64,000 nucleotides of DNA from positions 1,037 to 65,036 of the forward strand of contig QZKG01000047.1 of NCBI GenBank assembly GCA_003599855.1, given 5' to 3'. Positions 1 through 64,000 of this stretch are shown piece after piece (the first letter of the stretch is position 1; each line of letters begins with the position of its first letter). The notes below the pieces were generated by a model. The model saw only the letters and a list, made by a program, of their open reading frames with translations. It was not told the DNA's origin and ran no database searches. The DNA comes from Gaiellales bacterium (GTDB lineage Bacteria; Actinomycetota; Thermoleophilia; BMS3ABIN01). The position numbers were made by a program, and so were the translations under genes.

Positions 1-636
1 ACGCCGCTGCTGCCGCCGCCGGAGAAGATGACTGCCGGTGATGAGGTGTAGTTGGCGCCGCCGCTAGTGATGTTGACCCCGGTGACGATGCCGTTCGAGA
101 CGACCGCTGTGCCCGTGGCTCCCCCATACCAGGAGAAGCTGACCGAGGGAGCTGATGAATAATTCGAGCCGCCGTTGGTGACAGTCACGCCCGTCACGAC
201 TCCCCCCGAGACGATGGCCGTCGCCGCCGCTCCGGCGCCGCCGCCGCTGGAGAAAGTCACAGTAGGCACTGCGGCGTTGCCGATGCCGCCGCTGGTGATG
301 TTGACCCCGGTGACGATGCCGGAGATGGTGGCCGTGCCGGCTGCGCCGGTGCCGCCGCCGCCGGAGAAGGTCACCGTGGGCGCCGAGGAATAGCCGCTGC
401 CGCCGCTGGTGATGGTGACCCCGGTGACGACGCCGCCGGTGATGGTGGCCGTACCGGTCGCCCCGGTGCCGCCGCCGCCTCCGGAGAATGTCACCGTGGG
501 CGCCGAGGTATAGCCGCTGCCCCCCGCCGTCACCGTGACCTTGCTCACCGGACCAGAGATGACCGCTGTACCGGTGGCCCTGTTGCCGCCGCCGGAGAAA
601 TAGACGGTCGGGGCGGAGGTATAGCCGGCCCCTCCC
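1..636 (-). repeat. Intragenic tandem repeats of about 37-40 aa (GGxxYxSAPxVxFSGGG...ATGTAxIxGGxVTGVxITx)
   Basis: Six units visible in translation. DNA motifs such as ccggagaa..tcaccgtgggcgccgagg and gttgaccccggtgacgatgccg recur. Confidence 0.9.
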
Positions 637-911
637 GGAGGCATGCGGCTCTCTGTCCCGCTCACCAGGTTCTTGACGTAGACGTCACCCGCAAGGCAGT
701 TCTGGGCCGCCGGGCAGCCCCAGGATTTGTTGCGGTAGTCCTGCCAGGCGATGTTATCGCCGCTGATGACGGGATTGACCTGATCGAAGGTCGTGGTGAT
801 GACCGGCGTCTCGGCGAACTCCGGGTTCGCCAGGGAAGCGCCGGCAGCAGGGACGGCCAGCGCCAGGCAGCACAAGGCAGCGAATATCCACAAGAGCCTG
901 TTTTGCGTCAA
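1..911 (-). CDS. Secreted surface protein, truncated by the window edge: signal peptide, one beta-propeller-like blade, then at least 6 Gly-rich GGSGYTSAPTVTFSGGG repeats
   Basis: Not in the ORF track; translated by hand. TTG at 911 follows a GGGGTAGGTGGGA RBS-like tract: MTQNRLLWIFAALCCLALAVPAAGASLA-NPEF...DQVNPVISGDNIAWQDYRN...GDVYVKNLVSGTESR, then repeats. The frame is open to position 1. Confidence 0.85.
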   Translation of the reverse strand, partial: MTQNRLLWIFAALCCLALAVPAAGASLANPEFAETPVITTTFDQVNPVISGDNIAWQDYRNKSWGCPAAQNCLAGDVYVKNLVSGTESRMPPGGAGYTSAPTVYFSGGGNRATGTAVISGPVSKVTVTAGGSGYTSAPTVTFSGGGGGTGATGTATITGGVVTGVTITSGGSGYSSAPTVTFSGGGGTGAAGTATISGIVTGVNITSGGIGNAAVPTVTFSSGGGAGAAATAIVSGGVVTGVTVTNGGSNYSSAPSVSFSWYGGATGTAVVSNGIVTGVNITSGGANYTSSPAVIFSGGGSSG

Positions 912-985
912 GATCCCACCTACCCCACGTTCTGTTGCCAGCCGCACCCGGCGCGCCGGTTCCATGATCACTTCACGAAATCATT

Positions 986-1033
986 AAAAAAGGACCCGGG
1001 CAAATCTTCGGCTATTGGATTCGCCCCCGGTCC
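986..1033 (-). terminator. Intrinsic terminator-like hairpin with T tract
   Basis: Minus strand GGACCGGGGGCGAATC-loop-GATTTGCCCGGGTCC followed by TTTTTT. Confidence 0.6.
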
Positions 1034-1162
1034 ATGTAATAAGCAAGTATTGCGATTGCCTTATTATGCCTTAGCTTATTCTACAGTTAAACCCAAAAAA
1101 CGCATGATGCATAATAACCAATTTTCTGGTTATTTCCGCCCGGTAGCAGGCTGCGCCGGCCC

Positions 1163-2632
1163 TCAGGCGCTGCGCATCCCCCTCAGCAGCCACCAGTCCA
1201 GGGGCAGACCCCAGTAGTGATAGCGGCAGCGGGCCGAGCTGAGAGCGCTGGCGACGTTCACGTAGAGCTTCCTGGCCGTGCTGCGCGCCGCCCGCCTCCT
1301 GACCCATTCCGAGGGATAGCCGTAGACCAGGTAGAACTCCCGCTGCTTCTGCCGGTTGCGGAACCTGTCATCCATCCAGGGCAGGTCGCCGCTCACGGTG
1401 GAGAACTGCGCCCATTCCTCCAGGGACCCGGGACTGTTCAGACCGAGCTCCACCGCCCGGTCGAAGAGCGCGTTGCCCGGGGTCGGAGCGTAGAAATGCA
1501 GCTGCGAGTTGTACTCGCCCACCACCTGCGACACCCTCTCCATCACGTCCCACGTCTCCTCGATCTCGGAATCGGTCTCGCCGGGGAAGCCGACGATGAA
1601 ACTGTAGGAGATCTTGATGCCGTGCCTGGTGGCCACCCGCGCCGCCTCGACGATGTCCTCGGGGGTGATGTCCTTCTGCATCGTCCCCAGCTGGCTCTCC
1701 GACCCGCTCTCGGCCCCCACCAGGAAGGCCCAGAGGCCGCTGGCCTTGAGCACGTCGAAGGTGTCGTCGGCGAACTTGCCCAGCTGCGGCGCGCGCGCGT
1801 TGGCGGCCCAGCCGAACTTCATCCCCCGCTCTACCATCTTCTGGGAGATCTCCCGCGCCCGGCGCTCGTTGACGAAGTAGGTCGAGTCGAAGTACATGAT
1901 GCCGTTGACCCCCAACAGGCTCTCGAGGAACTCGAGGTCCGAGAGGACCCGGTCCGGCGTGTAGGCCTTCCAGCGGCGGCGGTAGACCAGCGGCTCGGCG
2001 CAGAACTGGCAGCGCGCCGGGCAGCCCTGGCTGGAGACGTAATTGATCACCCGGCTGCCCACGTGCATGTTGTTGAGGTAGCGCTCCGGGCGCTCGATCC
2101 TGTCGTAAGGCAAACGGGGAAAGGTGTTGATATCAGCGACGCGGCGGTCGGGATTCGAAACCGTCTCGCCATCGCGGGTGAAGGTGATGCCCTCGATGTC
2201 GGTGAAGTCCTCGCCCTGGCTCAGCCGGTTGACCAGCTCCAGGAGCGTCAGCTCCCCCTGCCCGCGGACCACGGCGTCGACGTACTGGTTGCGGCTGGTC
2301 TGCTCCGGGAGGATGGAAGGGTGGTAGCCGCCCCAGATTATGGGCAGATCGAGACCGGCCCCGCGGACCGCGGCGGCGGCTTCCAGGGCGAAGTGGATCT
2401 GGGGCCCGGTCATGCAGCTGATGCCCAGAACCAGGGCGTCGCGGCACTCGTCCACCACCCGCCGTTCCCAGTCCGGCTCGACGTTGGCGTCGATCATGAC
2501 CACGTCATAGCCCTCAGCGAACAGCGGCGCCGAGACCGCCAGGGTCGGCAGGGGGACCCAGGTCCAGGGGTGGTAACTCTTCTTGAAATGGTTGCGCGGG
2601 TAGAGCAGCACTACCCTGTTCTTTTTATTCAA
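1163..2632 (-). CDS. Cobalamin-binding radical SAM protein
   Basis: N-terminal B12-binding region (GISCMTG, WGGYHPS, GQGE) and CxxxCxxC motif GCPARCQFC. Start moved from 2869 to TTG 2632 (after GGGGAA) to avoid a long overlap with the upstream gene. Confidence 0.88.
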   Translation of the reverse strand: MNKKNRVVLLYPRNHFKKSYHPWTWVPLPTLAVSAPLFAEGYDVVMIDANVEPDWERRVVDECRDALVLGISCMTGPQIHFALEAAAAVRGAGLDLPIIWGGYHPSILPEQTSRNQYVDAVVRGQGELTLLELVNRLSQGEDFTDIEGITFTRDGETVSNPDRRVADINTFPRLPYDRIERPERYLNNMHVGSRVINYVSSQGCPARCQFCAEPLVYRRRWKAYTPDRVLSDLEFLESLLGVNGIMYFDSTYFVNERRAREISQKMVERGMKFGWAANARAPQLGKFADDTFDVLKASGLWAFLVGAESGSESQLGTMQKDITPEDIVEAARVATRHGIKISYSFIVGFPGETDSEIEETWDVMERVSQVVGEYNSQLHFYAPTPGNALFDRAVELGLNSPGSLEEWAQFSTVSGDLPWMDDRFRNRQKQREFYLVYGYPSEWVRRRAARSTARKLYVNVASALSSARCRYHYWGLPLDWWLLRGMRSA

Positions 2633-2693
2633 ATTCCCCGTTCCGGATCTTGCTTTCACCGCCGGGCGGCCTTTGCGCAGGATCCCGCGGTCA

Positions 2694-4394
2694 TCAGCCG
2701 GGACCTCGATCCCTGACCAGCTCGAAAACGTGGACCATGCCCTCCTCGCCGCCCTCGAAGGTGCGGACGTGCCGCCAGCCGGGGTGGTTTTCGGCATCCC
2801 CCAGCAGGTCCTTGAGCATCGGCAGCCGCTCCCTGATGTCATCCTCGCCGATGACCAGCAGTTCCACACCTTTTAGTTTAGCGAATTCGTACGTGGCATC
2901 ATAGCCGGCGTAGGGCACCGACGTGACATGGCCGTCGGCATAGTAGGTGGCCGCGTACTCACGGCTCATGATGGAGCGGTCGCGACCGTACTCCTGGTTG
3001 ATCCACAGACCGGCCTCCTTGTAAACCAGCGGGTAGTAGCGGGAGGCTATCATCGTCAGCGAGAAGAGCAGCAGGGGCACGATCACCACCACCCCCACCA
3101 GTACCTGCAGCCGGCCGCCCCAGCGGGCGGCCGCGTCGACGCCGCGGACCCGCTCCAGGGTCTCCGCCGCCCAGTCCGCCGTCCGCGCCCAGCCGATGGC
3201 GACCATGACGATGGCGAACGGCACGTAGGGCAGGAAGTAACGGGGGACCGAATCGACGTTGAAGAGCAACAGGCCCGGGGTCATCATCAGCAGCAGGTAG
3301 CCGATGCCCGCCGCCCGCTGCCGGTCCAGCGCGGCGCCGAAGAGGCCGACGCCCAGGAAAGGTAGCAGCCACAGGGGGAAGACCAGCGGCAGCTTGTCGA
3401 AGTAGAAGATCTTCATCTGCTGGAAGAACACCCTGAGGCCCGATACGGGGTGATGGACCAGCCTCGAAACCGGGTCGGGATACTCCTCGAAAGTGTTGAT
3501 GAACAGCTCCTGGCCGTCATCGGTGATGCGCAGCATGACCCGGTCCCATTCCGGCGAGCCGCTGCGGATGCCCTGCTCGGCGTTGTACATCAGGGCCGGG
3601 TTCTTGCCGGTGTAGGCCCAGCGGTCAAGGTTCTCGTGCAGGAAGACCAGGTAAGGGACGGCGAAGACAAGGAAGAGCGCGATGAAGACCGCCATGGCGC
3701 GGATGACCCGGACCCACCTCTGGCGGCAAAGTGCGACGGCGGTGGCGAGAACAAAGAATAACATCAGGTAGAAGAGGGCGACGGGGTTGAGCAGGTAGGC
3801 GATGCCAAGGGCTCCCCCGCCCAGGGCGGCGCAGGCCAGCCGTCCGCGCTGGAGCATGTAGCGGCCGAAGATGACGGCTGCCAGCAGGAAGAACATGTAA
3901 GTGCTCTCGCTGTAGAGCCGCGCGGAGAAGTCGAGGAAGAGCGGCTCCGCCGCCATCAGCGCCGCCGCCATCAGGCCCACCCTCTCCCCGGCCAGATCGC
4001 GCGCCAGGACGAAGGTCAACAGCACCACCAGCACCCCGAAGGTGATGGAGACGCAGTAACCCGCCAGGATGTAGTTGCCGAGCACGGTAGCCAGCGCCGC
4101 GATGAAGAAAGGATAGGCCGGCATGAAGTTGACGCTGGTGATGCCGGTGATCTCCATGGGCCCCAGCCCGCGGTTGAGCGATTCGGCCATGTGGGCGTAG
4201 ACGGTCTCGTCCAGCTGGATCATCGGCTCGACCATCGCCGCCAGCACGCGCACCGCCAGAGCCGCAAGCAGCACGGTTACGATCAGGTATCGCGTTCGGG
4301 AATGGGGGATCTTCTCCGCGGGTTGCACGCTGGTGTTATGTTCTCCTGGCTTCGGGGGCCTCTGCCCTGCATTATCCCTGACGCCCCCGACCAA
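2694..4394 (-). CDS. GT39/ArnT-PMT-like (GT-C) membrane glycosyltransferase
   Basis: DE motif after TM1 (QLDETVYAHMA), MPAYP, LYSES, many TM helices. Paralog of 8978-10624. Start uncertain. Confidence 0.8.
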   Translation of the reverse strand: MVGGVRDNAGQRPPKPGEHNTSVQPAEKIPHSRTRYLIVTVLLAALAVRVLAAMVEPMIQLDETVYAHMAESLNRGLGPMEITGITSVNFMPAYPFFIAALATVLGNYILAGYCVSITFGVLVVLLTFVLARDLAGERVGLMAAALMAAEPLFLDFSARLYSESTYMFFLLAAVIFGRYMLQRGRLACAALGGGALGIAYLLNPVALFYLMLFFVLATAVALCRQRWVRVIRAMAVFIALFLVFAVPYLVFLHENLDRWAYTGKNPALMYNAEQGIRSGSPEWDRVMLRITDDGQELFINTFEEYPDPVSRLVHHPVSGLRVFFQQMKIFYFDKLPLVFPLWLLPFLGVGLFGAALDRQRAAGIGYLLLMMTPGLLLFNVDSVPRYFLPYVPFAIVMVAIGWARTADWAAETLERVRGVDAAARWGGRLQVLVGVVVIVPLLLFSLTMIASRYYPLVYKEAGLWINQEYGRDRSIMSREYAATYYADGHVTSVPYAGYDATYEFAKLKGVELLVIGEDDIRERLPMLKDLLGDAENHPGWRHVRTFEGGEEGMVHVFELVRDRGPG

Positions 4395-4447
4395 TAATAT
4401 AATACCAACTCAATCAAATAGGAAGGGTTTTGATCGGCCCTGGCCGC

Positions 4448-5566
4448 TCATGAGCCTGCTGGCGCCTGGCCGCGCAGGAAGGCGGCGATCTGGCCGGCCA
4501 CGTATTCCTGCTGCGCCGGGGTGATGCCGGGGTACGCCGGCAGCGAGATTATCTCGCCGACGGCGCGGTCGGTCTCAGGCAGCGCCATGTCGAACGAATC
4601 AGCGTAGGCTGGCTGCCGGTGTACCGGCACCGGGTAGTGGACCATCGCGCCCACCCCCGCCCGCCGCAGGTGCTCCAGCAGACCGTCACGGTCACGCGTC
4701 CGTGCCACGAAGAGATGATAGACGTGCCGCGCCCACTCCCGTTCCAGCGGCAGCGCGATGTCCAGACCCGCCAGCAGCTCGCGGTAGAGGGCGGCGGCGG
4801 CCCGACGCCTGCCGGTTGCATCGTCCAGGGCTTCCAGCTTGACCCTGAGTATGGCGGCCTGAAGCTCGTCGAGCCGGCTCACCTCGCCGCGGTAGACGTT
4901 ATGGTAGCGCTCTTCCCCCTGGCCGCAATTGGCCAGCGACCTGACCTTCGCGACCAGCCCTTGATCAGAGGAGGCGACCGCCCCCGCGTCGCCGGCGGCG
5001 CCCAGGTTCTTGGTGGGGTAGAAGCTGAAACAGGCTGCGGCGCCGATGGTGCCGACCATGCGCCCGCGGTAGAGGGCGCCGTGGGCCTGGGCACAATCCT
5101 CGATCACCGGGATGCCACGCTCAGCCGCGGCTTCCAACACCGGGTCCATGTCCACCGGATGGCCATAGAGATGCACCGGGATGATGGCGCGGGTCCTGAC
5201 CGTCAGGGAGCCCGCCAGCAGGCCGGGGTCGAGGCAGAATGTCTCCGGCTCGATATCCACCAGCACCGGCGTGGCCCCCACCTTGGAGACCGCCAGCACG
5301 GTGTTGACCGCGGTATGGGAAACAGTGACGACTTCATCCCCCGGGCCGATGCCCATGGCCTTCAGGACCAGGTAGATGGCGTCGGTGCCAGAGTTCACGG
5401 CAGCGACGGCGGCGCCCCCCAGCCAGGAGCCGAACTCCTCCTCGAAGGCCGCCACATTCTCACCGAGCACGTAGTTGCCGCTGGCCAGCACCGCCTTGAC
5501 GGCGGCGTCGATGCGCTCCTCCTGCTCCCGGTACTCCGCGGCCAGGTCGATGTACGGGACCTTCAT
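4448..5566 (-). CDS. DegT/DnrJ/EryC1/StrS family sugar aminotransferase
   Basis: VNSGTDA, IPVHLYGH, IEDCAQAHG, FSFYPTKNLGAAGDAG (PLP lysine), SRLDELQAA. ATG at 5566 abuts the upstream stop. Confidence 0.93.
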   Translation of the reverse strand: MKVPYIDLAAEYREQEERIDAAVKAVLASGNYVLGENVAAFEEEFGSWLGGAAVAAVNSGTDAIYLVLKAMGIGPGDEVVTVSHTAVNTVLAVSKVGATPVLVDIEPETFCLDPGLLAGSLTVRTRAIIPVHLYGHPVDMDPVLEAAAERGIPVIEDCAQAHGALYRGRMVGTIGAAACFSFYPTKNLGAAGDAGAVASSDQGLVAKVRSLANCGQGEERYHNVYRGEVSRLDELQAAILRVKLEALDDATGRRRAAAALYRELLAGLDIALPLEREWARHVYHLFVARTRDRDGLLEHLRRAGVGAMVHYPVPVHRQPAYADSFDMALPETDRAVGEIISLPAYPGITPAQQEYVAGQIAAFLRGQAPAGS

Positions 5567-5567
5567 G

Positions 5568-6647
5568 TCAGATGAACTCGAGGTGCTTGCGGTTGTCCAC
5601 GATCCATTCCTTAGCCAGGATGGCGGCGTCATGGAAGGGACAGTCGAAAATGGCGCACTGGGCCGGGTCGGTGGAGCGGAAGGCCTCGAAGTGCCGCTCG
5701 CTGTACCAGATCTCCGGGAAGGACTTCTCGTTGATGTTGCCGATGCGGTGCGTTTCCTGGCGATGCTGGAAGAAGGCGCAGAGGTAGACGGAGCCGGTGG
5801 CGTCGATCAGCGGGTGCAAGGGGTTCAGGAAGCAGCGGCCGATGACCCTGGTCTTGCGCAGGCTGCCGAAGACCTCGAAACCGTTGCTGCCCAGCCCCTC
5901 CGCCCGGGCAGCTTCCTCCCGCGCGTTCTTCAGGTCCTCCCCCTTGGGGGTGAACTTGCTGTTCCTGAGCGGCTTGTACTGCAGGTAGTCGAACCCCAGT
6001 TCTTTCGCCAGGGACGCCGCCTTCGTCAATTCACCGTAATTCCTGCTGGAAACAAGGAACTTGGCGCCGATGGTCGCCACCTCGGAGGCTGCGCCGCCAG
6101 CACGGGCGACGCGCTCCCGCTTCGCCTTCACCAGCAGCCCGATGGCATCCAGCAAACGATCGAACTGGTCGACACCGTGGCGCATCTTGTAGGTCTCGCG
6201 GGTGGCTGCGTCAAAGGCCAGGCGCAGGAACAGCAGGTTGTCCACCAGGAAGGGGGCCAGTTCCTCGTCGATCATGGTGCCGTTGGAGAACATGCCCACC
6301 TTGAGGCCGCGGCTCCGCATCAGCGCGATGGCCGGCACTATCTCCGGGTACATGAGCGGCTCGCCGCCGCCGGAGATCTCGATCCCGGCCACCCCCAGCT
6401 TGGAGGCGTCGATCACGGTCCGTTTCATGGCGTCGAAATCGAGGAAGCGCTCCTCGCCCTTGTGGAGCTCGAGCGAGTGGCAGCCCGGACAGAAATGGTT
6501 GCAGTCGTTGGAAAGGAAGAACTCCAGCGTCCTGGGCACCGGCATGTTGCCCTGGAGGATCCGCTGGATCTCCCGGTAGCATGACAGGATCTTCATGGAG
6601 CCGATGGGCGTCCGGTCGATGATCCTCTTGTCTTCCTGGTCTTTCAT
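5568..6647 (-). CDS. Radical SAM protein with SPASM/twitch domain
   Basis: CNHFCPGC, ISGGGEPL, C-terminal C..GSVYLC..IGNI..IW..C..C. Confidence 0.88.
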   Translation of the reverse strand: MKDQEDKRIIDRTPIGSMKILSCYREIQRILQGNMPVPRTLEFFLSNDCNHFCPGCHSLELHKGEERFLDFDAMKRTVIDASKLGVAGIEISGGGEPLMYPEIVPAIALMRSRGLKVGMFSNGTMIDEELAPFLVDNLLFLRLAFDAATRETYKMRHGVDQFDRLLDAIGLLVKAKRERVARAGGAASEVATIGAKFLVSSRNYGELTKAASLAKELGFDYLQYKPLRNSKFTPKGEDLKNAREEAARAEGLGSNGFEVFGSLRKTRVIGRCFLNPLHPLIDATGSVYLCAFFQHRQETHRIGNINEKSFPEIWYSERHFEAFRSTDPAQCAIFDCPFHDAAILAKEWIVDNRKHLEFI

Positions 6648-7414
6648 CGCCCTCCCTGCTTGTTTTGACTCAGCCTGTTCCTGCGGTACTCGCCCAGTCC
6701 GCGCCGCACGCGCAGGGTGCCCGTGAGCATCCTGACGCTCTCTTTCCAGACGTTCGTCTCGCCGCTCGAGGTGTCGTGCACCCAGGGCAGGTTGACCTCG
6801 ACTATCCTGAAGCCGGCCTCCCGCGCCTGGGCGAAGAACTCCACCAGTATCTCGAAACCGTCAGACCTGAGGTCGAGCTCGTCGAGCACCGTCCGCCTGA
6901 AGCCGACGAAGCCTGTCTGGGTATCAGACAGCCCCAGCCTGAACAGCGCCTTTATCAGGCCGATATATCCTCGGCTGAAGACCCTCCTCAGTAAAGGGTA
7001 TTCGGTCTCCTCGGACCCGTAGCGCGAGCCCACTGCCACATCGGCGCCCTCCAGGGCCGCGAGGAATGCGGGCACGGCCGCCTCCGCCGGCATCGCCAGG
7101 TCGGCGTCCATCTGGATGATGATACCGCCCCGGGCGGCCCCGTACATCTCCCGGTAGGTGTACCCGGCGCCCCGGTTCGGGTTATGCCCGGTGAGCCGCA
7201 CGGCCCCGTCGGCGGCGGCGATCTCCTCCAGGATGGCCGGCGTGGCGTCGCTGCTGCCGTCGTTGCCGAAGATGATCTCGTAGCTCTCACCGGAGAGCTC
7301 CAGGGCCTGCCTGATCTTCCCGTAGGAATCCCTGATGACCGCTTCTTCATTGTAACAGGGCACGACCACCGACAGCCGCGGCGCCCCGTCGTCCTGTCCT
7401 GCGAAACCACTCAC
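6644..7414 (-). CDS. GT2 glycosyltransferase (polyprenol-phosphate sugar transferase, DPM/ArnC-like)
   Basis: SVVVPCYNEE, NDGSSDAT, MDADL, VGSRY, SDTQTGF. Confidence 0.88.
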   Translation of the reverse strand: MSGFAGQDDGAPRLSVVVPCYNEEAVIRDSYGKIRQALELSGESYEIIFGNDGSSDATPAILEEIAAADGAVRLTGHNPNRGAGYTYREMYGAARGGIIIQMDADLAMPAEAAVPAFLAALEGADVAVGSRYGSEETEYPLLRRVFSRGYIGLIKALFRLGLSDTQTGFVGFRRTVLDELDLRSDGFEILVEFFAQAREAGFRIVEVNLPWVHDTSSGETNVWKESVRMLTGTLRVRRGLGEYRRNRLSQNKQGGR

Positions 7415-8805
7415 AGCAGGTCCTTGCGGTTCGGGTCGCGGCGCGAGGCGATGGCGTAACGGATGAACTCCCGCCCCGAGCGGGCCAGCTCCCCCGGGTG
7501 CCGCGCCAGCTTGCCCGCCTTGCCGATGATGTAGCCCGGCCGCAGGTAGTAGCGCCGGTAGAACTCAGCTTCGCGGTTGCCGTCATCCACATGGGTGAAG
7601 CTGCAGCGGTAGGGCAGGAGGCTGAAGTCGATGTTGTCCCGCTCCAGCTCGAACAGTTCGGTCTCGGGGTAGGGCGCCAGGGTCGAGACGGCGATGAACT
7701 CCAGTTTCAGCCGCCGCGCCAGCGCCAGGCTGGCCTCGAAATCCTCGCGGCTCTCCGCCGGCGCCCCGACGATGAACCAGCCGACCATCTCCAGGCCGCT
7801 CCGCCGCACCTCCTCGAGGTTGCCCATGATGTTCTCCAGGTCGTAGCCGCGCTTGAGGTAGTCGACCACCTTCTGGGAACCGCTCTCGATGCCGACGTAG
7901 ACCCGCCGGCAGCCGGCGGCCCTGAGCGCCTCCGCCACCTCGCCGTCGATGGTGTTGGGGCGGGTGAGGCAGCTCCAGTTGATGTCCCGGCCCAGAGCGG
8001 ACAGGCCGTCGCAGATCTCGAACACCCGCTTGCGCGATACTGTGAAAGTGTCGTCCATGAAACGGAAGTAGCGGATGCCGAAACGCTCCACGGCATCGGT
8101 CACCTCGCCCACCACGTGCTCCGCCGAGGCCAGCGCCAGCTTGCGGCCGAACGTCCTGACGCAGTAGACGCAGGGAAAAGGACAGCCGCGGGCGGACTGG
8201 AAGGTGGTATAAGGATGGCCGAAGAACGGTTCGCCGTAGAGGCTATGGTCGATGGCCGACTGGTCCGCGTAGGGGAGCCCGTCCAGCGACTCGATGCGCT
8301 GGTACTCGGCTGTGCCGATGCTGCCGTCCTCCCGGCGCCAGGCGATCCCGGCTATATCCGGCCGCTCCTCCCCTGCCGCCACGCGCCGGACGAGCTCGCC
8401 GAGCGCCAGGTCGGGCTCGCCCACCAGGACGAAATCCGACCCGCTGGCCTCGATGGTCTCGGCGGTGAAGTTGCTGGGAAGGTAGCCGAACGATCCCGCC
8501 AGAGCCCCCGGGACCTCGCGCTTGAGCGCTCCCAGGAAACCGACGTCGTTGTCAAAGTACTCGATGGCCATGATGGTGACTGCGATGTCCGGCCGGAACT
8601 CCCTGGCACGCCTGAGCGCCTCTTCAGCGGTGAGTCCTTCGGCGATGGCGTCCAGCAGCAGCACCTCCCCGCCGGCGGCCTTGCCCTGTGCGGACAGGTA
8701 CATGAGCTCCAGCGGCGGGAACAGGAAGTTGGGCGCGTTGTACGAACAGACGTACCGGCGCACGATCTTCGAGCGGTAAGGCGGGTTGATCAGAAGGATT
8801 CTCAA
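7411..8805 (-). CDS. Cobalamin-binding radical SAM protein
   Basis: ILLINPPY, PPLELMYL, RGCPFPCVYC, MDDTFT, GIESGS. Confidence 0.88.
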   Translation of the reverse strand: MRILLINPPYRSKIVRRYVCSYNAPNFLFPPLELMYLSAQGKAAGGEVLLLDAIAEGLTAEEALRRAREFRPDIAVTIMAIEYFDNDVGFLGALKREVPGALAGSFGYLPSNFTAETIEASGSDFVLVGEPDLALGELVRRVAAGEERPDIAGIAWRREDGSIGTAEYQRIESLDGLPYADQSAIDHSLYGEPFFGHPYTTFQSARGCPFPCVYCVRTFGRKLALASAEHVVGEVTDAVERFGIRYFRFMDDTFTVSRKRVFEICDGLSALGRDINWSCLTRPNTIDGEVAEALRAAGCRRVYVGIESGSQKVVDYLKRGYDLENIMGNLEEVRRSGLEMVGWFIVGAPAESREDFEASLALARRLKLEFIAVSTLAPYPETELFELERDNIDFSLLPYRCSFTHVDDGNREAEFYRRYYLRPGYIIGKAGKLARHPGELARSGREFIRYAIASRRDPNRKDLL

Positions 8806-8977
8806 GATATCGGCCGCACCCTTGTCCTGGGGAATCTACTATCAAGATTATAATCTACGGGCGGCGCATGGAGAAACCTGCATATGCCGGGCGCAGCCCG
8901 CCAGTGAGTATTCGGACAGTCGGGGCCCGGCCTTTAAATGCAGGGCTCACAGGCGGGCAGGACAGCAGCCGTCGCCT

Positions 8978-10624
8978 TCAACCGCTGAACCGGTAGACCC
9001 GCCACTCCCCGTCCCCTTCCCCTGCCACATCCGTCAGCTCCCACTCGGGATGGCCGCCGTCCTCCAGCAGCCTCGCCATCGGCGTCCGCCAGTAACTGAT
9101 GTCGTTGCCCCCGACCACTAGTAAGTCGACCCCCTGGGCGCGGGCATACTCCGTGACGCGGTCATAATCATCATAGGGGAACAGGACCGCCTCGCCGCCG
9201 GCGTAGTAAGCCGTTGAGAACTCTCGGCTCATCACGCGCTGACCCGGACCGTAAGCCCGTTCGATCCTTTCCCCCACCTCGCGCGCGGCCAGGGGATAGC
9301 TGTCGCGCGCGAAACGGAGTGGCGTCGCCAGCAGCAGGGGCAGTGTGACGGCCAGGGCGACCAGCGCCGGGGCGGCCCCCAGCAGACGCTCCCGCCGCCG
9401 CCCTTCGAGATTCAGGCCCAGCGTCTCCCGGCTCCAATCCTCCAGCCGCAGCCACCCCTGGGCAGCCCAGATCATGAGCAGCGGCGTGTAGGGGATGAAA
9501 TAGCGGGGCACGGCGTCGATGAAGAACAGCATCAGCGCCGGCGACATCATCAACAGGAGGAAGCCCGCGCCCGCCGCCTGCCTGCGGCTCCAGCCAGCCG
9601 AGAAGAGGCCGAGCGCCACGAGCGGCAGCAGCCAGCGGGGGAAGACCTGCTCGAGCTGTTCATCGTAGAAGATGTCGGCCTGCTGCAGGAACGTGCGGGC
9701 GGACCTCTCCGGGTCCTCCAGCAGATAGAGCGCCGGGCCGGGATAGTCATCCCCCAGGTCGTTCACATATACTTCGTCACCGCCGGCGCTCACCGCCATG
9801 AAACGCTGGTCCCAGCCGATGGTGCCGCCGCGCACCGACTCGCCGGCGCTGTAGACCAGCACCGGGTTCTTGCCGCTCACGTTCCAGCCCCCCATCTCAC
9901 TGTGCAGGTACAGGACCAGCGGCGCCGCATAGACCGAGAAACTGATCAGGAAGACCGCCAGCGCCCGGACCATGTGCCCCCAGACGCCGCGCCTGAGCGC
10001 GGTGAAGAGAGCCACCAGCACGAAGAGGGCCAGGTAGATGAGGGCGGTGGGGTTCACCAGGTAAGCGAAGCCGAGGGCTGAGCCGGCCAGGATGCTGCAG
10101 GGCACCCGGCAGCCGCGCACCATATGCCGGGAGAAGAGGATGGCCAGCAGCACGAAGAACATGAACATGCTCTCGCTGTAAAGCTGCGTCGACAGGTCGA
10201 CGAGATACGGGTCCACGGCCACGAGGGCGGCGGCCATCAGCCCGACCTTCTCCCCCACCAGCTCCTTGCCCAGCAGGTAGACGGGCACGAGCAGCAGCAC
10301 GCCGAAGGTAACCGTGACGATATAGCCCGAGAGGACGTAGTCCTGGAACACCGCCGCCAGCCCGGCGATGAAGAAGGGGAAGGTGGGCAGGAAGTTGGTG
10401 CTGGTGACGCCGGTGATGTCCCGCGGCCCGTACCCGCCCGCCAGCGACTCGGCCATGTGGGCATAGACCGTCTGGTCGAGCTGGATCATCTCCCGCGCCA
10501 GCACCGAGACCACCCTGAGGACGAGCGCCAGGGCCATGAGCAGGTAGAGGACCCGGCGTGGTGTCAGGGCTGCTGCCCCTTTCCGGAAAACGCTGATCGC
10601 CGCACCTCGCTTCCCAAGGGTCAT
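8978..10624 (-). CDS. GT39/ArnT-PMT-like (GT-C) membrane glycosyltransferase, second copy
   Basis: QLDQTVYAHMAESL, LYSES, multi-TM. Closely similar to 2694-4394. Confidence 0.8.
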   Translation of the reverse strand: MTLGKRGAAISVFRKGAAALTPRRVLYLLMALALVLRVVSVLAREMIQLDQTVYAHMAESLAGGYGPRDITGVTSTNFLPTFPFFIAGLAAVFQDYVLSGYIVTVTFGVLLLVPVYLLGKELVGEKVGLMAAALVAVDPYLVDLSTQLYSESMFMFFVLLAILFSRHMVRGCRVPCSILAGSALGFAYLVNPTALIYLALFVLVALFTALRRGVWGHMVRALAVFLISFSVYAAPLVLYLHSEMGGWNVSGKNPVLVYSAGESVRGGTIGWDQRFMAVSAGGDEVYVNDLGDDYPGPALYLLEDPERSARTFLQQADIFYDEQLEQVFPRWLLPLVALGLFSAGWSRRQAAGAGFLLLMMSPALMLFFIDAVPRYFIPYTPLLMIWAAQGWLRLEDWSRETLGLNLEGRRRERLLGAAPALVALAVTLPLLLATPLRFARDSYPLAAREVGERIERAYGPGQRVMSREFSTAYYAGGEAVLFPYDDYDRVTEYARAQGVDLLVVGGNDISYWRTPMARLLEDGGHPEWELTDVAGEGDGEWRVYRFSG

Positions 10625-10692
10625 TCACGGGACAGGGACTTTTTCGGCGGCGGCGGGACGTACCCCTGCACCGGCGCCGACCGAAGCGGCCG

Positions 10693-11427
10693 CTACCGGT
10701 AGACAGCGGCAGAATTCACGAAACCAGCTATCCCGGAGACGAACGCCTCCCGCTGCCTGCTGCCTCGCAGCACGCTGGAGATCTCGCCGCGGACCGGGCT
10801 GTCGGTGACCAGCAGCGCCAGCGTCGTCCTGACGCCCAGGAAGTTGCCCAGCGAGAACAGGGCCGATGCCTCCAGTTCGACGCCGAGGTATCCCTCCACG
10901 CCCCAGGCGGCGATGGCCTCATCGGTCTCCCGGAAGGCGGCCCCGGTGGTGACCACCGGGCCCTGGTGCACCGGCAGCTCCCGCCCGCGCATGAAGGATG
11001 CCAGGTTGTCCGTGAGCGCCGCGTCGCCCTGGACCTGCTCGCCGTGCGGGGCGCCGTAATGGGGCGAGAGGCACTCGCCCGCCAGGGAGGCCCCGGCGAC
11101 TATGATATCGCCGCACTCGATCTCCGGCTGCAGGGCGCCGCAGGAACCGATGCCGATGACCGTATCGATCCTGGTGTAGGCGAGGCTCCGCATCACGGCT
11201 TCGAGGATGACGGTTCCCGGCGGGACGCGCATGTAGCCTATCTTGACGCCGTCGATGTAGCCGGAATACAGCGAGCCGTGGTGCTCGTGGCGGTCAAGCC
11301 TGGAACTGATAAAGTCTTCCCCGAGGGCGAGCAGGAGGACGCGGGGCGTGAAATCGTGGGGGTCCGAGCCCTGGAAGACCCAGCGCTCGGCGACGAAGCG
11401 GACGAACTTTTGTTCCCAGGTTGTCAT
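10693..11427 (-). CDS. Nucleoside phosphorylase family (PNP/UDP) protein
   Basis: GIGSCGAL..GDII, VVTTGAAFRET, GVELEASAL, LVTD. Confidence 0.8.
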   Translation of the reverse strand: MTTWEQKFVRFVAERWVFQGSDPHDFTPRVLLLALGEDFISSRLDRHEHHGSLYSGYIDGVKIGYMRVPPGTVILEAVMRSLAYTRIDTVIGIGSCGALQPEIECGDIIVAGASLAGECLSPHYGAPHGEQVQGDAALTDNLASFMRGRELPVHQGPVVTTGAAFRETDEAIAAWGVEGYLGVELEASALFSLGNFLGVRTTLALLVTDSPVRGEISSVLRGSRQREAFVSGIAGFVNSAAVYR

Positions 11428-11513
11428 GCGGCTCTCGGCAGGCTCCCAAAGCTTCCATTCACACGGGATGACCGATACTATACCAGAAATGCCGTCCCCC
11501 CACCGAGACTAGG

Positions 11514-12983
11514 ATGAAGAGCATCAGCCGCGTGCCGCTGAACGCAATCCTGATGAGCTCATCGCAGCTGATCAGGGCCGCCATCGGCTTCATCTTTTTC
11601 ATCTTCCTGGCCCAGCGCCTCGGGCCCACCGACTTCGGCAGGTACATGTTCGCCTTCGCCCTGGCGGAGATCTTCTCCATATTCGGCGACTTCGGGCTGC
11701 ACGAGTATTCCATCCGCGAGATCGCCCGCCGGCCGGAGGACCTGCCGCGCCGCCTGCCGGGGCTCCTGGTCCTCAAGACGCTGCTGTCCTCCTCCTCGGC
11801 CGTCATCATGCTGGCCATCCTGCCGCTGATGGGCAAGGACGAGGCCACTTCCCTGGCCGTGGCCGCCTTCGCCCTGGCCCAGATCGGCTACTCCTGGTTC
11901 TATGCCTCGACGGTGGCCTTCGCCGCGCGCCAGGACCTCCACCTGCAGGCGTTCCTCTGGCTCCTGGAGAAGGCCCTCTTCGCCGCGGCGGGGGCCTCCC
12001 TGCTGCTGGCCGGCCGCGGCCTGGTGGCCGTGGCGCTCAGCAACACCGCCGTCCAGTTCGCCGGCGGCGCCCTGGCGGTCCTGATCGCCTGGCGCCGCTA
12101 CGGTCCGCTGGCCCGCTCCCTGGCCGCCTCCGACTGGGTACCCTGGCTCAGGGCCGCCCTCCCCTTCGGCCTCATCGTCGCCTTCTACCTGGTCTACTTC
12201 CGCATCGACAGCGTCATGATCTCCTTCATCCGCGGCGACGTCGAAGTGGGGCAGTACAACGCCGCCTACAACATCATCTCGGCGCTCCTCATCATACCCG
12301 CGGGACTGGTGGCCGCCCTCTTCCCCAAGCTGGCGGGGATGTTCGACTCCCCCGGCGACGACATAGACGCTCCCTTCCAGAAGGCGGCCCGCTGGCTCAT
12401 AGCCATCTCACTGCCGCTGGCGGTGGGCGGGTGGCTGCTGGCGCGGCCGCTGATCGAGTTGCTGCTGGGGCAGGATTACCTGCCCGCGGTGAACGCCCTC
12501 GCGGTGCTGTCATGGACCCTGCCGGTCTGGTTCGTCACCTTCCTCCAGGGGAACCTGCTGACCATCATCGAGCGCCAGAAGGCGGTCGCCGCCGTGGGCT
12601 TCATCAACATGACCGCCAACGTCGTCCTCAACCTGCTGGTCATCCCGCGCTACGGCTTCACCGGCGCCGCCGTGACCACCCTCGTCACGGAGGCCATCGG
12701 CCTCATGCAGATGTTCTACCTGCTGCGCCGCAACATATCTTTCAGGAGCACCGCCGCGACAGCCCTCAGGGTGGCCCTGGTGAGCGCGGGACTGGGCCTG
12801 GCGGTATTCCTGCTGAGGGGCAGCCTGCCGGTGCTGGCGGTCATCGCTGTCACGGCCGCGGGCTACGGCGCCGCCGTCGTGGGACTGGGGATCATCCCCG
12901 CCAGGGAGATCAGGGGGATCTTCCGCCGGGAGCCCGAAACGCTGGAAGCCTCCGGCATCGGGCCGCTCGACCCCGGCCCCTGA
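11514..12983 (+). CDS. Wzx-type oligosaccharide flippase
   Basis: LGPTDFG, DFGL, RIDSVMI, VGQYNAAY, LIPRYGFTGAAVTTL; many TM helices. Confidence 0.92.
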   Translation: MKSISRVPLNAILMSSSQLIRAAIGFIFFIFLAQRLGPTDFGRYMFAFALAEIFSIFGDFGLHEYSIREIARRPEDLPRRLPGLLVLKTLLSSSSAVIMLAILPLMGKDEATSLAVAAFALAQIGYSWFYASTVAFAARQDLHLQAFLWLLEKALFAAAGASLLLAGRGLVAVALSNTAVQFAGGALAVLIAWRRYGPLARSLAASDWVPWLRAALPFGLIVAFYLVYFRIDSVMISFIRGDVEVGQYNAAYNIISALLIIPAGLVAALFPKLAGMFDSPGDDIDAPFQKAARWLIAISLPLAVGGWLLARPLIELLLGQDYLPAVNALAVLSWTLPVWFVTFLQGNLLTIIERQKAVAAVGFINMTANVVLNLLVIPRYGFTGAAVTTLVTEAIGLMQMFYLLRRNISFRSTAATALRVALVSAGLGLAVFLLRGSLPVLAVIAVTAAGYGAAVVGLGIIPAREIRGIFRREPETLEASGIGPLDPGP

Positions 12984-13946
12984 TCAGTTGCCCAGCACCA
13001 GGAACACGGTCGAGCCCCACTCCCGGGGCAGGAGCGGGTTGAGGGCCCGCGCCAGCGCCCCCGTGGCCAGGCTCGCCGCCTGGTAGAGGCGGGCGTGGCG
13101 CACGCAGGCGTTCCCGAAGGCAGCGAAGGCTTTCAGCGTCGGCGACGAGCGCGCATATTCGGGGCCGAGGCGCTTGGCATATTCCTCAGGCGGGAAGATG
13201 CCGGCGCGGAAGAACGTCCACGACCTCTCCACCGTGAAACCGGCGGCGCGGAAACGCGCCTCCGTCTGCGAAGGCAGCTCCAGGCCGTAGTGTCCGTCCA
13301 GCTCGATGAAGTAGCGCTGGAACAGCTCGGCGTCCCGGCGCACGAGCCGGTAGAAGGGGGCCGTGCAGTGGGCCTCGACGATGTGCAGCATGCTGCCGCC
13401 GGGCTTGAGCACCCGCTTCCACTCGGCCAGCACCGCCTCCTTGGCGTCGAAAGGGATATGGCCGAAGAAATCCCAGGAATGGATGACGTCGAAGGTGTCG
13501 TCGGCGAAGGGCAACGCCAGAGCGTCAGCTGCGGCCACCGCTTCGTATATCCCGCCGGCGCCCGCCAGCCCCTCCAGGGACAGGTCGATCCCCACGGTGC
13601 GGAAGGGGGCAAGCAGTTCGCTGCCGCCGCCGCAGCCTACATCCAGGACCAGGGTCGCGGCCGGGTCGAAGCGGTTGAGGAAGTCACGGGTGAACCGGTG
13701 CTTGACGGTGTTCGAGGCCAGGCGGTCCCTGAGCGCCTTGAGTGTCCGGGCCAGGCCCTGGCGGCGGGCGACGCCGTCCTCCACCGGGGCGGCGAAACGG
13801 CCCTCATAGAACTCGTCGTGGCCGCTGAAGCAGGGGATGCCCTCCCGGACCTCCCAGGAGCGGCCGCAGCCGCATCTGAGCGCCCCCTCCCCTGCCGCCA
13901 GCCTGCCGCGGCACGCAGGGCAGCGGAATATCTCCCGGGTTTCCAT
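12984..13946 (-). CDS. Class I SAM-dependent methyltransferase with N-terminal Trm112-like Zn finger
   Basis: CPAC..CGC..GIP N-terminus; VLDVGCGGG, LPFADDTFD, RVLKPGG. Confidence 0.85.
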   Translation of the reverse strand: METREIFRCPACRGRLAAGEGALRCGCGRSWEVREGIPCFSGHDEFYEGRFAAPVEDGVARRQGLARTLKALRDRLASNTVKHRFTRDFLNRFDPAATLVLDVGCGGGSELLAPFRTVGIDLSLEGLAGAGGIYEAVAAADALALPFADDTFDVIHSWDFFGHIPFDAKEAVLAEWKRVLKPGGSMLHIVEAHCTAPFYRLVRRDAELFQRYFIELDGHYGLELPSQTEARFRAAGFTVERSWTFFRAGIFPPEEYAKRLGPEYARSSPTLKAFAAFGNACVRHARLYQAASLATGALARALNPLLPREWGSTVFLVLGN

Positions 13947-13953
13947 GCGGAAG

Positions 13954-15081
13954 CTAACGCCCGCGGGAGCCTTTTTTCCTGCCGGCCCCTTCCATCTTCC
14001 CGGCGACGAAGGCGGCTATCTCCTGCTTGAAGCGCTCGCGGGAGAACTTCTCCGCATGCCTGCTGATCTTCCTCGCATCGAAGCTGCCCATGGAGAAGCG
14101 GGACACTGCTTCGATGAGGGACTCGGCGGTGGGCTCTTCGAAGAAGAGGCCGGTGCGCCCTTCAACCACGCTCTCGGTCAGGCCGCCGCGGCCGAAGCCG
14201 ATCACAGGCCGGCCCGCGGCCATGGCCTCCACCGGCACGATGCCGAAATCCTCCTCGCCGGGGAACACCAGCGCCAGGCAGCCGGCCAGCAGCTCCTGGA
14301 TCTGCTCGTCCCCGACATAGCCGAGGAACTCGATGTTCGGACCGGCGGCCTGGCGCAGCCGCTCCCGCTCCGGTCCGTCGCCGGCGACCTTGAGCGGCAG
14401 CCCCAGCCGGGTAAAGGCTTCCACCGCGAGCTCCACGCGCTTGTATGACACCAGCCGCGAGATGACCAGGAAGTATGTGCGCGGCGCATCCGCCGGGCTG
14501 AACCGGTCGACGTCCACCGGTGGGTGGATCACCGCCGCCTCGCGCCGGTAATACTTGGCGATCTTGGCGGCGACGTTGCTGGAATTGGCTATGAAATGAT
14601 CGACCCGGTCGGCCGCCTGGCGGTCCCAAAGCCGCAGGTAGTGCAGCACCAGGTCATTGCCCGCCTTCACCAGCGGCCGGGAGAAGCGGAAGCGCTGGTC
14701 GAGGTATGGCTCCCAGGCGTAGCGCAGGGGCGTATGGCAGTAGCAGACGTGCGTCGTGCCGGGGCCGGTGAGGATGCCCTTGGCACAGGCGGAGCTGGAG
14801 GAGATCACCAGGTCGTAGGAAGAGAAATCAAAGGACTCGAAGGCCAGCGGGAACAGCGGGATGTACCGCTGGGCGACCCTGTCCAGGTACGGCAGCTTCT
14901 GCACGAACGAGGTCCGCACGTCCCAGGACGCCACCGTCTCCGGCAGGTTCACGCTGGACATGAAGCTCGTGTAGACGGGGGCGCCGGGGTAGATGTCCAG
15001 GAGCGCTTCCACCACGCGCTCGGAACCGCCCAGCGTCGTCAGCCATTCGTGTGAGATCGCTACCCGCAGTTCCTTTTTCAC
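13954..15081 (-). CDS. GT4 glycosyltransferase
   Basis: HEWLTTLGGSERV, YCHTPLRYAW, EEDFGIVPVEAMAAG. Start set at GTG 15081 after GGTGAGG. Confidence 0.92.
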   Translation of the reverse strand: MKKELRVAISHEWLTTLGGSERVVEALLDIYPGAPVYTSFMSSVNLPETVASWDVRTSFVQKLPYLDRVAQRYIPLFPLAFESFDFSSYDLVISSSSACAKGILTGPGTTHVCYCHTPLRYAWEPYLDQRFRFSRPLVKAGNDLVLHYLRLWDRQAADRVDHFIANSSNVAAKIAKYYRREAAVIHPPVDVDRFSPADAPRTYFLVISRLVSYKRVELAVEAFTRLGLPLKVAGDGPERERLRQAAGPNIEFLGYVGDEQIQELLAGCLALVFPGEEDFGIVPVEAMAAGRPVIGFGRGGLTESVVEGRTGLFFEEPTAESLIEAVSRFSMGSFDARKISRHAEKFSRERFKQEIAAFVAGKMEGAGRKKGSRGR

Positions 15082-15193
15082 GTCCGCCTCACCCGGCACC
15101 TCCGGCGCAGCCTGCGTCGCTGCCGCAGCAGCGGCAGCCAATTGAGAATAACCGGCAAAAAGCATATACTTTTTTTAACCTATATTCAGCCAA

Positions 15194-16180
15194 ATGAAGC
15201 CCTCCACGGACCCCAAACAGGACATCTCCGGCGCCACTGCCACGGTCGCAGACGACCGCGGCCGGACAGTCGACGAAGCGATCATCCGGTCGCTCTGCTA
15301 CTCGGACATCTTCAGCTACCCCCTGCGGGTCGAGGAGATCGTCCGCTACGTCACCGGCGTCAAGATGACTATCGACGAGGCGGCCGAGAGGTTAAGGGCG
15401 AGCGAGCCGCTCATGGCGCTGGTGAGGACGGACGGCGAGTTCTATTTCCTCGAAGGGCGCGAAGCGAACTGCCAGCTGCGCAAGGACCGCGAGGCCGAGT
15501 CGCGCCAGCAGCTGGCCATCTCCCAGCGGCGCCTCGTCCCCCTGCAGGGCATCCCCTTCCTGAGGATGGCCGCCGTGACCGGCGCCCTGGCGGCGCTCAA
15601 CGCCCCCGCCGGCGACGACGTCGACCTGCTCATCGTCAGCTCGCGCAAGCGCACCTGGACGACCTACTTCTTCCTGCGCCTGTGGCGCCGCTTCGGCCAC
15701 AACCCGGACTTCTGCTTCAACGTCTTCCTCTCCGAGGGCGACCTGGTGTTCCGCAAGGAGAACTTCTTCTACGCCCGCGAGATCCTGGGAGCCCTGCCGA
15801 TCTACAACACCGGCTCGTTCGAGCGCTTCCTGGACGCCAATCCCTGGATCTACGACGTCTTCCCCTCTTACGACCGCGGCCGCGACCGGCAGATGTACCA
15901 CATCCCCAGGAGCCCGCGCTGGGTCAGGAGGCAGCGGCTGCTGGAGAAGCTGCTGGCGGGCATCCCCGGCGACCTCTTCGAGTTCACCATCCGCACCATC
16001 CAGACCCGGCGGCTCGACTCCTCATCCCCAGGCGCCGCGATGAGCATGCGCCGCAACCGCATCAAGCTGCACAAGCGCGACAACCGCTCGCCCATCATGG
16101 TCAAGTTCGATGAACGGGTGGAAGAATGGACCCGCCGCTACCGCGAGCTCGCCGTTCCGGCCATCAGGCCCGTGGAGTAA
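15194..16180 (+). CDS. Putative Pol-beta-like nucleotidyltransferase-domain protein
   Basis: N-terminal YSDIFSYPL..EE motif and AVTGALA..GDDVDLLIV (G-[GS/A]...DxD signature). Confidence 0.65.
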   Translation: MKPSTDPKQDISGATATVADDRGRTVDEAIIRSLCYSDIFSYPLRVEEIVRYVTGVKMTIDEAAERLRASEPLMALVRTDGEFYFLEGREANCQLRKDREAESRQQLAISQRRLVPLQGIPFLRMAAVTGALAALNAPAGDDVDLLIVSSRKRTWTTYFFLRLWRRFGHNPDFCFNVFLSEGDLVFRKENFFYAREILGALPIYNTGSFERFLDANPWIYDVFPSYDRGRDRQMYHIPRSPRWVRRQRLLEKLLAGIPGDLFEFTIRTIQTRRLDSSSPGAAMSMRRNRIKLHKRDNRSPIMVKFDERVEEWTRRYRELAVPAIRPVE

Positions 16181-16228
16181 GCGACCGGCTGTCCCGCAAC
16201 ATCGGGCCGCCGCCGCGACAGGGCGGGG

Positions 16229-17647
16229 TCAGGCGTTGCGGTCGAAGAAGGCGAACAGCGTCCTCAGCAGGATCTTGATGTCGAACCACGGGTTCCAGTT
16301 CTCGATGTAGTAGATGTCGTATTCCACGCGCTCACCGATGTCGGTGTCGCCCCTGAGCCCGTTTATCTGCGCCCAGCCGGTCAGCCCCGGCCGCACCCGG
16401 TGCCTGGCCGCATAGGAGGGAATGCTCTCCTTGAAGGACTCCACATGCGCCGGACGCTCCGGACGCGGCCCCACCAGGCTCATGTCACCCCTGATCACGT
16501 TCACCAGCTGGGGCAACTCGTCGATGCCCAGGGGCCGGATGATCCGGCCGACCCTGGTGCGGCGCACGTCCCTGGCCGTCGACCAGCCGGCCTCGCCCCT
16601 CTCCGCGTCCCGCCGCATGGAGCGGAACTTGAGCATCCTGAAGGGGCGCTCGTTCTTGCCGAGCCTGACCTGCTGGTAAAAGATCGGACCCGGTGAATCG
16701 ATCCGGATGGACACCATGGTCAACAGCATCACCGGCGCGGCCACAACCAGGGTGAAAAGTGAGATCGTGATGTCCATGGCCCGCTTGAACAACGCCTGCA
16801 GCCCCGTGATGGCGCCGCGCTTGAGGCCGATCACCGGCAGGCCGCGGATGTGCTCCACGCCCACGCGGTCGGAGAAGACCTCGTAAAGCCTGGGCACCAC
16901 GGTGAACTCGACGCCATAGGGCCGGCACCGCTCCATGAGGTTCACCGTCTGGTCGTGGCGGTCACGCGAAAAAGCCACGATCATGTGCTGGATCCTGTAC
17001 GTCTCCAGGACGGATTCGAGCTGGTCGTAATCATCGAACACGCGGTACTCGCCCTCGTGAACGACACGCCTGGAAGGTTTCTGGTCGAGGAAGCCGACGA
17101 ACTTAAGCCCAAGGCTGGTGTCGTTCTGGATCTTGCGCACGCACGAGAGGCCGACGCTGCCGGCCCCCAGCACCAGCGTCCGCTTCATGTACCAGCCGTG
17201 GCGGCGGCCCAGCTTCTGCAGGTGATAGACGATGAAACGCATGAGCGAGACGCAGACGATCATCAGCAGCCATGACAGTACGATCACGTTACGTGAATAG
17301 TGCACCGGGGGGAAGATGACGATGGTGGTGGAAAGCAGTACCATCGAACCGAGCGTCACCGCCGAGATGATATGTGGCAGGATCTCCAGCAGGCTGAGGT
17401 TGAGGCGGAACCGGTAGAGGCCGAAGAGCTTGAACAGCAGCCAGTAGAACGGGAGGATGACGAAAGCCACCGCCAGGTAGAACTCCGCCGACGGTGAGGG
17501 GCTGCCGGTCTCCTCGATCCAGAAACCAAGCTGGAAATAAGCCAGGAACGCCAGCCGGTAAGCCAGCACGACCCCCAGCAGGTCTCCGATTACGAGTGAT
17601 GCATGCGCGAAACGGTGGGATGTGAAAAATCTCTTGGCTTTTTTCAC
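16229..17647 (-). CDS. Polyprenyl-phosphate glycosylphosphotransferase (priming GT, WcaJ/WbaP family)
   Basis: 4 N-terminal TM; KRAMDI, KFRSM, DELPQLVNVIRGDMSLVGPRPERP, PGLTGWAQING, DIYYIENW. Confidence 0.95.
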   Translation of the reverse strand: MKKAKRFFTSHRFAHASLVIGDLLGVVLAYRLAFLAYFQLGFWIEETGSPSPSAEFYLAVAFVILPFYWLLFKLFGLYRFRLNLSLLEILPHIISAVTLGSMVLLSTTIVIFPPVHYSRNVIVLSWLLMIVCVSLMRFIVYHLQKLGRRHGWYMKRTLVLGAGSVGLSCVRKIQNDTSLGLKFVGFLDQKPSRRVVHEGEYRVFDDYDQLESVLETYRIQHMIVAFSRDRHDQTVNLMERCRPYGVEFTVVPRLYEVFSDRVGVEHIRGLPVIGLKRGAITGLQALFKRAMDITISLFTLVVAAPVMLLTMVSIRIDSPGPIFYQQVRLGKNERPFRMLKFRSMRRDAERGEAGWSTARDVRRTRVGRIIRPLGIDELPQLVNVIRGDMSLVGPRPERPAHVESFKESIPSYAARHRVRPGLTGWAQINGLRGDTDIGERVEYDIYYIENWNPWFDIKILLRTLFAFFDRNA

Positions 17648-17752
17648 TGTCTCATTACCTTACCCGTAATATTTTAGAACTTTTGCAGCCGCTTTGCAGG
17701 TCAGGGCCTTTTTCTTTGTCGGAAGCGCCAGGCCGGTGCTAAAATCAGGCCC

Positions 17753-18913
17753 ATGCTCCACATCGGAATCAACGGAAGGTCGCTCTTCCGCCTCATGACC
17801 GGCGTCCAGCGCTATGCCTTCGAGGTCACCCGTGAACTCGCCGGCATGGCCGGCGACGACTTGCGTGTCAGCGTCTTTGCCGGGCGCGAGGGACGCGGGG
17901 ACCGGTCGGGCCTGCCCCTCAGGCCGGGGCTGCTGCCGGCTGGCGGCGGGGCCAAAGGACTGCTGTGGGAACAGGCCGTGCTCAGGCGCATGGCGGCGCG
18001 TGCGGGCGTCGACGTGCTGTTCAATCCCGGCAACGTGGCCCCCGTCGCCCTGCGCATCCCGCAGGTGGTGACCATCCATGACCTCGCTTTCATGGTATAC
18101 CCGCAGTTCTTCTCCCACAGCTTCGCTTCCTGGTATCGCTTTGTCATTCCCCGGGTAGCCCGGGAATCCTCGGCGGTCATCGCCGTCTCGGAGAACACCA
18201 GGTCGGACCTCGTCGCCATCCTGGACATCGACCCCAGCCGGATCGCTGTGATCCCGCCGGCCGCTTCGCGCAGCTTCTCGCAGCCTGTCAAGAGGGAGGA
18301 GATCGAGCGGGTACGCACGCTCTACAAACTGCCGCAGCGCTTCTTCCTCTCCGTCTCCAGCCTCGAGCCGCGCAAGAACCTCAGACGCCTGATCCAGGCC
18401 TATCGGATCCTGCCTGACCCTGTCACTGAGGAGCACGGTCTGGTGCTGGTGGGCGCCGGCAACCGCGTCTTCGCTGACCCGGACATCGCGGCGATCCTGC
18501 GGCGGGACGGCCGGGGCTCGGTGGTATCCCCGGGTTACATACCCGCAGAGGACCTCCCGGCGATCTACCGCATGGCGACGGCGCTGGTCTTCCCCTCTCT
18601 CTACGAGGGCTTCGGCCTGCCCGTGGTGGAAGCGATGGCCGCGTCGACGCCGGTGATCACCTCTAACCGCTCATCCCTGCCCGAGGTCGCCGGCAAGGCG
18701 GCGGTGCTGATCGATCCGGAGAGCATCGAGGAACTGGCGGCGGCCATGGAGCTCATGGCCACCAATTCGGGCACCAGGAACCTGCTGGTGGAGCGCGGGA
18801 AGCTGAGGGCGGCCAGGTTCACCTGGGAGCGCACCGGGCGGGAAGTGCTCGGCGTCCTCAGGGCCGTTGCCTCGGGCGAGCCACTCCCGGCGCCCGGACC
18901 GCCCGGCGCCTGA
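17753..18913 (+). CDS. GT4 glycosyltransferase
   Basis: [34 protein letters not shown]. Confidence 0.92.
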   Translation: MLHIGINGRSLFRLMTGVQRYAFEVTRELAGMAGDDLRVSVFAGREGRGDRSGLPLRPGLLPAGGGAKGLLWEQAVLRRMAARAGVDVLFNPGNVAPVALRIPQVVTIHDLAFMVYPQFFSHSFASWYRFVIPRVARESSAVIAVSENTRSDLVAILDIDPSRIAVIPPAASRSFSQPVKREEIERVRTLYKLPQRFFLSVSSLEPRKNLRRLIQAYRILPDPVTEEHGLVLVGAGNRVFADPDIAAILRRDGRGSVVSPGYIPAEDLPAIYRMATALVFPSLYEGFGLPVVEAMAASTPVITSNRSSLPEVAGKAAVLIDPESIEELAAAMELMATNSGTRNLLVERGKLRAARFTWERTGREVLGVLRAVASGEPLPAPGPPGA

Positions 18914-18916
18914 AGC

Positions 18917-20695
18917 TCAATCCGCCGCACCGCCCCCCTTCGCTTCGAACGCCAGCCACGAAGTCAGGCCCAAAAGCGTGAAGAACATGAACAGCACGCC
19001 GGTCTGCCAGAGGTAGACATCCAGCAGCCCGTGCAGCACGTAGACGAACGTGCTCATCAAGAGCGCCAGCCCGAAATAGCGGAAGCCCTCGCCGGAATCG
19101 TTCCCCCGCGCCAGCCTGAACTGAGTCCAGGCGGCGGCCCCCAGCAGGTAGACCATGGTCGCCAGCCCGACGATGCCGTTGTTGGCGAGCGCCTCCAGGA
19201 ATATGTTGTGTGTCCGCAGGCGCTCGTCATGACGCGTGCCGGGGACGTACTCGCCGTAGCGCAGGCGGAACTGGTCAGAGCCGGCGCCCAGCACCGGGCT
19301 GTCCTTGAACATGAGCCAGGCGGCTTCCCACAGCTTGCTGCGGGAGACCGACTCCAGGATCGGCTCGGTGATTATGATCCTGCTCAGGGGCGGCTCCTCT
19401 GCCAGCTCGAAGGTCCGGCTGCCGGCGGCGTCGATCTCGACGGGGACCACCAGCGGGTAGACCCCGGCGTCCGAGAACCAGCTGACGTGTGTCTTGAACA
19501 GGTCGAAGAGCAGCAGGTAGCGGCCGTGATCCGCCGGCGTGTCGAAGACGACCTCGACGTCGGTCGTCGCGTCCACCGGTACGTCGTGGGGCAGCAGGGT
19601 CGGGCGGCTCACGGCATCGCCGCGCTCAAGCTCCGGATAGCGGACCCAACGGTAGGAGATGAAGACCCGCTCCCGCCCGTCCCGGGCCCAGTCGATCCTG
19701 CTGGTGTTTGTCACCCGGACCGTGGCGGTATATTCCTGACCCGGCGCCATGCCCGAGGGCATGCGCGCCATGGAGTAAGTCGCGTTGTACCGCTGCTCCT
19801 GCTGGGCCAGGTTGAACCTGACCGCCACGGAGTTGCTGGCCAGGATGAGGACCCCCGTCACCAGCGGCAGCAGCGCCAGGGCCATGACCAGCATCCAGCG
19901 CACGCGCCGGTCCAGCCGCAGGACGAAGGCGAGCGCCAGACCGGCGGCCAGCGCCAGCGGCAACGCCACCAGCCCGCTGCGCGTATAGGTATAAACCTGG
20001 ACCACGAACACCAGGGCCATGAATGTCAGCGACGCCGCATAAAGCAGCCGCTGTCCGGGGGCGGATCTGGCGCGGGCCGCCAGCCACAGCGTCAAAGCCA
20101 GGATGACCGGCAGGGTGATCTCGAGGTAGAAGGAAAGAACTGTGGGGAAAGGCAGTGTCGAAGTCGTCCTGAGGTTGTAGAAGCTGCCGAAAGTCGTTAC
20201 GCCTTCCTGGAAGGCGGACAGGGGGTTCATGTAGTATCTCGCGAAGATGAAGGTCTCCACCAGCCCCACCAGCACCACCACCAGGACGGTCACGGCCACT
20301 GCTGCCGCCACGACCATGTGGGAATGGTACTTCTTCCCGGGGAGCCGGGACATGCCGAAGTAGACCAGGGCCGCGAAGGTCATCCTCAGAGAGTACTTGA
20401 GGGCGCTGGGACGGTCCTCTGCCAGAACCGAAGACAAGAAGTTCCCGGCAACGAACAGCAGTACCGCCAGATCAAGGGCGCGGCGGCCGGATAGCGGCGG
20501 CCGGGCAACCACCCACCAGTAGAGGCAGGACGCCAGGAAGACACCGGCAGCCAGCTCGGATGTGGTGAAGGACACCGGGCCCACCGTGGCAACAGGTTCT
20601 ATCAGCTCGAAGGCAGTGGAGAAGATGACGATGCACACGCCCGCCAGCACGACCCGCGCCGGGGCCAGCCTTCCCGCTTCAGACACGGGCCGCAT
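18917..20695 (-). CDS. O-antigen ligase (WaaL-like) family membrane protein with inserted Ig-like domain
   Basis: TYTRSG, R..LWEAAW.MF...P.LGAG..F, HNIFLE; beta-rich insert (PGQEYTATVRVTNT..W..SYRW..GRY.L.FD) in the large loop. Confidence 0.8.
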   Translation of the reverse strand: MRPVSEAGRLAPARVVLAGVCIVIFSTAFELIEPVATVGPVSFTTSELAAGVFLASCLYWWVVARPPLSGRRALDLAVLLFVAGNFLSSVLAEDRPSALKYSLRMTFAALVYFGMSRLPGKKYHSHMVVAAAVAVTVLVVVLVGLVETFIFARYYMNPLSAFQEGVTTFGSFYNLRTTSTLPFPTVLSFYLEITLPVILALTLWLAARARSAPGQRLLYAASLTFMALVFVVQVYTYTRSGLVALPLALAAGLALAFVLRLDRRVRWMLVMALALLPLVTGVLILASNSVAVRFNLAQQEQRYNATYSMARMPSGMAPGQEYTATVRVTNTSRIDWARDGRERVFISYRWVRYPELERGDAVSRPTLLPHDVPVDATTDVEVVFDTPADHGRYLLLFDLFKTHVSWFSDAGVYPLVVPVEIDAAGSRTFELAEEPPLSRIIITEPILESVSRSKLWEAAWLMFKDSPVLGAGSDQFRLRYGEYVPGTRHDERLRTHNIFLEALANNGIVGLATMVYLLGAAAWTQFRLARGNDSGEGFRYFGLALLMSTFVYVLHGLLDVYLWQTGVLFMFFTLLGLTSWLAFEAKGGGAAD

Positions 20696-21794
20696 CGCGC
20701 AGTATCTCCAGAGTCTCCCGGGCTGCCCGCTCCCAGCTGAACCGGGCAGCCTGCTCGAGCCCCCTGGCCCTGAGCCGGGCTGCCAGACCCTCGTCGCTGA
20801 CGACTTCGGTGATGGCGCGGGCGAGATCGTCCATGTCCAGCGGGTCGACGTAGACGCCGGCTTCGCCCACCACCTCAGGCAGGGACGAACTACGCGAGAC
20901 GATCACCGGCGTTCCCGATGCCATGGCCTCCAGCGGCGGCAGGCCGAACCCTTCATACAGGGACGGGTAGATGAACGCGCTCGCCTGCCGGTAGAGAGAC
21001 GGCAGGTAGCGGTCCCGTACATATCCGGTCACATGCACCCGGCCGAGGAGGTCCCTGCGCTCCAGCTCGTCGAATATCGCCTGAGCCATCCAGCCGCGTT
21101 TGCCGGCCAGCACCAGGTGCAGGTCGGGCATCTGGCGCGAGACCCTGTCAAAACCCTTGATGAGCAGATTGAGGTTCTTGCGCGGCTCCAGCGTGCCCAC
21201 GAACAGGACGTACGGCCTGGTGATGCCGTAGTGTTTCAGGGCCTCCTCATCATCGGTCTCAGGCTCCGGGTTGAAGCGGGGGTCCACCCCTTCATGGACG
21301 ACGCTCACCTTGGAAGCGTTGACATTCATGCCCCGGAGCAGGTCGAGCTTGGTGTTGTGGGACACCGCTATCACCCGGCTGGCCCGCCGTGTCGAAACGG
21401 GAACGAGGCTGCGCGTCCAGATGACGTTGCGCAGCTTGTGCGTCCTCGGGAAGAGCTTGAAGGAGAGGTCGTGTATCGTCAGCACCATCGGGCAATGGGC
21501 CAGCACCGAAAGAACGAAGTTGGTGAAGAAGCAGACATCGATGTTGTGCCGCCGCAACAGCAGCGGCAGCAACAGCTGCCGCCACGGCTCCTGGTAACGG
21601 AAGTTGCTGTGCACGACCGTGACGTTGTCCCGCGCGGCGGCCTCGGCCTCGAAACCAGTCTCGCGAGTGCTGAAAAGGAAGAGCCGCTCGTCAGGGCCGA
21701 GCAACTCGGCCATGGCGTGGACGAGCTGGTGAGTGTACCACTCCACACCGCTCTTGTTTGTCTGTATCGCCGACAGATCGACGCCGATGTTCAT
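20679..21794 (-). CDS. GT4 glycosyltransferase
   Basis: [39 protein letters not shown]. Confidence 0.92.
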
Positions 21795-21917
21795 TGATCA
21801 GCCGTCCCCATGCCAAAAAAGTGGATGCCCGCCACACCTCCCGGCCGGCTGGCTGCGCCCGGTAACAGGTCAGACGGACCTTTGGACCATGACAGTATAT
21901 ACCAAAATAACAACAGC

Positions 21918-23042
21918 CTAACGGCCCAGGAACTCCTGGATCATAGCCTGGCTCTCCCCCTCATCGAGGACGACATAGGAGATCCCGCCGATATCCTGTC
22001 CGTAACCCGCCAGAACGAACTTGCGGTTGTTCTCGGGCGGCGTGCGGAACTTGACCCAGGCCAGGCGCATCAGCTCAGGCGTGGTCATGTCTGTGGTGAT
22101 GCTGTCGATCATCGTCGGCGCGGTGATGGGCATCCTCGCCAGGTTCGCCGGGCTCGCCATGCTCTTCTGCAGCGCCTCCATGAACTGCTGCTGTCGCGCC
22201 ATGCGCTGGAAGTCGTTATCGGAGTAGCGCACCCGCACATATATCAGCGCCGTCTCGCCATCCATGTGCTGCGGCCCTGCATCAAAATGCACCTCGGTCC
22301 ATTCGACGCCCTGGGGGTATTGCGAATCGATGGGCGCCGGGACGTCGATATCGACCCCCCCGAGGCTGTCGACAATGGCCGGGAACCCGTCGAAATCGAT
22401 CTCCACGTAATGATGGACCGGCAGCCCGGTCAGATCCTCGACCGCCTCGATCTGCAGGGCGGGACCGCCGTAGCTGTAGGCGGAGTTGATCTTGCCTTCG
22501 CCGTAGCCGGGGATGTCCGCCAGCGTGTCCCTGGGGATCGAGAGCTGCGAGATCACCTTGTCCCCCGCATCCACCCTCATCATCAGCAGGGTATCGGCGC
22601 GGGCTGACTCCCCGGGCCGCTGGTCGCTGCCTATGAAAAGGATGTTGACGGGCGAGGAAGAGAGCCCGAAAGAGCTGTCCAGCGCCGCCATGGCGTCGTC
22701 CGGCACCCGGTCGTTGCTCTCGCGCACCGCGCGGTCGACACGCCAGTAGGAGATGCCGGCGAGCGCCAGTATGGCCACCAGCGCGACCACGAGCCCGTAG
22801 AGGACGACCCTGCCCCAGCGGACCGGTTTGACGGGACGGCGCTCCTGGCCGCCGCCAGGACGCGGCGCCGCGGCGTCCGGCGTCCGCTCAGTCTCCGGCC
22901 AGGACTGCCAGTCCTCCTCCTGACGGACGGGAACGGTGCCCTCCCCACGCTTCCGCCCGCGTTTCAGCTCCTTGTCGAGCGTCTTGCGGCTGCGCAACCG
23001 CGAGCTCTTGTAGCGCTTGTATGGTTTCTGTTCGTTATCCAA
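21918..23042 (-). CDS. LytR-CpsA-Psr (LCP) family cell-wall polymer transferase
   Basis: Single TM; NILFIGSDQR, RADTLL, SIPRD, KINSAY, R.R..DF.R..RQQ. Confidence 0.93.
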   Translation of the reverse strand: MDNEQKPYKRYKSSRLRSRKTLDKELKRGRKRGEGTVPVRQEEDWQSWPETERTPDAAAPRPGGGQERRPVKPVRWGRVVLYGLVVALVAILALAGISYWRVDRAVRESNDRVPDDAMAALDSSFGLSSSPVNILFIGSDQRPGESARADTLLMMRVDAGDKVISQLSIPRDTLADIPGYGEGKINSAYSYGGPALQIEAVEDLTGLPVHHYVEIDFDGFPAIVDSLGGVDIDVPAPIDSQYPQGVEWTEVHFDAGPQHMDGETALIYVRVRYSDNDFQRMARQQQFMEALQKSMASPANLARMPITAPTMIDSITTDMTTPELMRLAWVKFRTPPENNRKFVLAGYGQDIGGISYVVLDEGESQAMIQEFLGR

Positions 23043-23154
23043 GTCTTGTGTTCAGAGGAGTGTTTCGGCCAGGGCACGGCACCGGGCACGACCTAGAACT
23101 ATAACATTTTACACGGAAAGAAGGGGAAGTTGCGCCGGCGGGCGCGCCCGGACC

Positions 23155-23667
23155 TCAGAGGGAGAGCTGGAAGGAGAGGTGATACGCGGCCAGCAGGCCG
23201 TAGAGGACGGTCAGGGCCGACAGCCCCCGCGCCGCGAAGGGCAGATGGCGGTTGCGCCAGAGCACGTAGGATCCCAGGCCGACGACCAGGGTCTTGATGA
23301 ACATCGCCAGCGGCAGGTTGACCTCGAGCAGCGAGGCCATCACCGGGTTCCCTTCCGCGTATCCCAGGGAAAGCGCCCGGGCGGTCATCAGGCAGTCGAT
23401 GAGATTGAACAGCGCCAGCAGCGCCAGCAGGTGCAAGGCAGCCGGCCTGTCCCTGCCGGATATCTCTCCGGCGGCAGCGGCCCCCGCGTAGCTGAAAGCA
23501 GGCGCGGGCAGGATGGCAGTCAGGGCCCGGCGCTCCGGCAGGGACCATTGCACCCTGCCCTGTTCCCGGGACCGCCGCTCGCCTATCAGGAACTCGCAGG
23601 CGGAGCAGCCTGCGCCGCAATCCGACCTGATCTCACTGTTTGCTGAGCATACGAGAGCTCCCGGCAT
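23155..23667 (-). CDS. Small membrane protein, DUF5658-like
   Basis: LFNLIDCLMT..L..G..EGNPVM..L, F..K pattern; Cys/Arg-rich N-terminus. Confidence 0.65.
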   Translation of the reverse strand: MPGALVCSANSEIRSDCGAGCSACEFLIGERRSREQGRVQWSLPERRALTAILPAPAFSYAGAAAAGEISGRDRPAALHLLALLALFNLIDCLMTARALSLGYAEGNPVMASLLEVNLPLAMFIKTLVVGLGSYVLWRNRHLPFAARGLSALTVLYGLLAAYHLSFQLSL

Positions 23668-23884
23668 ACCCTGCGATCCCTCCAGATAATAGTAATCAGG
23701 CTTCTTTGTACCATTTGAAGGGGTGCTTAATCAATACCCCGGAAGTATCCCGATGAGCCGCGCGGGCGCCGCTGACCGGCTGCCGCAACCGGAAAAGCGC
23801 CGGAGACGCCGCCTGTTATTGAAATGCCCTGGCCTTTTCTGTAGAGTTTCCCCGCGAATAACTGAAAGCCGGACCAGGGCGGAT

Positions 23885-24850
23885 ATGGCAGAAAGAATCG
23901 TCATCGGAGTCGACATCGGCGGCACAACCACGGCCGCCGGGCTGGTGGACCAGCGGCTCGAGGTCATCGACTCCGTGGAGCAGGAAACCGTCACTTTGAG
24001 CCAGGAGCAGCTCCTGAACTGCCTGGCCGGGATAATCTCCGGCCTCGCCTCCCGCTCGCCGGCGCCGGTGGCGGCCATCGGCTTCGGCATCCCATCCATG
24101 ATCGACCGCGCCGCCGGCCGGGCCGTGATGTCGGTGAACATCCCCCTGGCCGACATCGATTTCGTCACCTACATGACAGGGCGCACCGGACTGCCCGTCT
24201 TCATCGACAACGACGCCAACGTCGCGGCGCTCGCCGAGCATCGCGCCGGCGCCGGGACCGGCACCCGCCAGATGGTCATGATCACGGTGGGAACCGGCAT
24301 CGGCGGCGGACTCATCATCGACGGCTCCGTCTACCGGGGGGCCGGCGGCAGCGCCGCCGAACTGGGGCACATGGTCATCGATGTCAACGGCCCCGAGTGC
24401 CCCGGCGCCTGCGGCAACCGCGGCTGCTTCGAGGCGATGGCCTCCGGCACCGCGCTCAGGCGCTACGCGCTGGAGGCCGCCGGCGCCGATCCCGGCTCGG
24501 CATTGGGCCGGGCTGTCTCCGAGGGCAGTGATGTCGACGGCGCCCTGGTTTCCCGGCTGGCCCGTGAGGGCGACAGCGCCAGCGCCGCCGTCATGGCAAA
24601 GGTCGGTTTCTATCTCGGCGTCGGCATCACCAGCCTGGTCAACATCTTCAACCCTGAGGTCTTCGTGGTGGGCGGCGGCGTCGCCCAGGCCGGCGAGCTG
24701 CTCCTGGAACCGGCCGTCAGCCACTTGCGCCGCACCGGCCTCAGGCCCAATCGCGACACGGTGCGCGTGGTCACGGCGTCGCTGGGGCCCCGGGCCGGCA
24801 TGCTGGGGGCAGCCTGCATGGCCCTGGACGAGAGCACGCCAGCAGACTGA
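23885..24850 (+). CDS. ROK family sugar kinase (glucokinase-like)
   Basis: GVDIGGT, DNDANVAALAE, GTGIGGG, AELGHM..C.GACGNRGCFE. ATG at 23885 chosen. Confidence 0.92.
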   Translation: MAERIVIGVDIGGTTTAAGLVDQRLEVIDSVEQETVTLSQEQLLNCLAGIISGLASRSPAPVAAIGFGIPSMIDRAAGRAVMSVNIPLADIDFVTYMTGRTGLPVFIDNDANVAALAEHRAGAGTGTRQMVMITVGTGIGGGLIIDGSVYRGAGGSAAELGHMVIDVNGPECPGACGNRGCFEAMASGTALRRYALEAAGADPGSALGRAVSEGSDVDGALVSRLAREGDSASAAVMAKVGFYLGVGITSLVNIFNPEVFVVGGGVAQAGELLLEPAVSHLRRTGLRPNRDTVRVVTASLGPRAGMLGAACMALDESTPAD

Positions 24851-24862
24851 CGAAAGGAAGCC

Positions 24863-26017
24863 ATGCCCCACAAGGTCTACTTCATATCAAGCCGCGCCGA
24901 CAGCAGGGAGCGCAACGTCAAGAAGTACCGCCGCATGCTGCGTGAGCTCGATTTCGGGCGGATCATCACCTCCGGCGACCTGGTCGCCATCAAGACCAGT
25001 TTCGGGGAACAGGGGAACCTGACCTACCTGCGCCCCCAGTACGCGCGGCTGGTGGTGGACGAGGTGAAGCGGCTCGGCGGCAAGCCGTTCCTGACCGACA
25101 GCAATACCCTTTACGCCGGCGGGCGACAGAACTCGCGGGATCACATCGTGACCGCCGTGGAGAACGGGTTCACCTACAGCGTCACCGGCGCGCCGGTGGT
25201 CATCGCCGATGGCCTCAAGGGTCGTGATTTCCGCACCGTCCCCATCGAAGGCAGGCATTTCAGTGAGGCCAAGATCGCGGCGCTGGCCCTCGACAGCAAC
25301 GCCATCATCTCCCTGGCCCACTTCAAGGGACACATGGTCTGCGGCTTCGGCGGGGCCATCAAGAACCTCGGCATGGGCTTCGGCGCCCGCTCCGGCAAGC
25401 AGATGATGCACTCCGATGTGCTGCCCGTGGTGAAGCCGGATGAGTGCACCGCCTGCGCCCAGTGCATCAAGTGGTGCCCCGAGGACGCCATCGCCCTGGT
25501 CCCGCACGAGCGCGCGGATGGCAAGGGCGTGAAGGTGGCCCTGATCGACCCCGAAGCCTGCATCGGCTGCGGCGAGTGCGTCGCCACCTGCTTCGAGGGC
25601 GCCATCGACATCAACTGGAAGTCCGACCCGGCGATAGTGCAGGAGAAGATGGCAGAATATGCCACAGCCGCGCTTACCGAGACCAGGACGAAGTTCGCCG
25701 CCATCAACCATGTCATGGACGTCACCCCCGACTGCGACTGCCTCGGCTGGAGCGACAATCCCATCGTCCCCAACATCGGCATCGTCGCGTCGTTCGACCC
25801 GGTGGCGGCCGACGCCGCCGCCCTCGACCTGGTCAACCAGGCCGCCGGCATCAGCGACAGCGCCCTGCCCCGGGAGGGCTCCGGGGAGGACAAGTTCGGC
25901 TCCATCCACAAGGGGATCGACTCCACGGCGCAGTTGAGGCACGCCGAGAGCCTCGGCCTGGGCAGCGCCTCGTATGAGCTGGTCCCGCTCGACAGGGCTG
26001 AAACCGAAGAGGATTAA
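24863..26017 (+). CDS. DUF362 domain iron-sulfur protein with 2[4Fe-4S] insert
   Basis: VAIK..FGEQGN, DSNTLY, HFKGH..GFGGAIKNLGMG, two CxxCxxCxxxC motifs, CDC, DPVA.D.A. Confidence 0.88.
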   Translation: MPHKVYFISSRADSRERNVKKYRRMLRELDFGRIITSGDLVAIKTSFGEQGNLTYLRPQYARLVVDEVKRLGGKPFLTDSNTLYAGGRQNSRDHIVTAVENGFTYSVTGAPVVIADGLKGRDFRTVPIEGRHFSEAKIAALALDSNAIISLAHFKGHMVCGFGGAIKNLGMGFGARSGKQMMHSDVLPVVKPDECTACAQCIKWCPEDAIALVPHERADGKGVKVALIDPEACIGCGECVATCFEGAIDINWKSDPAIVQEKMAEYATAALTETRTKFAAINHVMDVTPDCDCLGWSDNPIVPNIGIVASFDPVAADAAALDLVNQAAGISDSALPREGSGEDKFGSIHKGIDSTAQLRHAESLGLGSASYELVPLDRAETEED

Positions 26018-26060
26018 GAATGCGGCGTCATGACCGCGCCCGCAAGGATGAAGGAGAGCG

Positions 26061-26231
26061 ATGCCCCACAGGATAAGCGACGAATGCCTGGTCTGCGGCG
26101 TCTGCGCTGACGAATGCCACAGCCATGCCATCACCGGCAGCGATGACGCCTTCGCCATCGACCCCGACTCCTGCGACGACTGCGGCGAATGCGCCGAGGT
26201 CTGCCCCAACGACGCCATCGATGGCTCCTGA
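26061..26231 (+). CDS. 2[4Fe-4S] ferredoxin, 56 aa
   Basis: Not in the ORF track. MPHRISDECLVCGVCADECHSHAITGSDDAFAIDPDSCDDCGECAEVCPNDAIDGS, preceded by AAGGAG. Confidence 0.92.
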   Translation: MPHRISDECLVCGVCADECHSHAITGSDDAFAIDPDSCDDCGECAEVCPNDAIDGS

Positions 26232-26264
26232 CGTACACCCGGACCCTGCCAGCGCGCGCCATTG

Positions 26265-27095
26265 ATGCTTCACGTCTGCCCGACACCCATCGGCAACCTC
26301 GGTGACATCACCACCCGCGTACTGGAAACGCTCAGAAAGGTCGACGTCATCGCTTCCGAGGATACCCGCCGCACCGGCCGGCTGCTGGCCCACTTCGCCA
26401 TAGACAAGCCGCAGCTCAGCTTTTTCGAGCACAACGAGGTCCGGCGCGTCCCGGAGATAATCGGGATGCTGAGGGAAGGCAGGGATGTCGCCCTGGTGTC
26501 CGATGCCGGCATGCCGGGCATCTGCGACCCCGGTTACCGCCTGATCGCAGCGGCCCTGGACGCGGGGCTGCCGGTGCAGGTCCTCCCGGGGCCGTCGGCG
26601 CTCGATACCGCGCTGGTCGCCTCCGGCTTCCCCACCGACTCATTCGTCTTCCTGGGATATATCCCCCGGAAGAGATCAGAGCGGGAACAGATGTTGCGGA
26701 TGATCGCTGCCGAAAGCCGCACCTGTGTCGCCTACGAGGTCCCCCACCGCCTGGCGGCAACCCTGGCTGCGGCGCCGGACATCATCGGCGACCGCCGGCT
26801 GGCTGTCTGCCGGGAGCTCACCAAGAAGTTCGAGGAGGTCGACCGGGGCACTGCCGCGGAGCTGGCTGCCCGCCTGCCGGAAAAGGTCAGGGGAGAGCTG
26901 GTCATCGTCTTCGCACCGGATGAGAAGGCGGCGCCGTCCGGGAACTGGGATGGCGAAGAGCTCGCGGAGGCCATCAGGGACCTGCTCGCCGCCGGCATCT
27001 CACCGCGGGTCGCCGCTGGCATCGCCTCCCGGCTGAGCGGCATCCCCCGCAACCGCGCATACAGCCTGGCGCTTGAGCTCAGGAAAGAGGGTTAG
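26265..27095 (+). CDS. rsmI: 16S rRNA (cytidine1402-2'-O)-methyltransferase
   Basis: TPIGNLGDIT.R, EDTRRT, VSDAGMPGICDPG, PGPSA, RELTKKFEE. Confidence 0.95.
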   Translation: MLHVCPTPIGNLGDITTRVLETLRKVDVIASEDTRRTGRLLAHFAIDKPQLSFFEHNEVRRVPEIIGMLREGRDVALVSDAGMPGICDPGYRLIAAALDAGLPVQVLPGPSALDTALVASGFPTDSFVFLGYIPRKRSEREQMLRMIAAESRTCVAYEVPHRLAATLAAAPDIIGDRRLAVCRELTKKFEEVDRGTAAELAARLPEKVRGELVIVFAPDEKAAPSGNWDGEELAEAIRDLLAAGISPRVAAGIASRLSGIPRNRAYSLALELRKEG

Positions 27096-27757
27096 GGCTC
27101 CCGCCCCGGTCTCTGAGCTGTCACGATCTCGAAGAAGCCGCGCCCTACAACCTCGCTGCCAGCAACATCGAACCCGCTTTCCTTCAGCTCCCTGCCTATC
27201 CCCCGCTGCCACATGTCCGTCAGGGTGTCCGTCTCGAACAGGCGCAGCAGGCGCATGGCGGCGCGCGTATACAGGGTGTCGGGAGCGCGCAGGTCGCCGA
27301 TCACCAGGCGGCCGCCCGGCCTCAGCACGCGCCAGACCTCGCGCAGGGCGTTGGCGCGGCCCTCGCGGTTCATCTCGTGGTAGGCCAGGGTGGTCATGGC
27401 CCGGTCGAAGGTAGCGTCCGGGAACGGCATGTCCTCGGAGTTTGCTACCAGGAACTCCACCGGTCGGCCGCGCGCCTTCCGCTCGGCCATGGCTATCATC
27501 CTGGGCGAGAGGTCGATCCCGGTCACGCTGGCCGTACCCGCCATTTCCGCCACGAGCATCGCCTGGGTGCCGGTGCCGCAGTTGAAATCGAGGACCCGCT
27601 GCCCGGCCCCGATCCCGGCGGCGGCGACCACCGCCCGGCGGAAAGCCCCCTCCCCGCCGGCGAAGACGAAGGCAAGGCTCAGGCCCCCGTCGTAGAAGCG
27701 GGCCAGCCTGCCGAACTCGTCGCGGTAATAGCCGGAAGTCTTCCTTCCCTGTTCCAT
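27092..27757 (-). CDS. Class I SAM-dependent methyltransferase (UbiE-like)
   Basis: VLDFNCGTG, GIDLSPRM, PFPDATFD, RVLRPGG. Confidence 0.85.
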   Translation of the reverse strand: MEQGRKTSGYYRDEFGRLARFYDGGLSLAFVFAGGEGAFRRAVVAAAGIGAGQRVLDFNCGTGTQAMLVAEMAGTASVTGIDLSPRMIAMAERKARGRPVEFLVANSEDMPFPDATFDRAMTTLAYHEMNREGRANALREVWRVLRPGGRLVIGDLRAPDTLYTRAAMRLLRLFETDTLTDMWQRGIGRELKESGFDVAGSEVVGRGFFEIVTAQRPGREP

Positions 27758-27959
27758 CGCCCCTCAATCATCGCTGCCTGCGCCCTGCCCTCATTAGACC
27801 CGGATCCCGCGGCCTTGAAACCCGCCATCCCAGCCGTTATTTCGGAGGTATCCGGCCACGCCTGGTTGAATAGACATGAAATAGAGTATCATTGGATGAA
27901 CATCAAACGCAGTCCTGAACGCGATTACGGAGGAAACAAGCATCCATGGAGCAGAGATC

Positions 27960-29456
27960 ATGAAAGTCCTGATGGTGTACCCTGAGTACCCGGATACCTT
28001 CTGGAGCTTCAGGAAGGTACTCCCCTACACGGGCAAGAAGGCGGTTTTCCCGCCGCTGGGCCTGCTGACCGTTGCCAACATGCTCCCGGCGGACTGGGAG
28101 AAGAAGGTCGTCGACCTGAACGCTTCGCGGCTCAGGGACGCCCATCTCGAGTGGGCCGACATGGTCATGGTCTCCGCCATGATCGTGCAGGAGGAATCGG
28201 CCGAAGCTGTGATCAGGCGGGCAAAAGCCGCCGGCAAGACCGTCGTCGCCGGAGGGCCGCTCTTCACCAACCAGAAGGAAGAGACCCAGGGCGTGGACTA
28301 CTTCGTCCTGGGAGAGGCGGAGGTCACCCTCCCCCGCTTCCTGGAAGACTTCGCCCGGGGCGAGGCCGGGCACCGCTACGAGCAGGATGGCGCGTGGCCC
28401 TCCCTTGAGCAGACGCCGGTTCCCGACTGGTCACTGGTCTCCCTGAAGAACTACACCACCATGGCGATCCAGAACTCGCGGGGATGCCCCCACAAGTGCG
28501 AGTTCTGCGACATCCGCATCATGTTCGGGCAAAAGCCCCGGTTGAAGAGCGGAGAAAAACTGGTAGCGGAGCTGCAGCACCTGTACGACGCCGGCTGGCG
28601 CGGGACGGTCTTCGTCGTCGACGACAACTTCATCGGCAACATCTCCAAGATCAAGGCAGCGCTGCCTAAGCTCGTCGACTGGCAGAGTGAGCATGGCTAT
28701 CCCTTCAAGCTGATGGCCGAGGCCGACGTGCGGCTCGCGGAGCACCCGGACCTGATGGCGCTGATGTCTTCAGCGAACTTCTACAAGGTCTTCATAGGCA
28801 TCGAGACACCGTCGCTGGAAAGCCTGAAGGAATGCGCCAAGTTCCAGAACGTGAGGATCGACCCGCTGAATGCCGTCCGCACCATCATGAGCTACGGTCT
28901 GGCGGTGATGATCGGCGTCATCGTCGGCTTCGACGCGGACGCTGAAAGAGAGGATATCTTCGCGGACCACATCCGCTACATCCGGGAGCTGGGCACACCA
29001 GCGGCCATGGTGGGCCTGCTGTCGGTCCTCCCCAAGACCGACCTGGAGAAACGGCTCATCAGCGAGGGAAGGTTGCTGGAACGCTCGCGGGGCGAGAACG
29101 CCGGGCAGCTCACCTTCGTCCCCAGGATGCCCGCGGATAAACTCATCGCCGGCTACCACCAGGTGCTCAGCAACATCTACTCGCCGAAGGTCTACTATCA
29201 GCGGGTCGAGGAATTCCTCAAGCATTACCGGCCCACCGTGCGCAAGAGCGTCGGCCGCCACAACCTGCGAGACATAAGGGCGTTCGTCATCAGCATCTTC
29301 AGGATAGGGCTTTTCTCCCGCAACGCCTGCCGTTACTGGCGCCTGCTGATAAAGGTGCTGGCAACGAAGCCCAAGGCGTTCTCGGAGACCGTGGAACTGA
29401 TCATCTGGGGCTGCCACTTCCAGGCTGTCACCAAGCGCATCATCCGCAGCGCCTGA
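27960..29456 (+). CDS. Cobalamin-binding radical SAM protein (DUF4070, HpnP-like family)
   Basis: YPDTFWSF, PPLGLLTVA, SRGCPHKCEFCDI, VDDNFIGN, FIGIETP. Confidence 0.88.
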   Translation: MKVLMVYPEYPDTFWSFRKVLPYTGKKAVFPPLGLLTVANMLPADWEKKVVDLNASRLRDAHLEWADMVMVSAMIVQEESAEAVIRRAKAAGKTVVAGGPLFTNQKEETQGVDYFVLGEAEVTLPRFLEDFARGEAGHRYEQDGAWPSLEQTPVPDWSLVSLKNYTTMAIQNSRGCPHKCEFCDIRIMFGQKPRLKSGEKLVAELQHLYDAGWRGTVFVVDDNFIGNISKIKAALPKLVDWQSEHGYPFKLMAEADVRLAEHPDLMALMSSANFYKVFIGIETPSLESLKECAKFQNVRIDPLNAVRTIMSYGLAVMIGVIVGFDADAEREDIFADHIRYIRELGTPAAMVGLLSVLPKTDLEKRLISEGRLLERSRGENAGQLTFVPRMPADKLIAGYHQVLSNIYSPKVYYQRVEEFLKHYRPTVRKSVGRHNLRDIRAFVISIFRIGLFSRNACRYWRLLIKVLATKPKAFSETVELIIWGCHFQAVTKRIIRSA

Positions 29457-29647
29457 GACCCGCAAGCGAGCCAGCTCCGGCTCTCCCTCAAGGGGCCAGG
29501 ATAACCATGCGCGCATTCCGGCAGGAGCACCGCCGGCTGCCTAGCAGACCATCGCCGTCGACTTGTGATATGGTTTGACGAGTCGGACCGATATCGCCTG
29601 AAAGGAAATGACGGCCAGCCGCTGGCGGCCGCTCGAACAGGAATCCC

Positions 29648-30976
29648 GTGCTGGAAAGAACTGAAGTCAAACCATTCCGCGGCCTGCGCTACGACCCGGA
29701 CAGGATAAGCAGCCTGTCGAACGTGATCACTCCTCCCTACGACGTGATCACCCCCGACGCGCAGAACCATTTCCACGAGAAAGACCCCTACAGCTCCATC
29801 CGCCTCGACTTCGGCCATGGCTCGGATGACCCCCGGGTGGAAGGTAACCGTTACGTTCGCGCAGCCGCCCGCCTTGACGAGTGGCTGGAGGCCGGGGTGC
29901 TGAAACCTGATGCGAAACCTGCTTATTACTGGTGCCGCGAGGAGTTCAGGACGCCGGACGGCAACGCCGCTGTGCGCGAGGGTTTTTTCGCCGCCCTGGG
30001 ACTGGTGGACTTCTCCCATGGCGCCGTGCTGCCGCACGAGTACACCTCGCCGGGGCCCAAAGCCGACCGCATGGCCCTGATGAGCGCCACGGAGGCCAAC
30101 CTGAGCCCGATCTTCTGTCTCTATCCGGACCCTGAGCGGGAGCTGGACGGGTTACTGGCAGACCACCTGAGCCGGGACCCGGACGCCGAGGCAACCGATG
30201 AAGCCGGCACTCGCCACTCCCTGTGGGTGATAGACGACGATGAGACAGTGGACGGCATCAGCAGTTTCATGGCAGGGCAGAGGCTCATGATCGCCGACGG
30301 CCACCACCGTTACGAGACCGCGCTGGCTTACCGCGACGAACGTCGGGGCCGGGACGGCAGCTCAGAGCCGCAGCCCTATGATTACATGATGACCTACCTC
30401 TCCAGCGGCGACGCCGACGACATGACGATCTTACCCCTGCACCGCCTGATATCAGGCCTGACGACGGAGACTCTGGCTGCATTGCCGGCGGCGCTGGAAG
30501 AGATGTTCGAAGTAGAGCCGGTCAGCATGGAGGAAGGTATCGACACCCTGCTCGGGAAGATGGCCGGGCGCGGCGCCGAGCGCAACGCCTTCGGCATGCA
30601 CATAGCTGGCAGTGACAATTTCTATCTTCTGGTCGCCAGGCAGCCGCGGCCGATCATCCCCGAGACCGCCGGCCAGCCATCCGCCTCCTGGCGCTCCCTG
30701 GACGTGGCCGTGCTCGACCGCATCATCCTGGCCCAGGTCCTGGATATCCAGCCCGGAAGCGCTAACGAAGACGCCAGCGTCCGCTTCGTCGAGAGGGCGG
30801 AGACGAGCCCGGAGGAGTTCGCCAAAGCCGAGCACCAGGTGATGATACTGCTGAACCCCACGACGATGGAAGAAGTGCGGGCAGTCTCGGAAGCAGGCGA
30901 GAAGATGCCCAGGAAGTCCACCTACTTCTACCCCAAGCCAGTCACCGGGCTGGTATTCAGGAGCTTGCGCTACTGA
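29648..30976 (+). CDS. DUF1015 family protein
   Basis: PFRGLRY, PPYDVI, PHEYT, IADGHHRYETA, MPRKSTYFYPK. Confidence 0.92.
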   Translation: MLERTEVKPFRGLRYDPDRISSLSNVITPPYDVITPDAQNHFHEKDPYSSIRLDFGHGSDDPRVEGNRYVRAAARLDEWLEAGVLKPDAKPAYYWCREEFRTPDGNAAVREGFFAALGLVDFSHGAVLPHEYTSPGPKADRMALMSATEANLSPIFCLYPDPERELDGLLADHLSRDPDAEATDEAGTRHSLWVIDDDETVDGISSFMAGQRLMIADGHHRYETALAYRDERRGRDGSSEPQPYDYMMTYLSSGDADDMTILPLHRLISGLTTETLAALPAALEEMFEVEPVSMEEGIDTLLGKMAGRGAERNAFGMHIAGSDNFYLLVARQPRPIIPETAGQPSASWRSLDVAVLDRIILAQVLDIQPGSANEDASVRFVERAETSPEEFAKAEHQVMILLNPTTMEEVRAVSEAGEKMPRKSTYFYPKPVTGLVFRSLRY

Positions 30977-31062
30977 AACCAAAGCCGCGGCGCGGTTTCA
31001 ACGTGCCTTGGCGGTATGCTAGACTATGTCCCCGGTTCGCAGGCTGCAGCCGCGTGACATAA

Positions 31063-31138
<76 letters not shown>

Positions 31139-31197
31139 AGCTCCAATGAGAAAAGCAGCCACTACGGCTGCACCTACATCACACGCGGTCGCTCTCT

Positions 31198-31410
31198 TCA
31201 CCTGATTATCTCCACCAACAGTCGCACTATGAATACCGTGGCGAGCAGCAGCATCATCACAGCCGTCAGTCCGTAGATGAAGGAGATGGCTGCTGTTTCC
31301 GTCTTGCCGCGGCGTCTGTGGTAATAACGGGCTACACCGGCGGAGCCGCTCACTGCCAGTACCGTCACCAGCAGCCCCAGGAACCACGATGATGTCGTCC
31401 ACGCGAACAA
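31198..31410 (-). CDS. Small two-TM membrane protein, unknown function
   Basis: AAGGAGG RBS before TTG; two hydrophobic helices separated by a basic loop (YYHRRRGK). Confidence 0.65.
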   Translation of the reverse strand: MFAWTTSSWFLGLLVTVLAVSGSAGVARYYHRRRGKTETAAISFIYGLTAVMMLLLATVFIVRLLVEIIR

Positions 31411-31521
31411 TGATCCTCCTTGCGTCTATGGCATAAATCTATCGTTTCCTTTCCCGGCCAGTCAACAATATGAACCTGCATGGGGATGACACGGATCTGC
31501 GGATAGACCTGCAACAGGAAT

Positions 31522-31551
31522 GACGAAGGGCCGCTGGCGCGGCCCTTCGTC
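31522..31551. terminator. Hairpin downstream of the GH26 gene
   Basis: GACGAAGGGCCGC-TGGC-GCGGCCCTTCGTC, perfect 13-bp stem. Confidence 0.7.
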
Positions 31552-31583
31552 TGCGACAATAGTCTGGGCTGCTATTGCCGTCG

Positions 31584-34046
31584 CTACATAGAGGCCCCAG
31601 GCAGTTCGTCGAAGGAGTTGTAGTAGGTCGTCCTCTGGCTAACGACCAGCGGCTGTCCTTCGACGCTGCTCTTGACCTGGACCGGGCCGTTCATCTGGCC
31701 CGGGAAAGTCGGCGTTACCCGCCCGCCGGCCGGGACGTTATAGCGCCCCACCAGCTGGTTGCCGATCTTTATATCTACCACGGCTTCCTCCTGGCTCTGG
31801 TTGCCCACCAGAATCCAGGTCTTCATGCCGGTGGAGGCGTTGTCGTACCACGCGAACCACTGGTCGCAGTTGAGCTCGGCCGGCGTGACCCCGGGGACTT
31901 CCTCGAAGGAGCCGCGGAATACCGAGCGCTCGCTCACCATGAGCGGCTGTCCATTGCTGGACACGACCCGCACCGGGCCGTTCATCAGATTCGGGAAGTT
32001 GGGCGTGACCCTGCCGCCGGCCGGGACGTTATAGAAGCCTGCCAGCTGCCCGCCGATATAGACGCCTACCTGGGCGGTCTGGGTACCCTGATTGCCGATA
32101 ACGACCCAGGTCTTCATGCCGGCGCTCTGCTGGTCGTACCATGTGAAGTGATACTCGGTCCCGAGCTCTGCCGCCGTACGGCTCCTGACCTCATTGAAGG
32201 TGCCGTTATAGGTGACCCGCTCGCTGACCGTGAGCGGCTGGCCATTGCTGCTGACCACGCGCACCGGACCGTCCATCACGCCATGGTATTGAGGCGCGAC
32301 GCTGCCGCCGGCAGGCACCGAGTAGTGCCCGACGTTGCGACCGGCGATGAACACATCGACCTCAGCGGTGCGGCTGCCCTGATTGCCCACCATCAGCCAG
32401 GTGTTCATGCCCTGGCTCACCTGGTCATACCAGGACAGGTAATGTTCCGTACCGAGATCGGCCTGGGGTGTGGCCGGCAGTTCCGAGAACGAACCGTTCA
32501 TGGTCACCCTTTCACTCACCAGCAGCTCGCGTCCCGCAAGAGAGACCACCTTCACCGGGCCTTTGGCGACACCGGCATACCTGGGGGTCACCCGCTCGTG
32601 AGCGGCTACATGATAGCTTCCCATGAACGACCCGCCGATATAGACTTCCACGTCCTGCCCCGTTTCGGTCGGATTGCCGATCACGAGCCAGGTCCTCATG
32701 CCCGGGGATGCGTTGTCATACCAGCCGAAGAAATAGTTCTTCTCGTGGCTGTTATCCACGGTCACTTCCACAGATCGGGTGCTCGTGTTGCCGGTAGCGT
32801 CGTAGGCCTTTGCGGTCACAGAGTAAGAACCATCAGCCAGAGAGCGGGTATAGATATGCGAGCCATAGGGCGCCGAAGTCTTTGTATCGATCAGCCTGTC
32901 GCCGACGTACAGCTCCACCTTGCTGATGCCGCTGCCATCAGAAGCCGAGATCTCGACGGCAACCGTGCCAGAAAGAGTCGCACCCGGTGACGGTGAATCG
33001 ACAGATACCACCGGCGGCTCCGAGTCCGGCAGGCTCACAGCCTGCCGGAATGCATCCAGGCTCTGCTGGGAACTGTTGATACGCCAGTCCGTTTCCTTGT
33101 TGATGTGGAACCAGGTCACCATCTCCATCTTCGGGAATCTGGAGGGGATGATGCTGAAAGCGTCGGTTATCCAGCGGGCCTTGCCGCCGTTCTGGGCATT
33201 GCCTCCGATCTCAGTGGAGGCCGTCTCGCTGACTACGATCGGCTTGCCGGTACGCTGTACCGCTACGTCGTAGCTGTACTTGAAGACTTCTTCGAAGCTC
33301 TGCCACGACGAGGTCCAGGTTGGCGTGTTGTACATGGTCCCCCAGTTGTACCCGTTGATACCTACGTAGTCCACGTAGCTGTCGCCCGGGTAGTAGGTAT
33401 CGAAGATGCTGTTGGCATCGGCGTAGGAACCGGCGCGGTTAGGCGACCAGATGAACTTGACATTGTCGGCGCCTTCCTGCCGGAAGATGTCGTGGATATG
33501 CCGCCACGCCGGTATATAGTCGGCTGGCGAGTTGCCGTTGGCGGTGCCGCCCCAGGCGACCCAGTCACCGTTCATCTCACACATGGGCCGGAAATAGATC
33601 GTATAGCCGAAATCCCTCAATTCACGCGCCCAGCGGCGGATCTGAGTGTCGTGGTTGCCTGCGGTAATAGTATTAAGCCGGTATTCAGGCTGGTTGTTGG
33701 GATCCTTGGCGAAGTTATGCGGTTCCCAGGAAAGCTGGATGATGCGCCCCTCTTCAGCATACGGCCTGAATGTGTCGGCATAGAATGATTCACTGATCGA
33801 TTCGTACCAGAGAAACACGTCGATCTGACGGCCGACCGTGGACTCGAACTGGTGGATATCATCGATCGTCGGCAACTGCTCGTCGGGAAACTCCGGGTCG
33901 GGGAAGAACACGCCGACCTTGAGTTGTGACGGCTCGACTGCGACGGCGTTTCCCGCGGGGATCGTAACGAAGATCGTCAGAGATATGAGCGCCGCAGCAA
34001 TCAAGACAACGGCGGAGATGCTGGCTGTGATGCGAGCCCTTGACAT
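31584..34046 (-). CDS. Secreted GH26 glycoside hydrolase with Ig-like (Big) domain and four C-terminal ~96-aa repeats
   Basis: Signal peptide; SWEP, FRPMCEMNGDW, WSPN, YYPGDSYVDYVGINGYN, KPIVVSET; PPVVSVDSPSPG..DG.Y..TAKAYD..GN. Confidence 0.88.
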   Translation of the reverse strand: MSRARITASISAVVLIAAALISLTIFVTIPAGNAVAVEPSQLKVGVFFPDPEFPDEQLPTIDDIHQFESTVGRQIDVFLWYESISESFYADTFRPYAEEGRIIQLSWEPHNFAKDPNNQPEYRLNTITAGNHDTQIRRWARELRDFGYTIYFRPMCEMNGDWVAWGGTANGNSPADYIPAWRHIHDIFRQEGADNVKFIWSPNRAGSYADANSIFDTYYPGDSYVDYVGINGYNWGTMYNTPTWTSSWQSFEEVFKYSYDVAVQRTGKPIVVSETASTEIGGNAQNGGKARWITDAFSIIPSRFPKMEMVTWFHINKETDWRINSSQQSLDAFRQAVSLPDSEPPVVSVDSPSPGATLSGTVAVEISASDGSGISKVELYVGDRLIDTKTSAPYGSHIYTRSLADGSYSVTAKAYDATGNTSTRSVEVTVDNSHEKNYFFGWYDNASPGMRTWLVIGNPTETGQDVEVYIGGSFMGSYHVAAHERVTPRYAGVAKGPVKVVSLAGRELLVSERVTMNGSFSELPATPQADLGTEHYLSWYDQVSQGMNTWLMVGNQGSRTAEVDVFIAGRNVGHYSVPAGGSVAPQYHGVMDGPVRVVSSNGQPLTVSERVTYNGTFNEVRSRTAAELGTEYHFTWYDQQSAGMKTWVVIGNQGTQTAQVGVYIGGQLAGFYNVPAGGRVTPNFPNLMNGPVRVVSSNGQPLMVSERSVFRGSFEEVPGVTPAELNCDQWFAWYDNASTGMKTWILVGNQSQEEAVVDIKIGNQLVGRYNVPAGGRVTPTFPGQMNGPVQVKSSVEGQPLVVSQRTTYYNSFDELPGASM
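31590..32745 (-). repeat. Four tandem protein repeats (Y.F.WYD..S.GM.TW..IGNQ..V.V.IGG...G.Y.VPAGGRVTP....GPV.V.S.NGQPL.VSER....SF.E.P)
   Basis: Directly visible in the translation of 31584-34046. Confidence 0.9.
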
Positions 34047-34070
34047 GCCCAGAAGTCAAGCCTCCTCGGC

Positions 34071-34151
34071 GGCGGCCAGGCTGTCCTAGTCAAAAGACCT
34101 TAGACCCTTGGCTTTGCGCCACCCTGTTTCCAGAGTTTTGCCCTTGTCACC
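34071..34151 (-). ncRNA. Cyclic di-GMP-I (GEMM-I) riboswitch upstream of the GH26 gene
   Basis: Minus strand GGTGACAAGGGCAAAACTCTG-GAAA-CAGGGTGGCGCAAAGCCAAGGGTCTAAGGTCTTTTGACTAGGACAGCCTGGCCGCC: GGCAAA, GNRA loop, GCAAAGCC, TCTAA receptor. Confidence 0.92.
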
Positions 34152-34212
34152 TGGAGTTTGGCTTCTCCCCCGCAACCATACCGAGGTGCGGTCAGTTCCC
34201 TAACCAATCCTT

Positions 34213-34239
34213 GTATCGACCCCCGGGTAGCATGCTTTA
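34213..34239 (-). promoter_or_regulatory. Sigma-28 (FliA/SigD/WhiG)-type promoter for the riboswitch-GH26 transcript
   Basis: Minus strand TAAA-N15-GTCGATAC versus consensus TAAA-N15/16-GCCGATAA. Confidence 0.6.
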
Positions 34240-34454
34240 ACGAAAAAAGGTTTAATAACGTGTCGCCCGCGCCGCAGGTTGTTATTTTCCCCGGCCGGCC
34301 GATATCAAGTTTAAGCGGACCTCCCATATGGAATATTGAATTACGGCGACTGTTATGCCACTATGTTAATGGCAGACCGATACGCAGACGCTTCCGCGAA
34401 AGCGGCTTTTAGGGTATTCCATGAGTGGGGAGGCGAAAGCGGAGGTCGGCCAAA

Positions 34455-36008
34455 TTGAAACAAGTTAAGACACTGACTATTTTCGGGACCAGGCCTGAGG
34501 TGATCAAGCTTGCTCCCGTTATTTTTCAGCTCGACGCTTCTCCTCATTTCGATTCCGTCCTCGTCTCCACTGGCCAGCACCGGGAGATGCTGCAGCAAGC
34601 GATGGCCCAGTTCGGCATCGAGCCTGATTTCAACCTGGATATCATGAAGCCAGGCCAGGCGCTGAGCGATATCACCGTCGAATCCCTGCGGGGCACCGAG
34701 CAACTGATAGCTGAAGAGGAGCCGGATCTCGTCATTGTGCAGGGTGATACGACCACCGCCTTCGCCGGTTGTCTGGCTGCTTTTTACCAGCAGAAGTCCG
34801 TAGCCCATGTCGAGGCCGGGCTCCGGACATACGACAAGTACCGTCCGTTCCCCGAGGAGATCAACCGTTCGATGATCACCCAGCTGGCGGACCTCAACTT
34901 CGTCCCGACGCTCACCGCCTGGGACAGCCTCCGCCGGGAGGGTATATCCGATGACAGGATATTCATCACCGGCAACACGGTGATCGACGCGCTGTACTAT
35001 ATGGTGAAGCCGCAGTACTCCTTCATCAACGAAACCCTGCGCACAGTTGACATGGACAAGCGGGTTGTGGTGGTCACTTCACACCGTCGCGAGAACTTCG
35101 GTGAGCCGATCAGGGAGATCTGTGCCGGCGTCGCTGAGCTGGCACAGCGGTTCGAGGATATTGAGATAGTCTTCACGGTCCACCGCAACCCCAAAGTGCG
35201 GATGCCGGTTGAAAGCATGCTGGGCGGTTTTCCGCGAGTCCATCTGGTCGACCCGCTCGACTACCCCGACATGGTAAACCTGCTGTCTCGTTGCTACATG
35301 GTCCTTACCGACTCTGGGGGGCTTCAGGAGGAGGCCCCGGCGCTCGCCAAGCCAGTCCTGGTGCTGCGGGACGTCACCGAGCGCCCTGAAGCCGTCCAGG
35401 TGGGAATGGCGCGGGTCATCGGCACCTCCAGCAGAGCCGTGGTCGCGTCGGCTTCCGAGCTGCTGGACGACAGGGCGGCATACGAATCTATGGCGAGGGG
35501 CATCAGCCCCTACGGCGACGGCAAGGCGGCCGAGCGCATCATCGGAGCTATCGAGTATTCAAACGGCATAAGGGCGGATATGCCCGAGCCGTTCGTGAGC
35601 TGGCCGGCGCTGCCGGTAACGGGTGACCCGGCCGTAATCGAGCATCCCGCCAGTGACGAACTGTTCTACCGACAGCTGGACGAAAGGATCGCCAGGGCCA
35701 GGAAACAGAGGCGAAAGGTCTCGGTCGCTACTTTCGATCTGACCAGGACAGACAATCTCCAGTTCAACCAGGCAGTCAAAGCGATCACGCACAGCCTGCG
35801 TGAATCGGACACCGCAGCGGCCCTCGAGGGAAGACGCCTGGTGCTGGTCCTTCCAGGCGCGGGCGAAGAGCAGGCCCAGCGCGCTGCAGACAGGCTGCTC
35901 GAACAGCTGTCCGAGCCGCTCCACGGGCTCGAGGATGCCCTTAGCGTCGACATCAAGACGTACGAGAACGACGAACGGGAAGTCGACAGCACGGCGGCGA
36001 TCGGATGA
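34455..36008 (+). CDS. wecB: UDP-N-acetylglucosamine 2-epimerase fused to a C-terminal degenerate GGDEF domain with RxxD I-site
   Basis: FGTRPEVIK, TGQHREM, VQGDT, HVEAGLRT, PFPEE.NR, TDSGGLQEE, TERPE, PYGDG; about 140 extra aa containing LRESD-TAAAL-EGRRL. TTG 34455 follows GGAGG (alternative start GTG 34425). Confidence 0.9.
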   Translation: MKQVKTLTIFGTRPEVIKLAPVIFQLDASPHFDSVLVSTGQHREMLQQAMAQFGIEPDFNLDIMKPGQALSDITVESLRGTEQLIAEEEPDLVIVQGDTTTAFAGCLAAFYQQKSVAHVEAGLRTYDKYRPFPEEINRSMITQLADLNFVPTLTAWDSLRREGISDDRIFITGNTVIDALYYMVKPQYSFINETLRTVDMDKRVVVVTSHRRENFGEPIREICAGVAELAQRFEDIEIVFTVHRNPKVRMPVESMLGGFPRVHLVDPLDYPDMVNLLSRCYMVLTDSGGLQEEAPALAKPVLVLRDVTERPEAVQVGMARVIGTSSRAVVASASELLDDRAAYESMARGISPYGDGKAAERIIGAIEYSNGIRADMPEPFVSWPALPVTGDPAVIEHPASDELFYRQLDERIARARKQRRKVSVATFDLTRTDNLQFNQAVKAITHSLRESDTAAALEGRRLVLVLPGAGEEQAQRAADRLLEQLSEPLHGLEDALSVDIKTYENDEREVDSTAAIG

Positions 36009-36047
36009 GCGGCAGCGTGTATATAAACTGAAGGGAAGCGGGAATAT

Positions 36048-36075
36048 TAAGTTAAGACGTTGGACTGGCCGAAAC
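36048..36075 (+). promoter_or_regulatory. Sigma-28-type promoter upstream of the LPXTG micropeptide and synthase genes
   Basis: TAAG-N16-GCCGAAAC, 33 nt upstream of the ATG at 36109. Confidence 0.55.
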
Positions 36076-36108
36076 AATCTGAGTAATGGATACGAGGAGG
36101 TGTAAGAG

Positions 36109-36228
36109 ATGTACGGAGCATTACTTCCGGTTACCGGAATCGCGATAGGCCTCTACCTCGTAGTGGCGATTATAGTAGTGATAGTCGGCTCGCTGATGAA
36201 GCTTAGGGGAGGGCGCGAGAAGAGCTGA
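36109..36228 (+). CDS. 39-aa micropeptide consisting of an LPXTG sorting signal
   Basis: Not in the ORF track. GAGGAGG RBS; MYGAL-LPVTG-IAIGLYLVVAIIVVIVGSLM-KLRGGREKS. Confidence 0.75.
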   Translation: MYGALLPVTGIAIGLYLVVAIIVVIVGSLMKLRGGREKS

Positions 36229-36270
36229 TCCAGCGCTGTCTGTATCAACGCAAGCCCCATTTTCGGAATA

Positions 36271-39174
36271 TTGACGGACACACTCAAACAAAAGGATGAA
36301 AAGGGACTTGCCAGGCGGAACGCGTTTCTTTTAGCGGCAGGGGACGAGCAGTCGGGCAACGGCAACCTGTGGAACAAGGCGGCATTCAGTCTTGTCCTGC
36401 TGTCATTTCTCCTCATTTTTCTCACTGGCGGGCTCAGAGCCTCGGCACAGGATATCGACGAAACAGGTGTCCTGCAACCGGCGGTTCCGGAATCAGCCAG
36501 AGACGAACCGGCTCCCAAAGTCCTGATTGTGCATGATCAGGATTACGATGACGAGTTAGCATCACAACTCGCGGCACTCCTGGGGCATTTCACCATTGAC
36601 ACTGCCATCGTCGAGGAAGCCTTCTATCAGAACGGCTGGGTCGAGAGATTCGACGCGACCTTCTTCATAGGCGGCACCCACAGGGACATCAATCCCGCTT
36701 TCCTCGATGATGCTTTCGGCACGGACAGGACGATCGTCTGGCTGGGGCGCGGCATCGATCAGCTCGATGCCCGGCACCCGCTTTCGTCAAGGTACGGGTT
36801 CGCGTACGGACGCGTGGATGCCTCGGGTGAGTTCACTGACGTCAGTTACAAGGATGTCGCGCTACAGAAGACGGATCCGGTCACGGCCATCTCTTATGTG
36901 ACTGACGAGAACAAGGCCCGCGTAATGGCCTGGCTGGAAGGTCCGGACCAGCCTGAGCCATACGTGATCCGGAGCGGCAACTTCTGGGTTTTCGCGGATA
37001 TCCCCATGATCCAGGCTGGCGACAGTTCTGCCTACCTGGTGCTGGCGGACCTGCTGCACGACGCTCTGGAAAGACCTCATGCTGAAGAACACCGGGCGAT
37101 GGTCCGCATCGAGGACGTCCACCCCAACATAGAGACAGCATACTTCAACCAGCTGGTGAGCTACCTCTACAACCATGAGATCCCTTTTGCTGTCGCGCTG
37201 ATCCCAGTTTACGTGAACCCCGATACCGGTGAGGAAATCCATCTCTCCGACCGGCCTGATTTCGTCAAGGCAATCAGGGAAGCCGAACGCAAGGGTGGTG
37301 TCGTCGTTCTCCACGGTTATACGCACCAGCTTTACGGCATGACCGGGGTGGACCACGAGTTCTGGGACAACCGCGTGGGGGCTTTCCCGGAAAACGAGAC
37401 AGTCGAATCCATCAGGGACAAGGTGGAGTCGGGACTGAGGGAGGTCCGGGCGGCCGGCATCGACCCCGTCATCTGGGAGACGCCGCACTATAACGCTTCC
37501 GGTCTCGTTCACAAGGTGGTGGCCCAGTACTTCTCTGTGGCCTGGGAGAGAAGGGACGCGCCGTTCTTCCCTTATGTAGTCACCTACCCTGATACCGGCC
37601 AGACGCTTCTGCCAGAGACGCTGGGCTACATCCGCGGTGAGGAACACCCAGCAGCGGACCTCCTGAAAGTCGCCGACAAGCAGCGGGTCGTACGGGACGG
37701 ATTCGCCTCGTTCTTCTTCCACCTGCACATCAAGGAATCGCAGATGCGCGAGATGATCGACGGCCTGGAAGACAGAGGCTACGTGTTCGCCCCGCCGGCG
37801 GAGGTCGCTGGACTGCCATATACACCTCCGGAACCTCCCTCCTGGCTGAGCAAGTTCGCCAGCGGAGTTTCGGAGCACGTGGGGGCTTTCATCCCGCAGG
37901 GACTGAAGCAGATGAGTTCGGCAACAGTGCTGACACTGCTGGCCATCTTCATCATTTTTTACTATTGGGGCATCTTCTTACTCAGCCGCAAGCCGCCCTC
38001 TTACAAGGGTGAATATGACCCGGACCTGCTGTTCGTCGTCGTCGTCCCGGCGCTGAACGAAGAGCTTGTGATCGGGAAGACGCTCGACCACCTGCTCTCG
38101 TTGAAGGATGACAACCTCCTGATCCTGGTGGTCAATGACGACTCGGACGACGATACCAGGGACATCGTACTGGGCTACCCGCAGGACAGGGTGAAACTGA
38201 TCGACCATCCCCGGGCTCTGTCGCGCCAGGGGAAAGGGCGCGTCCTGAATTATGCTTTCCGTTATCTGATGGCGAGCGACATCGTCAAACAGAAAGGCAC
38301 CAGCAAGGTCATCTACGGAGTTCTTGATGCGGACGGCCGTGTGGAGAAGAACCTGGTCTCCGAAATCAACCCCTATTTCGCCGACCCCCGGTCAGGCGCT
38401 GTGCAGGTGGGGGTGCGGATCTCGAACGCCAACACCAACATCCTTACCAAATGGCAGAACTTCGAATTCCTTGCTTTCGCCCGCCTGGCCCAAAAGGCTC
38501 GCGAGCACCTAGGCAGCGTCGGCCTGGGAGGCAACGGGCAGTTCGTGCGCCTTTCGGCCCTTGCCAGCCTGGGCTCGGAGCCCTGGACTGACTGCCTGAC
38601 CGAAGACCTTGACCTGGGCATACGGCTGATGCTCAAGGGCTGGCAGAACCATTACTGCTCCAATACCTTTGTCGCCCAGCAGGGTGTCCCGACGATGAAG
38701 GCTCTTATCCGCCAGCGTACCCGCTGGTTCCAGGGGCATCTCACCTGCTGGCGGCACATACCTGCGCTCTCCTACCGGCACAAGGAGCCGTCAGCGCGTA
38801 TCGATACCATCTATTACCTGCTGGCACCCCTGATGGTATTCGTCTTCCTGCCCAGCTCTTTGCTGTTCATCATGTGGTCGGTGTACTTCATCGCCACCGG
38901 GGCATCCTCACTGACGTTCTCGCCTCTTGACTACATCCCGGCGATACTGATCTGGTATCTGTTCTCTTTCGGCGCCGTGCCAACGGTGGTCTGGACCTTC
39001 TGGCGTGAGGAGAAGGACATGTCGGGCTGGAAGGCTTTCCTCTGGGCCCACATCTTCTCTTTTTTCTACATATTCTGGTTCCTGGCTGGAATCAAGGCCG
39101 TCATCCGGCTGGCGCGCGGCGAAGGTTCCTGGGTCAAGACCGGGAGGGTCCGGGAAGTCCATCAGCATCCCTGA
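36271..39174 (+). CDS. Fusion of DUF2334 polysaccharide deacetylase (YdaL-like) and processive GT2 synthase (YdaM-like)
   Basis: N-terminal TM/signal; VRIEDVHP, LHGYTHQ, WETPHY; TM; then DDDSDD, GKGRVLN, DADG, TEDLDLG, QRTRW (QxxRW), C-terminal TMs and WVKT. Confidence 0.88.
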   Translation: MTDTLKQKDEKGLARRNAFLLAAGDEQSGNGNLWNKAAFSLVLLSFLLIFLTGGLRASAQDIDETGVLQPAVPESARDEPAPKVLIVHDQDYDDELASQLAALLGHFTIDTAIVEEAFYQNGWVERFDATFFIGGTHRDINPAFLDDAFGTDRTIVWLGRGIDQLDARHPLSSRYGFAYGRVDASGEFTDVSYKDVALQKTDPVTAISYVTDENKARVMAWLEGPDQPEPYVIRSGNFWVFADIPMIQAGDSSAYLVLADLLHDALERPHAEEHRAMVRIEDVHPNIETAYFNQLVSYLYNHEIPFAVALIPVYVNPDTGEEIHLSDRPDFVKAIREAERKGGVVVLHGYTHQLYGMTGVDHEFWDNRVGAFPENETVESIRDKVESGLREVRAAGIDPVIWETPHYNASGLVHKVVAQYFSVAWERRDAPFFPYVVTYPDTGQTLLPETLGYIRGEEHPAADLLKVADKQRVVRDGFASFFFHLHIKESQMREMIDGLEDRGYVFAPPAEVAGLPYTPPEPPSWLSKFASGVSEHVGAFIPQGLKQMSSATVLTLLAIFIIFYYWGIFLLSRKPPSYKGEYDPDLLFVVVVPALNEELVIGKTLDHLLSLKDDNLLILVVNDDSDDDTRDIVLGYPQDRVKLIDHPRALSRQGKGRVLNYAFRYLMASDIVKQKGTSKVIYGVLDADGRVEKNLVSEINPYFADPRSGAVQVGVRISNANTNILTKWQNFEFLAFARLAQKAREHLGSVGLGGNGQFVRLSALASLGSEPWTDCLTEDLDLGIRLMLKGWQNHYCSNTFVAQQGVPTMKALIRQRTRWFQGHLTCWRHIPALSYRHKEPSARIDTIYYLLAPLMVFVFLPSSLLFIMWSVYFIATGASSLTFSPLDYIPAILIWYLFSFGAVPTVVWTFWREEKDMSGWKAFLWAHIFSFFYIFWFLAGIKAVIRLARGEGSWVKTGRVREVHQHP

Positions 39175-39427
39175 TTGCTGGCGGGCCTGTAGCTTCCCTG
39201 CCGACCAGAGCGTTTAAAAAACCAAGGTTCGCGGAATACACTCTTTGACGCTGAAAATACGGTTTTTGCACGACTTTTTTTGCAAGGCGCCGATAGAAAC
39301 AGGCGGGCGCTTTTTTATTGGGAGCAAGTTGGTTTTGTTTGTGGTACAATGGCCGCTTGGTATTTGCCGGAAACGGGCAAAAAAGGATTAGTAAACGACA
39401 ACGAGAAAGATAATACACGTGACATCA

Positions 39428-40492
39428 ATGACAGAACTACCGAATGAATTGACACAGAATCTGATCACACAAGGACAGGAAAAGGGCTTCCTGACGCTGA
39501 ACGATATCGCTGATGCTCTGCAGGAGCAAGAGCTCAACACGGAACAGATCGAAGAGGTCTACTCCCGCATCACGGATACCGGGATCGAGATCCTTGAGAG
39601 CGAGGACGAAGAACCCGCCGTCGAGGAAAGCAGCGCAAGCGAAGAAGGCCCGCTGGAGAGACCAGCCTCAACCGATGACTCCTTGCGCATGTACCTGCGC
39701 GACATCGGTCGAATCCCGTTACTCTCGGCCGCTGAAGAAGTTTCGCTCGCGAAGCGCATGGAGCGTGGCGACATGGAGGCCAAGAGCAGGCTTGTGGAAG
39801 CCAACTTGCGGCTGGTGGTCAGCATCGCCAAGCGCTACCTCGGACGTGGCCTGTCTTTCCTGGATTTGATACAGGAAGGCAACCTTGGCCTGATACGGGC
39901 GGTGGAGAAGTTCGATTACCGCCGTGGCTACAAGTTCTCCACTTACGCCACCTGGTGGATCAGGCAGGCCGTGACGCGCGCGATCGCTGACCAGGCGCGT
40001 ACGATCCGCATCCCAGTGCATATGGTCGAAAAACTCAACCACCTGGTGCGCGCCAAGCGCCAGTTGCTGCAGGATCTCGGTCGCGAACCCACGCCAGAGG
40101 AGATAGCAAAGGCCATGGATACCACGGTTGAGAAGGTACAGCACCTGATAAAGATATCTCAGAGCCCCGTGAGCCTGGAGAAACCCGTCGGCGACGAGGA
40201 AGAGGCTGAGTTGGGCGATTTTCTCGAAGACGAGGGCACGCCGAAACCGCTCGACGCTGCCATGTCAGAGATCAAGAAAGATGACCTTAACAAGGTGCTC
40301 GACTCGCTGCCGCACCGGGAACGCAAGATACTGGAGTTGCGTTACGGGCTTGCTGGTGAACACCCTCGTACGCTGGAACAGATCGGCCGGCGATTTGGAG
40401 TGACCCGGGAACGCATCCGCCAGATCGAGGCCAACACGTTGGCGCGGCTGAAAGAGCTGCAGGAGACGCAGCACCTGCGCGAAAGCGCCTGA
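39428..40492 (+). CDS. RpoD/SigA-type RNA polymerase sigma-70 factor
   Basis: Region 1.1-like N-terminus, [65 protein letters not shown]. Confidence 0.93.
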
Positions 40493-40510
40493 GGTCGATA
40501 ACCCGTGAAG

Positions 40511-40539
40511 AAAAGGGACGGTCTTACCGTCCCTTTTTT
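40511..40539. terminator. Bidirectional intrinsic terminator
   Basis: AAAAGGGACGGT-CTT-ACCGTCCCTTTTTT between convergent genes. Confidence 0.85.
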
Positions 40540-41266
40540 ATTGCTGCGCTTGTGTCAGGTATTCCTGGGCTGCCTGGGCGTAATCACTGGTCGGGTCGAT
40601 AGCGATTACCTTCTCCAGAGCGGCATTCGCCTCGCTTGTCTTACCGGCGGAGCGCCGGACGAATCCCAGGGAAAGCCAGGCTCTCTGGTTTTCGGGCTCC
40701 AGCGTCGTAGCCTTCACCAGCAGGATCTCCGCTTCCGCCGCACGGCTATACTCCTCCTGGTACAGCAGTCCGGCGTCGATCAGCAACGATGTGTCGTTCG
40801 TTCCCAGCGATTCAAGATCGCTGACACTCAGGGACTCGATCTCGCGCAAGGCCACATCACCCATGCGCAGGCCGCTGTAGGACAAGGCCAGGCTCAGGCG
40901 GATCGCGTCATTCTCCGGCTGCAACTCAAGAGCCTGCCGGTAGTAATCCACGGCTGACTTGAAGTGCCTGAAGGAATCATTCGTCTGCTGGTACTGTTCT
41001 TCGACCTTGGCCAGCTCGTAATAACTGCCGGCCAGGGGCATCAATATGCCTACATCGCCTGGTGAGGCCTCTAACAGTTTCTCGTAATCCTCGATCTGGG
41101 CCAGTATCTCGGCTACCCTGGCTTCTGCCTCAGCGGAGAGGCTTCCCTCACTCACGATGCCGAGCTCCTCAGTATCGTCGCTGAGGAGTCTTGGTATGAG
41201 CAGCCCTAAGCCGATCGCAACCAGCAGCACCGGGATCAACAGCAGCCATTTGTAACTGAAATTCAT
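40538..41266 (-). CDS. Membrane-anchored tetratricopeptide repeat protein
   Basis: N-terminal TM; AVDYYRQALELQPEN, AWLSLG, ALEKVIAIDP. Confidence 0.8.
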   Translation of the reverse strand: MNFSYKWLLLIPVLLVAIGLGLLIPRLLSDDTEELGIVSEGSLSAEAEARVAEILAQIEDYEKLLEASPGDVGILMPLAGSYYELAKVEEQYQQTNDSFRHFKSAVDYYRQALELQPENDAIRLSLALSYSGLRMGDVALREIESLSVSDLESLGTNDTSLLIDAGLLYQEEYSRAAEAEILLVKATTLEPENQRAWLSLGFVRRSAGKTSEANAALEKVIAIDPTSDYAQAAQEYLTQAQQ

Positions 41267-41862
41267 CGCGCCAGCATCTCCTGGACCAGATAAAAATCAT
41301 GCTCTTCCAGCCGTCCGAGCACTATCCCTGCGACGACACCGTCCCTGTCGATGATGAAGCTCTCCGGGTATTTCCTGGTCTGATAGATATCACCCACGAC
41401 GTTCTCCTTGTCGAGCAGCACTGGAAAAGTCAGCGCTCCGGGATCCCGAAAAGCCTGCTCTCCTATATCTTCCAGGAACGGCCGGACGACCTCCTCGCCC
41501 TTCTTGTCCGTACTGATAGTCAGTAGCTGGAAGTCATCCCCGTTGAGCTCACGATATTTCTGTTCGATGAAGGGCATCTCCTCCTTACAGGTCTCGCAGC
41601 TCGTCGCCCAGATGTTCAAGACCACTACCTTGCCGCGGTAATCAGAAAGAGAAGCCTCCCCCCCGCCTAGCAAGGGAAAAGTGAAGTCAGGCGCAAGAGA
41701 ACCTTCGACCACCGCCGGCGGGCGCGTCGACTGGTACCACAGATAGCCCCCGATAGACAGGGCCACGATCACGGCAAATGCGGCTACCGCCACCAGGATC
41801 TCTCTCAGCGACCAGTTATCTTCGCCGCCCGCGATTAATTCCTTGCTGCTGTCCTCGCTCAT
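41263..41862 (-). CDS. TlpA/ResA family thiol-disulfide oxidoreductase
   Basis: TM anchor; APDFTF, GKVVVLNIWATSCETCKEEMP, PESFIIDRDG. Confidence 0.9.
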   Translation of the reverse strand: MSEDSSKELIAGGEDNWSLREILVAVAAFAVIVALSIGGYLWYQSTRPPAVVEGSLAPDFTFPLLGGGEASLSDYRGKVVVLNIWATSCETCKEEMPFIEQKYRELNGDDFQLLTISTDKKGEEVVRPFLEDIGEQAFRDPGALTFPVLLDKENVVGDIYQTRKYPESFIIDRDGVVAGIVLGRLEEHDFYLVQEMLAR

Positions 41863-42002
41863 ATAACCCTCTCCGGACTGGACGATCGCACGCTCATGAC
41901 CGGGTCATCCACATTTGCAGGATTGCACAACGGTTGACACGGATGGAGGAGTGCCTAAGACATAGTAGCACCGGTAACTCCCCGGCACAAAACCGCGGAC
42001 GG

Positions 42003-42770
42003 CTACACATCGATGGAAGGAAGGACGTTTTGCAGCCACCGGGATATCTCCGTCAACTCCCCGCTGGCAAGCAGAAGCCCGAACAGGATCAAAAGGCCGC
42101 CTGAGATGATCCTGATGGCACGAAAATGGCGCTTGACCGCCGAAAAAGTACCTATCAGATACGTGAACAGGAAACCGGAAGCGACAAAGGGCACGCCTAT
42201 CCCGAGACCATAGGCGAACATCAGGGAAGCGCCGCCGACAGGGTTTCCTTCAGCGATCGCAAGAGAGATGACCGAGGCGTAGAGGAACGTGGTGCAGGGC
42301 CCGAGCCCGATTGCGAAAACGACGCCAGCCAGCAATATGCCCACGAAGCTGGCTGGTTTCTTCAGCTTGAACCGGCGCTCCCTCATCAACCAGGATATCC
42401 TGATTATGTCCAGGGTCAACACGCCGAACACCACCAGGACCACGCCGGCGATGACTCTCATGGCGTCGCTGGCGAGGAAGTTCTGGATATCGAAGAACTG
42501 ACCGGCACGGCCTGCGGCAGCTCCCTGGACGACATAGGAAAACACGATGCCCAGAGTGAACGCGAAGCTGGCGATCCCCACCTTCCTGGAGTGAGAACCA
42601 AGATCATCGATGCCGACACCGGAAACGAAGGAGAGGTAGCCCGGCAACAACGGCAGTACGCAAGGCGTCAGGAAAGACAGAACCCCGGCAGCAAAAGCCA
42701 CCAAGTGGGAAACGAGCGACGCGTCGCTCACCGTGAAAGCGTCAGCGAGTATATCTACGGCAACAGGCAC
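42003..42770 (-). CDS. ccdA: Cytochrome c biogenesis CcdA (DsbD transmembrane domain) protein
   Basis: AFAAGVLSFLTPCVLPLLPGYLS, GPCT, YGLGIGVPF. Confidence 0.9.
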   Translation of the reverse strand: MPVAVDILADAFTVSDASLVSHLVAFAAGVLSFLTPCVLPLLPGYLSFVSGVGIDDLGSHSRKVGIASFAFTLGIVFSYVVQGAAAGRAGQFFDIQNFLASDAMRVIAGVVLVVFGVLTLDIIRISWLMRERRFKLKKPASFVGILLAGVVFAIGLGPCTTFLYASVISLAIAEGNPVGGASLMFAYGLGIGVPFVASGFLFTYLIGTFSAVKRHFRAIRIISGGLLILFGLLLASGELTEISRWLQNVLPSIDV

Positions 42771-42888
42771 TTCAGACCTTCATCTATTGAAGTCACTTTC
42801 TTCAGGAGGGAGCCGGTTGGATCCCGGAGGCGGGAATCATTACTGGTTTGCATCTTGAATCCAATATAGCACAGCGTTAAAACCACTA

Positions 42889-43644
42889 TCAATGGGATTC
42901 GTGGCGCCGCTCGACCCATATGAGCACGGCAGCGGCTACTACAGCCGTTGCTGCGGCGAGCACCTGCTGCTGGGTCTGCCCGGGACGATTCCAGCGGACG
43001 AATTCGACGAGGAACCGCTCCACGCCCGCCAGCACGAGGAACACCAGGAACAGGGACCAGCCCCGCTTGAACCAACGGCGCAGGTAGAGCAGGAGAAAGA
43101 AGATAGCGAACGCTGCGGCAGCTTCGTAAAGCTGCGTGGGCTGAACAGCCACGTGGACGGGGGGAGAGCCCTCGGGGAAAGCCATCGCCCACGGCAGCGT
43201 GGATGGCTGGCCGTAATCATCACCGTTGAGGAAGCAGCCGAGCCGCCCGAAACCATAGCCGATAGCCATGGCTGGCGCCGCCGCATTGATGGCCTTTCCC
43301 AGCGGTATCCGGTATAGCCTTGTGACCAGCAGGCCGGCGGCCAGGCCACCGATGAATCCTCCATACCAGACCAGCCCGGCGCCGCTGAACGCGGTTGCCA
43401 GGGGATCGTCGGCCAGGTTGTCCGGGTGCAGCAGCAGGTAATGGATCTTGCTGCCTACGATGCCGCCCACCGCTGCAGCTATGGTTATCCAGTACACCGT
43501 CTCCGGATTGAAGCCAGCCCGCTTGAAACCGAAGTATGTGACCGCTCCGGCGCTGACGAACCCTAACGCCATCATCAGCCCGAACGAGTGGACAGTGAAC
43601 GGCCCTATGGAGAAAAGTTCAGGAATCATGGGAATCCACGACAC
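42889..43644 (-). CDS. lgt: Prolipoprotein diacylglyceryl transferase
   Basis: GLVWYGG, GRLGCFLNGDDYG, PTQLYE, RFLVEFVR. Alternative start ATG 43629. Confidence 0.9.
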   Translation of the reverse strand: MSWIPMIPELFSIGPFTVHSFGLMMALGFVSAGAVTYFGFKRAGFNPETVYWITIAAAVGGIVGSKIHYLLLHPDNLADDPLATAFSGAGLVWYGGFIGGLAAGLLVTRLYRIPLGKAINAAAPAMAIGYGFGRLGCFLNGDDYGQPSTLPWAMAFPEGSPPVHVAVQPTQLYEAAAAFAIFFLLLYLRRWFKRGWSLFLVFLVLAGVERFLVEFVRWNRPGQTQQQVLAAATAVVAAAVLIWVERRHESH

Positions 43645-43677
43645 TCTATCATATCGTGAAATATAGTAATAATGCTC

Positions 43678-43705
43678 TAAAGATTATATTTGAATCTGCC
43701 GATAA
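43678..43705 (+). promoter_or_regulatory. Sigma-28-type promoter for the riboswitch-pilin transcript
   Basis: CTAAA-N16-GCCGATAA with a perfect -10 element, about 22 nt before the aptamer. Confidence 0.7.
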
Positions 43706-43727
43706 CGGGTTCAACTAGGCATAAGTA

Positions 43728-43803
43728 TGGCGACAAAGGCAAACCCGTCGCGAGGCGGGGACGCAAAGCCAGGGGTCTCCGGGGGGAGATAGCCCAGCTG
43801 CCG
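43728..43803 (+). ncRNA. Cyclic di-GMP-I (GEMM-I) riboswitch
   Basis: TGGCGACAAAGGCAAACCCGTC-GCGA-GGCGGGGACGCAAAGCCAGGGGTCTCC..GGAGATAGCCCAGCTGCCG. Confidence 0.92.
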
Positions 43804-43875
43804 AAGCTTTTGAACGTAAGGTTTGAGGTTTTGGATAGACTGGGCTCTTTTCATGGGCTCCGGGCCAGTATTTAC

Positions 43876-43916
43876 GCTCAATTGCTTTCGGCAAAGCCGA
43901 AGCAGTTGAGCTTTTT
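43876..43916 (+). terminator. Leader terminator (riboswitch expression platform)
   Basis: GCTCAATTGCTTTCGGC-AAA-GCCGAAGCAGTTGAGC-TTTTT between aptamer and ORF. Confidence 0.85.
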
Positions 43917-43986
43917 GCTTAGAGGGACGTGGAAACTGTAAAGGCTTCCAGGAGAGAGTGGAAGCGGGGAGCACGAAAGGGGTGCT

Positions 43987-44535
43987 TTGAAGGTGAAGAG
44001 AATTGCAAAGGCAGTGGCGATTATAAGCGGGACGCTGATCATCACACTTCTACTGGCAACAGCGGTCTACGGTTCATCTGACTCCGAGCCAGTGACTGTC
44101 ACCGTGGCGGTGACCGACTACATCGGGGTAGATCCTGTGACCAACGTGGCCCTTGCCGACATCAGCGGCCTCGGCGGGTCCAGCGAAGGCAGCACGGATG
44201 TCTACGTTTCCACCAACAACGATCTGGGATACAAGCTTGAGATCACTGCTGCCGGCAGCCCGGCCATGGCCAAGGGTGGCGACTCCTTCGCCGACTATGC
44301 CGGTCCTGGCGCCTGGAGCATCGCTGCCACAGACTCTGCATTCGGCTTCAGCGTGGACAACAACACCAGCTATCAGGGTCTGAACGGGGGCACACCGATC
44401 CAGATCAAGACCAATGGCAATGAAGTAGTCAACGAGCTAACGACCCTGTTCTTCAAGGCCGAGGTAGGGGCCAGCAAGCTGCAGGCCAGCGGGACATACC
44501 AGGCTGATCTGACCGTTACGGCGACAACGCTGTAG
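43987..44535 (+). CDS. Secreted beta-rich protein, candidate major pilin (WxL-like or chaperone-usher pilin-like)
   Basis: Signal peptide (..TAVYG), N-terminal VTVTVAVT strand, VSTNN..GY.L, C-terminal GTYQADLTVTATTL. Confidence 0.65.
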   Translation: MKVKRIAKAVAIISGTLIITLLLATAVYGSSDSEPVTVTVAVTDYIGVDPVTNVALADISGLGGSSEGSTDVYVSTNNDLGYKLEITAAGSPAMAKGGDSFADYAGPGAWSIAATDSAFGFSVDNNTSYQGLNGGTPIQIKTNGNEVVNELTTLFFKAEVGASKLQASGTYQADLTVTATTL

Positions 44536-44560
44536 CTTTCGGAAAACCAAATCTACCAAG

Positions 44561-44605
44561 AGACAAAGGCCCCTCCAACCCAGGGGCCTTTGTCTTTGTT
44601 TGTTT
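44561..44605 (+). terminator. Intrinsic terminator after the candidate pilin gene
   Basis: AGACAAAGGCCCCT-loop-AGGGGCCTTTGTCT followed by TTGTTTGTTT. Confidence 0.85.
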
Positions 44606-44696
44606 GCCTGTGGCGGCGGGCAGGAAATACTAATGGTTGACTAGAACATGATATGCTGACTGCATTATCTGTCGGCGACCAAGAGTATCCCGCATA

Positions 44697-46094
44697 ATGA
44701 TCCTGCCCAGCCCCGACATAATACGTCCCGACGCGAACCGCTGGCGGCGCCGGTCGGTCGCGGCCCTGGCCATCATGTTCAGCATGGCGTTGGCGCTTTT
44801 CGCCCTGTCGCTGCTGACAGGCTACGCACGACCCTATTCCCTGGAAAAACGTGACGAGCCCGTCACCGGGCAGCTCACGATCTCTCCGACAAAGACAGAG
44901 GTCATCCTGGAACCCGGGCAGTCCGCTTCCAGGGAAGTCACCCTGGTCAACCGCACCGGTGAGGATGTGGACGTCACATTCTCGATAGTGGATTTTGAGG
45001 GGTCGCTCGACCCGGCTGATTCCCATGTCCTTGTTGAAGACGGGGACAGTGCCTGGGGCGCCAGCAACTGGCTTGAGCCTGAACTGGACAACATCGTACT
45101 GGAACACGGGGAGACGCTGAAGCTGGACGTCCGGATCATTGTCCCGCCGGGCGCGGAGCCGGGCGGCCACTACGCCGCGCTGCTGGCGGAGTCAAAACAG
45201 GAAGGCGGCGAGGGAGGCGTCCAGATCAGCTACCGGATAACCTCACTGTTCCTGATCACCGTCCCCGGCGACATCGACTCGCGGGCCACGCTCAACGATC
45301 CCGAAACACCGCTTATCGCCAGCTTCGGGCCTGTTAACATCGGCCTGGTCTTCAACAATCTGGGCAACATCCACCAGAGCCCTTCGGGCGTTGTCAGGGT
45401 CACCAACGTACTGGGGCAGGAGGTCGCCCAACTGCCTGTAAAGGAATGGGTGGTCCTGCCGGAGTCATCACGCAGGACACAGGTGGAATGGCCCGGCAAA
45501 TGGCACCTCGGACCGTACAAGGTCGATGCCCAGATTTCCTACGGTGAAGACGGTGAGGTCCTTTACGCTTCCAGGACTATCTGGTTCATCCCCTGGGAGG
45601 TCATCCTGGCAGGGCTGGCGGCTTCGTTCGTCATCCTGTTCATCATCGCCCGCATAACCCGCCGCAGAAGGAGGATGAAACAGGAGATTATGGACGAGCT
45701 CGAGGAGCTGCGGTCGCTCAAAGAGCCGGGAGTCGATGAGGTGCAGGCAGATGATTATGAGGAGGAGCATGCCGAGCTGACAGAGAGTGCTGGGCAAGAT
45801 GCTGCTGCCGATGAAGAAGCCGGTAAACACCCTTCGATCTCCGGGGACCTGGTGCCCCTGAACCAGCTGCTTCCTTCAACCGACGACATCAACCTCGTGG
45901 ATATCTCCGATCCTGAGACAAGGCATCTTATCCGGGAGCTGATCAACAACGAGATGGACCTGGCGCGCATGTACATCATCGAGGGCAAGAACGAAGAAGC
46001 CCGCCGGGAGCTGATGGAGGCCAGGTCAGCGGCCATGCGCATCAAGCTGTTCACCGAGGTCGCCGTGATCGACGACCTGCTGAACTACCTCTAG
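44697..46094 (+). CDS. DUF916/PapD-like two-Ig-domain membrane protein with acidic cytoplasmic tail and FimV-C-like terminus
   Basis: LTISPTKTEVILEPG..VTLVN, VPPGAEPGGHYAAL, NNLGNIH..P.G, TM (FIPWEVIL..) plus RRRRR, DLARMYIIEGKNEEARRELMEA. Confidence 0.65.
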   Translation: MILPSPDIIRPDANRWRRRSVAALAIMFSMALALFALSLLTGYARPYSLEKRDEPVTGQLTISPTKTEVILEPGQSASREVTLVNRTGEDVDVTFSIVDFEGSLDPADSHVLVEDGDSAWGASNWLEPELDNIVLEHGETLKLDVRIIVPPGAEPGGHYAALLAESKQEGGEGGVQISYRITSLFLITVPGDIDSRATLNDPETPLIASFGPVNIGLVFNNLGNIHQSPSGVVRVTNVLGQEVAQLPVKEWVVLPESSRRTQVEWPGKWHLGPYKVDAQISYGEDGEVLYASRTIWFIPWEVILAGLAASFVILFIIARITRRRRRMKQEIMDELEELRSLKEPGVDEVQADDYEEEHAELTESAGQDAAADEEAGKHPSISGDLVPLNQLLPSTDDINLVDISDPETRHLIRELINNEMDLARMYIIEGKNEEARRELMEARSAAMRIKLFTEVAVIDDLLNYL

Positions 46095-46157
46095 CAGGCC
46101 CACGCCATATTTACGGGGTTCTGCCTTCGTGCTACCATTGCTCTACTCACTGGATGG

Positions 46158-46409
46158 GTGGAGGCAATGTCTAAAAGGTTGTTCACAAGTATCCTCATCA
46201 TGCTCGCAGCGCTGCTGTCGATGCCTGCTGCGCTGGCTGACGCTTCTGGGCAGGTGGTCCCCCACAGCGCGGCGCAGGTCTCGGTGACGGTGGAAGTAAC
46301 GTCCTCTCTCTCGGTATCCACGGATGGCGAAGCACAGTCGGGGCAGCCCATTGCCCTCTGGATAAGCGACGGCGGACGCACCGTCACCTATTCAGTCATC
46401 GACGGCTGA
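46158..46409 (+). CDS. Small secreted protein with pilin-like N-terminal strand
   Basis: Signal peptide ending AALA; AQVSVTVEVTSSLSV resembles the mature N-terminus of 43987-44535. Confidence 0.6.
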   Translation: MEAMSKRLFTSILIMLAALLSMPAALADASGQVVPHSAAQVSVTVEVTSSLSVSTDGEAQSGQPIALWISDGGRTVTYSVIDG

Positions 46410-46480
46410 TGCAGGAAGTCATCCCTGGGAACTGGCCCGCCACTGGCTCCCCACCCTCTTGAGGGGACGGTGGCGAGCGG

Positions 46481-49400
46481 CTACTCGGTGTAGGCCGTGT
46501 AAGCTATTGAAGTGGCGTAATTGCCAGACACAACCGAGGCCGGCACGACGAACTCGTAATCGTACATCAACGACGTCAGCGGGGTGGGAGGCTGGCTGCT
46601 GAGGATGACCGTCTCCGACGGCGCCTTTACGAAGGGCGTATAAACCCCTCCCCCGTCGATCTTCCATCTGAGGTTACCGATGCCGATGATGTTGGCCGGG
46701 CTGATGGTGTGCACCAGGTCATCGGTGGCTGACACTTTGATACCCCAGTTGATATTGGACGAGACGGAAAGCTTGACGGCGTACTGGGGAGAAGCCGTGT
46801 CGCCGACATAATACGTCATCCCCGGGTCGAGGCTGCCGAAGTTCACTGAGCCGCTGCCGGCGGTGCCGTCGCGATTGAAGGTCTCATCAACGGTCAGGGT
46901 GATCGATCCCGGCGGCGGGATATACTCGACGACGAGTTTGGGATAAAGTGTCGGGTCGCTCCACTCGGATGAATAGAACAGGCTGCAGTCGAACGAAGCC
47001 GCATTCTCAACGCTCTTCTTGATGATGACGCCGTTGTTGGGGATGGCGCCATCGATCCAGCCCTGGGCCAGGCTTCTGACATCCCAATCTATCCAGGCGC
47101 CCGCAACCGGCGGCGCGACTACGCTGGCGCTGGCCGTGGCGTCATAATCACCACCGGAGGTTGTCCAGAGGCTTGCGCCATCTTTCGTATCCCATGTCGC
47201 GCCGTCACCCGAAGCCGTCAGCTCGCCGGTGCCCTCGGTCCAGCCTCCGGTCAGGTAATGCAGGTCCAGGGTCCTTGGCACCCCGCCGATCTGGCTGTAC
47301 TGGTAAAAGGAGATCGTGGCGCTGTTGACAGTCGACCCGGCCGGGATGGCAGAGAGGTCAAACTGGGCCATGGGCCGGAACGACTGCCAGAAAGGTCCCA
47401 GGTCGCCAGCCACGTGGATGGTCCACGAGCCGTTGTTGTAGGTCGGCTGGCCCCTGACTATCGTAGCATCCTTGCCATCAGCCGGGCCCGGCTGGATGAT
47501 TACCTGCACCGCCGTCTGGAAAGTGTGGTCTCCCGAGATGGTCTCGTTGCCGGCGGGATCGACGGAACGGACGCGATAATGGTAAAGGGTGTTCTCGGTC
47601 AGGCCAGTCAGCGGAACGGCGTGCTGGTTCACCAGCGAGCTGTCGAGGGGCGTCGTGGATCCGTAGCTGGTAGTGGTGCCGTACTCCACCTGGGTGGTGG
47701 CCGCCTCGTCCGTGGACCAACTGATCCCGGCTGTCGTCGTCCTGACGTTCTCGGAGCGGACGTCGCCGATGGCCGGGCCTGTGACATCATCTCCCAGCCA
47801 TTCGATGACGAGCTTCGGCCTGAGCGAGGGGTCAGCCGCGTAATTCGAGGAGTAGAAGCCCTTGGCGTCAGTGACCGCCGGGTTCTCGACAGCCTGCCTG
47901 ATGAGAAGGCCGTTATTGCTGACACTCCCGTTTACCCACGCCTGGGTCAGGGCCGTCAGGTCCCAGTCGACCCAGATGTTAGTGGCGTTCGGCGCCAGCG
48001 TCGAGGCGCTTGACCCGGCATTGTAATCGCCGCCCGGAAGCGACCAGGGGGCAGCGCCGTCAGAAGAAGTCCAGGTGGCGCCGTCGGCTGTTGCAGAACC
48101 GGCCCCGGTCCCTTCCGCCCAGGATCGGGCAAGATAGTGGGCATCGATCATCTGCGGGCTCGCGTCACCCTGATACCATTGGTAGAGCGACATTGTGGCG
48201 CTGCTGATGGTTGAACCCGCCGGAATGGTGGAGAAATCGAACTGGAGCAGGCCACGGATGGTCCCCCAGTCCCCTGCGTTTATGTCGCCGGCTCCCAGGT
48301 TGACGTCGGCCCCCATATTCCAGTCAGTCCGATTGCTGCGCAGAAAGGTGTCTTTTCCGAGCCCCGGTGATAGCTGCAGGATGGTGAGGTTGGCGGTCTT
48401 GAAACTCTGCTCGGCAGAATAGGTCACGTAGCCGGCAGCGTCGGCTGAGCGCACCCGGTAATAATAAGTAGTGCCCTGCTGCAGACCGGTAAGCGCCTGG
48501 TTATGGCTCACGACCCTGGTCGGATCGAGCGTGGTTGAACCGATGTACACGCCAGGGCTGGTGCCGTACTCCACCTGGGAATCGGCCGGCTCGCTGGTCG
48601 TCCAGCTGATATTGGCCCCGCTGCTCGTGATTCCGCCTGCCGCTACAGACGATATGGCCGGGGGATTGTTGTCGACGTTGACCTGGACCGAGGCGGTGCT
48701 GACGTTATACGCGCGGTCAGCAACGGTCAGGCGCAGGGTATAGAGGCCGTCTGCGACACTGGTGGTCCCCCAGGAACCCAGCGTGCCGGCTGTGACCGGG
48801 CTGTAGGCAGTCGCACCTATCTGGGACCACGTGGCTGGCGCTGCTCCAGCGCCGTACTCCAGTCTATAATTATAAAAACTGAACGCGTCAGAGGCGGTGC
48901 CGGCAATCGTCAGATTGCCTGAGACGTAAGCTGTTGGGGCAGGCGACGTGATCGCTGCTACAGGAGATGACCCATCGATCTGGATCATGCGGGACATCCG
49001 CTCGATGTTTCCACCGCCGCTGGGTGCCCGGAGCCTGGTGCCTACCCAGTACCAGTCCCCATCTGTAAGCCCCCCTGAAGGCAGCGTCAATGAGAAGCTG
49101 TAAAGGTTGCCGGTTTGTGTCACCGCGGGGGCGCTCCATGTATAGACATTCCCTCCCGTAAAGTTGTAGATGCGGTTGGCGTTGCCTGTCCTGCTGGCGC
49201 TGTAGGGCCGGCCGTCACCGTAAGCTGTAACGTAAATGTCGCTCCCGGGCCGGAATGTGGTGGACAGGTCTGTCCTGGCTGCATCGGCGTAGAAAGCGAA
49301 GGGCTGGTTCAAGCCGCTGATCTCGATGAATTCCTCAAAACTCACTGACTGGTTGTATGTGATGACGCCGTCGAGCTTGGTGGCGCTCGCAGCGGCAGTT

Positions 49401-49807
49401 ATTGCAGCAGTGTAAACATATGGAGGACCACCTGGCTGCTTCGTCCATGATACTGTCCCGCCGAGCTGCGACTCGTCGAAATCCATCTGGCGCAACTGGC
49501 TGCCGGAGCCATTATTGGTCACGCGGTTCGTCGTCACACGGACATAAATGGTCTGGCCGGGGTTGAAGCTCGTTGTCGGGACCGTACAGGCGGCATCCGA
49601 GCAGACCTCGATGATATCGCCATTGGACTCGGTGTAGTAACCGGCGGGGCTGACGACGGCGCGGGACAGGCCCGCTGAGAAAAGAAGCACCACGACCAAC
49701 AGCAACAGCATTCCGGCTGCGATATAGGTCAGCCGATTCCCCATCAAGGTAAGCGTTTGTGAGCGACTCCGATTGAGGAGGCCCATGCCATCCCTTCTTC
49801 CGGACAC
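46481..49807 (-). CDS. Large secreted adhesin-like protein: Ig-like, 2x fibronectin type III, 2x DNRLRE-like, C-terminal pilin/WxL-like domain
   Basis: ISWTTSEPADSQVEYG..L.GL...T.YYYRVRS.D twice; FD.S.IPAGST..SAT..Y..NNG..SS..PKLV.E twice; ends GNYATSIAYTAYTE. Confidence 0.8.
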   Translation of the reverse strand: MSGRRDGMGLLNRSRSQTLTLMGNRLTYIAAGMLLLLVVVLLFSAGLSRAVVSPAGYYTESNGDIIEVCSDAACTVPTTSFNPGQTIYVRVTTNRVTNNGSGSQLRQMDFDESQLGGTVSWTKQPGGPPYVYTAAITAAASATKLDGVITYNQSVSFEEFIEISGLNQPFAFYADAARTDLSTTFRPGSDIYVTAYGDGRPYSASRTGNANRIYNFTGGNVYTWSAPAVTQTGNLYSFSLTLPSGGLTDGDWYWVGTRLRAPSGGGNIERMSRMIQIDGSSPVAAITSPAPTAYVSGNLTIAGTASDAFSFYNYRLEYGAGAAPATWSQIGATAYSPVTAGTLGSWGTTSVADGLYTLRLTVADRAYNVSTASVQVNVDNNPPAISSVAAGGITSSGANISWTTSEPADSQVEYGTSPGVYIGSTTLDPTRVVSHNQALTGLQQGTTYYYRVRSADAAGYVTYSAEQSFKTANLTILQLSPGLGKDTFLRSNRTDWNMGADVNLGAGDINAGDWGTIRGLLQFDFSTIPAGSTISSATMSLYQWYQGDASPQMIDAHYLARSWAEGTGAGSATADGATWTSSDGAAPWSLPGGDYNAGSSASTLAPNATNIWVDWDLTALTQAWVNGSVSNNGLLIRQAVENPAVTDAKGFYSSNYAADPSLRPKLVIEWLGDDVTGPAIGDVRSENVRTTTAGISWSTDEAATTQVEYGTTTSYGSTTPLDSSLVNQHAVPLTGLTENTLYHYRVRSVDPAGNETISGDHTFQTAVQVIIQPGPADGKDATIVRGQPTYNNGSWTIHVAGDLGPFWQSFRPMAQFDLSAIPAGSTVNSATISFYQYSQIGGVPRTLDLHYLTGGWTEGTGELTASGDGATWDTKDGASLWTTSGGDYDATASASVVAPPVAGAWIDWDVRSLAQGWIDGAIPNNGVIIKKSVENAASFDCSLFYSSEWSDPTLYPKLVVEYIPPPGSITLTVDETFNRDGTAGSGSVNFGSLDPGMTYYVGDTASPQYAVKLSVSSNINWGIKVSATDDLVHTISPANIIGIGNLRWKIDGGGVYTPFVKAPSETVILSSQPPTPLTSLMYDYEFVVPASVVSGNYATSIAYTAYTE

Positions 49808-49843
49808 GCGAAATCCTTTGCCCTAAAAGGTTTTCAGATAATC

Positions 49844-50704
49844 CTATTGTCGCCATTTGCCCGGAAAAACATTAGCAATAGCAGGCTTTTTCTTTATCAG
49901 TATGGCTGCAGCCGCTACCAGCAGGAACAGCGCAGGGACAAGCTTCCACGAAAAGATCAGAATATAGGAAGTCTTCGTCACTGGAGCACCGACCCCTGAA
50001 CTGAGACTGAGCTTGAGCCGGCGGATGCCGAAAAGTGGCGGATCCTGCCAGACTGCCTGCAATTCAAAGGATTCGTCATTGCTGACCTGCCTGCTGGAAC
50101 TGACCAGCTCAACATCTTCACCAAGCAGGCTTTCAAGCACTATCCTGCCATCCATCGCTACGGGGAATTCACTGGTATTGCGACCCCTCATGGTAAAAGT
50201 GACTGGCCCCGAGCCAATGATCAGCGGATATGAGAAGTCAGCTTCACTGACCGGCCTGATGACGTTCATCTCCACGGCGACCCGTATCTTGCCGATGATG
50301 GCGACATTCCCGGCGGAAGCATCCGCGACATTGAAGAAGATGTACGCCTCTCCCCTGCCAACGCCGGCATCGGACGGCACTGCCACATGCACTTCGACCT
50401 CTGCTGACTCCCCGGCAGCAAGCCTGATCCTGGCGGGGGCAACAGAGACCGCGGCGAGGGGCCCCTCTCCCTGGCCCTGCTCGACCACAGCTTCGACCTC
50501 TACCTCTCCAGCCGAAAGGTTGCGCAGGCTAACCTTCTCCCGGGTCTCGTCACCGGCTGCGATGGTCGCAGGGATGTGGGTCGGGGTGACGTTGATGCCG
50601 GTCTGGGCCGCCGCAGCATAAGCCCATGACAGCGCCAGGACTACTGCCGCCAGCGCTCCCCCCAAGGCAAAGGTTTTTTTTGGATAAGCTGACATCGATT
50701 GCAC
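49844..50704 (-). CDS. Second DUF916/PapD-like two-Ig-domain protein with C-terminal TM anchor
   Basis: Signal peptide; GINVTPTHI..AGDE..VSLRN, LAAGESAEVEV..VP, W..PP.FG, TM followed by KKK. Confidence 0.65.
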   Translation of the reverse strand: MQSMSAYPKKTFALGGALAAVVLALSWAYAAAAQTGINVTPTHIPATIAAGDETREKVSLRNLSAGEVEVEAVVEQGQGEGPLAAVSVAPARIRLAAGESAEVEVHVAVPSDAGVGRGEAYIFFNVADASAGNVAIIGKIRVAVEMNVIRPVSEADFSYPLIIGSGPVTFTMRGRNTSEFPVAMDGRIVLESLLGEDVELVSSSRQVSNDESFELQAVWQDPPLFGIRRLKLSLSSGVGAPVTKTSYILIFSWKLVPALFLLVAAAAILIKKKPAIANVFPGKWRQ

Positions 50705-50773
50705 AAGGGCTGATCTCGCCAGAGATACTCCGTAACTGATTTCGAGGCGGGTTGGAAAAAAACCTGCAGGACG

Positions 50774-53572
50774 CTACCTGGATGCCAGCAGCGGTTTCAG
50801 CGCTTTGCCGGTGTAGGACTTCCTGCTCTTGACTATCTGCTCGGGGGTACCCTCGGCGATCACGGTCCCGCCCTCGTCACCGCCTTCCGGCCCAAGGTCG
50901 ATGATGTGGTCGGCGCATTTGACCACATCGAGGTTGTGTTCGATGACGACCACCGTGTTGCCCGCGTCCACCAGCCGCTGCAACACCTCCAGCAGGCGCT
51001 GGATGTCGGCGAAGTGGAGGCCGGTGGTGGGCTCGTCCAGGATGTAGAGCGTGCTGCCGGTAGCGACCTTGTTCAGCTCCGAAGCCAGCTTGACCCGCTG
51101 GGCCTCGCCGCCGGAGAGGGTGGTCGCCGGCTGGCCCAGGCGGATGTAGCCGAGGCCGACATCCTCCATTGTCTTCAGCCGCCGGGAAATCCGCGGGATG
51201 GCCTCGAAGAATCCGTGGGCCTCGCCGATGCTCATCTCGAGCACGTCGGCTATCGTCCTGCCCTTGTAGCGCACTTCGAGGGTCTCGCGGTTGTACCGCT
51301 TCCCCTTGCAGACCTCGCAGGGGACATAGATATCGGGCAGGAAGTGCATCTCGATCTTGATGGTGCCGTCACCGCTGCATGCCTCGCACCGTCCCCCCTT
51401 GACGTTGAAGCTGAAACGTCCGGGCTTGTAGCCTCGCACCCTGGCCTCCGGAGTCATGGCGAACAACTGACGGATGTGGTCGAAGACGCCCGTGTAGGTG
51501 GCCGGGTTAGACCTCGGCGTCCTGCCGATAGGCGACTGGTCGATGTTGATGACCTTGTCCAGCCCGCTGGTTCCCTCGATGGAGTCATGCTCGCCGGGGG
51601 TCTCCTTCGACCCGTGGCGCAGTTCCCTGGAAAGTGTCCGGAAGAGGACATCATTAACGAGGGTTGACTTGCCAGAGCCCGAGACGCCGGTGACGCAGAC
51701 GAACTTCGACAGTGGTATCTCCACGTCGATCGACCTCAGGTTGTGCTCCCGGGCGCCGCGGATGACGAGCGAACCGTTCTCGACAGACCGGCGCTGCGGG
51801 ACCTCGATGAAGCGCGTCCCGTTGAGGAACGCGGCGGTGGCGCTGCCCTTCGAGCTGAGGATGTCCTCCAGTTCCCCCTGGGCCACGATCGCTCCCCCCT
51901 GCTCGCCCGCGCCCGGCCCCATGTCGACGATATAATCGGCCGCCCGCATGGTCTCCTCGTCATGCTCCACCACGACCAGGGTATTGCCCAGATCCCGCAG
52001 GCGATGAAGGGTTTTGATCAGCTTCTTGTTGTCGCGCTGGTGCAGGCCGATGCTGGGCTCGTCGAGGATGTAAAGGACGCCGACCAGGCTGGATCCGATC
52101 TGGGTAGCCAGCCTGATACGCTGCCCCTCACCGCCGGATAGGGTGCCGGCCATGCGGTCCAGGGTGAGGTAGCCGACGCCGACATCGACGAGGAACCTGA
52201 GACGCTCGCGGATCTCCTTGATGATGCGGCCGCCGATGAGCTGCTCGGTCTCTGAGAGATCGAGCTCATCGAGGAAGCGGTGTGAATCCTTGACCGGCAT
52301 GAGCGACAGTTCGTGGATGTTCCTGTCACCCACAGTCACCGCCAGACTCTCCGCCTTGAGACGGCCCCCTTGGCAGACAGGGCAGGGCCGGACAGTCATG
52401 AGCCGGCTGATCCATTCGCGGATGGCCTCGGAGTCAGTCTCCAGGTAACGGCGTTCCAGGTTGGGGATGATGCCCCTGAGCATATAGCTGGCGCGGCGGC
52501 CGCGGCGGCGCTTGCCCTTCTTGCCGCCGTCCCCGGGACCGTAGAGGATGAGCCGGACCTGCTCGCTGGTGAGTTCCTCGAAGGGAGTATCAAGCGGGAT
52601 GTCGTAATGGCGCGCCATCCAGCGGATGACGTGGCGGAAACCGGTCGTCCAGGGCATGATCCTGGCCTCGCCCAGGGTCACCGTCTTGTCCGGGAAGAGC
52701 TTGTCCGGGTCGATCTCCTCCTGTATCCCCAGTCCGGTGCAGTGCTCGCAGGCGCCGTAGGGGCTGTTGAAGGAAAAGATGCGCGGGGCCAGTTCGGCCA
52801 GGTTGACGTTGCAGTCGGGGCAGGCGAACTGCTCGCTGAAGGTCGTGGTCTCACCTTCGGCGGTCTCGATCTCGATAAGCCCGCCGGCAAGCGCCGCCGC
52901 GGTCTCCACCGAATCAGCCAGCCGGGTGCGTATGTCTTCCTTGAGCACCAGCCGGTCGACCACGATGGCGATGTCATGGCGGATGTTCTTGTCCAGCTCG
53001 ATCTCGTCTTCCAGCAGCCGGACCTCACCGTCGATGCGGGCGCGGGTGAAACCGTCGCGGCGTATCTGCTCCAGGAGGTCGCGGTACTCCCCCTTGCGGC
53101 CGCGCACCAGCGGCGCGATCACCATGAACTTCGTACGAGCGGGCATCTCGAGGATCTGATCGACGATCTGCTCGTGAGACTGGGCGGCGATCGGTTTGCC
53201 GCACTCGGGGCAGTGGGGTTTGCCGATACGCGCGTAGAGCAGCCGCAGGTAATCATAGACCTCTGTCACCGTGCCCACGGTGGAACGGGGGTTCTTGCTG
53301 AGCACTCTCTGGTCGATGGAGATGGCTGGAGACAGTCCCTCGATGCTGTCCACGTCCGGCTTCTGCATCTGACCCAGGAACTGGCGCGCATAAGCGGAGA
53401 GCGATTCCACGTAGCGGCGCTGCCCCTCGGCATAGATGGTGTCGAAGGCGAGGGAGCTCTTGCCCGAGCCGGAAAGGCCCGTGATGACTATCATCCTGTC
53501 GCGGGGCAACCTGAGCGAGATGTTCTTCAGGTTATGTTCGCGGGCTCCGCGAATGATTATCTCTTCTGCCAT
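50774..53572 (-). CDS. uvrA: Excinuclease ABC subunit A
   Basis: [33 protein letters not shown], two ABC domains, [15 protein letters not shown] at 53572. Confidence 0.98.
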
Positions 53573-53660
53573 GCGTTTCCTTGGGAATAGACTCAGGTAA
53601 TATTCTACACGGCCAGGAGCCATGTGCGTAAATACAGGGCTGCCTGGCTTTTTTGGGGTA

Positions 53661-53948
53661 CAGGCAAATCCAGCGGGTCCGGGCTGGGGCGGAACGTGGT
53701 GCCTTATTCCGAGCGTGTCAGCGAGGAAAAGGCACCCGGTCCGGCATTAGCCAGCGTCGGGGATAGGTACAGGCAAATCCAGCGGGAGCGCAACCGGGCG
53801 GGCAGGGTGATTTTCCGGAGCCTGCCGGAGGAAAATGCTCCCTGCCCGGCGTTCACGATGTCGGGGATAGAAAAGCAAAAGAGCAGATCCTTCGTCGCTA
53901 CAGCTCCTCAGGATGACAGTGGGAGGTCGCCCCTCAGGATGACAGTGG
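53661..53948. repeat. Modular REP-like palindromic cluster, copy A
   Basis: Modules CAGGCAAATCCAGCGGG, hairpin GGTGCCTT..AAGGCACC, hairpin GCAGGG..TTTTCC..GGAAAA..CCCTG, and AGATCCTTCGTCGCT..CTCCTCAGGATGACA; all recur at 56697-57141. Confidence 0.85.
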
Positions 53949-53965
53949 GGGCGGCGGGGGTTCCG

Positions 53966-55951
53966 TCAGGGTTTCTTCTGGTGCCGGGACAGCTCGCGTA
54001 TCTGGTCGCGCAGTCTGGCGGCGTACTCGAAGCGCAGCTCCTCGGCGGCGGCGAACATCTCCTCCTCCAGGGCGGCGATGGCCTCATCAACTTCCTTCTC
54101 GCTCATCTTTTTCGCCGCTTCGCGGACGCGGGTGGCCTTGTAGGGCACGGTCGCTTCGCCCAGCATGGCGCTCATGTCTGAAACGCCCTTGATGATGGAG
54201 CGGGGCTCGATTCCGTGATCGCGGTTGTATTCCACCTGGATGCTGCGGCGGCGATCGGTCTCACTGATCGCCCGCTCCATGGCGCCGGTCATCCTGTCGG
54301 CGTACATGATCACCTTGCCGTTGACGTTGCGGGCGGCGCGGCCGATGGTCTGGATCAGGGCGATTTCGCCGCGCAGGAATCCTTCCTTGTCAGCATCGAG
54401 GATCGCCACCAGCGAGACTTCTGGAAGGTCGAGCCCCTCGCGCAGGAGGTTCACGCCCACCAGCACGTCGAACTCCCCCAACCGCAGGTCGCGCACGATC
54501 TGGATGCGCTCGATGGTTCCCACGTCCGAGTGGAGATAGCGCACCCTGAAGCCCATCTCCAACAGGTAGTCGGTCAGGTCCTCGGCCATCTTCTTGGTCA
54601 AGGTTGTGACCAGGACACGCTCGCTGTTCTCGATGCGCCTGCGGATCTCGTTCATCAGGTCGTCCACCTGAAACTCGGTCTCCCGCACCTCAACCGCCGG
54701 GTCCACCAGCCCCGTAGGCCGGATCACCTGCTCCACGACCCTGGCGCTGTGTTCCAGTTCCCAGGGTCCGGGGGTGGCGCTGACGAAGACGAACTGGGGT
54801 ACGCGCTCGATGAATTCCTCAAAGCGCAAGGGGCGGTTATCGAGAGCCGAGGGCAGCCGGAAACCGTAATCGACGAGGGTCTGCTTGCGCGAGCGGTCGC
54901 CATTGAACATGCCGCCGATCTGGGGAACTGTATTGTGTGACTCGTCGATGAAGCAGATGTAATCATCGGGAAAAAAGTCGAGCAGCGTGTTAGGCGGCTC
55001 CCCGGGAGCGCGCCCGTCGAAGATGCGCGAGTAGTTCTCGATACCCTTGCAGTAGCCGGTCTCCCGCAGCATCTCCAAATCGAAGCGGGTCCGCATCAGC
55101 AGCCTGTGGGCCTCCAGCTCCTTGCCCTCGCCCTTGAGCTCGGCCAGGCGCTGATCGAGCTCCGACTGGATGTCTTTCAGGGCGCGCTCGATGGTGCCGG
55201 GGCTGGTGACGAAGTGTGTCGCCGGATAGATGGAGACGTATTGCAGCTCTTCGAGCACCTGGCCGGTCATCTTGTCGACCCGCCGGATGCTCTCCACCTC
55301 GTCTCCAAAGAAGGAGATGCGGTAGATGGTCTCCTCGTAGGCAGGCTGTACCTCGAGCAGGTCGCCGCGGAGCCGGAACTGCCCGCGGGTGAAATCGAAA
55401 TCACCGCGGGAATACTGGATATCGACCAGTCGGCGCATCACGGACTCGAGGCCGGCTTCCTCCCCCACCTTGAGCAGCACCATCTTCGCCAGATACTCCT
55501 GCGGCGAGCCCAGGCCGTAGATGCAGGAGACACTGGCGACGATCACCACGTCATCCCGGGAGAGCAGCGCGCTGGTAGCGGCGTGGCGCAGACGGTCGAT
55601 CTCCTGGTTGATGGCGCTGTCCTTCTCGATGTAGGTATCGCTCCCCGGGAGGTAGGCTTCGGGCTGATAGTAGTCGTAATAACTGACGAAATACTCGACA
55701 GCGTTATCGGGCAGGTACTCCTTGAACTCGTTGCAGAGCTGGGCCGCCAGTGTCTTGTTGTGGGCCATCACCAGGGCGGGCTTTCCCACCGCGGTGATGA
55801 TGTTGGCCATGGTGAAAGTCTTGCCTGAGCCGGTCACGCCCAGAAGGGTCTGATAGCGCTCGCCCGCGATGGCCCCGCTGGCGAGGGCATCGATTGCCTG
55901 GGGTTGATCGCCGGTAGGACTGTAGGAAGCGTTGAGCCTGAAGGGTGTCAT
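53966..55951 (-). CDS. uvrB: Excinuclease ABC subunit B
   Basis: [49 protein letters not shown]-terminal UVR domain. Confidence 0.98.
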
Positions 55952-55963
55952 CAGCGCGCCCTG

Positions 55964-56584
55964 TCACTCCGGAAAGGCACTGGCGAGCCGGTCATAGGTC
56001 TCGCGTACGAAACGCACCAATCCCTCGGTTCCGCCGCTGTTGTCGTAACTGAACCCGCAGCGGGCGAGCTTGTCGCTTTCCGGAAGCTGCCGCTCCGTTC
56101 GGCGGTCGAAATCGGCCCCCGGCAGGCTCCCGGCAGTCCGCTCACGGCGGATCTCCGGCTCGGCCGTCACCAGGACAAGCGCGTCGAACATGTCTTCCAT
56201 GGCGGCTTCGAAGAGCATCTGGATCTCCACCACGGCCAGGGGGGCCTTTGCGACGGCTTCAGTTTGCCGCCAGGATTCAATCTCACCGCGCACCAGCGGA
56301 TGCAGGATGCCCTCCAGGCGCCCGAGCATTCCGGCGTCGCTGAAGACCCTGTCTGCAAGCAGCTTTCGCCCTGGCTCGCCGGCGGTCAGGGCTTCGAGCC
56401 CCAGCTCCCTGGATACCTGGCTGCGAACGTTTTCTCGCTCCAGGAGCTCGTGGACGACCTGGTCACAGTCGAGCACGGCTGCGCCCAATCTGCCGAATTC
56501 CTTCAGCGCAGTGCTCTTGCCGGAGCCAAGGCCGCCGGTCAGAGCGATGAGCGGTGCGTTTTTTCCGTCATTCATTTCCCTCAT
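55964..56584 (-). CDS. coaE: Dephospho-CoA kinase
   Basis: IALTGGLGSGKST, D.D...HE, LEGILHPLV, LFE, DNSG. Confidence 0.93.
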   Translation of the reverse strand: MREMNDGKNAPLIALTGGLGSGKSTALKEFGRLGAAVLDCDQVVHELLERENVRSQVSRELGLEALTAGEPGRKLLADRVFSDAGMLGRLEGILHPLVRGEIESWRQTEAVAKAPLAVVEIQMLFEAAMEDMFDALVLVTAEPEIRRERTAGSLPGADFDRRTERQLPESDKLARCGFSYDNSGGTEGLVRFVRETYDRLASAFPE

Positions 56585-56696
56585 TCCCGTTCATCGAGTC
56601 TTTCATTGCGCACGGGCGACCGCCTGGTCGCGCCATAAGTCACTCACATGGATAATCTTAGCAATTATCATCATATGTTGGACGCGCTCGAGGCTT

Positions 56697-57141
56697 CAGG
56701 CAAATCCAGCGGGTCGAGCCCGGCCGTACGGCGGTGCCTTATTCTGAGCGTGTCAGCGAGGAAAAGGCACCCGGTGCGGCATTCACGGCGTCAGGGATAG
56801 ACAGGCGAAAGAGCAGATCCTTCGTCGCTTCGCTCCTCAGGATGACAGTGGGAATCGAGCCCGGCCGTACCGCGGTGCCTTATTCTGAGCGTGTCAGCGA
56901 GGAAAAGGCACCCGGTGCGGCATTCACGGCGCCGGGGATTAGAATCAGGCAAATCCAGCGGGACCGCAACCAGGCGGGCAGGGTGATTTTCCGGAGCCTG
57001 ACGGAGGAAAATGCACCCTGTCCGGCATTCACGGCGTCAGGGATAGATAAGCGAAAAGACAGATCCTTCGTCGCTACGCTCCTCAGGATTACAGGGTGGT
57101 TTCGCTCAGGATGACAGGGGGGTCTGCGCAGGATGACAGGG
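56697..57141. repeat. Modular REP-like palindromic cluster, copy B
   Basis: Same modules as copy A in a different order and number, ending in partial CAGGATGACA tails. Confidence 0.85.
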
Positions 57142-57160
57142 GACGCTGCATGCTGTGCGG

Positions 57161-57190
57161 AAAAAAAGCGCCCCGCCGGAGGCGGGGCGC
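57161..57190 (-). terminator. Intrinsic terminator of rpsA
   Basis: Minus strand GCGCCCCGCC-TCC-GGCGGGGCGC-TTTTTTT. Confidence 0.85.
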
Positions 57191-57225
57191 GGGATCGCTG
57201 TAATCAGACTCGATGCGTTGGACAG

Positions 57226-58701
57226 TCAGTCCTCTTCGCCGACAGCCTCTTCGTCGGCGACTTCTTCCTCTTCGCCGACAGCCTCTTCGTCGGCGACTTC
57301 TTCCTCTGCGCCTGCGGCTTCCTCAACGGCTTCTGCCTCGGCGTCGGCTGGTAGCTCTTCCGCTTCCCCAGCTTCCTCCTCGACGGCGTCCTCCAGTCCG
57401 GCCTCATCGGCCAGCTCCAGCGTCGCTGTCTCTTTAGCGGGCAGACTCTCGACCTCTTCACCTAACGGACGGTCGGGAAAGATATCCTCGCTGAGATTAA
57501 GGCTGTCGGGCTCGATGGCCGGCGCGGCCTCCTCCTCGACGATCTCCTCCTCGACAACCTCGCCGGCATCCTCCTCCTGCTGCAGGCGCTTGATGCTCAG
57601 GGACAGCCTGCGCCGGTCACTGTCGATCTCGATGACCTTCACCTCGATCTCATCGCCGACGTTGACCACCTCTTCCGGTTTCTCGACGTGATGGTTAGCC
57701 AGCTCGGAGATATGCACCAGGCCCTCGATGCCCTCGCTGATCTGGACGAAGGCGCCGAAGCTCACCAGCTTCGTGACCGTGCCGGTCATTACGTCGCCGA
57801 CCTGATGCTTGTCCACCAGGCTCTTCCAGGGATCCTCCTGGGTCTGCTTGAGGCCCAGCGAGACACGCTGGCGCTCGCGGTCGATATCGAGGACCTTGAC
57901 TTCCACTTCCTGTCCTACGGCAAGCACCTCTGAGGGATGGTTCACGTGGCCCCAGGAGAGCTCGGAGATGTGGATCAGGCCGTCGATGCCCTCGAGGTCG
58001 ACGAAGGCGCCGAAATCGACGATGTTGGATATCACACCCTTGACGATGTCGCCGGGCTGCAGCCGGTCGAGGATCTGCTCCCTGACCTCCTTGCGCTCCT
58101 CCTCGAGGACGGCGCGGCGGGAAAGCACGACGTTGTTGCGGCTGCGGTTGAGCTCGATGACCTTGCACGTCAGGGTCTGGCCCAGGTACTCGTCGAGGTT
58201 CTGGATCCGGCGGATGTCCACCAGCGAGGCGGGAAGGAACCCGCGCACACCCAGGTCGAGGATCAGGCCGCCCTTGACGACCTCGATGACCGTGCCGTCG
58301 ATAGTGCCGCTGCTCTGCTCGACCTCCTCGATCTTCTTCCAGGCCTGCTCGAAGCGGGCGCGCTTCTTGGAAAGTATCAGGCGCCCTTCCGAATCCTCTT
58401 TCTGCATAACAAGCGCGTCGATCCTGTCGCCCACGCTGACTTCGTTCTCGGTGCTGACTGATTTGCGGATGGACAGCTCGCTCGCAGGGATGACACCTTC
58501 CGACTTGTAACCGATATCCACGAGGATCTCGTCCTTGTCTATCCGCACCACCTCTCCGGAGACGATCTCGCCTTCCTGGAAGATGGTGATGGTAGCATCG
58601 TAGTTCGGTTCTTCCTTGCCGTCGACGAGCTTGATCAGCCCGCCCGTTCCTTCCACCAGCTCAATCTGTTCTTCGTCGTTTTGGTTTTCCAGTTCGTTCA
58701 T
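57226..58701 (-). CDS. rpsA: 30S ribosomal protein S1 with long acidic tail
   Basis: Four S1 domains (VDIGYKSEG, GVRGFLPASLV, DGLIHISELSW, EGLVHISELA). Confidence 0.96.
   Translation of the reverse strand: MNELENQNDEEQIELVEGTGGLIKLVDGKEEPNYDATITIFQEGEIVSGEVVRIDKDEILVDIGYKSEGVIPASELSIRKSVSTENEVSVGDRIDALVMQKEDSEGRLILSKKRARFEQAWKKIEEVEQSSGTIDGTVIEVVKGGLILDLGVRGFLPASLVDIRRIQNLDEYLGQTLTCKVIELNRSRNNVVLSRRAVLEEERKEVREQILDRLQPGDIVKGVISNIVDFGAFVDLEGIDGLIHISELSWGHVNHPSEVLAVGQEVEVKVLDIDRERQRVSLGLKQTQEDPWKSLVDKHQVGDVMTGTVTKLVSFGAFVQISEGIEGLVHISELANHHVEKPEEVVNVGDEIEVKVIEIDSDRRRLSLSIKRLQQEEDAGEVVEEEIVEEEAAPAIEPDSLNLSEDIFPDRPLGEEVESLPAKETATLELADEAGLEDAVEEEAGEAEELPADAEAEAVEEAAGAEEEVADEEAVGEEEEVADEEAVGEED
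57230..57306. repeat. Exact 36-bp tandem duplication in the rpsA tail (EEEVADEEAVGE x2)
   Basis: CCTCTTCGCCGACAGCCTCTTCGTCGGCGACTTCTT twice in tandem. Confidence 0.9.
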
Positions 58702-58816
58702 TTAGTTGTTGACTTCCTCCCGTTTGCAAAAGTATGCGCAAAGGCCTTGCGGCACTCTGCGCACCGGGTTCATTATAACCAGACGCTTTGGTGGATGCAA
58801 AGCGCGCGGTCTGATG

Positions 58817-61408
58817 TCATTTCGCGCCCAGCCAGGTGCTGCCGTCGCCCACGTCGACCTCGAGCGGCGGGTCCAGCTCCCAGGCTGCGGCCATCTCCTC
58901 CCTGACAAGTCCTGATACCATGTCAACTTCTTCCTCGGGCGCCTCGAACACCAGTTCGTCATGGACCTGCAACACCATGCGGCAGCCACAGCCCGCCGCC
59001 GCAAGGGCGTCCCGGCACCTGATCATGGCCACCTTGATGATGTCCGCGGCGCTGCCCTGGATCACAGTGTTGACTGCTACCCGCTCGCCAAGCCGCCGCT
59101 GCTGCTCGTTGCCCGAGCCCAGCTCCGGGACAGGACGGCGGCGCCCCATCAAAGTAGTGACGTAGCCGTCGCTCCTGGCCTTGCTGATGATCTCGTCACG
59201 GAAAGCGGCTACCCGGGCGTAGCGCTTGAGATAGGTATCTATGTACTCGGCTGCCTCGGCCTGGCTGATGTCGAGCTGTTCCGCAAGGCCGAAGGCGCTG
59301 ATGCCGTACATGATGCCGAAATTGACCGCCTTGGCGCGATTCCGCTCCTTAATGGAGACCGCTTCCGGAGCTACCTTGAAGACCTCGGCGGCGGTGGCCC
59401 GGTGCACGTCCTCGCCGGCGCGGAATGCCTCGAGCAGTTTGGGTTCGCCCGACAGGTGTGCCATGATGCGCAGCTCTACCTGGGAGTAGTCCGCGATCAC
59501 CAGGCGACACCTCTCGGCGGCGATGAAACAGTCCCTGATCTTCTCGCCGAGGGGCGTCCTCACCGGTATGTTCTGCAGGTTGGGACTGCTCGATGAGAGG
59601 CGGCCGGTGGCTGTAACCATCTGGTTGAAGGTCGTATGGACCCGCCAGGTGTCCGGGTCCGCCAGCTCGGGCAAGGCCTGCAGGTAAGTGCTGGAGAGCT
59701 TGGCCAGCTCCCGGTATGCCTCGACCTTGCCGATTATCTCGTGCCGGCCGCGGAGAGCCTTGAGTACGGAGGCGTCGGTGGAGTGCCCGGTCTTGGTCTT
59801 CCTGCCCGGGGGCAGCCCCAGTTCCTCGAAGAGGATGACGGACAGCTGCTGGGGGGAGTCGATGTTGAAATCCCGCCCCGCCAGGGCGTGGATCTCGTCG
59901 GCCAGCTGGTCCAGCTGGTCGGAGACCTTGTGCGCCAGCTCCCCCAAACGGGGCAGGTCTACCCTGATGCCTGTCCGCTCCATGGAAGCCAGTATCGCCA
60001 CCAGCGGCATCTCCACGGAGGCGAACAGCTCGTCAAGCCCCTGCTCCTGAAGCTGCCTCCGCTGGACAGCAGACAGCCTCAGGGTCCTGGCAGCGGCTTC
60101 CGCCAGGTTCCTCTCCCCCGGGCTTTCGGCTTTCACCTCCAGATATACACCCGCGTCGTCGCAGAGCTGGTCCAGCTTGTAGGTGCGGGCGGTGGGTTTG
60201 AGCAGGTACGCCGCGATGGCTGTATCGAAACCGATGGCAGGCAGTTGGGGCACCGCCCGCAGCAACTCCTTTGAATCATGGGCGACCCAGGGGAGGACGA
60301 CATCGCCTCCCCGCCCCGGGGCCAGGGAGCGCGCCAGGGAGGGCCCATCCAGTTCCGCCAGCAGGACCGTGTCCCCGCCGTCGAAGCAGGCAAGCCTGAA
60401 CGAATCACCCTTGCGTTCCCAGGCGAGCGAGAGCTCCCCGACTGACTTTGAGATCGCAGTCAGATCCTTCTCGGTGGCAGCCCTTGCCGCCAGCTCCTCG
60501 CGGGTGATCGCCGCAGGGGCAAGCATGCCCAGGTCCTCCAGCCGCCGGATGAGCGAGCTGAACTCGTAGCGAGCCAGCGTCTCCCGCAACCCGGCGCGGT
60601 CCGGTTCACCGGGCATGATGGTCGTGGCGTCGATACCCAGCGGTACCTCCGCATGCAGCGTCGCCAGCTCCTTGGAGAAACGCGCCTGGTCAGCGTACTC
60701 CTCCACCAGTTGGCGGCGCTTGCCCTTGAGCTCGCCGGCGCGTTCGATCAGCGCCTCCACCGAACCGAACTCGGCGATCAGCGCCGCCGCGGTCTTGTCG
60801 CCGATGCCGGGGATGCCGGGTATGTTGTCGGAAGTATCGCCCTTGAGACCGATGAAGTCGGGCACCTTCTCCGGCGGGATGCCGTAGCGCTCCTCGACAC
60901 CGGCGCGATCATAGACCCTGACTTCTGACACCCCTTTGGAGTTCGACATGACGAAGATGTCCTCGTTGACGAGCTGCAGGGCATCGCGGTCCGCCGTCAC
61001 GATGACCGCTTTCTGGTGATGCTCCCGCGCCTCGCGCGCCAGGGTGGCAAGGATGTCGTCCGCCTCATAGCCTTCCAGCCGGAGGCTCTCGATGCCGAAG
61101 GCGCCCACCAGCTCGTCGAAGTGGCCGAACTGGAGCGAGAGGTTATCCGGCATCGGCTTGCGGCCGGCCTTGTACTCCTCGTACTCCTCATGACGGAAGA
61201 CGCGCTTGCCAGCATCCCAGGCCACCACGACCCCCGCCGGCTGGTAATCCACCAGGATCTTCACCAGCATGTTGGCGAAGCCGTACAGGGCATTGGTCGG
61301 CAGGCCCTCGCTGGTTGCTATCGACTCGGGAAGGGCGTAGAAAGCGCGGTAAGCCAGGCTGTTCCCGTCGATGAGGAAGACGGCGCCGGTAAGGTCGGGG
61401 CCGGGCAC
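58817..61408 (-). CDS. polA: DNA polymerase I
   Basis: IDGNSLAYRAFYA, GYEADD, GDTSDNIPG, TGRLSSSSPNLQNIP, ADYSQVELR, AKAVNFGIMYG, QVHDEL. Confidence 0.97.
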   Translation of the reverse strand: MPGPDLTGAVFLIDGNSLAYRAFYALPESIATSEGLPTNALYGFANMLVKILVDYQPAGVVVAWDAGKRVFRHEEYEEYKAGRKPMPDNLSLQFGHFDELVGAFGIESLRLEGYEADDILATLAREAREHHQKAVIVTADRDALQLVNEDIFVMSNSKGVSEVRVYDRAGVEERYGIPPEKVPDFIGLKGDTSDNIPGIPGIGDKTAAALIAEFGSVEALIERAGELKGKRRQLVEEYADQARFSKELATLHAEVPLGIDATTIMPGEPDRAGLRETLARYEFSSLIRRLEDLGMLAPAAITREELAARAATEKDLTAISKSVGELSLAWERKGDSFRLACFDGGDTVLLAELDGPSLARSLAPGRGGDVVLPWVAHDSKELLRAVPQLPAIGFDTAIAAYLLKPTARTYKLDQLCDDAGVYLEVKAESPGERNLAEAAARTLRLSAVQRRQLQEQGLDELFASVEMPLVAILASMERTGIRVDLPRLGELAHKVSDQLDQLADEIHALAGRDFNIDSPQQLSVILFEELGLPPGRKTKTGHSTDASVLKALRGRHEIIGKVEAYRELAKLSSTYLQALPELADPDTWRVHTTFNQMVTATGRLSSSSPNLQNIPVRTPLGEKIRDCFIAAERCRLVIADYSQVELRIMAHLSGEPKLLEAFRAGEDVHRATAAEVFKVAPEAVSIKERNRAKAVNFGIMYGISAFGLAEQLDISQAEAAEYIDTYLKRYARVAAFRDEIISKARSDGYVTTLMGRRRPVPELGSGNEQQRRLGERVAVNTVIQGSAADIIKVAMIRCRDALAAAGCGCRMVLQVHDELVFEAPEEEVDMVSGLVREEMAAAWELDPPLEVDVGDGSTWLGAK

Positions 61409-62433
61409 TACTCCTCCCTCGGTTCCCGGCCCATGAGCTCGGCGACCGCCAGCATGACGTCCTTCCCCTCGTAGATCACCTCACATACCTGCTCGGTGAT
61501 GGGCATGTCCAGCTCGTATTGCCATGCCAGCTCCAGCACCGAGCGGGCGCTGGTCAGACCCTCGGCCACCATGCCCATCTCCGCTTCGGCCTCAGCGGCT
61601 GTCATGCCGCCAGCGATCAGCTCACCGGCCCGGCGGTTGCGGCTATGGCGGCTGGTGCAGGTGGCGATGAGGTCCCCCATGCCCGCCAGCCCGTAGTAGG
61701 TCCTGGGGTCAGCCCCCGCCTTCTCCCCCAGGCGCGCCATCTCGGCAAGCCCGCGGGTGATCAGGCTGGCCTTGGTATTGTCGCCGAAGCCCAGCCCGTC
61801 GCTCATGCCCGCCGCCAGCGCGATGACGTTCTTGGTCGCCCCGCAGAGCTCGACTCCGATGACATCCTGGTTGACATAAACGCGGAAACTGGGAGAAGAG
61901 ATGAGTTTCTGGACGCTCCTGGCCAGCTCCATGTCGGCAGCCGCAACCGTCGACGCTGACGGTATGTCGAGGGCTACCTCCTCGGCATGGTTGGGGCCGG
62001 AAAGGACGGCGACGCGGCCCGCGGCCGGCGCCGGCAACTCGCTGACGAGCACCTGGGACATACGTTTGTACGTCTCCGGCTCCAGACCCTTGGCCAGGCT
62101 GAGGAGCGGCGCCTCCGGCCTGATCTCCCCGGCGAAACGGTGGATGACCTCACGGAAAGCCTTGCTGGGAACGGCCATCACCACCAGGTCGGCCAGGCGG
62201 ATGCTGTTCCTCTCGAAACTGGAAGCCACCAGCTCGGCCGGCAGCGCGATGTCGCTCAGGTAATCGGGGTTGCGGTGGCTCCCGTTGATCGCCTCCGCCT
62301 GCTCCAGCCGGCGGCATACCAGCTCGGTGGCGATGCCGGCATTGACCAGCAGCCGCGAGAATGCGGTTCCCCAGCTGCCGCCGCCGATGACCGACGCCCG
62401 CGCGCCGCTAGCAGGTATGGATATGCCGCCCAT
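61408..62433 (-). CDS. gpsA: NAD(P)H-dependent glycerol-3-phosphate dehydrogenase
   Basis: GGGSWGTA, KGLE, LSGPNHAEEV, KNVIALAAG, GLAGMGDL..TC.S..SRN. Confidence 0.96.
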   Translation of the reverse strand: MGGISIPASGARASVIGGGSWGTAFSRLLVNAGIATELVCRRLEQAEAINGSHRNPDYLSDIALPAELVASSFERNSIRLADLVVMAVPSKAFREVIHRFAGEIRPEAPLLSLAKGLEPETYKRMSQVLVSELPAPAAGRVAVLSGPNHAEEVALDIPSASTVAAADMELARSVQKLISSPSFRVYVNQDVIGVELCGATKNVIALAAGMSDGLGFGDNTKASLITRGLAEMARLGEKAGADPRTYYGLAGMGDLIATCTSRHSRNRRAGELIAGGMTAAEAEAEMGMVAEGLTSARSVLELAWQYELDMPITEQVCEVIYEGKDVMLAVAELMGREPREE

Positions 62434-62445
62434 GATCTTCTCCGT

Positions 62446-63096
62446 TCATTGTCGCGAGGTCCCGCCGGCGCTCCGCGCCGGACGGTTCCAGGGAAAGGTG
62501 ACCCGGCTCTCACTGCCCTGGATGACCCGCCTGATGTTGGTACGATGTGCCAGGGTCACCACCGCCGCAGCCGCCAGGGTGAATACTGTATACGGGCGTG
62601 GCTGTCCGGTGACGAAGACCGCCACGCAGAGAGTGGCCGCCGCCGAGAGAGATGCCACTGACACCATCCTCCCCGCCAGCAGCACCAGCCAGAAGACGGT
62701 GAAGGCCAGCAGGAACAGGAGCGGCATCAGCGCCGTGACCGCCCCCCCGCCGGTGGCCACTCCCTTGCCGCCGCGGAAACGCAGGAAGATGGACCAGGTG
62801 TGACCGGCGATGGCGGCGCCCGCGGCCAGAACCGCGATCAGCGCCGCATCATCCCCGTCAACCAGGAGCCGCGCCAGCAGCACCGGCGCGAATCCCTTGG
62901 CGAAATCACAGAGGAAGACGATGACGCCGGCTGACTTGCCCAGCACCCGGAAGACGTTCGTGGTGCCGACGTTGCCGCTGCCGTGCTTACGGACGTCGAC
63001 GCGGTAGAAGCCCTTGCCGATAACCAGCGCAAAGGGGACCGAACCGAGCAGGTAAGCCCCGGCGATGATGATTATGGCCAGTGTCCTTCCTTCCAT
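62446..63096 (-). CDS. plsY: Glycerol-3-phosphate 1-O-acyltransferase
   Basis: YLLGSVP, GSGNVGTTN..R, D..KG, GH....F..F.GGKGVATG, HRTNI.R. Start uncertain. Confidence 0.94.
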   Translation of the reverse strand: MEGRTLAIIIIAGAYLLGSVPFALVIGKGFYRVDVRKHGSGNVGTTNVFRVLGKSAGVIVFLCDFAKGFAPVLLARLLVDGDDAALIAVLAAGAAIAGHTWSIFLRFRGGKGVATGGGAVTALMPLLFLLAFTVFWLVLLAGRMVSVASLSAAATLCVAVFVTGQPRPYTVFTLAAAAVVTLAHRTNIRRVIQGSESRVTFPWNRPARSAGGTSRQ

Positions 63097-63147
63097 CCAG
63101 TGACTCCCCGACAGCCCGCGGGACGGTCTCATCGTCCCACGGGACGC

Positions 63148-64000
63148 TCAGCTGCGTTTCCCCTTGAACTGTATCACCAACGGGCAGCCGTGGTAACCGA
63201 AGCGCTCCCTCATCTCGTTCTCGATATAAGTGGCATAACCGCGCGTGATGAGCCCCTTGTTGTTGACCTGGATGACTATACGTGGCGGCGCGGTCGCCGG
63301 CTGGCTGATATAGTACATCTTCAGCTGGCGGCCGCGCACCATCGGCGGGGCGTGGTCTGACTTGACCTCCTGCAGGAACAGGTTCAGCTGGCGCGTGGGT
63401 ATGTGTGAAGTGTAGAGGCCGTAGAGGTGTCGAACCAGCGGCAGGATATCGCGCATGCCCCGCCCTGTGAGCGCCGAGATTGCCATGAAGGGGGGCTTGA
63501 TGGTGGTCTTGCGGCCGACCCGCCAGCGCAGGTCCTCGAGGTCGAGCCGCTCCAGGTCCCACTTGTTCAGCAGCAGCGCAGTGGCGCACCGGCGCTTCAT
63601 CGCCTCTTCGATGATGGTGAGGTCGTAATCAGTCAGCCCCAGGGTCGTATCTATCAGCACCAGAGCGACGTCAGCCTTGTCCATGGCAGCCAGGGCGCGC
63701 ACGCGGCTGTAATATTCGACGTCCTCCCTGAGCTTGCCGGGCTTGCGCAGGCCGGCGGTATCGATGAAACGGAAGCGCGTGCCCTCTGACTCCACGACCG
63801 AGTCGATGCTGTCGCGGGTCGTGCCGGCTTCGGGTGAGACGATCACGCGTTCCTTCCCCAGCATCCGGTTCACCAGCGATGATTTGCCGGCATTGGGGCG
63901 GCCGACTATGGCGACGCGGATCTCCCCGGCAGCCTCGGCCCCGGCCTGCTCCCCCAGCTCATCCAGCCGCTCCACGACCATGTCGAGCAGGTCGCCGCTG
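63148..64000 (-). CDS. der: Ribosome biogenesis GTPase Der (EngA), 5' part outside the window
   Basis: Second G domain GRPNAGKSSL, GTTRD, DTAG, NKWD, KH-like C-terminus; upstream of plsY-gpsA. Confidence 0.95.
   Translation of the reverse strand, partial: SGDLLDMVVERLDELGEQAGAEAAGEIRVAIVGRPNAGKSSLVNRMLGKERVIVSPEAGTTRDSIDSVVESEGTRFRFIDTAGLRKPGKLREDVEYYSRVRALAAMDKADVALVLIDTTLGLTDYDLTIIEEAMKRRCATALLLNKWDLERLDLEDLRWRVGRKTTIKPPFMAISALTGRGMRDILPLVRHLYGLYTSHIPTRQLNLFLQEVKSDHAPPMVRGRQLKMYYISQPATAPPRIVIQVNNKGLITRGYATYIENEMRERFGYHGCPLVIQFKGKRS

Follow-up and report, generated by a model that had tools for sequence, protein, structure and literature searches.

A WecB-type UDP-GlcNAc 2-epimerase encoded in the window (the whole stretch of DNA analysed here, 64,000 nucleotides from a Gaiellales bacterium) continues into a C-terminal extension that is a degenerate, shortened GGDEF domain. 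Because R459, D462 and R490 are kept in the same register as the I-site triad of known receptors, we read the extension as a putative c-di-GMP receptor of the PelD, PssE and YdaK kind, soluble and welded to a precursor enzyme, and give this reading a probability of about 0.55. The fusion gene stands beside the gene of a polysaccharide synthase, so that slime production is probably tied to c-di-GMP, with the fusion as the probable link between the messenger and exopolysaccharide (EPS) output. The fusion gene is made up as follows.

34425..36008, forward strand: fusion gene, WecB plus linker plus degenerate mini-GGDEF, 527 aa when read from GTG 34425
34455..35558, forward strand: WecB domain, a non-hydrolysing UDP-GlcNAc 2-epimerase (TIGR00236, PF02350, 3beo)
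35559..35654, forward strand: linker, residues 379-410, predicted to be disordered, yet with a conserved motif
35655..35963, forward strand: degenerate, shortened GGDEF core, residues 411-513 (PF00990, hhalign, AF2, Foldseek, VIA-align)

The likely true start of the gene is TTG 34455, 10 codons downstream of GTG 34425, which gives a protein of 517 aa; a database protein of this length (P0001) is 100% identical to it. Judged by its equivalog score and full-length alignment, the WecB part is a complete WecB. The fusion protein scores 483.3 bits against the NCBIfam equivalog TIGR00236 (cut-off 210), Pfam Epimerase_2 (PF02350) covers residues 36-377 of the fusion ORF (E = 4e-117), and the solved WecB enzymes 3beo, 1f6d and 4fkz match the WecB part with E-values of 1e-110 to 1e-116. 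The alignment with the 375-aa enzyme 3beo runs end to end (query 3-366 on chain 8-369, E = 1.3e-116) and spans the whole of WecB, so that ~150 residues of the fusion protein extend past the normal WecB end, in agreement with the initial annotation, which had noticed that the chain runs on. Neither the Pfam scan nor the predicted full-length model revealed a transmembrane segment, a GAF domain or an SDR domain in the fusion protein. An assembly artefact or frameshift fusion is ruled out by 29 fused homologues from several sources, and by 10 further genomes of the same GTDB family, in which the domain lies within open frames 413-583 aa long.

A GGDEF fold had been proposed for the C-terminus, and this is borne out by Pfam, by profile-profile alignment and by the predicted model. 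Against PF00990 the extension alone scores 29.3 bits (E = 8.6e-7) and the whole protein 24.3 bits, both above the cut-off of 23.8, and the match of the extension is confined to profile positions 58-137 of 161. GGDEF_2 (PF17853) was rejected as the home family, at 21.4 bits against a cut-off of 24.5. When a seven-row profile of the extension was compared by hhalign with a profile of the genome's own 16 best GGDEF domains, the two aligned over 116 columns with a probability of 97.8% (E = 6.9e-13), with a nine-residue gap in α2, where the own-genome domains have 'GH..GD'. The last ~20 positions of the GGDEF profile are without counterpart in the extension. An AlphaFold2 model of the extension, built on a 34-row alignment, is of moderate confidence (mean pLDDT 69.9, 71-86 in the core) and has the order helix-strand-helix-strand-strand-helix-strand over extension residues 33-135. 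Foldseek gives 23 matches to this model in the PDB at E ≤ 0.001, those listed being GGDEF entries, and PelD entries come next (E = 0.0016-0.0041, 27% identity). In VIA-align the best 31 rows are all GGDEF domains (Z = 9.9-12.3, 98-120 residues aligned, r.m.s.d. 2.4-6.2); PleD has a Z-score of 11.4 and PelD of 9.9, and unrelated α/β folds appear from Z = 9.6. Searching the PDB by sequence is not decisive: the single extension sequence finds weak GGDEF matches only (E = 0.013-0.47), and the seven-row profile places the de novo designed protein 4hhu first (E = 9.6e-7), with GGDEF chains at E = 0.0036-0.08, so that part of the sequence signal of the extension is generic to β-α-β structures. The fold assignment rests on the profile-profile and fold comparisons, in which no solved receptor as short as the GGDEF core of the extension turned up. 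The domain had also been called catalytically dead, and rightly so: the GG(D/E)EF motif is gone, and with the gap in α2 and the missing C-terminal positions the domain is incomplete, so that, going by its sequence, the extension cannot be a diguanylate cyclase.

The residues of the putative I-site and of the former active site are located as follows.

35799..35810, forward strand: RxxD I-site motif R459-E-S-D462 (codons CGT GAA TCG GAC), placed by alignment with own-genome GGDEF domains
35826..35840, forward strand: former GG(D/E)EF position, now EGRRL, placed by the same own-genome alignment
35892..35894, forward strand: R490, third I-site residue, on helix α3, 28 residues after D462

In the hhalign register RESD falls on the RxxD of the own-genome domains, EGRRL, five residues on, falls on GGEEF, and R490 falls on the R of the 'ERIR' helix. 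The spacing given in the initial annotation, with RxxD exactly five residues ahead of the degenerate GGDEF position, is thus reproduced by the own-genome profile alignment. Conservation was assessed in 29 sequences, the window protein and 28 homologues (the 29th database match is the window's own protein). R459, D462 and R490 are identical in 29/29 fused homologues at domain identities of 48-80%, which means that every homologous fusion aligned keeps both the R and the D of the motif. Invariance extends to 30 of the 149 positions of the extension, and the only charged residues among these are R421, R459, D462 and R490. Three of the four invariant charged residues hence form the c-di-GMP triad in canonical register, and by this pattern of conservation the RxxD is more than a chance occurrence. 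The likeness to PelD, PssE and YdaK that had been drawn earlier is apt, the I-site dependence of these receptors being documented (PMC7112168, PMC5422440, PMC7064775). R395 of Bacillus cereus PelD, the equivalent of R490, is reported to be needed for binding (PMC7112168); in YdaK, EPS production depends on R202 and D205 (PMC5422440), and R202 is also needed for the protein to change conformation with c-di-GMP and to contact the cyclase DgcK (PMC5422440, PMC7064775).

The genome (2.35 Mb, 90.7% complete) holds 17 other GGDEF matches and 13 matches to HD_5, which we take to be the Pfam family of HD-GYP phosphodiesterases. No match to EAL or to PilZ was found in the genome, and the contig that carries the window (C7) has no other GGDEF match. 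The many GGDEF and HD_5 matches, set beside a PilZ search that found none, speak for the receptor reading. With 17 candidate cyclases the I-site could also mainly contact a cognate diguanylate cyclase in local signalling, as in the YdaK-DgcK pair, whose interaction depends on the I-site arginine of YdaK (PMC7064775), or it could bind a different nucleotide. The lack of another GGDEF match on C7 weighs against such a partner and nothing points to another ligand, so we hold both to be very improbable; contact with a cyclase would be compatible with, and not exclusive of, docking of a c-di-GMP receptor on the synthase.

Three neighbouring genes complete the locus.

36109..36228, forward strand: conserved micro-ORF of 39 aa with a single membrane pass, lying between fusion gene and synthase gene
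36271..39174, forward strand: DUF2334-GT2 synthase, 967 aa (PF10096, E = 8e-47; PF13641, E = 2e-28)
31584..34046, reverse strand: divergent secreted GH26 glycanase (PF02156, Big_7; Ig domain)

In the synthase a deacetylase-like DUF2334 domain lies between two hydrophobic segments and is followed by a processive-type GT2 domain with C-terminal membrane helices; the C-terminal tail of the protein is conserved. Its best NCBIfam matches fall below their cut-offs (XrtP-associated GT, 253 bits, cut-off 520; PgaC_IcaA, 78 bits, cut-off 422). The protein is distantly similar to BcsA (E = 3e-4), and its GT2 part has 24% identity to NfrB (E = 4e-4); Pfam and NCBIfam identify no recognisable c-di-GMP domain in it. 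Among the control genomes B. subtilis also matches DUF2334, the match presumably being YdaL; a search of the literature on DUF2334 gave nothing useful. The product of the micro-ORF has no Pfam match, and no terminator-like site was found from the fusion gene through the micro-ORF to the synthase. The GH26 gene lies divergently upstream of the fusion gene and encodes repeated C-terminal modules of about 95 aa; in its catalytic domain the enzyme is similar to the GH26 domain of Endoglucanase H (2bv9, E = 1.6e-54). A complex prediction with synthase residues 535-967, the mini-GGDEF (extension residues 27-149) and two c-di-GMP scored 0.01 against a mark of 0.32 and carries no weight either way.

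At least five related loci exist, all in Actinomycetota MAGs. Among the matches listed, the micro-ORF occupies the same place in the window and in 5/5 related loci, the synthase adjoins the fusion gene in 4/5 (the fifth contig stops short of it), GH26 is found upstream in three of the four that cover that side (L001, L002 and L004), and a housekeeping-type sigma factor, a TPR protein and a redoxin are encoded further downstream. The micro-ORF also precedes the synthase in two other loci (L045 and L049). The GTDB family of the window's genome comprises 24 genomes, the window's included, of which 11 have the domain (E ≤ 1e-15), 13 the GT2 part (E ≤ 1e-60) and nine both, so that the synthase is also present in 9/11 family genomes with the domain. 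In G439 the contig breaks off behind the fusion gene, and part of a DUF2334 gene is found on another contig. G449 encodes a 509-aa fusion that stops after α3, with the domain shortened, and has neither synthase nor GH26 at the locus or elsewhere at E ≤ 1e-60. The same locus is present in G419 in another gene order and with a 404-aa WecB that has no such domain; G411 has the synthase and GH26 and no adjoining WecB, G489 has the synthase in another context, and in G444 the synthase is cut by the contig end. G419, G449 and G411 are natural exceptions that count against the receptor reading.

Loss of the domain in G419 and its shortening in G449 show that it is dispensable in some relatives, as would be expected of a relic or structural module that binds no nucleotide, has a role in oligomerisation or docking, and keeps RxxD and R490 for the sake of the fold or of a protein contact. 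The domain is pared to a bare β-α-β-β-α-β core whose best PDB sequence match is a designed, idealised protein (4hhu), and the hairpin at the former active site, EG[KR]R, equals the I-site in conservation (G469 in 28/29, K/R470 in 29/29, R471 in 28/29), which suggests a new interface. The rank of 4hhu, the moderate confidence of the model, the fact that no solved receptor so short turned up and the loss of the last ~20 profile positions and of part of α2 also count against the receptor reading. A nucleotide-free module would leave unexplained why three of only four invariant charged residues are the exact canonical c-di-GMP triad in canonical register, in a genome that invests heavily in c-di-GMP turnover, yet in which no PilZ match was found, and we regard it as distinctly unlikely.

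In the mechanism that we favour, the C-terminal ~105 residues would have lost cyclase chemistry and kept the allosteric inhibitory site (RxxD plus the α3 arginine). c-di-GMP would bind at R459, D462 and R490, and by analogy with PelD, PssE and YdaK the liganded domain would dock on the membrane synthase complex, formed by the DUF2334-GT2 protein and the 39-aa subunit. Docking may turn polymerisation on and at the same time bring UDP-ManNAc production to the synthase. The epimerase equilibrium favours UDP-GlcNAc over UDP-ManNAc, which is why making UDP-ManNAc at the synthase would matter. The product would be a β-linked, ManNAc-containing and possibly partly de-N-acetylated polymer, which the GH26 enzyme would trim. 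The fusion protein is the sole Epimerase_2 match in the genome. Two TagA/WecG-family matches elsewhere in the genome indicate that UDP-ManNAc is probably also needed for a wall polymer, which, if these family assignments are a guide, the sole WecB probably feeds as well.

The GGDEF-like domain is probably a tethered module behind a flexible linker of ~30 residues, since linker residues 393-413 have a pLDDT of <50 in the full-length model. In the alignment of fused homologues P387 and F390 of the linker are invariant, and S392 and D401 are at least 90% conserved. The two invariant residues could pack on the WecB body, and a sensor covalently fused to an enzyme usually regulates that enzyme. c-di-GMP bound at the same I-site, for which the evidence is the same as for docking, could thus act in cis, changing the epimerase itself and so raising or lowering UDP-ManNAc synthesis at the precursor step, possibly with liganded domains cross-linked across the WecB dimer; that G449 has the fusion and no synthase would fit such control. 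However, switching the enzyme on and off would be costly where the only Epimerase_2 match of a 90.7%-complete genome is accompanied by two TagA/WecG-family matches, and the low-confidence linker also weighs against gating. The characterised degenerate-GGDEF EPS receptors, as described in PMC5422440, PMC7112168 and PMC7064775, all work on synthase complexes. We consider gating in cis unlikely. As the sole WecB probably feeds the wall polymer and the equilibrium is unfavourable, docking and channelling are preferred to on/off control of the epimerase, and recruitment to the synthase, modelled on the known receptors, fits better than strict gating of the UDP-ManNAc supply. On a further reading, which we think rather improbable, the messenger would decide where or how fast UDP-ManNAc is made, the only WecB being diverted from the wall polymer to the exopolysaccharide synthase. 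A second messenger would then act on the supply of a nucleotide sugar, at the precursor step, in a lineage of uncultured actinobacteria whose genome gave no PilZ match.

Within the available text of Whitfield et al. (2020, PMC7112168), the SDR-epimerase-PelD fusions are the closest published precedent, of which the WecB fusion is an analogue and not a member. Extended Gram-positive PelD has an N-terminal SDR epimerase domain, followed by a transmembrane region, a GAF domain and a degenerate GGDEF domain (PMC7112168). Like PelD of Pseudomonas aeruginosa and B. cereus, the c-di-GMP receptor of synthase-dependent EPS, the WecB extension is a degenerate GGDEF domain with intact RxxD and downstream Arg; like extended PelD, the fusion has a nucleotide-sugar epimerase domain in the same polypeptide (PMC7112168). 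However, PelD contains transmembrane helices as well as a GAF domain, and the SDR domain of the extended forms is of the 4-epimerase type and described as mostly predicted inactive (PMC7112168), whereas in the fusion a GT-B-fold 2-epimerase with a full WecB equivalog score is joined directly to a GGDEF remnant that is far shorter. YdaK (B. subtilis ydaJKLMN) and PssE (Listeria pssA-E) are likewise I-site degenerate-GGDEF proteins encoded in EPS operons with a GT2 synthase, and the Listeria Pss EPS is a β-1,4-ManNAc chain (PMC5422440, PMC7064775). YdaK has four transmembrane helices (PMC7064775). In their architecture YdaK and PssE differ from the fusion in that they are separate, membrane-anchored proteins with a full-length GGDEF fold and no fused enzyme.

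Escherichia coli NfrB is a c-di-GMP-activated GT2 synthase that uses UDP-ManNAc made by WecB (NfrC); an MshEN domain of the synthase serves as the receptor, and WecB, a plain enzyme, is encoded elsewhere (PMC8669469), whereas in the fusion the receptor-like domain sits on WecB. NfrB (PMC8669469) and the Listeria Pss EPS (PMC5422440) are precedents for c-di-GMP-controlled, WecB-fed ManNAc polymers. The product-inhibited cyclases PleD, WspR and DgcR have the same fold and the same I-site register as the extension, but the fusion has no GG(D/E)EF motif and lacks the C-terminal part of the domain. From the receptor class as a whole the fusion has the RxxD register with the α3 Arg and an adjoining EPS synthase, and it has no membrane anchor or GAF domain. 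To our knowledge, the known I-site EPS receptors are membrane-anchored, and a fusion protein with no anchor counts against the receptor reading.

c-di-GMP controls exopolysaccharides at the synthase (through PilZ, MshEN, the PgaCD interface, PelD, PssE and YdaK) and at transcription; a receptor-like domain on the enzyme that makes the sugar donor would extend this to the precursor step, by control or by channelling. That the GGDEF remnant of ~105 residues is the smallest natural I-site module and also lets c-di-GMP directly control a soluble metabolic enzyme is a tentative proposal, which we think rather improbable. Such a remnant would amount to a minimal I-site module that could be used as a compact tag for binding c-di-GMP, and would open a first way to the c-di-GMP effectors of a little-known Actinomycetota lineage with a small genome and many cyclases and HD_5 proteins.

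No published description of a WecB-GGDEF fusion was found in the full-text literature, subscription journals lying outside its coverage. Of 401 genomes sampled from the phylum Actinomycetota, the window's genome is the only one with a strong match to the domain (223 bits, against ≤ 37.5 elsewhere). A search with the extension among 1758 candidates found 29 proteins at E ≤ 0.01, all of which carry Epimerase_2 and are 469-559 aa long. An all-length HMMER search of 1.84 billion representative proteins gave nine matches at E ≤ 0.001. Eight of these were included in a Pfam scan; the ninth, P0037 (2527 aa, E = 5e-4), which matches query residues 16-68, outside the I-site region, was left out. The two best of the nine are WecB fusions, P0034, P0035, P0036 and P0038 are ordinary GGDEF proteins by the Pfam scan, P0033, a piece of 98 aa, has no Pfam match, and P0032 has neither Epimerase_2 nor GGDEF. 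Among the eight scanned matches no stand-alone or otherwise fused copies of the domain were seen besides the 98-aa piece and the ordinary GGDEF proteins; these and P0032 apart, the domain was found only fused to WecB, as far as these sequence matches go. P0036 is a genuine protein of the cyclase type, with matches to PleD and WspR, and over the stretch that runs from RxxD through GGDEF to α3 it is strikingly like the extension.

The linker that joins WecB to the truncated, degenerate GGDEF domain (GGDEF remnant) of the fusion protein contains two invariant residues, P387 and F390, and two nearly invariant ones, S392 and D401, despite its predicted disorder, and could act as a short docking motif. 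The synthase (DUF2334 fused to a processive-type GT2) ends in a conserved basic tail, in which R946, K956 and R959 are invariant in all four sequences and which could supply a partner for a bound c-di-GMP dimer.

Window 35559..35654, + strand: linker of the fusion protein, predicted disordered
Window 38900..39174, + strand: cytoplasmic C-terminal tail of the synthase, conserved and basic

A search of the window's whole genome (2.35 Mb, 90.7% completeness) gave 17 GGDEF matches besides that of the fusion protein, 13 matches to HD_5 and none to EAL or PilZ.

The fusion gene and the synthase are separated by a micro-ORF of 37–44 aa, a single hydrophobic helix with a basic tail, which is kept in six of six loci (the window and five related Actinomycetota loci, L001–L005). 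In L045 and L049, where the locus is rearranged, it likewise lies upstream of the synthase. Its product is probably a small synthase subunit; an IcaD- or PgaD-like role is a guess.

Window 36109..36228, + strand: micro-ORF
L001 6254-6382, L002 10632-10751, L003 6677-6808, L004 4299-4412, L005 1294-1428: micro-ORF in related loci

Two natural variants of the fusion form a comparison pair for function tests. The locus of genome G419 has a WecB without the GGDEF remnant and is otherwise intact, and that of G449 (L047), with a shortened fusion, lacks the synthase and the GH26 protein, a divergent secreted glycanase.

L045 3546-4760, − strand: WecB without GGDEF remnant, 404 aa (G419)
L047 6384-7913, − strand: fusion ending after helix α3, 509 aa (G449)

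At its C-terminal end the GH26 protein repeats a module of ~95 aa that matches no Pfam family significantly. The synthases of genus g4 (G419, G415; about 1,175 to 1,210 aa) bear copies of this module, fused to their extracellular N-terminus, which suggests that the module binds the polymer.

Window 31584..34046, − strand, residues ~437–820: C-terminal repeats of the GH26 protein, ~4 copies
L045 4773-8402, N-terminal part, − strand: synthase with N-terminal module copies (G419)

A second DUF2334 protein, encoded elsewhere in the window's genome, shares 39% identity with the synthase's DUF2334 half, and similar paralogues occur in G454, G495, G117 and G477.

G000:C1:14678-16096, − strand: second DUF2334 protein (window's own genome), open frame 1007 aa

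Follow-up and report, generated by a model that had tools for sequence, protein, structure and literature searches.

Directly upstream of a putative exopolysaccharide synthase of a Gaiellales bacterium (contig QZKG01000047.1) lies an open reading frame of 39 codons, P0001, whose product would be little more than a sortase sorting signal. This raises the questions of whether the frame is a gene at all and, if so, what a sorting signal with nothing to sort could contribute to a polysaccharide synthase. The stretch of DNA analysed, referred to as the window, comprises 64,000 nucleotides. Sortase substrates are usually regarded as secreted proteins with a passenger, and to our knowledge every characterised sortase substrate possesses a signal peptide, whereas P0001 appears to represent a sorting signal without passenger or signal peptide. 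Synthase-dependent exopolysaccharide systems are seen as requiring small, lineage-specific membrane helpers the roles of which are mostly unclear. P0001 seems to join both ideas, having long been kept as a fixed part of a YdaL/YdaM-type machine in environmental Actinomycetota.

The small gene and its neighbourhood

The product of P0001 is MYGALLPVTGIAIGLYLVVAIIVVIVGSLMKLRGGREKS (translation of 36109-36228; Table 1). The original prediction described it as the pentapeptide MYGAL followed by LPVTG, a hydrophobic helix of 20 residues and a basic tail, with just five residues in front of the motif and no signal peptide, and the translation bears this out. The strong ribosome-binding site assigned to the gene is present as well (GAGGAGG), whereas the start proposed at 36094 had to be moved to the ATG at 36109, the former position being that of the ribosome-binding site itself. 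A promoter of its own, which had likewise been suspected, was not recovered: a sigma-70 consensus scan of 35700-36500 detected neither promoter-like nor terminator-like sites (0 of each), non-consensus actinobacterial promoters lying outside its reach. The synthase follows 42 nt behind the stop codon and thus, as had been stated, directly downstream; its TTG start is preceded by a weak Shine-Dalgarno site in contrast to the strong one in front of P0001.

Table 1. Features of the P0001 locus (positions within the window).
Feature	Position	Strand	Remarks
GH26-like glycoside hydrolase with Ig-like domains	31584..34046	-	820 aa, divergent; syntenic in L052, L054, L056, L057
UDP-GlcNAc 2-epimerase with weak, degenerate GGDEF-like C-terminal domain	34425..36008	+	syntenic in 5/6 named MAG loci
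Shine-Dalgarno site GAGGAGG	36094..36100	+	8 nt upstream of ATG
Micro-gene P0001	36109..36228	+	39 codons, stop included in span; ATG 36109, stop 36226-36228
N-tail MYGAL	36109..36123	+	no charge; predicted outside (positive-inside rule)
LPVTG pentapeptide, sortase-type motif	36124..36138	+	residues 6-10
Predicted transmembrane segment	36139..36198	+	20 hydrophobic residues, IAIGLYLVVAIIVVIVGSLM
C-tail KLRGGREKS	36199..36225	+	basic (4 basic, 1 acidic residue); predicted cytoplasmic
Fusion of DUF2334 (YdaL-like, deacetylase-like) and GT2 (YdaM-like processive synthase)	36271..39174	+	967 aa, N-terminal signal/anchor

The synthase is a fusion in which the DUF2334 domain (E 8e-47), whose relatives bear the name ‘YdaL’ in JGI, is followed by a family-2 glycosyltransferase (E 2e-28). 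QRTRW and TED, two motifs of processive synthases, are present in the GT2 half, which shows only distant similarity to solved structures, the best match being the cellulose synthase BcsA (E 1e-6).

In the named loci of related metagenome-assembled genomes (MAGs) the genes recur in the order GH26-like hydrolase (minus strand), epimerase, peptide, DUF2334-GT2 fusion and rpoD-like sigma factor. The epimerase gene is absent from L057, where peptide and synthase are kept, and the sequence of L055 stops just past the peptide. In some genomes the small ORF even overlaps the downstream synthase or DUF2334 gene. None of the 10 DUF2334 loci inspected for it showed a fusion of the peptide to the N-terminus of the synthase. 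The predicted complex of the peptide with the GT2 half (residues 500-967) gave ipSAE values of 0.02 and 0.01, which favour neither of the two main readings discussed below.

A protein atlas search with P0001 returned no usable match. A search of sequencing runs with positions 35000-38000 listed one DNA data set holding this region, an activated-sludge metagenome, and no RNA data set, which has no bearing on expression.

Evidence for a translated gene

A loose pattern (L[PA]x[TSA]G, hydrophobic run, basic tail) applied to the six-frame translation of the 2.35-Mb genome retrieved 18 frames, five of which are other small frames of 33-86 aa. The motif pattern by itself would therefore count as weak evidence, and it is conservation that appears to settle the gene status.

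Searching 40 relatives and the window's own genome for the synthase yielded 15 orthologous loci, 14 of them with upstream sequence, and in 10 of these 14 a near-identical small ORF is located directly 5' of the synthase. A profile of these 10 peptides produced strong matches (E <= 1e-15) in 11 of the 24 family genomes, with 12 copies in total; the family genomes are kin and do not represent independent samples. In the 377 other genomes of the class nothing convincing was retrieved with the same profile, the seven weak matches having E-values of 1e-3 to 1e-2 and falling into frames of 96-461 aa. The six named loci with a peptide belong to MAGs labelled Thermoleophilia or Actinomycetes bacterium. 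Since their peptides are identical to those of some G-numbered family genomes, they probably derive from the same genomes and hence are not independent either. Including the more distant relatives described below, the small ORF is conserved beside the DUF2334/GT2 module in three lineages, so that the lack of conservation named in the original prediction as a refutation does not apply.

The codon comparison covered 11 copies over 32 codons. Silent differences exceeded replacement differences in all 55 pairs (pS 0.30-0.97, pN 0-0.31), with silent sites near saturation; the pair G023 and G008, for instance, shows a pS of 0.69 and a pN of 0.01. A purine-rich Shine-Dalgarno site was detected 6-9 nt before the start in each of the 15 small genes inspected, 13 of which start with ATG and two with GTG. 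Conservation, Shine-Dalgarno sites and the excess of pS over pN together indicate that P0001 is a translated gene, as the original prediction had supposed, and that it is under strong purifying selection. It might be argued that the frame arose by chance, or that it is a functionless remnant of the 3' end of a decayed surface-protein gene, given that the loose pattern recurs in five other small frames of the genome and that a surface protein of the host has a similar sorting signal. However, its own start codon and Shine-Dalgarno site have been kept in 11 family genomes and in other lineages, and pS is far above pN. Considering also the residues that are invariant across lineages, this non-gene explanation is effectively refuted and we attach next to no probability to it.

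Relatives and gene history

Beyond the family, a profile search against 1.84 billion representative proteins gave 13 matches at E <= 1e-3, among them 10 small proteins of 40-78 aa. Eight of these ten consist of an N-tail of 16-46 residues (Gly/Ala-rich in several), LP[AFVS]TG, xAxGx[YF], a helix and a basic tail, while the remaining two (P0125 and P0126) are MYG-type copies resembling P0001. The Gly/Ala-rich N-tails of the relatives, 15-30 residues long, are mostly devoid of a basic n-region. Relatives of two of the ten were traced to metagenome contigs. On L162 a 62-aa LPFTG protein ends 6 nt before a DUF2334 gene, within which the contig stops. On L163 the small LPFTG protein ends 7 nt before a DUF2334 gene of 549 aa, followed by an epimerase gene and then by an orthologous GT2 that shares 44% identity with the glycosyltransferase half of the synthase in the window.

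A wider profile applied to a sample of 401 genomes of the phylum produced matches in 36 genomes. Four genomes in this tally are flagged as unpublished, and none of the specific claims depends on them. Two matches besides the one in the window fall into small frames; the others lie in frames of 106-1095 aa, and the three of these that were opened proved to be C-terminal sorting signals of ordinary secreted proteins. One of the two small-frame matches lies in G403, the sole genome of its class in the collection, where the genes of a GT2 (sharing 43% identity with the corresponding half of the window's synthase), an epimerase, a 67-aa LPVTG protein and a DUF2334 protein follow each other in that order on one strand. 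DUF2334 loci were found in 23 of the 401 genomes, and among the 25 loci scanned only the window's own locus and that of G403 contain the small ORF. Other full-length DUF2334 matches that were opened (G411, G453 and G575) have different architectures.

The DUF2334 genes of G403, L162 and L163 are unfused, and the small protein directly precedes each of them. Across three separate lineages and gene orders the small protein has thus remained a fixed component of the module, and the partner that stays beside it is DUF2334, be it a gene or a domain, and not the GT2 as such.

In a GT2 tree of 14 rows, the deepest joins of which are left unsure by long outgroup branches, both peptide-bearing outgroups and both deep clades of the family carry the peptide, which argues for its being ancestral. 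The synthases without a peptide comprise a nested paralogue clade (G022 and G023b, located beside a NadE-like gene) and G009, the sister of the peptide-bearing G008. Searched with the 10-peptide profile, neither G009 (97% complete) nor G022 (85% complete) yielded a peptide at any locus. As the synthase of G009 is orthologous, the enzyme can therefore exist without the peptide. Conversely, G011 encodes a 66-aa paralogue of the peptide away from any synthase.

Conserved residues

The 10 family peptides have M1, Y2, L5, L6, P7, V8, T9, G10, A12, G14, Y16, A20, G27, S28 and L29 in common, and G3 is present in nine of them. The alignment across lineages comprised nine module-verified sequences (six family copies, G403, L162 and L163), all of which share only L6, P7, T9, G10, A12, G14, A20 and G27. 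One half of this conserved set belongs to the sortase motif and the other half to small residues of the helix. The variable position of LPxTG is V or F in the nine sequences; the N-tails cannot be aligned between lineages, and the C-tails are basic yet variable in sequence.

The expected conservation of the LPXTG motif holds for all module-linked copies. Its invariance among the database relatives is partly circular given that the profile by which they were retrieved contained the motif. The neighbouring cytoplasmic epimerase, which contains a coincidental LPVTG, served as an internal control: none of its five orthologues has kept the sequence, the sites reading TPTTG, EMVTG, EMVTG, TPVTG and APVTG. 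Hence, LPxTG is not retained where it serves no purpose.

Tyr2, which the original prediction had considered as a possible glycan acceptor, is invariant in the 10 family copies, and an ‘MY’ start recurs in P0136 and in the proteins of G731 and G553. However, it is missing at that place in G403, which starts with MPVY, and in L162, which starts with MSGV. A role of Tyr2 as universal glycan acceptor seems unlikely in view of these sequences. The invariant A12, G14, A20 and G27 suggest helix-helix packing, which would fit an uncleaved subunit equally well.

Sortases and sorting signals of the host

Both the sortase genes to be located and a set of conventional substrates were found in the genome. 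It carries two PF04203 sortase genes with class E as the best-scoring class, although both remain below the cut-off of the class E model (111 and 116 against 160 bits), and one of the two genes sits inside a separate polysaccharide gene cluster. Furthermore, 10 clear, ordinary LPXTG proteins of 157-373 aa are encoded, in which the X position is taken by N, E, A, S or D and the G is directly followed by the hydrophobic segment.

A sortase is present in all 24 family genomes and also in G403, G731 and G553. The presence of sortase was consequently rejected as a discriminator, all 24 family genomes having one, and copy number does not track the peptide.

Two host LPXTG proteins were traced through the family as controls. 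The signal of one, LPSTGIAIALL[IV]GSG, is nearly unchanged in all 13 orthologues recovered from 14 loci. In the other, X varies (E, A, S, N, V) and one copy, from the relative L088, reads LPVTG. Conservation of the helix was therefore rejected as an argument against a sorting signal, as true sorting signals are equally conserved in the family. Judged by its residues, the LPVTGIAIGLY of the peptide appears to be written in the local sorting-signal style (compare LPSTGIAIALL of the host).

With respect to covariation between the motif and that of the host sortase, G553 encodes a small LAYTG protein beside a GT2 and at least one other protein with an IAQTG-type signal. Too few host signals were recovered from G553, G731 and G403 for a comparison of motifs, and the GT2s of G553 and G731 are not orthologous to the synthase of the window. 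The covariation may be taken as suggestive only.

Comparison with known systems

P0001 contains all elements of the canonical sorting signal (TIGR01167 / PF00746), namely LPXTG, hydrophobic segment and basic tail, in the order and spacing used by the host. Unlike canonical sortase substrates it is the signal alone, lacking both a Sec signal peptide and a passenger domain. P0001 matched neither TIGR01167 nor PF00746 even at E <= 10, and its relative P0129 passes TIGR01167 (17.1 bits against a cut-off of 15.9).

The NCBIfam family NF058583 (LAXTG_small_WW, ‘LAXTG motif-containing small protein’) comprises curated, very small proteins around a sortase-type motif. Eight of the 10 small proteins match this model weakly over motif and helix (10-17 bits, E 0.004-0.45; cut-off 65), and P0001 itself reaches 15.2 bits (E 0.013), below the 65-bit cut-off; no true member above the cut-off was detected in the 401 phylum genomes. 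Tiny proteins with a signal peptide and TAFTG are encoded in G678 and G667. Together with NF058583 they indicate that very small proteins with a sortase motif at their core are already a known kind.

IcaD and PgaD are two-helix proteins that are not known to contain a sortase motif. Like P0001, IcaD of Staphylococcus and PgaD of E. coli are small membrane proteins encoded in an operon with a GT2 synthase and a deacetylase, whereas the partner of P0001 is DUF2334 instead of the CE4 proteins PgaB/IcaB. They are described as non-homologous membrane proteins required for the full activity of their GT2 partners IcaA and PgaC (PMC7112194). In the search for homology of P0001 to IcaD, PgaD or BcsB no Pfam family was matched at E <= 0.01, and only noise appeared at E <= 10. 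The original prediction had also regarded the peptide as a possible stand-in for the BcsB/YdaN membrane anchor; this idea receives no support from Pfam homology, and the constant neighbour of the peptide is DUF2334, not the GT2.

MatB of Streptomyces is described as a fusion of an extracellular deacetylase, a transmembrane helix and an intracellular GT2, and the domain-less matA that precedes its gene was suggested to act like IcaD in aiding polymerisation (PMC5972031). As far as these descriptions go, the gene layout of MatA-MatB, which concerns PNAG, equals that of the peptide and the DUF2334-GT2 fusion. MatB uses a CE4 domain where DUF2334 is found here, and the sections of PMC5972031 drawn upon report no LPXTG for MatA.

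The ydaJKLMN exopolysaccharide operon of B. subtilis has been described to encode a hydrolase and a c-di-GMP receptor in addition to YdaLMN, which are needed for the polymer (PMC13274460). On the basis of this account YdaJ would correspond to the GH26-like hydrolase, the GGDEF-type receptor YdaK to the degenerate GGDEF domain on the epimerase, YdaL to DUF2334 and YdaM to the GT2. In contrast to the B. subtilis operon, the counterparts of YdaL and YdaM are fused in the window, and an epimerase and the LPVTG micro-gene are added.

The nearest precedent for a coupling of glycan and sortase in the accounts consulted is the actinobacterial GspA/LcpA/SrtA pathway of Actinomyces oris, which attaches a glycan to a protein anchored by sortase (PMC6381275). 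As described there, this protein, GspA, is secreted in the normal way and receives its glycan from an LCP enzyme, and neither a GT2 synthase nor a micro-peptide forms part of the pathway. That the helix of a sorting signal can have a function of its own is illustrated by the C-peptide of Streptococcus gordonii, the membrane remnant after sortase cleavage, which a histidine kinase senses as a signal (summary in PMC11326707). According to this summary the remnant derives from large adhesins and not from a dedicated gene as in the present case.

In the literature on YdaL/M/N, LAXTG small proteins, GspA/LcpA, C-pep, MatAB and IcaD/PgaD we found no gene consisting of a sorting signal only that is tied to a polysaccharide synthase, and publication elsewhere is possible. 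P0001 seems to resemble a sorting signal by sequence and an accessory protein of the IcaD/PgaD/MatA kind by position, with no homology to the latter.

Possible role of P0001

We tentatively favour, at a little less than an even chance, the view that P0001 is a dedicated N-out/C-in micro-subunit of the exopolysaccharide machine in which LPVTG serves as a working sortase signal. P0001 would accordingly be a single-pass micro-membrane protein inserted without a signal peptide, with the uncharged N-tail of five residues outside and the basic tail inside as expected from the positive-inside rule. YidC is able to translocate short N-tails that lack charge, as exemplified by the Pf3 coat protein. The peptide would be a dedicated and co-expressed component of a YdaL/YdaM-type machine presumably composed of the extracellular DUF2334 deacetylase-like domain, the GT2 processive synthase, the UDP-GlcNAc 2-epimerase and the GH26-like hydrolase. 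LPVTG would be positioned at the outer boundary of the membrane, within reach of sortase as in the surface proteins of the host. The housekeeping class-E-like sortase may then bind LPVTG and probably cleave between T and G in the stretch MYGALLPVTGIAIG, by which the polymer machine or its product would be coupled to wall assembly. The topology, the engagement of sortase and the consequence of cleavage are the inferred elements of this proposal.

An engagement of sortase is supported by the retention of LPxTG with a free x in the nine module-linked sequences while N-tails and C-tails diverge, and further by the loss of the coincidental LPVTG in the epimerase orthologues, the resemblance to the sorting signals of the host, the sortase genes of the family and of G403, and the precedent of other tiny proteins with a sortase motif. 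Evidence against it includes the missing signal peptide, the failure of P0001 to match TIGR01167 or PF00746, the small size of the wall-linked product, which would amount to 9 residues only, the lack of conservation between lineages of the part before LPxTG, and the occurrence of an orthologous synthase in G009 and of a paralogous synthase clade without any peptide.

Some of the same observations fit a permanent, uncleaved single-helix subunit of the synthase/deacetylase complex comparable to IcaD, PgaD, MatA or the BcsB anchor, which would stabilise or activate the GT2 or tether DUF2334 and whose LPxTG would be a helix cap or a relic not processed by sortase. The location of the small gene directly 5' of the synthase or DUF2334 gene, overlapping it in some genomes, would be in agreement with such a helper, as would the invariance of A12, G14, A20 and G27 across lineages, the missing signal peptide and the precedent of matA in front of the gene of the deacetylase-GT2 fusion MatB in Streptomyces (as described in PMC5972031). 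However, it offers no reason for the strict retention of L, P, T and G around a free x in a small protein that has otherwise diverged past alignment, and an exposed LPXTG next to the membrane would be difficult to shield from cleavage in a cell that possesses sortase. The Pfam search gave no homology to IcaD, PgaD or BcsB, and G009 has an orthologue of the synthase without the peptide. We regard such an uncleaved helper helix as the main rival, somewhat less probable than a working sortase signal. The original prediction had offered a polysaccharide primer or tether and a single-helix synthase subunit as alternatives; the sorting motif of the former and the small-residue pattern in the helix of the latter are both conserved, so that neither mechanism is favoured over the other by this comparison. 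A sortase signal and a helper helix are, moreover, not mutually exclusive.

It is also conceivable that the act of translation matters more than its product, the small frame tuning the synthase by translational coupling or as a membrane-insertion-sensing leader of the MifM type. The strong Shine-Dalgarno site of the small frame compared to the weak one of the synthase TTG and the short distance to the downstream gene in several genomes, in which the small ORF stops 6-42 nt before it or overlaps it, would agree with such a regulatory upstream ORF. We consider this explanation highly improbable, because strong purifying selection on the amino acids extends over the entire helix, the variable part is the C-terminal tail, in which an arrest motif should be located, and the paralogue of 66 aa in G011 stands alone, away from any synthase.

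In a more specific version of the sortase-engaged micro-subunit favoured above, the peptide would act as a covalent adaptor: the nascent, partially deacetylated polymer would be joined to its outside tail (via Tyr2 in the family, or via the N-terminus), or a free sugar amine of the polymer would resolve the acyl-intermediate of sortase, and sortase would move the conjugate of peptide and polysaccharide to the peptidoglycan. We consider this version unlikely, albeit the sortase gene within the separate polysaccharide cluster would fit such a link loosely. If it were true, it would constitute a sortase-dependent, LCP-independent route for anchoring exopolysaccharide to the wall.

Should sortase act on P0001 at all, the peptide would provide a direct molecular link between the anchoring of wall proteins and the production of the matrix polymer, and it would be among the smallest natural clients of sortase. 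Should it not, P0001 would cleanly exemplify the recruitment of a sorting signal as synthase subunit. In either case, the locus illustrates that gene callers overlook functionally linked micro-genes beside polysaccharide synthases.

Small L[PA]xTG proteins and their genomic neighbourhood

In Actinomycetota, GT2 synthases may more widely have small L[PA]xTG proteins as companions. In G731 and G553, genomes which represent two other families of the phylum, a 50-aa protein of this kind is encoded directly adjoining a membrane GT2 synthase that is non-orthologous to the synthase of the window. Their sequences read MYEGVGSAAAGTAAAGAV-LPFTG... in G731 and MYQTIGAPAAAGIGA-LAYTGSD... in G553. Two further small proteins of 85-109 aa (L175, L171) begin with a normal signal peptide, reach the motif TAFTG after about 25 more residues, and end in a helix followed by a basic tail; they weakly match NF058583, the NCBIfam model for LAXTG motif-containing small proteins. 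The genes around them looked like putative Tad-type secretion genes.

The related genome G011 harbours a second, stand-alone paralogue of the peptide, which begins with MYGAMLPITG, carries an acidic, Trp-rich C-terminal extension and is identical in sequence to the library protein P0126. No synthase is encoded near this paralogue; it adjoins a thioredoxin-like/FAD-oxidoreductase gene, and its other neighbour, as read from the translation, is a putative ArsR-type regulator.

Coordinates of the features discussed
Feature	Location	Strand
50-aa protein of G731, abutting a membrane GT2 synthase	L136 3453-3605	-
50-aa protein of G553, abutting a membrane GT2 synthase	L170 1501-1653	+
Small TAFTG protein	L175 1363-1620	+
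Small TAFTG protein	L171 1309-1638	+
Second peptide paralogue, 66 aa	L058 about 8311-8418 (G011:C23:83310-83417)	-
Divergent 820-aa gene, GH26-like and Ig-like domains	window 31584-34046	-
UDP-GlcNAc 2-epimerase with degenerate GGDEF-like C-terminal domain	window 34425-36008	+
rpoD-like sigma factor, regions 1.1-4	window 39419-40492	+
Sortase gene, one of two in the genome	L001 (G000:C13:39635-43000), ORF 1468-2178	-

Synthase gene and its surroundings

For the window synthase (36271-39174, + strand) the library gene model, P0005, comprises 881 aa. Compared with the TTG start codon it begins 86 residues later, so that the conserved N-terminal signal/anchor would be lost. At two of the six named MAG loci carrying the peptide (L054, L056) the peptide ORF runs with its end into the synthase ORF. 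The synthase orthologue of the related genome G012 (L014, G012:C40:4529-7170) is broken by one in-frame TAA, despite which the peptide gene is intact.

The GGDEF-like domain of the epimerase scored slightly above the threshold of PF00990 (E 3e-5, 24.3 bits vs a cut-off of 23.8), and the protein may act as c-di-GMP receptor in the role of YdaK. The epimerase itself contains the motif ALPVTGD, the LPVTG of which is kept in none of the five orthologues compared. Taken together, the epimerase and the GH26-like gene tentatively suggest that the polymer may be beta-linked and of the ManNAc or mannose type, and not PNAG.

Behind the synthase, both the window and four of the six named loci (L052, L053, L054, L056) carry the rpoD-like sigma factor; L055 stops short of this position and L057 has a different gene there.

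The L001 sortase gene is flanked on one side by an exopolysaccharide priming glycosyl-phosphotransferase (TIGR03025, E 3e-130) and on the other by a Cps4B-like phosphatase, and thus lies within a separate polysaccharide gene cluster.

Follow-up and report, generated by a model that had tools for sequence, protein, structure and literature searches.

The window, by which we mean the whole 64,000-nucleotide stretch of DNA analyzed here, harbors a cluster of five genes, (a) to (e), whose products are predicted to be secreted or membrane-anchored (Table 1). All five open reading frames (ORFs) were found where a first-pass annotation had placed them, as was the terminator that it had noted after (a); the start of (d) is uncertain (GTG, Met8, or Met22). 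In genome G060, all five genes are syntenic, the (e) homolog adjoins (d), and a different terminator with a 14-bp stem occupies the same place after the pilin gene. In L012, a terminator after the pilin gene was looked for and none was found. The usher family PF00577 had no match at E ≤ 0.01 in the 90.7%-complete genome (an E. coli control was positive), nor was any Omp85 found in it, in agreement with the absence of an usher first reported. The accompanying claim that sortase and LPXTG are lacking holds for the five proteins, none of which has an LPXTG-type sorting signal, but not for the genome as a whole, which has two sortase genes, both on contigs other than that of the locus. Two features had gone unmentioned in the first-pass annotation: a long cytoplasmic tail on (b) and a riboswitch in the leader of the pilin gene.

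Table 1. Genes and features of the locus, with positions in the window and in the proteins
Feature	Nucleotides	Residues	Strand	Remarks
c-di-GMP-I-GGC riboswitch aptamer, leader of (a)	43729-43806		+	Rfam RF03167
Hairpin and U-run, probable expression platform (intrinsic terminator)	43877-43916		+	
Gene (a)	43987-44535	182 aa	+	Secreted, major pilin candidate; ORF list
(a) signal peptide		about 1-29		
(a) free N-terminal candidate donor strand, VTVTVAVT	44092-44115	36-43	+	
(a) Ig-like pilin core		45-182		
(a) last strand, GTYQADLTVTATTL	44491-44532		+	
Intrinsic terminator 3' of pilin gene (a)	44559-44597		+	16-bp stem, T-run
Gene (b)	44697-46094	465 aa	+	Membrane-anchored WxLIP-family chaperone candidate; ORF list
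(b) beta-sandwich domains		47-189 and 197-297		AF2; N-terminal helix precedes
(b) hairpin candidate donor strand, VQISYRIT	45219-45242	175-182	+	
(b) TM helix	45594-45659	about 300-321	+	AF2 helix 300-339 after domain 2
(b) RRRRR, then acidic/helical predicted cytoplasmic tail		322-465		144 residues
Gene (c)	46158-46409	83 aa	+	Secreted mini-protein, candidate terminator/cap subunit; ORF list
Gene (d)	46481-49807	1108 aa	-	Secreted adhesin candidate; ORF list
(d) C-terminal domain	46484-46930	about 960-1108	-	Ends GNYATSIAYTAYTE
Gene (e)	49844-50704	286 aa	-	Second membrane-anchored WxLIP-family protein; ORF list
(e) TM helix		about 255-270		Signal peptide, two Ig-like domains and short basic tail also present

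The candidate pilin and its modeled complex with (b)

The N-terminal alternating strand and the distinctive C-terminus first described for (a) were both located, the latter (GTYQADLTVTAT) at residues 169-180, and a signal peptide is present. The AF2 model of (a) has a pLDDT of 93.8, and its best structural matches in fold searches are donor-strand pilins; the Foldseek comparisons that had been proposed place (a) nearest to these and (b) nearest to WxLIP chains. The solved WxL chain (9i25) is absent from the 50 entries listed for (a), which may nevertheless resemble it, and there is no Pam entry among the fold-search matches listed. The family of (a), represented by profile A1, has 210 representatives, among them two longer proteins (L013, 378 aa; L014, 356 aa) in which the pilin domain lies C-terminal to another domain. 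Its frequency is highest in Patescibacteria (62 of 351 genomes), a phylum also found among the atlas neighbors. Against Actinomycetota WxL-type proteins, A1 gave 66% probability, with only 29 C-terminal columns aligned; against the ORFs of WxL-hit loci, the A1 HMM gave nothing significant (best E 0.055). Pfam returned no family at E ≤ 0.01 for (a) or other A1 members, one spurious dUTPase match excepted. Relationships to SecY, Spiralin, and dUTPase were dropped as chance Pfam matches, and A1 yielded nothing relevant among PDB sequences, where its matches were chance hits to proteasome chains only.

A complex between (a) and the adjacent Ig protein (b), as predicted at first pass, was modeled with an ipSAE of 0.84 (runs 0.86, 0.84, and 0.83), against 0.18 for the best of three controls; the ipSAE mark is one that 58 of 80 solved complexes attain, as do 2 of 110 mismatched pairs. 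Contacts were at least 95% alike between runs, with a partner pLDDT of at least 91. In the model, residues 176-182 of (b) run parallel to residues 173-180 of (a), the last strand of the pilin, while residues 30-42 of (a) lie outside the interface and leave its N-terminal donor strand free. The modeled chaperone–subunit complex has the geometry of donor-strand complementation; its score may partly be a memory of solved chaperone–usher and WxLIP complexes, and is a measure of likeness rather than of binding.

The same model fits a stable complex equally well. The proteins (b) and (e) could hold (a) and (d) at the surface as static, non-polymerizing, strand-complemented complexes, with (a) as a small wall-associated partner; such an arrangement was proposed for WxLIP and WxL proteins in the available part of a 2023 Protein Science paper, and it sits well with a locus that has no LPXTG anchor. 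We nonetheless regard it as unlikely. The N-terminal strand of (a) is conserved and alternating, with V38 and V42 invariant in alignment A4, and lies outside the modeled chaperone interface; the fold neighbors of (a) are polymerizing pilins, and related CPR-type systems form filaments. Further, the preprint on the Elr pilus, in the part available, reports polymerization of ElrD and revises the static model (bioRxiv 10.64898/2026.10.17.759780), and a terminator and riboswitch specific to the pilin are in keeping with a fiber subunit made in high copy number.

The anchored chaperone candidates and their conservation

The two-Ig architecture first ascribed to (b) is recovered in a high-confidence AF2 model (pLDDT 91.7), in which two beta-sandwich domains lie between N-terminal and C-terminal helices. 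A C-terminal TM helix is indicated in (b) by both the AF2 helix and a hydrophobic stretch; hydrophobic stretches and basic tails can be read in the sequences of both (b) and (e). The top Foldseek and VIA matches of (b) are WxLIP chains (9i25_C and 9i1y_A). A profile of the (b)/(e) family, A2, of which (e) itself is one row, matches the solved EfmWxLIP1 across both domains (E 1.2e-7), and PF06030 is matched by 15 of 36 family members (best E 5.1e-10). PF06030 has no match on (b) or (e) themselves, neither PF06030 (WxLIP_PGBD) nor PF11797 (WxLIP_HBD) identifies the chaperone at Pfam gathering thresholds, and no soluble periplasmic PapD-family chaperone is recognizable by sequence. We conclude that the Ig proteins are homologs of WxLIP with a resemblance to PapD-type chaperones, as their proposed relation to PapD and DUF916 had anticipated. 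The second of them, (e), is a weak paralog of (b) (BLASTP E 0.008) that the A2 profile matches together with (b); the profile finds it at G000:C7:50910-51731 with E 5e-75, although (e) is a row of that profile. In a relative, it bears the name 'COG1470 family protein [Thermoleophilia bacterium]'. This protein is a candidate chaperone for (d), or else a membrane anchor.

Within Actinomycetota, the phylum of the window, members of the chaperone family occur in 105 of the 401 genomes sampled, and in 84 of 249 genera. The neighborhood survey called for at first pass returned a pilin-like ORF with an anchored chaperone-like ORF immediately behind it in seven of eight loci; of 20 more chaperone loci, 17 have a neighbor of pilin type. 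The pilin–chaperone order recurs in a Magasanikiibacteriota genome (one locus, from a single CPR protein query). In G334, a 1211-aa protein with a C-terminus homologous to that of (d) lies beside the chaperone, and the pilin–chaperone pair is conserved also in loci without any DNRLRE protein. Two genomes of the same family, G117 and G075, keep a (b)-like gene with no pilin match; it is therefore possible that (b) has a role beyond pilin assembly.

The conservation of this gene pair across two phyla bears on whether (a) might instead self-assemble outside the cell as a matrix fiber of TasA/TLP or cannula type, with (b) and (e) as unrelated COG1470-like neighbors. TasA and TasA-like (TLP-1) fibers, and archaeal cannula and bundling-pilus fibers, have no fold-completing anchored chaperone for each subunit, whereas this locus has a conserved adjoining WxLIP-family gene. 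The homology of the chaperone to WxLIP, the margin of the complex model over its best control, and the absence of any TasA/camelysin Pfam match on (a) or A1 members at E ≤ 0.01 all argue against self-assembly of this kind, to which we give very little credence indeed.

The adhesin candidate and the mini-proteins

The protein (d) comprises Ig-like domains, two FN3 + DNRLRE modules, and a C-terminal pilin/WxL-like domain; in Pfam and NCBIfam searches, its initial description as an FN3/DNRLRE protein is borne out by FN3-type domains and two DNRLRE stretches (NF033679, 3.8e-50). CBM96, disaggregatase-repeat, and DNRLRE models all match (d), which could suggest a glycan complex of the 'Csc' kind: (d) would be a glycan-binding or glycan-degrading unit and the small proteins its scaffolds, with no fiber formed. 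A riboswitch of the RF03167 class ahead of a secreted GH26 enzyme in the window would also be at home in such a complex. The same domains can be explained by an adhesin that binds glycans from the end of a pilus, however, and a glycan complex leaves unexplained both the pilin fold and donor-strand geometry of (a) and the occurrence of the pilin–chaperone pair where no DNRLRE protein is encoded; we consider it very unlikely.

The proposal that (a) is related to the C-terminal domain of (d) fared poorly in pairwise comparison (z 0.47, with 147 of 500 shuffles reaching the score; nothing by BLASTP), and profiles give it modest support. A six-sequence profile of the (d) C-terminus aligns with A1 over 54 columns at 56% probability, and with Actinomycetota WxL-type proteins over 92 columns at 81% probability (E 1.2e-5); hhalign of A1 against the single (d) C-terminal sequence gives 0.6%. 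In other genomes, the (d) C-terminal profile also picks out small secreted proteins encoded next to chaperones, and some proteins there are matched by both profiles. Atlas features, as a lead only, assign the (d) C-terminal domain to a cluster with 20% WxL (score 0.89). It had been said that (d) has no free N-terminal strand. This is literally so, but an alternating strand, SITLTVDETF, directly precedes its last domain, and (d) therefore need not be a tip-only subunit.

The likeness first seen between the strands of (a) and (c) is likewise not upheld pairwise (z 0.12; 204 of 500 shuffles reach the score; nothing by BLASTP), with modest support from profiles: hhalign of the A1 N-terminal strand with (c) gives 76% probability over 24 columns. 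The donor-strand-like segment of (c), VSVTVEVT, is not accompanied by an acceptor domain. G060 encodes a 90-aa homolog of (c) in the corresponding place (46% identity over 50 aa, E 5.7e-6). Another mini-protein, encoded on contig 16, also has a donor-like strand only, and may be riboswitch-controlled.

A predicted riboswitch in the pilin leader

A covariance-model search of the 5' leader of (a) identified the aptamer 180 nt upstream of the start, with RF03167 matched over its full model (1-80) at 70.5 bits, above the gathering score of 59 (E 2e-16). The aptamer is nearly invariant in the G060 leader, the flanks of which are divergent, and of 11 sources scanned, four have RF03167 ahead of the pilin gene, L011, L015, and L016 among them. 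Matches to miRNAs in the Rfam scan of the leader were considered and dropped. The hairpin and U-run that follow are probably the riboswitch expression platform. A 56-nt segment folds with -25.1 kcal/mol (ViennaRNA), and the fold is kept in G060 with compensatory changes; the hairpin escaped a simple terminator scan because of a bulge. The 3' arm of the platform repeats the octamer GCCGAAGC, a copy of which lies at the 3' end of the aptamer (43800-43807), and this repeat suggests, from sequence alone, that ligand would favor termination. Riboswitches of the RF03167 class also precede type IV pilin genes in the same genome.

Discussion

Overall, we think it probable that the five genes specify a pilus of an uncultured, Thermoleophilia-like monoderm actinobacterium, put together without an usher by chaperone-guided donor-strand exchange. 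The conserved cluster most likely builds a thin adhesive surface fiber by strand-swapping with membrane-tethered helpers. The idea of an usher-less donor-strand system put forward at first pass survives in its WxLIP/PapD-like Ig proteins, its pilin fold, and the modeled complex geometry, and none of the refuting conditions set for it came true among those examined; the sequence relatedness that it had seen among (a), (c), and (d) is not significant pairwise. Beyond this, we infer polymerization, a tip-adhesin role for (d), a terminator role for (c), and one chaperone per subunit. All five proteins would be exported by Sec, with (b) staying membrane-held by its C-terminal helix. On the model, (b) would insert the second strand of its hairpin parallel to the last strand of (a), completing the Ig-like fold of the pilin; by analogy with ElrD and Pam pili, the N-terminal strand of an incoming (a) would then displace the chaperone strand and link subunits head to tail. 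The adhesin (d), with its pilin/WxL-like acceptor domain, may be handled by (e), and (c) and the contig-16 mini-protein, which offer a donor-like strand only, may cap or terminate the fiber. As the locus has no LPXTG subunit, the fiber would probably be tethered through the anchored chaperone. Pilin transcription would be under the control of the c-di-GMP-I-GGC riboswitch and its terminator platform, and the strong terminator after the pilin gene would give a high ratio of pilin to chaperone.

Such a mechanism is no longer new, as two 2026 preprints describe it in Bacillota and CPR bacteria, with cryo-EM and biochemistry for ElrD/ElrE and PamA/B (bioRxiv 10.64898/2026.10.17.759780; PMC13278184). 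The Elr (WxL) pilus of Enterococcus faecalis comprises the pilins ElrD and ElrC, the DUF916/DUF3324 anchored chaperone ElrE, the tip ElrA, and the LPxTG terminator ElrB, and is reported as confined to Bacillota (bioRxiv 10.64898/2026.10.17.759780). The Pam pilus of Candidatus Mycosynbacter amalyticus (CPR) comprises the pilins PamA/B/E, the tip PamT, the anchored PapD-like chaperones PamC/D, and the anchor PamR; the available text makes no mention of WxL or DUF916 (PMC13278184). In the parts available, each preprint presents the usher-less donor-strand pilus as lineage-restricted, to Bacillota or to CPR, and neither mentions the other's system.

As far as the available Elr text allows comparison, that system shares with our locus the lack of an usher and a membrane-anchored two-domain chaperone of the same family, whose hairpin strand lies parallel to the last strand of the pilin and leaves the pilin N-terminal strand free (in our case, in a model). 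Both have a small pilin, a large protein with a C-terminal pilin-like domain, and a small donor-strand-only protein. The locus differs in its phylum, Actinomycetota, and in that none of the three Pfam models by which Elr is detected reaches threshold. PF13731 (WxL) has no match at E ≤ 10 on (a), (d), the genome, or nine pilin-type domains of the locus and its relatives, and so no pilin with PF13731 lies within 10 kb of the chaperone, as the Elr-type definition would have it. Its pilin is smaller and closest to Csu pilins, and by eye lacks the donor consensus [S/T]-x-[G/A]-x-[V/I]-x-F; there is no LPxTG subunit, although an LPxTG terminator and sortase anchoring are optional in the Elr definition. 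The two chaperone paralogs, one with its cytoplasmic tail, and the riboswitch-controlled pilin gene are further differences from Elr as described in the available text.

Likened by description, in the part of the Pam text available, Pam likewise does without an usher and an outer membrane, and is a donor-strand pilus whose PapD-like chaperones are anchored at the C-terminus. In the locus, too, a PapD-like chaperone carrying a C-terminal TM helix is encoded next to pilins whose Ig-like acceptor domain is truncated; (a) is not a two-domain pilin of the Pam type (N-terminal sandwich, linker donor strand, and C-terminal acceptor), and no RbmA-like PamR was identified as such. Unlike the archaic chaperone–usher Csu pili of Acinetobacter baumannii (CsuA/B, CsuC, and the usher CsuD), to which no sequence-level relationship was detected, the locus has neither usher nor outer membrane, and its chaperone is membrane-anchored where that of Csu is periplasmic. 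The WxL/Csc clusters of Lactobacillales, which the available parts of two papers (PMC10599100, PMC9772566) interpret as static complexes bound to peptidoglycan, likewise combine a small protein, a large one that ends in the same domain, and an anchored DUF916-type protein. In (a), G-Y-K-L and L-T-V-T stand in place of their dual Trp-x-Leu motif, which is only partly present in (d), with N-W-G-I at the first motif; the WxL tryptophan, first described as absent, is thus missing from (a) but not from (d).

For Actinomycetota, the only earlier report in the available texts is a remark in the Elr preprint on a "small Actinomycetota satellite," and the supplements of the papers may list Actinomycetota or non-CPR sequences. 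With a third phylum as its home, a chaperone homologous to that of Bacillota, and a pilin family that has its highest frequency in CPR, the present locus points to a single and much wider pathway. We suggest, tentatively and at somewhat less than even confidence, that Elr/WxL (Bacillota), Pam (CPR), and the actinobacterial systems are branches of one ancient and widespread monoderm pathway that pairs a WxLIP-family anchored chaperone with fast-diverging donor-strand pilins. Roughly one in four Actinomycetota genomes would have such a pathway, which would escape current Pfam-based screens and, here, be wired by riboswitch to cyclic-dinucleotide signaling, with a riboswitch-controlled donor-strand-only mini-protein that could cap fibers on demand.

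The locus would extend the idea of the usher-less donor-strand pilus to a third phylum beyond Bacillota and CPR. The predicted riboswitch offers a directly testable regulatory handle on the putative pilus, and places it alongside type IV pili and secreted glycosidases in a single putative regulon under cyclic-dinucleotide control.

Locus and host genome

The five genes form a real, conserved, usher-less chaperone-pilin locus that is predicted to be riboswitch-controlled. All five ORFs of the first-pass annotation are where it placed them: a small pilin candidate (a), two membrane-anchored two-Ig proteins (b and e), an 83-aa mini-protein (c) and a large DNRLRE/FN3 protein (d). The features ascribed to (a) are likewise present, namely a length of 182 aa, a signal peptide, the N-terminal strand VTVTVAVT (residues 36-43) and GTYQADLTVTATTL as C-terminal strand, and its proposed terminator is a 16-bp stem 3′ of the gene. 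At the equivalent site of the syntenic locus in G060, a genome of the same family, the stem is a different one of 14 bp; a search after the pilin gene of another locus (L012) found no terminator. The FN3/DNRLRE content of (d) is borne out by two DNRLRE stretches (NF033679, 3.8e-50) and FN3-type domains, and, as had been noted, LPXTG-type signals are absent from all five proteins. The suggested relatedness of (a) to the last domain of (d) and to (c) did not hold up in pairwise comparison (z 0.47 and 0.12 against 500 shuffles, the level of chance). Between (b) and (e) the similarity is that of weak paralogues (E 0.008; 171 aa aligned at 23% identity). For (c), (d) and (e) the roles are putative, as is the mode by which a fibre would be anchored.

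The host genome (G000; 2.35 Mb, 77 contigs, 90.7% complete) yielded no usher, in line with the earlier claim, and no Omp85/BamA in a whole-genome search. The claimed lack of a sortase is true of the five genes, but two sortases are encoded on other contigs. Two sortases, with neither Omp85/BamA nor usher, fit a monoderm host without a chaperone-usher pathway. For (a), (b), (d) and (e), the nearest relatives carry names that mark them as MAG proteins of Thermoleophilia or Actinomycetota. Housekeeping genes (rpoD, TPR protein, thioredoxin-like protein, CcdA, Lgt) flank the locus on one side; on the other lies UvrA, then an ORF resembling UvrB by eye. G+C content is about 0.65-0.69 in the window's first 28 kb and drops to about 0.57-0.60 between 32 and 46 kb, a stretch that includes the start of the locus.

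Coordinates of features in the window, elsewhere in G000 and in fetched loci (L)
Feature	Position	Strand	Context	Score
c-di-GMP-I-GGC riboswitch aptamer	43729-43806		(a) leader	RF03167, 70.5 bits vs gathering score 59, E 2e-16
Hairpin + U-run	43877-43916		3′ of aptamer; retained in G060 with compensatory changes	
Terminator stem	44559-44597		3′ of (a)	
Cytoplasmic tail of (b)	45660-46091	+	residues 322-465	
Riboswitch copy	~34067-34151 (G000:C7:35103-35187)	-	upstream of 820-aa secreted protein	59.5 bits
820-aa secreted protein	31584-34046	-	window	
Riboswitch copy	G000 contig 6 (L066)		5′ of the type IV pilin gene pair	
Tandem type IV pilin genes	L066 507-935, 1022-1426	-	G000 contig 6	
Riboswitch copy	G000		upstream of 480-aa secreted protein	
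Riboswitch copy	C16:13976-14054		upstream of 100-aa secreted mini-protein	73.1 bits
100-aa mini-protein	L063 1724-2026	+	G000 contig 16	
396-aa protein	L036 10459-11649	+	after pilin-chaperone-pilin genes	
1460-aa protein	L036 12119-16501	+	next after 396-aa protein	
(b)-like gene, 547 aa	L043 4435-6078	+	window's own family	
(b)-like gene, 496 aa	L044 3967-5457	-	window's own family	

Anchored chaperones and pilin

Pfam returned nothing above threshold on (b) or (e), and a PF06030 search of the whole of G000 recovered neither. The (b) ectodomain has 67 homologues, and an alignment (A2) of 36 rows was assembled from (b) and (e) together with homologues and with neighbours in other genomes. PF06030/WxLIP_PGBD matches 15 of these 36 members at E <= 0.1 (best E 5.1e-10), and the A2 profile matches the solved E. 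faecium WxLIP (9i25_C, 9i1y_A; E 1.2e-7) over profile positions 44-264, a span that takes in both domains. For residues 1-340 of (b), AF2 predicts two beta-sandwiches flanked by an N-terminal and a C-terminal helix (pLDDT 91.7). Sequence homology thereby supports a chaperone identity for (b) and (e), which are assigned to the WxLIP family. The 144-residue cytoplasmic tail of (b) is acidic, then helical, ending in ...VIDDLLNYL, and is matched weakly by the FimV C-terminal model (TIGR03504, E 0.087); the homologues in G060, G117 and G075 end in a similar way, and there is no such tail in (e) or in the shorter chaperones of other genomes.

Exhaustive HMMER searching (cut-off E <= 0.001) gave 210 representatives of the (a) family, 22 of them at <= 1e-10. 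Most are of 170-260 aa; in some longer proteins (400-1548 aa) the domain is C-terminal. No relevant Pfam family was found among 42 aligned members (A1), nor did the A1 profile find a relative among PDB sequences. When the AF2 model of (a) built on this alignment (pLDDT 93.8) was submitted to Foldseek, the best matches were nearly all donor-strand pilins (CS20, CfaB, FimG, CupE, CsuA/B), with CanA, TasA and TLP-1 ranking lower. In the ESM Atlas, (a) adjoins large clusters of Minisyncoccota and Saccharimonadota hypothetical proteins (TM by query 0.92-0.94), DUF285/LRR proteins of 470-840 aa that bear the fold, and one Actinomycetota cluster scoring 0.92, with Pfam WxL in 14% of its members. The modelled pilin fold is thus supported, and on this model (a) is a donor-strand-type pilin of a family without annotation.

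A complex of the (b) ectodomain (41-299) with mature (a) (29-182), each given its own alignment, reached ipSAE 0.84 (0.86, 0.84 and 0.83 by run) versus at most 0.18 among three controls, a pass that denotes likeness and not proof of (a)-(b) binding, since similar complexes have already been solved. In the benchmark, 58 of 80 solved complexes got as far as that mark, as did 2 of 110 mismatched pairs. At least 95% of contacts are common to the runs, with partner pLDDT of at least 91. In the lowest-error contacts, (b) 176, 178, 179, 181 and 182 are paired with (a) 173-180 with the same polarity, and (b) 175-176 meets (a) 53-54; this pattern would slot the second strand of a (b) hairpin (175-VQISYRIT-182) into (a), flanked by its first and last core strands and parallel to the latter. 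In the (b) monomer model the ectodomain is least confident at the hairpin loop (residues 171-180, pLDDT 72), and the alternating strand of (a) (residues 30-42) lies outside the modelled interface. The geometry, supported by the model, would be donor-strand complementation as in chaperone-usher systems and, per the preprint cited below, ElrE-ElrD; for WxLIP-WxL pairs it was predicted earlier, in a 2023 Protein Science paper. Polymerisation of (a) we infer.

Predicted riboswitch control

The aptamer in the (a) leader was missed by the first-pass annotation. It is near-invariant in the G060 leader, where the flanks have diverged. The octamer GCCGAAGC at its 3′ end recurs in the 3′ arm of the downstream hairpin, a repeat that suggests mutually exclusive pairings; ligand and switch direction are presumptive. 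The variant class reportedly stems from comparative work on riboswitch variants published in 2017, and its ligand is not known to be settled. RF03167 scores above threshold upstream of the pilin gene in 4 of the 11 sources scanned (the window, G060, G067, G164).

G000 carries five copies, that of the (a) leader included. The second in the window precedes a GH26/Big_7 protein with four repeats at its C-terminus, and the contig 6 copy precedes pilin genes with N_methyl and ComP_DUS. Since the same class stands ahead of type IV pilin genes and (a), two pilus types appear to belong to one cyclic-dinucleotide regulon. The 100-aa mini-protein has a mature N-terminus, SEFTVTVTVQDAIAVD, that resembles the (a) donor strand (51.5% probability over 33 columns) and has no acceptor domain; a possible role is that of a regulated fibre cap or terminator.

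Conservation and distribution

In a sample of 401 genomes from the window's phylum, the A1 profile has matches at E <= 1e-4 in 9, G000 included. All five genes are syntenic in G060 and adjoin Lgt. The pilin-like ORF lies directly 5′ of an ORF with a signal peptide in seven of eight fetched loci, the eighth being a 1.8-kb contig end; these downstream ORFs are of ~320-355 aa (457 aa in G060), and most also have a C-terminal TM helix and Arg-rich tail. In G334 the order is pilin, chaperone and a 1211-aa protein whose C-terminus matches (d) 957-1104 (32% identity, E 5.5e-9), and in G335 (378 aa) and G187 (356 aa) the pilin domain is the protein's C-terminal half. A Candidatus Magasanikiibacteriota contig carries a pilin gene, an A2-type chaperone gene (E 3.5e-71) and a second pilin-like gene, and further genes for an anchored 396-aa protein and a 1460-aa protein. 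A1 matches 62 of 351 sampled genomes of the phylum to which this CPR genome belongs, often in multiple copies and in frames of up to 3681 aa. The 396-aa protein has a signal peptide, a C-terminal TM helix and a basic tail; it and the 1460-aa protein could be anchor and adhesin.

The A2 profile (E <= 1e-8) reaches 105 of the 401 genomes and 84 of 249 genera, a count that takes in five unpublished genomes and G000 (two matches). The conserved marker is the chaperone, the pilins having diverged past profile reach. Among further chaperone loci, 17 of 20 have a nearby ORF matched by A1, by A3 (eight Actinomycetota WxL-type proteins) or by the (d)-type profile, and one of the other three has an evident, unscored pilin candidate. 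Two genomes of the window's own family, G117 and G075 (L043, L044), retain only the (b)-like gene, with neither an A1 pilin match nor a second chaperone, a caveat against the role of (b) being purely pilus-dedicated.

Relation to WxL proteins and known systems

The Pfam WxL model has no match in G000 at E <= 10, nor in the nine pilin-type domains tested; of the 401 genomes sampled in the phylum, 11 have a match at E <= 0.001, four of them over cut-off. Follow-up was kept to published genomes, so that two of these four, being unpublished, were excluded. Since A2-type neighbours (E 1e-26 to 8e-44) occur at 6 of 11 short published WxL-matching loci, a single chaperone family accompanies both Pfam-recognisable WxL proteins and (a)-type pilins. 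In profile-profile comparison, A1 aligns with A3 at 66% probability over 29 C-terminal columns. The (d) C-terminal profile aligns with A1 at 56% over 54 columns and with A3 at 81% (E 1.2e-5) over 92, taking in the first WxL motif, where (d) has N-W-G-I. Such profile-profile links among pilin types are modest. Three small secreted proteins from the 20 further chaperone loci are matched by both A1 and the (d)-type profile, and so bridge the window's (a)-type and (d)-type. The 1.8-Mb genome G392 (L012, L021, L032) has five A2-type chaperone matches; it encodes, each with a chaperone alongside, an (a)-type pilin (E 8.4e-53) as well as WxL proteins that Pfam recognises.

A preprint on Enterococcus faecalis (bioRxiv 10.64898/2026.10.17.759780, 17 Oct 2026) reports, from cryo-EM and biochemistry, that the WxL protein ElrD polymerises by donor-strand exchange, with nucleation by the anchored DUF916/DUF3324 chaperone ElrE, and proposes that ElrA forms the tip and that ElrB, an LPxTG protein, acts as terminator. 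In its account only Bacillota have the system, save for chaperones of a "small Actinomycetota satellite"; three Pfam models at gathering thresholds made up its screen, which is why loci like the window's escape it, and by this Pfam-based definition the window locus falls outside Elr. The Pam preprint (v2, June 2026, PMC13278184) describes donor-strand pili with anchored PapD-like chaperones in a CPR bacterium and calls them exclusive to CPR, making no mention of WxL or DUF916; the likeness to Pam is by description. The window locus resembles both systems in its predicted mode of working. This kind of system has been known since 2026, and its actinobacterial version is new.
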